DNA of 63,901 nt, counting the filler, from Octopus bimaculoides (Eukaryota), in the NCBI RefSeq assembly GCF_001194135.2. It is 7 parts of 7 records of this genome, joined end to end, with 100 filler letters (N's around TTAATTAATTAA, not from the genome) between each part and the next. Parts side by side here need not be neighbours in the genome. Positions count along the whole stretch, not along the records: positions 9,241 to 19,259 come from NC_069007.1; 6 more parts are not named here. The stretch is one strand, 5' to 3'. Below, piece after piece: positions 1 to 63,901 of this stretch. A program made the position numbers and the translations under genes. The notes under the pieces are model-generated. The model ran no database searches. It was not told where the DNA came from and was given only the letters and a program-made list of their open reading frames with translations. Numbering within the stretch: position 1 is the stretch's first letter; every line of letters starts with the position of its first letter.

Positions 1-12772: not shown

Positions 12773-13029
12773 CAGTAGAGCAAATGAATGTATATATTTC
12801 ATCAAAACGTTAAGATATAGATCATATAAGAACATAATATCATTTAAGATATGTAATTTTTAAAATGTTTAGGAAAATAAAATATGACAATATAAGATAC
12901 AAATATAAATATAAATATTTGAAATTTTTATATTTGAAATATGAATATAAATAATTTGAAATTTTAATATAAAATAAAAATGAATAAGTAAAATACATAC
13001 AAAATTTGTGTATTTAAATGGAAAGAAAA

Positions 13030-14400
13030 GAGCTGAGTATACCACAGTCTATTGACCCCCTAATACTACTGGAAATGAAAAGAATTGAACAAGGAAACAT
13101 AATGTAATGTTTTAATCCTACTTCATCAATGCCTATCAAACCCAGTGGTTAGGGCAACGGACTCGCGGTCATAGGATCGCGGTTTCGATTCCCAGACCGG
13201 GCGTTGTGAGTGTTTATTGAACGAAAACACCTAAAGCTCCACGAGGCTCCGGCAGGGGATGGTGGCGAACCCTGCTGTACTCTTTCACCACAACTTTCTC
13301 TCACTCTTACTTCCTGTTTCTGTTGTGCCTGTAATTCAAAGGGTCAGCCTTGTCACTGTGTCACGCTGAATATCCCCGAGAACTACGTTAAGGATACACG
13401 TTAATTTCATGAGCAGCCTGTTCCGTTGATCGGATCAACCAGAACCCTTGCCATCGTAAGCGACGGAGTGCCGATTAAACCCAATGTTCCAAATATTTTC
13501 TTTGACATTCTTAGAAAAAGCACAAATACCACAAAAGATTCAACACATCTACAAATAAAGTTTTATATTTAACTACACCAAATCTCGCTAATAAAATAGT
13601 AGCTGCAAACTGCCAAGAATTGAAATCTACCAGATCATCAAATGGAACTGATTCTAAAACTTATACAACCATCACAACCAATACTACAACAACCACACCT
13701 ACGAATACTGCAATTTTGTCTGCTACTAATACTGTTAATAATACTACAGCCTTTGATATTCCTCTAACCACCTTTACCATTATGTCTACTCCAGTTATTT
13801 TATCACTAGTTCTACTAGTAGAGACCACTGACGTTACTGCTTGTAGTGGTACTAGTAGCATCTGAAACAAACTAAAAGATAAGCATACAATGAAGAATAC
13901 CAATAATAACAACAACAATAATGATAATAATGAAAATAGCAACAACTCTATCAAACCACATACCACTGAAATAACCAACTGCAATTTCCAAGATTTTGTA
14001 TGTTGTCCTTTGAATAGACATTGTAACATAAAAAATGATGTCTACAAATGCAGTGTCTTAACAGACATCAACAATAAATTCTGTATTGGATGTACTCTTG
14101 ATTTTGAGAACAGATTCTACTCACACAAAAATTCCTTCGCAAATACTAAACACTCCCATACGTCACTTTCAAAATTCATATATAATTTGAAATCAAAAAG
14201 CATTGACTATAAACTGCAGTGGTCTTTGTTATGTACCACAAACGCTTATAATGGAAATAGACACCCCTATCAATTATGGCTATCACCAGCCACAATTACA
14301 AATAATTATGGCTGGTGACAGCCTCCTAAATAATAGAAAAAGAATGTATCATTAGCTGTTCATTCAAAAGACCTAAAAACCTTCAAATTTTGAGAAAAAG
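13030..14400 (+). mobile_element. Degenerate Penelope-like element: RT thumb, linker and GIY-YIG endonuclease
   Basis: ...NIM*/FNPTSSMPIKPNVPNIFFDILRK (joined across the SINE), NKVLYLTTPNLANKIV, CPLNRHC..VYKC..KFCIGCT..FENRFYSHKNSF..TSLSKFIYNLK..LQWSLL, LLNNRK. Confidence 0.85.
13141..13472 (+). mobile_element. Family C SINE (5'-clipped, internal deletion) inserted into the PLE
   Basis: Aligns to 11811-12193; flanks atcaaaccca / attaaaccca; removing it restores the PLE frame. Confidence 0.9.
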
Positions 14401-14992
14401 AAAAAAACAGATTATAACTTTATGGAAATATTGTGTATATGCTTTTGTCTTTTTGTTTGCTTTCTCTCTCTTACACGGTCTCTCTCCCTTCCTCTCTCTC
14501 TCCCTCCCTCTCTCTCTGTATATATGGTTGTGTGTGTGTCTGTGTACATGCAGGCATGTTTGTTTATATGTATATATGCGTACATATATGTACGAGTACA
14601 TGTATTTGTATATATGTATATGTGTGTATGTATGTGACTATATAAATGTATGTACATGTAAATGCATGTGTATCATCATCATTGTTGAATGTCCATCTTC
14701 CATGCATGTATGGGTAGGACAGCCTACAGGAGCCGGCCAGGTAGAAAAACCACCCAAGGCTACTGTATCCGTTTTGGCAGGGTTTTTATGGTTGGATGCC
14801 CTTCCTAACACCAACCAGTCTGCAGTGTGTGTGTGTGTGTGTGTGTGTGCGTGCATAAATATGTGTGTGAGTGTGTACAGAGGCCATTACAGTTATAATC
14901 AAAAAGGCAGAAAGAGAAAACAGCACACTTGTAGGTTAGAGACTGAATTCTAGTCTCTTATGGTGGTCCAATGCTAATCACTAGAAAGCATA

Positions 14993-15847
14993 TGAGGAGG
15001 TACCCAAAAGTACCCGGAATTTTGCAATGTTTTAGTCACTTAGTTTTACATATTTACACTTTTATCGCTTTCATCATTTGAAGCAATTTTCCACTGTTTG
15101 AAACAGTGCTGGAATTCTGTGAAGTGATGCTTTTTAATACTTCTGTCGTTTTTTCCCCCTTCACCTCTTCCACATCTGCAAATTCCATAGCACCAGTTTT
15201 CATCATCAGTGATGACCTTTGAAAAAAGGTCTGAATCAATTTCCAACTGTTCTTTCAATCCATGACATGCATTCAACCGTGACTGCCTTTGATCTTCAAT
15301 GAACAAGCAAAGCACAGATTTTGCTGCAACTCTTTCCATTCACAATTCCTCACTCAAAATTCGTTGGCAGGAACTCCATCCAGTCAATTGTTTGGTAATG
15401 ATCCTTCAAGATCAGTGCATGAATTTTCATGATACTTTCATTTGTTTGGGAGGTCGACAGACGCCCTGAAAGAGGTTGGTCTTCAACCGATAAGTGACCA
15501 TTCCAAAAGCATAAAAATCCCTCATAAACTTGTGTTTTGCACATGGCAGGATCCTTGTAAGCTGTCTGAAGCGTGACAACTGTTTTGGCTGCCGTTTTCC
15601 CCAGCAGAAAACAGAATTTCATGGAAGCACTCTGTTCCCTTGTTTCAGCCATTGCCAAAATAGACGAATAGGGAAGAAGTACTGCAAAACTAAAATGCAC
15701 CACATGGCAGTACGACTTCACTCGACAATGCTGGTTAGCATACTGATGCCCGAGGGTTGCACCAAGTGAGTTCTAGTGGCAGAAGCCTGAACTATAATGA
15801 GCTTGTCTCACAGAGAACATTTCTGATTACTTTTGGGTGCCTTCTCG
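14993..15847 (-). mobile_element. Internally deleted mariner with both TIRs and TA target duplication
   Basis: Left TA|tgaggaggtacccaaaagta vs right (reverse complement) TA|cgagaaggcacccaaaagta; MKFCFLLGKTAAKTVVTLQTAYKD..KTQVYE..SGR; KVITDDENWCYG fused directly to FADVEEVK. Confidence 0.9.
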
Positions 15848-16554
15848 TATACACTCAACTCCAGTGCAGGGCCTTCAACAACTCTTATGCCAACCTGATA
15901 TCAAACAAATCACTATAGGATCTTTACTGCCTGTCAGTGAGACAATTAAATAAAGATAGTTAAAATTTGCAGACCTCCAGATCAACCTGTCACTGCACTT
16001 TTTACAATGATCCCATGGAGATATTCTTGTGGTCTGGCCCACATGATATATGACTGAACTTTTGTGGGACACAGGACTGTGCTCTGCCTCAGAGTTGGCA
16101 GATGCAATGTCACCTTGCACAGCCTGGGTAGAAATTTGCTTTTGAGTTGGAGTTGATGTCCATGTGTAAACTAAGACAGAGAAGGAAGAGCGTGGGGGAC
16201 AATGCCAAAACCTGGGGTAAGTCAGAGTTGAGAGTGTGAGTGGGAGCACAGAAAGAGTTCTGTCAATACATGTGGCAACAGTTTAATCTGATAAGAAGCC
16301 ATCAGTTCAAGAAATGATAGATCGGTTAAGCCCATAGGCAGGAAATTCCAATAGCAGATTCACATCACAGATACAGTTAAAAACTTTATTGATGTTAAGG
16401 GAACAACATTACTTTTATCAAACTCCTTTATGACATGATCTACTTTCTTCCGTCTAGGTTGGGACAAAGTCTATGGATACCGGAGAAGAAAAGGGGAAAT
16501 TGTCCAAATGTTTACCTCTGATTTTTGATATTTTCAGGAAGATTATAGAATGAT

Positions 16555-17021
16555 AGTAAAAGTATATTTGCCAATGCACCATGGCAGTTCTACGTAGGAT
16601 GATGTTACTACTTTTTAGCCTAATGAAAACATCTTTTCCAGTTGGCTACCAACACATGGTCTATGTCTGTATACTGTGAGTAAGGGAGTCTACTGCTCCC
16701 TTTCTAGCCATAGTGATACCTGTAGACCAATGGTTTCTGGATAATTTCCCTTCATCAGTGCAGGACAACTGCCAGCGAGAGACAGCAGCCACTCACTCTT
16801 GCTCACCGTATATACTTTTAAAGTGACACACAGTCACTGATCTCATAAACAGAAAAACAACTGGTTTTAAATCTCTGAGCGAGAAATATATAGTAACAGT
16901 ACTGTAGAGTAAAGTCTATTTGTCAACGCAAAGTGGCAGCCCTACATAGGATGATGCTACTACTTGTTAGCCCTAGGAAAACATCTTTTCCAGTTGACTG
17001 CCGACACATGATCTGTGTCTG
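16555..17021 (-). mobile_element. Hammerhead-bearing family A element: 352-nt unit plus about 115-nt direct terminal redundancy (retrozyme-like)
   Basis: 16561-16669 vs 16913-17021 align without gaps at 90/109 identity (hand count), offset 352; hammerhead lies between them. Confidence 0.8.
16719..16764 (-). ncRNA. Minimal type I hammerhead ribozyme motif (family A, copy 2)
   Basis: Minus strand CCTGCA-CTGATGA-A-GGGAAATTATCC-A-GAAAC-CATTG-GTC-TACAGG. Stem I 5/6 paired, stem II 3 bp, stem III ACC/GGT quasi-palindrome, GUC triplet. Confidence 0.75.
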
Positions 17022-18731
17022 ATAGTGCTTTAAAATGTTATGGCAACCCACAACCAGAGGCTCAGATCAAATGCATGCAACTAGTTTTGCTAAAGGTACC
17101 TAAAAGCCAGTAGGTGGGATATAACTGGGTCAGGGTCACATGCCTATTGACCACCCTGCATCCAAAAAAAAAAAAAAAACACAACATGATTATATTATAT
17201 TAGTTGGTTAAATTATAGTCAGAAGGTAGATTCCTGTTTGGGTTTCATAAATTCAAACTTCAAATTTAAAGAACAATTCAGAACAGTCATGGTATTAATC
17301 TCTGGAGGCATAAGCCATGAACTAGGTTGTAAACCGTGGATAGGCAGATACCTTGAAAATATATCACAGGATGACTACCGTGCCGTGCATAGATATAGGT
17401 TGCCCTTTGGCAAGCAGTGCAGCCAAACAGTAGAGATGAAAACTAATGACAGTCACTATATTTTGTTGTTAGTCAAAAGGACTTCACTTTATTGCTTCAA
17501 GTCTGCTTCTCAGCATCATATTTTCAAAAATTATTGCTAGAAAATATTGAAGTTGACCAAGTAAAACTTTGCCAGTTGCTACTGTGCTATCACATTCAAT
17601 TTAAATTAAACGTCGCAGATAAAATAGAATGATGAATGAGAGAGAAAAAGGTTAGCAGTTGAGTAGCTTAACACAGAAAGCATAGACAACATGAATATAA
17701 TTGACAGCACAAATAGGAAGTTAGACTTAGGTTTTTTTTAATGTTTCTTAGTGTTTTTCTTTGTTTTTCCTAAAATGTGAAATTGATAAAAACGAAGGTG
17801 GAATTTGGTTGGTGGTGGAAGAGGTACTTTAAAAAAATAATTGTTAAATTTCAGTCAAAATTTTAAATTCATATTTAAATGAGAGCTCTGTTGATGATAA
17901 TGACAAATAATAGGGATGGGTAATGATGGTGGTGGTGATAATAATAATGGTGGTAGAGATGATGGGGCTGTTTATGATGATGATGATCATCATGATCATC
18001 ATCATGGCTATGCCAGTCCTAATAATGATAATCATGGGAATGCTAATGATAATGATATAAAAAGAATGAAACTTCATCCATTGAATGTATTCCAAATAAT
18101 ATTTGCTGGAACAAAAGTTATTTAATTTATATAAATATCTTTGTGGGTTGAATCAACAATTATTATACAGAACTGGAGAATATTAATGTGGGACAATTAA
18201 AATAAGTAAATCATGAAAATTGATTAGTAAGAAGCTTGGAGAGAGTTTTTAGATTAGACAGTGAAATATGAACAATCAATATAAGAGAAAGACGTAACTT
18301 GATAGTGTCAAGATTTCTGCTTTTTGCTTTAATAGTATTTATAAATTTTAAGGTTATGGTAAGTGGTTGGAGTGACAGAGGAGCAATAATAGTCCCAGCT
18401 GCAACCACAGTTACATTATGGAGTTGGAATATTCAATGAGATCTCCAAGCAGGCTATGAAAAGACATTGTTTTAATTACAAGCTATCAATGCAAAGCGGA
18501 AGAGACACTGAGTCCAGCAAAACAATCTATTTTGTTCTGTTACCATGATAAAATACCCTAACCCACTTTCTTTCACATAGGGGTAGACCTAATCTATGTC
18601 TCAGTTTTAAGCAAGTTTTGTTAGCTTTTCAGAGTCTTTAGCAGAATCTACTCCACTGCAAACATTTAGACTAGGACTCTGTAATGCTTCCTATTGTATC
18701 ATTCATTGCACAATGCCAATATTTGTCAGAG

Positions 18732-18928
18732 AATTAAAGCAGCGAGCTGGCAGAATCATTAGCACACCTGGCAAAATCTTTACATTCTGAGTTCAAATTT
18801 CATCAAGGTCAACTTTACCTTTCATTCTTTAAGGGGTCGATAAAATAAGTACCAGTTGAGTACTGGGGTTGATGTAACTGACTTACCCCCTCCCACAAAA
18901 TTGCTGGCCTTATTCCAAAATTTGAAAT
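18732..18928 (+). mobile_element. Family M SINE with a 15-bp TSD-like repeat
   Basis: caatatttgtcagag (18717-18731) / caatatttgttagag (18929-18943). Confidence 0.85.
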
Positions 18929-19033
18929 CAATATTTGTTAGAGTACAAATGAAGATTCTTCTCTAGTTTGAGCTGACCATTAGATATGACAATGGTCCAG
19001 CTCTATAAGTGATGCTTTGGGCCACTGCCTTAA

Positions 19034-19254
19034 CCCTTTCATTACTGTATTTCTGTTGAGATGCTCTGTGTTTCTTTCAATTATTTTAAATATAACAAAG
19101 AATTTAGTAAAATAACTTAGTTATCATTCAGCTAGTGTTAGAAACATAAATTGTGACTAAGGTTTGGTGGAAGATTATAATTCTAAACTTATGAAAACAA
19201 GACATTTGTACTACAAAGCCAGAGCCGGTTTCAGCCGGGTTGGTAACGAAAGGG
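19034..19254. mobile_element. piggyBac-type MITE
   Basis: TTAA flanks at 19030-33 and 19255-58; TIRs ccctttcattac / ccctttcgttac. Confidence 0.85.
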
Positions 19255-19359
19255 TTAATNNNNNNNNNNNNNNNNNNNNNNNNNNNNNNNNNNNNNNNNN
19301 NNNTTAATTAATTAANNNNNNNNNNNNNNNNNNNNNNNNNNNNNNNNNNNNNNNNNNNN

Positions 19360-19394
<35 letters not shown>

Positions 19395-19605
19395 GTGTGT
19401 GTATATGCTCGCGCGCGTATTTGTATGTGCGTGTGGGTGGGTGTTTGCGAGCGCGCGAAAAGATAGATCTCGCTTAGACAAAGCGATACTAATATCGTTG
19501 TCTGAGAATTCTGTCCACAGAATGAAGCGTTAGTGGAATGCAGAGCGTAATATGAATTTAAACGAGAAAGGAGTAGAAGTTACGCGTTGAACTTAATCAG
19601 CTTAC

Positions 19606-19687
19606 AATTGGTTCTGCTATAAGGTGCAGTATACTCAAAGCTGCGTGCTTGTGCATCGACTTATGGCTTCGAAGTAGCAAGGAGCTT
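19606..19687 (-). other. Candidate 82-nt spliced exon of an unidentified gene
   Basis: Acceptor ttgcacttcattttAG and donor GTAAGCT on the minus strand; one open frame (SSLLLRSHKSMHKHAALSILHLIAEPI); no homology recognised. Confidence 0.35.
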
Positions 19688-21414
19688 CTAAAATGAAGTG
19701 CAAGTTTATTTGGGGAACTTATTTTCCATATATATATATATATATANNNNNNNNNNNNNNNNNNNNNNNNNNNNNNNNNNNNNNNNNNNNNNNNNNNNNN
19801 NNNNNNNNNNNNNNNNNNNNNNNNNNNNNNNNNNNNNNNNNNNNNNNNNNNNNNNNNNNNNNNNNNNNNNNNNNNNNNNNNNNNNNNNNNNNNNNNNNNN
19901 NNNNNNNNNNNNNNNNNNNNNNNNNNNNNNNNNNNNNNNNNNNNNNNNNNNNNNNNNNNNNNNNNNNNNNNNNNNNNNNNNNNNNNNNNNNNNNNNNNNN
20001 NNNNNNNNNNNNNNNNNNNNNNNNNNNNNNNNNNNNNNNNNNNNNNNNNNNNNNNNNNNNNNNNNNNNNNNNNNNNNNNNNTTTCCATAGTATTCAAATG
20101 CAAGGGGCATTTTCCTTGTTTCTGTCCGTCTCTCTCTCTTGTGGGTTCGAGATAGTTCCGAATTCTTGTCTTTGATTGTTTAAGCAGCAGTAGTAGAAAA
20201 GGAAGCAGGTGGTAGAGAAGAAGAAGAAGAAGAAGAAGAAGAAGAAGAAGAAGAAGAAGAAGAAGAAGAAGAAGAAGACTTTGTAATTTTGGGCTTGAAA
20301 CATTTTAAAGGTAGAGTAGACAATCATCACGATATAGACCTCCATTGATGTTTGGGAATTGGTCAGCCATCTCATAAGGGATATATATATACCGACCAAA
20401 TCAACGATTAGTGCTGAATCAAAACTTCCCATCATGACATCAAAACTGTCGGGTGTATCTTTACGGACCCATAGCTTGTTATCAAATTCAATAATAAATG
20501 TTGTGGCGGCCAACACGACATTAATTTCATCCTTGGTGACAGAGATAGAAGACAGACAGACAGACAGACAGACAGACACACATACACACACATAGGAATG
20601 TAGTGCAAACGAAGAAACCAACAGACGGTGACTAGATATATTCTGCTACATCTCATACAGGGAAAATCGCCCGTAATATATCCGAGAGGGAGAATTGATC
20701 AGCATAAAAAACATTCAAGTGTGACGTAACGACAAAGGGTATGAGCTATGAACATAGAGGAAAGGTGGATCATATTGAAATTAAAATAAAAGTTAAATTA
20801 CACCAGTTCAGTTACCATGTAGATACATGGTTGAAGTGTACTTGGGAGAGTGAGTGCGTCAGTATGTGTGTGGGGTGTGTGGGGGTACGGCTTGTGGTTT
20901 ATGTGCTTGTGTGTAAGTGTGTGTGTGCGTGCCCATGTGTGCGTGTGTATGTGTCCTTGTGTGTAGTTGTATTAGGAGCAATTCTTGTACACTATTAGTT
21001 ATAAGTGTGAAATATCGTAAAATCAACGACGACTTCAGGAACATCGATATTTCAGCGGGTATATATATATATATATTTCATCAACACTTACGGGCGGGTA
21101 TACATAAAAGCATGTGTGTGACTACGTAGAAAGGCATATTTAAACAACTGTATGAAAGTATATGTTTGTATGTATATATGTGGAAATGTGTGCACACATA
21201 TGTTTGCACTTCAGTATGAATGGATTCGCAAATTTACGCAAGGATGTGTATAAGTGTACACGCGCAGAAGTAAGTGCAAATATAAATGTACGCTTAGACG
21301 CAGGGCCAGAGATTCTGCCACGTACGTAGAGATTATACAAGTATGATGTAAAAAAATGAAATCATAACAAAAGCACTATTACGCCCAAACATACATCATC
21401 ACACGCACACTCAC

Positions 21415-21480
21415 TTATGAACGTATCAAAAAGGATACGTAAAATATTTTCAGATCTAGCGCGGTCGGACCGGAAGTAAC
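21415..21480 (-). promoter_or_regulatory. Candidate promoter or first exon: ETS motif CCGGAAGT in a CpG-containing patch, minus-strand donor aa|GTGAGT at 21414
   Basis: gcgcggtcggaCCGGAAGT (21470-21477) in AT-rich unique DNA. Confidence 0.3.
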
Positions 21481-24110
21481 AAAGAAACATTCTCAGTGAG
21501 ATCACAAATAGCAACGAAAACACTTTGATGTACCAATGACTGACTTCAGTCGAGGAATTAATTAGTTTAATTATTAATTAGTTGACCAGCTAAATAATAA
21601 TTATCAGTTAACTAAAACCAGTAATGCTTATACTATATTTACAAAATAACATTACAATAAAACAGTCTCTTGTTTCCAAAATGAAACTAAAGCCAAACAT
21701 TTATATATTTGCGTATATTTATATCTATAAACTTAGGCTTGTAGATATGTGTGTGCGTAGGTGTGTGTGTGTGTGGGTGCATGCTTGTGTGTGCATGGGT
21801 GTGAACACAAAATCATGCCTATTTGTGTATTATAAACTTTACAACCAGTTCCATGTTTGTGTATGTGTGTGTTTACACGTATGTGTATGCGTTTGTATAT
21901 AATTGTATTTATATATGCATGTGCATGTATGTATATTATATCTGTAAAATATATTGTATATATGTAGACACGCATACACACGCACACACATACACATACA
22001 TAAACTTAGACTCATATGCGCACATTCACACATGATTAAATGAGCGTAGCTAGCATTAATAACACTGAATACAATATTATCAAAATATTTTCTTTTGAAT
22101 ACAATTAGGCAATTTTTCTAAATTCTTTTAAATAATTACTTCTTCTTTATTTATCATGAAATTGCCTGCAATAACTTGGCTGTATATTACCATCATAGCA
22201 TTTGTGTTATTCCCACGATAGATATTAACATTGTTCAGAATGAATCCCCCCCCCAAAAAAAAAAATATAACGTGGGATGATAAAATCAATATTTGTTGCT
22301 TTACATGCTAAATAACATAAACCCACGCCTTTAATTTCGCCTCTAAATACACCAATCACAATTTATTAGACATGAATTAAAAAGTGCAATGTTTTTAGTC
22401 TTAAAAACCTGTCAGATCACTGACGTGATGCTTTCACAAAAAGAAAAGTTTATTCTGCTCATAAAGGAAATGCTGATTTTTATACCATCTTTCATGATGC
22501 TTATTTGTACACTGAAATTAGGCGAAGTTTAGAATCTGGAAAAATAAAGGAGGGAAGAAACAAATTAAGACTCATGCTTTGCTGATTTCTAATATATTTG
22601 ATATATGTCACGAAATAAATTTTTTAGGTGAGGTGAATTAATTGTGATAACTTTTGCTAAATAGCACATACTGAATGAATGATATTGAAGAGGCGTATGA
22701 ATTTGAAATATTTTTGCTATTCATATATTTGTCACGAAAATGAATTTCATTTAGTTTTTCTTTTATTTTCTAAAACAGCAGCGTATCCGTCTTGCATGGC
22801 TATAGGTGATTACTTGACATAACTTTGTTTCATGTAAGCTAATTCATACAGCAAAATAGTTATTTCTCAATTATGAATCACGTCTAAATATTAGGGAAAA
22901 ACATCAAATTAAGTAACGCACATACCAAATAATTTCAATAGACACCACAAACAGGTTTGCTACCTAACACGTTCACGGAGTATTTTGGTTTATAAGGAGA
23001 CTGTATTAGCTGCATGGAAAAGGAAATCTAACGAATAAAGCATTATCTAATTGAACATTAATATAATGCTAAATGCAACTCGTAAAACTGTAAAAAGAAA
23101 AAGTGATATTCCACCCTGTCTGGCTTTAGAATCTTCTAGCTAATCTGTTGCCTGCTGATTTCAGCCATCTCTCATTTCTTGGATCGGAAGTTTCTTGTCA
23201 GAGTGCTTTATTAAACCCATTTTTATTCATTTATTACTAACAGAAACAAGAATAAAACAGGAGACGAAAAGTTCGCCTATTTGGTTGAAATCGCTTCCAA
23301 ACTTCCTTCAAATAGCATACTTCTGTCGTAAAGAGAGGTGGATACGTTGAATAATGTGATCGTGGATATCCACAGCCTCGAATATTTTATGGCAGTTGTC
23401 ACTTAATTGCCTTTGATTATAAACCAGGGTGGATCTGGATCTAAAATCATCATTTCTTCAGCTATGAGATAACGTTATATGTGAATATTAAATTTAACAT
23501 TAATACTAAAAATATTTGTATTTAGATTGGTTTAATGTATGGGAAACATCAGCATCGCTGTTAAAGATACAGGTCAAGAACTTTAGTCGAGTTAGTACTC
23601 CTATCACATCTTAATGTGAACAGAATTATAATTGAACACAAGACTTGTCAAAATCAATTTTCTGCTTAAAACGGTATAAAAAATAACTGTCAGATTCATG
23701 TTTTTATCATAATATACAGGAATTATTAATTCAGACATTTGTTCATAATTTCGTTGGATTTCTTTTTTGCATACTGTTATAGTAATAGAACCTCTTGTAT
23801 CCAAGAAAGTTCTTCTTATCAATTAATTCACTAAACACAGTTAAAATTTGAAATTGCAAAGCAATCACAACATAAGAAAATGAATACTACTACAATACGA
23901 ATGCGCAATATAAAAATATTACCTTATATATATATTTAGAATCCGTGTATATACATCTGGAGAAGCAGACTTCAATTATTCAATTATTTGAATGCATTTA
24001 CCTTTCAATATAACAGCGTATGGTAGATACCAGTAGAACATCCAAAAGTCCCATTCGTATGTTGTGCCAAATTATTTTCAAATGACTAGTTATTTACTTT
24101 AGTATTACAA

Positions 24111-24318
24111 GGTCGCGAGCTGGCAGAAACGTTAGCACGTCGGGCGAAATGTTTATCGATATTTCGTCTGTCTTTACGTTCTGAGTTCAAATTCTGCCGA
24201 GGTCTACTTTGCCTTTCATCCTTTCGGGGTCGGGAAATTAAGTACCAGTTGCGTACTGGGGTCGATCTAAACAAGTTGTCCCCTCCCCAAAAATTACGGG
24301 CGTTGTGCCTAGAGTAGG
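24111..24318 (+). mobile_element. Family M SINE, near full length
   Basis: gagctggcagaaacgttagc...gagttcaaattc...ctttgcctttcatcctttcggggtcg..aaattaagtaccagttgcgtactggggtcgat. Confidence 0.9.
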
Positions 24319-25968
24319 ACCATGTTGTAGCATTGAGCGGGACAAATGATATAAGAAAATGTCAGTTTTAATTATATATTTTAGTATAACCTCCAGTCTA
24401 GTTTAATTGTTATCGTATTGGTAGATGTGTAAACAACTAACGCCAGTTTGCAATTCGAATGAACTCGACTAAAGTTCGACTCAGCCATATGCTAATGACA
24501 AATTATGCGCAAGAGGCAATAACCTGAACAAATCAAAATACACTCTATTTAGTCTGGACAGAGGCTAATTACACAGGGTTACAGTTTAGTTCACGGTGAA
24601 CATGAGTTTATATGTTGTAAATGGATGTCTTGCAGGTTTTGGAAGTCATTATCGTACATTTTCGTGGGTGAGAGAAACATCTTTTAAGATAACTGGGTGA
24701 TTTCGTGATTATTTATGAATATAGGCTTAAGTACAGAATCATTTAATAGTAATGCATATTCGATCCTACGGCATAGTATTTTGAGCAAATGCCCCTATCA
24801 TTTTCTCGGACCAAAGTATCTTGCAGATGGAAACCCGTCTGTAGTATACCTGCATAACTGAGATGGCCAAACAAAAAAAGTAAAAAAGGTCAATGCAATG
24901 ACAGTAAGATAAATAGTGATATCTTGTTCCCTTGAACCAATGTGGTGTTTACATTTCCTCTATTTGGAGAGCACTCAAATAATAGCATATACTGTGCTTC
25001 AGTCGATATAAATAGAAAAAAAAACCCCTCTTCGAAGCAGTGCACTAGTACGGCCGACTTTCAAGAACAGAAATAAGCAGCCTCATTAGGAAAAAAAATC
25101 CTTTGTGTATGCAAGAGAAACTTTTCGGAAATAATTGAGTATCTAACGTATGATAAATATTGATTTGCATCACTAAGTCGGCATTTGAAAATGACTAATT
25201 TTAAAGTGTTTCTTAACAACGAATGACTTCGGAAATAATTGGAATAATTAATGTTATTTTCGACTCTAGAGAGAGCAAGATTTCCTAAACGTTCAAACCA
25301 TCTAAAAAATGTCGTTTATTGTTTAGTGTCATTGTGTTTGAAGTTTTACCTGCAATAAAGTGTTTAGTCTTTTTATATAAAGAAATACGTATAAAATTAT
25401 ATCCTAATATTGTTCTATCTCAAAATGCCATGCCGTGAAAATATATTTCCTGCCCCATATTTTATGCTCATTTATTTAAAACGTTCATAAAGTATTTTAA
25501 CAACTTATAAGATATATTTTCAACTGGGAATCGGATTCCAGCTGCGATTTAGATTCAGTGGTTGGTTTTTCTTCTTTTTTCCATCTTGTCTATGATGCTC
25601 ACGGTGTAACAGTTAAACATCGAGTATTTAAGTTAAGACAGGAAACAGAAATAAAAAAAGATATTAGCAAATAATGTCAATGAAATGGTTACTATATCCA
25701 CACAGCTGTTGGCATCATCTCATTGAATGTGCAGTAAATGATATATATGTATGTGTTGGATTAGATATTCAACGTGAATGACTAAGGAACTTTTTTCAGG
25801 AATTAAGAAGACATATCCATCCTAGACATGATGTCTAGTTTAAACATACGGAAGTTAAGTGCATTTGACAAAGCTGAATTTCTGGTATTACAGCGTACAC
25901 ACACAAATAATACACATATGAATGCACGCATACATATATACATGCACATATATATGCATATATGTATG

Positions 25969-26025
<57 letters not shown>

Positions 26026-53504: not shown

Positions 53505-54320
53505 AAATTATATTCCAAGGTGGGCACAGAAAAGAGGTCACACCGGCTGAAGCGTAAAACAGAACGACTGCTTCATGTATGGGAATGAAAACCTTTTGGC
53601 CAGAAGAGGAAGGTGAGGAAAATGAAGTGAAGAGCAGGGAAAGAAGAGAATAACAGTAAGAATAGCAAGTACATAAAGTACAATAACAGTAAGAATAGCA
53701 AGTACATAAAGTACAAATTAGAAGACAGGAAAATAATCTACGCAGCTCCACAGACTGTCAGAGCAGAAGTGTCGACTTTTCCAGAACACCATCAGTTTGG
53801 GGGTCAGTAAACATCTTGATACCGGACGACCTCGAACCAGGGATCCACACGGATCTATGATCACCCTAATCCCCAATATTAGCAAGTATTCTCTTCAACA
53901 GGTCACCGATTTATAGGCACATGTTTAAAATAGTTCCATCTACTCTGACCATTTTCTCCACAATGACCTTTCCGAAAAATTTGGCTGGAGGAGAGCACTA
54001 ACTTCTCTACCCTCGCTTTTCTTTCTCCATGGAAATTCAAAAAGTGGACCGGAGAGGAAGTTGACTGCCCTCAGTCAATTTAGCCTTGTCAGCCATACAA
54101 CCTCTTTCACGATAGCTACCAGACAGAGGAAAACTGCCCGATTAAAGGAGGACGTTGGAGCAAGTTTCAAAAGGACTCAACCGAGAGTCGGATCCTTTCT
54201 GAACATGTTGACAGCTTCTCGACATAACTCCACAATCAGAAACGCCGGCCCATTGCACAGGTACATTTGGAGCAGTTTCGCAGCTTTGCCAGCCAGACAA
54301 CCAGACAACCAGACTTGTCT
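53505..54320 (-). mobile_element. Tx1/L1-like LINE 3' end (zinc-knuckle region, ORF2 C-terminus, 3' UTR), degenerate
   Basis: QSCET..VQ..SD/LWSYVEKL; RAVFLCLVAIVKEVVWLTRLN*LR..FLSG; RKARVEKLVLSSS; VEKMVRVDGTILNMCL* (stop at 53911); 33-bp tandem duplication at about 53648-53713 in the UTR. Confidence 0.75.
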
Positions 54321-54329
54321 CTGTAGGTG

Positions 54330-55695
54330 TCTGCGCACGCTATAGGGATGATGGAGCAGATTAGCCGTCTGATCTGTGGAACGCGCCCCCTAAACAGGTG
54401 GCAGAAAATAGTTTCTCCAAACTGGTCAAACGGGAACTGAGATAAGGCACGGTCAGACAGAAAATTATGACGGAGATGTTATAGGAAGTCCCCCACAACA
54501 TGACAACTTACATGGATAACGTTTTCTCAGTGTATTCGTGGGAATGGTCACTCTTCTAACTTTTACCCAGTTACAGTCCATTTAGAGGTCCGGACTAAAA
54601 CAAACTTCAAGCAGTTTAAGTAGTCGTCAATCAACCCAGCGCTTCAAAATACTGTCCAATAACATAGATTTAGCTCTTCAGGTACCGAGCAGTAAGCCAA
54701 CCAACTAGTCTGAATTTGCAAACCATTAAGCTCCGAAATACATGGGACAAAATACGCATCTCTCATGTTTTAACGCACAAGTCTTGGCGCTGACAAAAAC
54801 TGCTGCCTTCGTGTTAACGAAACGGCCGATGGCCATTCTAACCGGCAGCACGTTGATCATGATGCTTTTCCTAAACCTCTTTTCTGGTTTGCTAACTTGC
54901 ACTCCCTTTATTTTATTTCTCTTTATCGGTAGCTCCTTACTAAATGCTTTCACTTCTAGTCTAGTCACCCTCATTTAAGTACCCCACAACGAGTTAACGA
55001 TTGTCCCCATCAACTCCTGCTTGACTAACTCGCAAACTAGGTTCCTTTAGTCTCTCTGCACTGGGAAAAATGCCTTCCCAGTAGTACATGGGTACTTTTA
55101 CTTGTACTTGCGGCAGAATTCACTTGGTTACGTAAATACAAGTGATTTAGCGTTGGATCGAAGCATTGTCACGTGCCTAACACTCTCGGACCTCTAGGTA
55201 TATATGTAGTGTCCCTTTGTGAGACCAGTATTTTCAAAGGGCACATGCTCGTGTTCCTTCTGAAAGACTTCAATCTGTATACATCTTTTGATCAGCCTGA
55301 ATTGTGTAGAGTTATGTTTCGAAAAGATTCAGATCGCAAAGTACAGAAGATTTTCGAGGTGACCCCAGATGCTATGTCGGTGGCTCTGGACGTGAACAGC
55401 AACAAAAGAGATGCCTTCAGACTAGTAGCTTGTTTATGCCACCTCAGGATTATGTAGGAAACAGATTTATTCATGTGTCTGCACGCATTCTTAAGGACGT
55501 CGCGATGGAGCTGTTCAAGAACTGGAATGGCATCTTGGCCACACGCTGCTATTGGAGTATCTAATAGACTGATAGAAAAATAAGATATAACGTATTCGCA
55601 GACCTCCTTGGGATGTTCCAATTGTCTAAAAGGTATCAACTGAATTTTCCAAATGTAGAAATACGAATTTAAACAAACAGCATAGAGTAAATCAG
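54330..55695 (+). mobile_element. Tx1/L1-like LINE 5' part: probable ORF1 C-terminus, spacer, and N-half of the APE endonuclease
   Basis: LGIYVVSLCET..; DVNSNKRDAFRLVA-VYA; FLRTSR; NWNGIL; LLGMFQLSKRY..FPNV match APE motifs; ORF1 assignment is weaker. Confidence 0.7.
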
Positions 55696-55935
55696 TTACA
55701 CCTGTAAATGTATACCCGTGTTTGTCCCCCACCACCGCTTGACAACCGGTCTTGGTACGTTTACGTCCCCGAAACTTAGTGGTTCGGCAAAAGAGGGAAC
55801 GATAGAAGTAGTACGGCTTAAAAAAAAAAGTATTAGAATCGATTCATTCGACAAAATATTCTTCAAGGCGGTGCCCCAGCAAGGCCGCAGTCCAATGGCG
55901 GAAACAAGTAAAATATAAAGGTAAACATATATGTG

Positions 55936-55969
<34 letters not shown>

Positions 55970-57258
55970 NNNNNNNNNNNNNNNNNNNNNNNNNNNNNNN
56001 NNNNNNNNNNNNNNNNNNNNNNNNNNNNNNNNNNNNNNNNNNNNNNNNNNNNNNNNNNNNNNNNNNNNNNNNNNNNNNNNNNNNNNNNNNNNNNNNNNNN
56101 NNNNNNNNNNNNNNNNNNNNNNNNNNNNNNNNNNNNNNNNNNNNNNNNNNNNNNNNNNNNNNNNNNNNNNNNNNNNNNNNNNNNNNNNNNNNNNNNNNNN
56201 NNNNNNNNNNNNNNNNNNNNNNNNNNNNNNNNNNNNNNNNNNNNNNNNNNNNNNNNNNNNNNNNNNNNNNNNNNNNNNNNNNNNNNNNNNNNNNNNNNNN
56301 NNNNNNNNNNNNNNNNNNNNNNNNNNNNNNNNNNNNNNNNNNNNNNNNNNNNNNNNNNNNNNNNNNNNNNNNNNNNNNNNNNNNNNNNNNNNNNNNNNNN
56401 NNNNNNNNNNNNNNNNNNNNNNNNNNNNNNNNNNNNNNNNNNNNNNNNNNNNNNNNNNNNNNNNNNNNNNNNNNNNNNNNNNNNNNNNNNNNNNNNNNNN
56501 NNNNNNNNNNNNNNNNNNNNNNNNNNNNNNNNNNNNNNNNNNNNNNNNNNNNNNNNNNNNNNNNNNNNNNNNNNNNNNNNNNNNNNNNNNNNNNNNNNNN
56601 NNNNNNNNNNNNNNNNNNNNNNNNNNNNNNNNNNNNNNNNNNNNNNNNNNNNNNNNNNNNNNNNNNNTGTGTGTGTGTGTGTGTGTGTTCGGTTGTGTGT
56701 GTGTGTGTGTGTGTGTGTTCGATTGTGTGTGTGTATATGCGGTATATATGGTAGTGAGTAGAGTCTCTACTACGAAAGATGTCTTATACTGTTCGTTGAT
56801 GACTCTTTGGCGTATCCGTTGTCTGAGCTGTTATATATTATTGGCAGATGGGTGTATAGATCTGTTTTGGTTGTGTTATTGTAATGCCTGGTACGTGTAA
56901 GAACCTGCGCATTCTGTAGTTTGCTCCGTAGACGTTGCGCTATTAAACAGAGATTCTCTTTCGTAGAATGTGTAGTGCGTCAAACCGAGCCTATTTTTTG
57001 AACCGTGTAGAGTTGAGAGTTTTGTACGTTTTATATATTTTGGTTCCTGTTAGTTATCACATTATGGTGCTCCAGTTATTTTTTTCTTATTTTTACTTTC
57101 ACATCCCTCATTCTGCTTGTTTCAATATCAACGTCATTGTACTGTGATAGCTTTTCTACCTCCTTCTGCGCCATGTTTTACAGAAAAATTGAAATTTTTC
57201 CCGTCTTGTCCTTGATAATTCTATCTGAAATGTTCCCTTCGGCCCATTTGTCAGATTG

Positions 57259-57494
57259 CACCAGGGTTCTCAACCGGCGTCCATTTGACTCTTGAGGGTT
57301 TCGTATACGATCTTGTTGTTAAAATTTATGCAGAATAAATTGGTTATACTTTTACAATACACAAAATATTTTAACAATTTTTATACGATTCCTGATATTT
57401 AATTATAAAAATATAATTATTTTAACACTGAGAACTAGTGGTGTAAAACAGGTCTCAAATGGGTTCACGAGCAAAAAATGGTTGAGAACCACTG
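57259..57494. mobile_element. hAT (Charlie-like) MITE; a related single end at about 48375
   Basis: TIRs ..gggttctcaacc / ggttgagaaccactg; 8-bp TSD not clean. Confidence 0.65.
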
Positions 57495-57721
57495 CAATAG
57501 ACTATTATATCCCAGAGTTTTAACGGCTAGATTTTGACGTCATTTTGGGTACATACACATGTACATTTCTTTCACCAATTTTACACTGAGGCTGTCAGGT
57601 TATATTCCTCGGTACACACAGCTGAGAGCTCTATAGATTCTCTTAACAAATCCAAATTCAGCAAGCATTGGGCAGCATCTAGAAACGTTGAGGTGAGCTG
57701 TCTCATAGCTTTTATTATCAT

Positions 57722-58290
57722 TGAGTGAGTGAGAGAGCAGTGCATGTCATCAAAGTGACACTGGGGTAAAATATACGAAGCCCAATATACCCATCATGAC
57801 TACGCGTCTGATAAGGTTACACCAGGCACATGCATCACAANNNNNNNNNNCAATATACCCATCATGACTACGCGTCTGATAAGGTTACACCAGGCACATG
57901 CATCACAACCATATGTGCGCGACATGGTGATCTCATATCAAGATAAACAGCGCATGACCTTGTAGGTGGGGGGCCAAGTTAGAATTTTTTTCAGGTCGAG
58001 TAGTCCATCCCGCCTAAAAGGTCCCTGAATAAAGAATGTTTAAGGATGTTGAACGAAACACCCATGTTTCCAGAGGTGAATTATCCAAACCCCAAAGAAT
58101 TCCTCTCAACACATGGCTATGATGCTCCCCCATTACTTCTACTAGTGATGAGAGATGCACATATTGTCAGCCACTAAGGGACATGCTCAAATGGTTAAGG
58201 TCAAACAACTGACAAGAAAATGTGTGGTATTGAGTAGAATATTTGCTGTAGCCCATCTTTTATACCAAGACAAAACAATGTACGTAATAA
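57722..58290. repeat. Unclassified probable interspersed repeat, with an unmerged 58-bp assembly overlap around a 10-N gap
   Basis: 57783-57840 is repeated exactly at 57851-57908; repeat status itself is from recollection only. Confidence 0.45.
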
Positions 58291-58292
58291 CT

Positions 58293-59080
58293 TTTTGTGG
58301 AAGGGTCAGGTACCACTGGTCAGGCGCTCCATCTGCTGTCAACAGTCGCTGAACGGAGGCCTTGGCATGCCGTGGTTGCTGATGCGCAAACATGCGCTCA
58401 GGCTACGACATCTCAAGCGTTTCGTGGACGGTGAACAGGTGTGGTCGCCTTTCNNNNNNNNNNNNNNNNNNNNNNNNNNNNNNNNNNNNNNNNNNNNNNN
58501 NNNNNNNNNNNNNNNNNNNNNNNNNNNNNNNNNNNNNNNNNNNNNNNNNNNNNNNNNNNNNNNNNNNNNNNNNNNNNNNNNNNNNNNNNNNNNNNNNNNN
58601 NNNNNNNNNNNNNNNNNNNNNNNNNNNNNNNNNNNNNNNNNNNNNNNNNNNNNNNNNNNNNNNNNNNNNNNNNNNNNNNNNNNNNNNNNNNNNNNNNNNN
58701 NNNNNNNNNNNNNNNNNNNNNNNNNNNNNNNNNNNNNNNNNNNNNNNNNNNNNNNNNNNNNNNNNNNNNNNNNNNNNNNNNNNNNNNNNNNNNNNNNNNN
58801 NNNNNNNNNNNNNNNNNNNNNNNNNNNNNNNNNNNNNNNNNNNNNNNNNNNNNNNNNNNNNNNNNNNNNNNNNNNNNNNNNNNNNNNNNNNNNNNNNNNN
58901 NNNNNNCTATTTATTTATTTATCTATTTATTTATTTATTTATTATATCTTTCTCCGTTTTCTTCCTCTGTTTAGACGAACTTTCCTACCTTTTCGGACAA
59001 AACCTTTTGTAACCTTCTTCCTGTCTTTGTCCTTATATGTTTTTAATTGATATTAGCCCTTGTGTCCAATAAAACGAATT
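58293..59080 (+). mobile_element. Tx1/L1-like LINE post-RT fragment and probable 3' UTR across a gap
   Basis: LWKGQVPLVRRSICCQQSLNGGLGMPWLLMRKHALRLRHLKRFVDGEQVWSPF; post-gap pyrimidine-rich UTR ending cccttgtgtccaataaa. Confidence 0.75.
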
Positions 59081-59081
59081 A

Positions 59082-59515
59082 ATTATTATTATTATTATTA
59101 TTATTTTGTTTTTGCACAGCTTCTAACGCTGGAGATGTACTACGGTGTCAGCTGTTCACTACCTGTGATCTAAGGTAACACTCCTTATTTTTCGAGCACC
59201 ATCTGGAGTATTCGAATGGTTCCAAGCAGTGCTGTTTTCTGCAAGTGCTTCACCCCTATTGCAGCCCCTATTTGTTCCATGTACTTCTCGAGATTTTTGC
59301 TCACTGTTCCCAGGGCTCCGACAATTATTGGTACTACTACCACCTTTTTCGGCGACCACAACTACTTAACCTCCCAAGCTAACCTGTTATATCTACCAAC
59401 TTTTCTTTCTTCCTTATCGCATACCTTGTTGTCAGCTGGGCATGATATATCTATGATCAAGCATTGTTTGCTTTCTTTCTCAATTAACACTATGTCTGGT
59501 TTCCTATTCTCTATC
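59082..59515 (-). mobile_element. R4/Dong LINE 3' end A (restriction-like endonuclease domain)
   Basis: IENRKPDIVLIEKESKQCLIIDISCP..DKEERKVGRY..LAWEVK*LW...VVPIIVGALGTV...LQKTALLGTIRIL..* followed by an (AAT)n tail. Confidence 0.9.
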
Positions 59516-59710
59516 TTATTATTATTATTGTTCAGTAGTTTTATTTTTATAACGTGCTTTCACTTCACTACCGAGCGCAACTCTGTGCGCCTTGGGTATG
59601 TGCTGTGGTTTGCTGTGGTGCTCTTGTGTTTACTGTATTGAAAGTGTTTTGCGTAGAATGTGTGCAGTACCCAGTAGTGCAATTTTCTGTATGTTATATA
59701 TATTTGTAAG
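59516..59710 (-). mobile_element. R4/Dong LINE 3' end B
   Basis: YNIQKIALLGTAHILRKTLSIQ*, a different 3' UTR, (AAT)n tail; cut by a gap. Confidence 0.85.
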
Positions 59711-60227
59711 NNNNNNNNNNNNNNNNNNNNNNNNNNNNNNNNNNNNNNNNNNNNNNNNNNNNNNNNNNNNNNNNNNNNNNNNNNNNNNNNNNNNNNNNNN
59801 NNNNNNNNNNNNNNNNNNNNNNNNNNNNNNNNNNNNNNNNNNNNNNNNNNNNNNNNNNNNNNNNNNNNNNNNNNNNNNNNNNNNNNNNNNNNNNNNNNNN
59901 NNNNNNNNNNNNNNNNNNNNNNNNNNNNNNNNNNNNNNNNNNNNNNNNNNNNNNNNNNNNNNNNNNNNNNNNNNNNNNNNNNNNNNNNNNNNNNNNNNNN
60001 NNNNNNNNNNNNNNNNNNNNNNNNNNNNNNNNNNNNNNNNNNNNNNNNNNNNNNNNNNNNNNNNNNNNNNNNNNNNNNNNNNNNNNNNNNNNNNNNNNNN
60101 NNNNNNNNNNNNNNNNNNNNNNNNNNNNNNNNNNNNNNNNNNNNNNNNNNNNNNNNNNNNNNNNNNNNNNNNNNNNNNNNNNNNNNNNNNNNNNNNNNNN
60201 NNNNNNNNNNNNNNNNNNNNNNNNNNN

Positions 60228-60487
60228 TATTATTATTATTATTATTATTATTATTGTATGTTTGACTTTTGCTTTGCATTTGTACAAGTTGGATCCAAGT
60301 CTCACCCAGAGACCTCAAGAGACAACAAGTTAGAAGTTCATGTAGGTGTTATGCCTAGGGTACCATATATTTCGATTTGTACATAGTGTTGTTCTAGAGA
60401 ATGTTTAAGAAACCATAAGAAAATTACGTTTGTTTTAAAATTTGAGATCACATAGACAGTATTTTACGTAGGATATGGGCAGTTCCC

Positions 60488-60488
<1 letters not shown>
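60228..60488 (-). mobile_element. R4/Dong LINE 3' end C
   Basis: KGTAHILRKILSM*, a third distinct 3' UTR; (TTA)n on both sides. Confidence 0.8.
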
Positions 60489-60542
<54 letters not shown>

Positions 60543-60599
60543 CATCATCATCATCATCGTCATGAATCATCATCATCCACATCCTCATCGTCATCATCG

Positions 60600-60671
<72 letters not shown>

Positions 60672-60672
60672 A

Positions 60673-60860
60673 CGCAGTGAGCTGGCAGAATACTTATCTG
60701 CTTTTCGTCTCAGTCCATACGTTCCGAGTTCAAAATCCGCCGAGGTCGATTTTGCCTTTCATCCTTTCGAGGTCGATAAATTAAAGAACCAGAGACACTC
60801 TGGAGTCGATGTAATTGACTTAATCCCCTACTCTTCCAAATTTCAGGCATTGTGCCTATA
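60673..60860 (+). mobile_element. Family M SINE (another copy at 50020-50150)
   Basis: gagctggcagaa...gagttcaaaatccgccgaggtcgattttgcctttcatcctttcgaggtcgataaattaa. Confidence 0.85.
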
Positions 60861-61173
60861 GTACATACACTTGGTGAGACATTATTTAGGACTAACAGGA
60901 TGAGGATGAGGTGATTTCGCCTTTCGTGGCACATGGTGTGGTTAATGTAGTTCATATTTGACTTGAACTTTGGTAGACTTATGTCTATGCGGAAGGCATT
61001 GATTGACAACGGCTTTCAGCTGACTGAATTCTGGGAGGAATGGAATGGGATAGGTCTTTAATAGGAGAGATGACGGCGGACCTCTGAAGAATTTCGTCAT
61101 ACGACAATATTTACATATGTGTGTGGGCATAATGTGCGAATACTTGTGTGGCTTTTGCATGTTTGTGTGAGTG

Positions 61174-61220
<47 letters not shown>

Positions 61221-61320
61221 NNNNNNNNNNNNNNNNNNNNNNNNNNNNNNNNNNNNNNNNNNNNTTAATTAATTAANNNNNNNNNNNNNNNNNNNNNNNN
61301 NNNNNNNNNNNNNNNNNNNN

Positions 61321-61363
<43 letters not shown>

Positions 61364-61914
61364 GAACATGAGTTTGTGCGTGAGAGAGAGACAAGGCAAA
61401 TAAATTCAACAAATTGTGAAACACTTTACATGCGTTTGTATATTGACGAGATGAACTATAAAAACATACATAGGTGTCGAGAAGAAAAACATAACAGTAT
61501 GGTAATTAAAAAAGATCAAAAACTACATATAAAATTGCTCCGATGATGTTAACTGTGCTAAAAGAATATTCAAAAGAGGTCAAAATTGCCGATTAAAGGT
61601 AAAGACACATTATATCGATAATACATAGCCAATATTTGCTCAATAGCTTATCACATACAGATATAAACTGGACAAATGCTGTCGGCGAAGCGTGTCTCTT
61701 TTGATGTTAAGTCCAGGTGGAATGTTTTGCATTTTTTTAATGCTGTAGAGAATAAAGAGGATTGCAAAACGAAAAAAAAAAGTACAATTATCATTGCTTT
61801 GTAGATAGAGTCCAATAAGTTTAAATGCTAAGTTTAAACACGGAATAGGATGGATGTCATGATAACAAAATACTGAAATTGTCTTATATAATAAACAGTC
61901 AAGGTTGTTACTCT

Positions 61915-61948
<34 letters not shown>

Positions 61949-62453
61949 CACGATAGACAGAAACAATGTAAAGAGTTAATCGAAAATACTATGTTCACCG
62001 TCTATCACCATCATTATTAGCAGCAAATACATGCACGAAATAATATGAATCAAAGAGTGAAAATAAATACCTCCTGATGCATCGATTTCCATGACAAGTC
62101 AAAAATTCGTGTAAGTGTTTTTTTTAATCCCCCAAAAAGATAAGTTTGGGGGAGGGGTTGGGGCTACTCTACAGTATAATGACTATATTCCAAACAGTTT
62201 TGTATTGCAGATCCAAGTTTCAACCAGAGAACAGGCTGAAATAACAGAAATTGCTTAACGGCTCCGGTGAAAGAACTAATCAATTTCCGGTTTCAGTCAC
62301 ATCGAAGGGAGATTACTCCTCTCCTTGTGAGAACTTGCTCTCCTCGAACTCCAGCAGTGTCACTTCCGCCTGCTCTTTACTTGAGTTTTCTAAGTCAATT
62401 GAATCAGTTCTACTATATGACAGTTTCTTATTTGACCGTCATACCTAAATGGT

Positions 62454-62813
62454 GTGGAGGCGCAATGGCCCAGTGGTTAGGGCAGCGGACTAGCGGTTTC
62501 GATCCCCAGTTTGGGCGTTGTGAGTGTTTATTGAGCGAAAACACCTAAAGCTACACGAGGCTCCGGCAGGAGATAGTGGCGAATCCTGCTGTACTCTTTC
62601 ACCACAACTTTCTCTCACTCTTACTTCCTGTTTCTGTTGTGCCTGTAATTCAAAGGGTCGGCCTTGTCACACTGTGTCACGCTGAATATCCCCGAGAACT
62701 ACGTTAAGGGTACACGTGTCAGTGGAGTGCTCAGCCACTTGCACGTTAATTTCACGAGCAGGCTGTTCCGTTGATCGGATCAACTGGAACCTGCGACGGA
62801 GTGCCAACAACAA
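62454..62813 (+). mobile_element. Full-length family C SINE with perfect 14-bp TSD and (CAA)n tail
   Basis: catacctaaatggt at 62440-62453 and 62814-62827. Confidence 0.95.
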
Positions 62814-63401
62814 CATACCTAAATGGTATTACAAACCTGAATTGAAAAAGTTTTAACAGAGATACCCGGCGTTTCTCGGAATTAAATTGGCATAGTTTTT
62901 TATTCTTTTATTTGTTTCAACCACTTGACAGCAGCCACGCTGGGGCACTGCCTTTAGTCGAGCAGATCCACCCCATGACTTATTCTTTGTAAGCCTAGTA
63001 CTTATTCTATCGGTCTATTTTGCCGAACCGCTAGTTTACGGGGACGTAAACACATCAACATCGGTTGTCAAGCGAAGGTGGGGATACAAACACAGACACT
63101 CACACACACATATACGAAGGGTTTCTTTCAGTTTCTGTCAACCCAATCCAATCATAACGCTTTGGTTAACTCAAGGTTATAGTATATATATATATATTTT
63201 ATTATATGTATTTATTTTCTCCTGATTTATAAATAACTCGGACAAAATAAATTGGTTAATAGATACCAGGGTAGCAAAGATCACAAAATGACTGTGGTGT
63301 AACTCCTGTTTATGAGGTAGAAACTCCTTGTTATTTTGGGTACTTGAGTATATATAAATTTAGTGAATGGAGTAAAACACATATGTTAACTGCATACTTT
63401 T

Positions 63402-63488
63402 ATTTCCAACATATGTTTCGAAGCTTACAAATTATACCTTCCATAGGAATCGGTGATGTTAAAAATGTAATCTTCTCTTCAGGGAAAT
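63402..63488 (-). ncRNA. Type I hammerhead ribozyme motif with extended stem II (family B)
   Basis: Minus strand ATTTCC-CTGAAGA-GAAGATTACA-(36-nt loop)-TGTAAGCTTC-GAAAC-ATAT-GTT-GGAAAT. Stem I 6/6, stem II 9/10 with canonical G-C closing pair, palindromic stem III ACATATGT, GUU triplet. Confidence 0.85.
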
Positions 63489-63854
63489 GCATGGGAACCA
63501 GCTTAAACGTAAGACATTTTAACCGAATATGAGAACTATAGCTGGAGAAGGTTGTTACGTAATTTATTTGAAAAAGCCGTTGGAAATTAGGACGCTACCA
63601 GACAGTACATTGGACAAGAAGGGAAGAAAAGAAGAAAGAAAATTCAGAGTGTGAAGTTGGGAGATAATAAGATGATTTAAATCCGATAAAGATTGGAGAG
63701 GAATGTTATGTAAATAATGGGATCGTAAAGGAGAGTTAATCTTGTATTTCTACAAAAAGTGCTGAGATAAATGTGTATAATCATATATACTCATGTATAC
63801 GCACATACGTATACTCGTATAAATACATATATACATACATATATACACATACGT

Positions 63855-63901
<47 letters not shown>

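What the first reader, a model, noticed from the sequence alone, without database searches (positions are those of the whole stretch)
16555..17021. Retrozyme-like 352-nt hammerhead element with terminal redundancy
Seen: two gapless direct repeats (90/109 identical, exactly 352 nt apart) enclose a minus-strand type I hammerhead (CTGATGA...GAAAC...GTC, stem I cctgca/tacagg). No ORF is present. Known: animal non-LTR retrozymes are non-coding tandem units of a few hundred nt with minimal type I hammerheads; they form circular RNAs and are thought to be mobilised by PLE reverse transcriptase. Inference: a 1.3-unit insert is what reverse transcription running more than once around a 352-nt circle would leave. 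This may be an undescribed cephalopod retrozyme family. Caveats: this copy has only one hammerhead, a C-A mismatch in stem I and about 17% divergence between repeats, so it is probably an old relic of an active family elsewhere.
Basis: partly seen in the sequence, partly recalled or inferred. Interest (0 to 1): 0.85.

Follow-up and report, generated by a model that had tools for sequence, protein, structure and literature searches.

The report
Decayed hammerhead retrozyme-like repeats in octopus
This stretch of an octopus-like genome holds two old, degraded copies of a small non-coding repeat (unit 352 nt) that carries a type I hammerhead self-cleaving RNA motif; it looks like a new member of the animal "retrozyme"/Penelope-associated repeats, which is interesting but not surprising.

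Summary
Two direct repeats (16555-16676 and 16908-17027, about 82% identical, offset 352 nt) enclose a minus-strand hammerhead-like motif at 16719-16764. New here: a second, diverged copy of the same element lies on the plus strand at about 10482-10745, with its own hammerhead motif at 10490-10534.

Between the two copies every catalytic-core base is kept. Only the free position N7 differs, and 22 of 24 stem positions still pair, four of them through compensatory changes. A motif this good arises by chance about once per 1000 random 10-kb pieces.

The two copies are circular permutations of one unit, so head-to-tail order belongs to the family.

The unit is non-coding and 40.6% GC, and no reverse transcriptase or GIY-YIG domain was detected in the 10-kb piece. 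Repeat-derived reading frames match Octopus bimaculoides gene models.

Best reading: relics of a non-LTR retrozyme, or non-autonomous Penelope-like, family.

Not shown: longer tandem arrays, circular RNA, self-cleavage, or the mobilising enzyme. Both motifs fall well below Rfam thresholds, and this locus, with one imperfect ribozyme, cannot release a monomer.

Verdict: new member of a known kind, moderate interest.

The parts
16545..17038 (-). Copy 1 of the element: about 1.35-1.4 units of a 352-nt unit. On the minus strand it reads arm A, then U1, then the hammerhead, then U2, then arm B. The ends are approximate.
   Evidence: nhmmer self match 17039-16541. The flanks show no significant similarity to the unit.
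16908..17027 (-). Arm A, the upstream direct repeat on the minus strand.
   Evidence: 82.8% identity and K2P 0.20 to arm B; K2P 0.53 to copy 2.
16555..16676 (-). Arm B, the downstream direct repeat on the minus strand.
16719..16764 (-). Type I hammerhead-like motif of copy 1. Stem I is 16764-16759 with 16724-16719. The CUGAUGA box is 16758-16752. Helix II is 16750-16748 with 16741-16739, flanked by A16751 and A16738. GAAA is 16737-16734. Helix III is 16734-16732 with 16728-16726. C17 is at 16725, so the predicted cleavage is between 16725 and 16724.
   Evidence: Sequence read; chance estimate; Rfam HH9 13.3 bits (below threshold); pair counts.
10482..10745 (+). Copy 2 of the same family, about 0.75 unit, in the order hammerhead, U2, repeat segment, start of U1. 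It is a circular permutation of copy 1.
   Evidence: blastn 64-68% identity; local alignment across the unit junction; nhmmer E 6e-14 and 4e-10.
10490..10534 (+). Type I hammerhead-like motif of copy 2: CGUAUG | CUGACGA | A GGG UAAAUA CUC A | GAAA | C UCGA G U | C^ | CGUGCA. The helix III region ACUCGAGU is a perfect palindrome. Predicted cleavage is between 10528 and 10529.
   Evidence: Rfam Hammerhead_1 15.1 bits (gathering score 34); pair counts; the cofold minimum-free-energy (MFE) structure forms the 8-bp intermolecular helix III.

Best explanation
Both loci are decayed genomic copies of a non-coding repeat family with a unit of about 352 nt. Each unit carries one type I hammerhead ribozyme, and the units are joined head to tail. 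In other words, it is an octopus member of the animal non-LTR retrozymes, which current work regards as non-autonomous derivatives of Penelope-like elements.

Inferred mechanism for active family members (none of it is shown here):
- Multimeric transcripts fold the ribozymes. These probably act in pairs, because helix III is short and palindromic.
- Cleavage after GUC releases 352-nt monomers.
- A host RtcB-type tRNA ligase circularises the monomers.
- A retroelement reverse transcriptase, most likely from a PLE, copies the circular or multimeric RNA and integrates pieces with variable end points.

This would give a 1.35-unit insert (copy 1) and a 0.75-unit insert (copy 2).

Shown here: the repeat, the hammerhead core and its covariation, the circular permutation of the two copies, the lack of coding capacity, and the host. 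Copy 1 has one imperfect ribozyme and no partner, so it is a dead relic.
For: 1. Hammerhead descent.
- A motif this good is expected about 0.001 times per 10 kb, yet two are present, at homologous positions in two copies that are only about 64% identical.
- All 12 fixed core positions are identical in the two copies, and the one free position (N7) differs. By my arithmetic, 0.64^12 is about 0.005 under neutral decay.
- 22 of 24 stem cells pair. Four pairs changed on both sides and three changed compatibly on one side. Slid controls give 4-50% pairing.
- The best Rfam match for each motif, out of 4227 families, is a hammerhead family.
- The architecture matches the 'canonical' metazoan type I motif described in PMC4209133: helix I of 6 bp, helix II of about 4, and a short helix III with a palindromic loop (ACUCGAGU in copy 2). 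Loop 2 is UAAAUA in copy 2, against the Hammerhead_1 consensus CAAAUA.

2. Head-to-tail unit.
- Copy 1 reads rep-U1-HHR-U2-rep. Copy 2 reads HHR-U2-rep-U1, with the same rep/U1 junction. No single 352-nt linear monomer explains both.
- The two arms of copy 1 are equally distant from copy 2 (K2P 0.53 each) and 0.20 from each other. The arm duplication therefore post-dates the split of the two lineages, as expected if the arms were identical at insertion.

3. Retrozyme-like properties.
- The unit is 352 nt, against 350-390 bp in mussel and 330-350 in axolotl.
- GC is 40.6%.
- There is no ORF longer than 48 aa and no protein relative.
- No tRNA-like part was found.
- No RT or GIY-YIG domain was found in the piece.

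4. Other repeat families also occur 2-3 times in this 10 kb, so two copies here suggest an abundant family. This is an inference.
Against: - Both motifs score far below Rfam gathering thresholds (13.3 against 52; 15.1 against 34) and went unreported in the 10-kb search; copy 1's was also missed in a 600-nt search.
- Helix II is only 3 bp and is flanked by an A on each side, where canonical ribozymes have G10.1-C11.1.
- The nearest-neighbour MFE of each 50-nt motif is not the hammerhead fold: -0.9 against -9.9 kcal/mol for copy 1.
- The monomer is only weakly more stable than shuffles, z about -1.7.
- No locus here shows two ribozymes in tandem, and no target-site duplication was found.
- No further family member could be retrieved from any collection, so copy number, arrays and expression are unknown.
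- The Pfam scan covered only open segments of at least 45 aa. It lost a weak known hit when segments were concatenated, so a badly decayed PLE ORF could have been missed.
Confidence: 0.65

Rival explanations
1. The copies are solo or truncated pseudo-LTR pieces of an autonomous Penelope-like element. The ribozyme belongs to the PLE terminal repeat, and the 1.35-unit structure is the usual PLE partial-tandem insertion of a heavily 5'-truncated element, not a separate retrozyme family.
For: - PLEs carry type I hammerheads in their pseudo-LTRs and insert as partial tandems; most PLE hammerheads occur as single, truncated elements.
- An unpaired nucleotide between A9 and helix II, as seen in both copies, is a conserved trait of PLE hammerheads.
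- Retrozyme consensus sequences are phylogenetically close to PLE pseudo-LTRs, so the two cannot be separated from one locus.
- Cephalopods harbour PLEs.
Against: - No RT or GIY-YIG signal was found anywhere in the 10-kb piece.
- The same rep/U1 junction occurs in two independently diverged copies. Independent 5' truncations would not reproduce it.
- The ribozyme has the canonical architecture (helix I 6 bp, short helix II, helix III present). It does not have the PLE 'min-HHR' form, with helix II of 7-8 bp, helix I of 4-5 bp and no helix III.
Confidence: 0.2
2. It is a hammerhead-bearing satellite or local tandem duplication that spread by DNA-level processes (unequal crossing-over, segmental duplication) without any RNA or circular intermediate.
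For: Only 1.35 units and one partial unit are seen. There is no target-site duplication, no poly(A) tail and no reverse transcriptase nearby. Newt and cricket hammerhead repeats were first described as satellites.
Against: - The two copies lie 6 kb apart in opposite orientation and are 36% diverged. They are dispersed, not part of one array.
- The core and the pairing were kept across that divergence, which argues for selection on a functional RNA in the source copies.
- The classical hammerhead satellites have themselves been reinterpreted as retrozymes (PMC7229834).
Confidence: 0.1
3. The hammerhead resemblance is a chance match inside an ordinary duplicated segment.
For: Scores are below Rfam thresholds. 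There are mismatches in stem I, a non-canonical base of helix II, and an MFE that is not the hammerhead fold.
Against: Expected frequency is about 0.001 per 10 kb, against two observed. The second instance sits at the homologous position of a diverged copy, with the full core kept and compensatory changes.
Confidence: 0.03

Closest known systems
Non-LTR retrozymes of invertebrates, e.g. the Mytilus galloprovincialis 350-390 bp repeats (Cervera and de la Pena 2020, PMC7229834)
   Same: Mollusc host. Non-coding unit of about 350 nt. Low GC. One type I hammerhead per unit. Head-to-tail organisation. Ribozyme loops that depart from the archetypal loop 1/loop 2 contacts.
   Different: Here only 1.35 and 0.75 units are seen, both decayed. 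No array, no evidence of circular RNA and no tested cleavage. No sequence-level comparison was possible.
Amphibian satellite-2 / axolotl retrozymes (HHR_Amex1 and HHR_Amex2, 330 and 350 bp)
   Same: Unit size. Short helix III capped by a palindromic loop that implies dimeric action. HHR_Amex2 has a mismatch (U-U) at the base of helix II, comparable to the A/A seen here.
   Different: Vertebrate host with tens of thousands of arrayed copies and demonstrated cleavage and circularisation. The mismatch here is A/A, and helix II is only 3 bp.
Hammerheads of Penelope-like element pseudo-LTRs (min-HHR; Cervera and de la Pena 2014, PMC4209133)
   Same: Type I topology, an extra unpaired nucleotide after A9, a palindromic 15.2-16.2 region, partial-tandem insertion structure, and frequent solo copies.
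   Different: PLE min-HHRs have a long helix II (7-8 bp), a short helix I and usually no helix III, keep G10.1-C11.1, and flank an RT/GIY-YIG ORF. None of that is seen here.
Rfam Hammerhead_1 (RF00163) and Hammerhead_HH9 (RF02275)
   Same: Best-scoring families for the two motifs. Shared core boxes, GAAAC...GUC, AAAUA in loop 2, and CCUGCA-type stem I.
   Different: Scores of 15.1 and 13.3 bits are well below the gathering scores of 34 and 52. Helix II does not align.
Plant LTR retrozymes (Cervera et al. 2016, PMC4918200)
   Same: Non-coding, hammerhead-bearing, flanked by direct repeats, and proposed to move through circular RNA.
   Different: Plant elements carry type III hammerheads inside roughly 350-bp LTRs, plus PBS, PPT and 4-bp target-site duplications. 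Here the ribozyme is type I and lies between the repeats, not in them.

Membership tests
Hammerhead ribozyme, type I | Conserved catalytic core: C3 U4 G5 A6 N7 G8 A9, G12 A13 A14, A15.1-U16.1, H17 | tested here: met
   All present in both copies; only N7 differs (U in one, C in the other).
Hammerhead ribozyme, type I | Three helices around the core, with helix I open (type I topology), supported by covariation | tested here: met
   22 of 24 cells paired, 4 compensatory pairs, slid controls 4-50%. Only two sequences, so statistical power is low (92-105 of 500 shuffles reach the observed values).
Hammerhead ribozyme, type I | G10.1-C11.1 pair directly adjoining the core | tested here: not met
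   Both copies read CUGAYGA-A-GGG...YYC-A-GAAA. An A on each side separates the first G-C pair from the core. A single extra nucleotide after A9 is known in PLE and some viroid hammerheads. The 3' A has no precedent that I could document.
Hammerhead ribozyme, type I | Score at or above the Rfam gathering threshold | tested here: not met
   HH9 13.3 against 52 bits; Hammerhead_1 15.1 against 34 bits.
Hammerhead ribozyme, type I | Self-cleavage after H17 | not testable with these tools
   Needs in vitro transcription of monomer and dimer constructs.
Animal non-LTR retrozyme | Short tandem (head-to-tail) repeats of about 150-450 bp | tested here: inconclusive
   The 352-nt unit and head-to-tail junctions are present in both copies, but only 1.35 and 0.75 units. 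No array of two or more full units is seen.
Animal non-LTR retrozyme | A type I hammerhead in every unit | tested here: inconclusive
   Each locus covers the ribozyme position only once, and it is occupied both times. No locus has two ribozymes.
Animal non-LTR retrozyme | Non-coding, low GC (<45-50%), no LTR/PBS/PPT | tested here: met
   Longest open frame 48 aa with no homologue. GC is 40.6%. No tRNA-like segment. PBS and PPT were not specifically searched.
Animal non-LTR retrozyme | Multi-copy, dispersed family | tested here: inconclusive
   Two dispersed loci in 10 kb. Genome-wide copy number could not be tested, because no cephalopod genome collection was available.
Animal non-LTR retrozyme | Expressed as unit-length linear and circular RNA | not testable with these tools
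   Needs RNA-seq, northern blots or RNase R treatment.
Penelope-like element pseudo-LTR | Continuous with, or flanking, an ORF encoding RT and GIY-YIG endonuclease | tested here: not met
   No RVT or GIY-YIG hit in any open segment of at least 45 aa of the piece. Sensitivity is limited for heavily decayed ORFs.
Penelope-like element pseudo-LTR | Min-HHR architecture (helix II 7-8 bp, helix I 4-5 bp, no or minimal helix III) | tested here: not met
   Helix I is 6 bp, helix II is 3 bp plus A/A, and helix III is 2-3 bp with a loop (compared).

The most novel reading that the evidence does not exclude
Octopus genomes hold a still-undescribed, possibly active non-LTR retrozyme family that produces circular RNAs of about 352 nt. 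Its hammerhead is an atypical natural variant in which two conserved adenines (an A/A mismatch or two bulges) separate helix II from the catalytic core. This feature is kept in two copies that have diverged by about 36%, and so is presumably compatible with activity.
Probability: 0.35. Interest if true: 0.45.

Novelty: new member of a known kind. Interest (0 to 1): 0.35.

Why it matters
If confirmed genome-wide, it would add cephalopods to the animals known to carry hammerhead retrozymes. So far the only cephalopod record in the searched literature is a count of 235 Rfam Hammerhead_1 hits in the giant squid genome (PMC6962438).

It would also give a source of abundant small circular RNAs in an animal noted for unusual RNA biology and a repeat-rich genome. 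And it would provide a natural test of how much variation at the helix II/core junction the hammerhead tolerates.

It would not change the current picture of retrozymes, which are already described as widespread in invertebrates, including molluscs.

Tried and rejected
1. Rfam on the whole piece and on 600 nt gave no hammerhead hit. Only very short search windows gave sub-threshold hits.
2. A possible third, degenerate CTGATGA...GAAAC at about 10997-11036, downstream of copy 2: one borderline local alignment (score equal to the shuffle maximum), but no Rfam hammerhead hit and no nhmmer similarity. Rejected.
3. Extending copy 1 beyond 16545 or 17038, and a shared 3' end for both copies: not significant.
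4. Target-site duplications: only a 7-mer (TGATAGT) that lies inside the homologous ends, at chance level.
5. Finding other family members:
   - exact-pattern scans of JGI metagenomes (two patterns) and IMG/VR gave 0 hits;
   - a concatenated six-frame translation of both copies against the 5.8-billion-protein set gave no hit;
   - exact-product look-ups of five window ORFs and one Octopus protein found nothing on record.
   No cephalopod genomic DNA could therefore be reached.
7. Thermodynamic support: the isolated motifs and the 352-nt monomer are not significantly more stable than shuffles.
8. A SINE-like (tRNA-derived) origin: no tRNA-like sequence.

Full report
**Observation.** The direct repeat is real. 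The repeat finder reports 16559-16669 and 16911-17021, 111 nt, 83% identical, spaced exactly 352 nt. A gapped alignment extends the arms to 16555-16676 and 16908-17027, and blastn gives 82.2% over 118 nt, E 1.7e-26.

Between the arms, the minus strand reads CCUGCA-CUGAUGA-A-GGG-AAAUUA-UCC-A-GAAA-CC-AUU-GG-U-C^-UACAGG at 16764->16719. The unit holds no open frame longer than 48 aa.

**Is the hammerhead more than chance?** Rfam does not call it. There was nothing in the 10-kb or 600-nt searches. In a 76-nt search the only hit was Hammerhead_HH9 at 13.3 bits, against a gathering score of 52.

I wrote a descriptor loose enough to accept the motif: CUGANGA; helix II of at least 3 bp, with one mismatch allowed at its base; GAAA; helix III of at least 2 bp ending in U, followed by H; and at least 5 of 6 pairs in stem I. 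Applied to 3000 Markov-1 random sequences of the piece's length, it matched 3 loci. In the real piece it matched 2.

**A second copy.** The second match is on the plus strand at 10490-10534: CGUAUG-CUGACGA-A-GGG-UAAAUA-CUC-A-GAAA-C-UCGA-G-U-C^-CGUGCA. Its best Rfam match is Hammerhead_1 at 15.1 bits, against a gathering score of 34.

Its surroundings are homologous to the first element. blastn gives 64-68% identity, and nhmmer gives E 6e-14 and 4e-10. So there is a second copy of the family at about 10482-10745.

**Comparing the two ribozymes (alignment A1).**
- All twelve fixed core positions are identical. The single free core position, N7, is the one that differs (U versus C).
- At the copies' overall identity of about 64%, keeping twelve positions by neutral drift has a probability of about 0.005 (my arithmetic).
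- Of 12 proposed pairs, 22 of 24 cells are standard pairs. Four pairs changed on both sides and three changed on one side compatibly. Sliding the partners by 1-3 columns drops pairing to 4-50%. With two sequences the shuffle control is weak (about 100 of 500 shuffles reach the observed values), so this is supportive rather than decisive.
- Both copies share an A on each side of helix II, and UAUCAC just 3' of stem I.
- Loop 2 is UAAAUA in copy 2, against the Hammerhead_1 consensus CAAAUA.
- In copy 2 the helix III region ACUCGAGU is a perfect palindrome. It forms an 8-bp intermolecular helix in the cofold minimum-free-energy (MFE) structure.
- Copy 1 has ACCAUUGGU, one indel away from a palindrome.

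These traits match the published description of canonical metazoan type I hammerheads: helix I of 6 bp, helix II of about 4 bp, and helix III of 1-2 bp with a small palindromic loop, acting as dimers in tandem repeats. An unpaired base after A9 is typical of Penelope-associated hammerheads (PMC4209133). A mismatch at the base of helix II has a precedent in axolotl HHR_Amex2 (PMC7229834).

**Anatomy of the element.**
- On the minus strand, copy 1 reads arm A (17027-16908), U1 (16907-16765), hammerhead (16764-16719), U2 (16718-16677), arm B (16676-16555).
- On the plus strand, copy 2 reads hammerhead (10490-10534), U2, repeat segment (about 10572-10697), then at least 45 nt of U1 (to about 10745). 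Its repeat/U1 junction is the same as in copy 1.
- Whatever 352-nt linear monomer one chooses, at least one of the two copies crosses a unit boundary. Head-to-tail continuity, from a tandem or circular template, is therefore a property of the family and not an accident of one locus.
- The two arms of copy 1 are equidistant from copy 2 (Kimura two-parameter distance, K2P, 0.53 each) and 0.20 from each other. The arm duplication is therefore younger than the split of the two lineages, as expected if the arms were identical at insertion.
- Neither copy's flanks resemble the unit, and no convincing target-site duplication exists.
- A possible third degenerate core at about 10997 was not supported.

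**Other properties.**
- GC is 40.6%, against 37.9% for the piece.
- The virtual 352-nt monomer folds to -97.8 kcal/mol linear and -93.6 circular, with 64% of bases paired, but z is only about -1.7.
- The isolated 50-nt motifs do not adopt the hammerhead fold as MFE. This is usual for hammerheads with a weak helix III, but it is also a caveat.
- No tRNA-like part was found.
- Tandem Repeats Finder does not list the 352-nt period, as expected for 1.3 copies.

**Surroundings and host.**
- Pfam scans of all open segments of at least 45 aa found no reverse transcriptase or GIY-YIG domain. The method is weak for decayed genes.
- The only domain signal is a weak HTH_48 hit in a mariner relic at 15353-15772, minus strand. 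That segment is 61% identical to the N-terminus of a mariner transposase.
- Translations of other repeats in the piece match segments of Octopus bimaculoides gene models at 70-100% identity, for example 84% over 70 aa. The piece therefore comes from an octopus or a close relative.
- The piece is repeat-dense. Several other families occur 2-3 times in it, so two copies of this family suggest that it is abundant. This is an inference.

**Search for relatives.** No cephalopod genome collection was available.
- Pattern scans of metagenomes and viral contigs found nothing.
- A six-frame concatenated protein query found nothing.
- Exact-product look-ups found nothing.

Genome-wide copy number, arrays and association with Penelope-like elements (PLEs) therefore remain untested.

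**Interpretation.** The best-supported reading is a pair of decayed copies of a hammerhead-bearing, non-coding, head-to-tail repeat family. That makes it an octopus member of the animal non-LTR retrozymes.

- Published work describes these as 150-450 bp low-GC tandem units, each with a type I hammerhead, widespread in invertebrates including a mussel with 350-390 bp units. They are expressed as circular RNAs after self-cleavage and RtcB ligation (PMC7229834).
- A 2026 preprint argues that they are non-autonomous derivatives of PLE pseudo-LTRs, and that monomeric derivatives are common and dispersed (10.64898/2026.07.22.740005).
- The mechanism (transcription, dimeric cleavage, circularisation, reverse transcription, insertion with variable end points) is inferred from that literature. 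None of it is shown here.
- Copy 1 has one imperfect ribozyme and no partner, so it cannot release a monomer.

**Rivals.**
- A solo or truncated PLE pseudo-LTR (confidence 0.2) cannot be excluded from one 10-kb piece. It is disfavoured by the canonical ribozyme architecture, the shared unit junction and the absence of any RT signal.
- DNA-level satellite spread (0.1).
- Pure chance (0.03).

**Novelty.** The held literature has no description of hammerhead repeats or retrozymes in Octopus. The only cephalopod record is a count of 235 Hammerhead_1 hits in the giant squid genome. This is a new member of a known kind. The conserved A/A at the helix II/core junction is a small variant worth a cleavage assay.

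Noticed in passing
window 15049-15772 (-): Relic of a mariner/Mos1-type transposase N-terminus. Weak Pfam HTH_48 hit (E 0.016), and 61% identity over 90 aa to a metagenomic mariner transposase (P0001). The frame is broken.
   Followed up: partly
window 9486-9651 and 14672-14837; open frame 9546-10058 (+): Two copies (70% identical) of a repeat whose translation (LAEFLQLDALPNANHSE...) matches internal segments of many Octopus bimaculoides gene models at 70-100%. This looks like an abundant octopus repeat that has been exonised or mis-annotated in gene models. The end of the same frame (HHDNAHLHT...) looks like a mariner C-terminal remnant.
   Followed up: partly
window 11826-12188 and 13141-13472: Direct repeat of about 360 nt, 83% identical, 1.3 kb apart; probably two copies of a SINE-like family.
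   Followed up: no
window 11311-11461, 11524-11694, 18776-18940: Three copies (70-80% identical) of another interspersed repeat of about 170 nt.
   Followed up: no
window 9241-9372: Six tandem copies of a 22-nt unit (AAACCACTGCAAACGGTATAAC, 90% matches), cut by the edge of the piece.
   Followed up: no
window 14479-14890: TC, TG and TA-rich microsatellite block. It produces spurious sub-threshold miRNA matches (mir-297, mir-466, mir-3149) in Rfam.
   Followed up: no
window 17165-17180: A 16-nt A run about 130 nt beyond copy 1 on the plus strand; possibly the tail of an unrelated plus-strand retroposon.
   Followed up: no
window 10997-11036 (+): CTGATGAAAGTAAATT...GGAAAC resembles a further degenerate hammerhead core about 500 nt downstream of copy 2's ribozyme. 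It has no helix support, no Rfam hit and no nhmmer similarity to the unit.
   Followed up: yes
window 17969-18006: Palindromic ATGATC/ATGATG microsatellite (inverted repeats I1, I4, I7).
   Followed up: no
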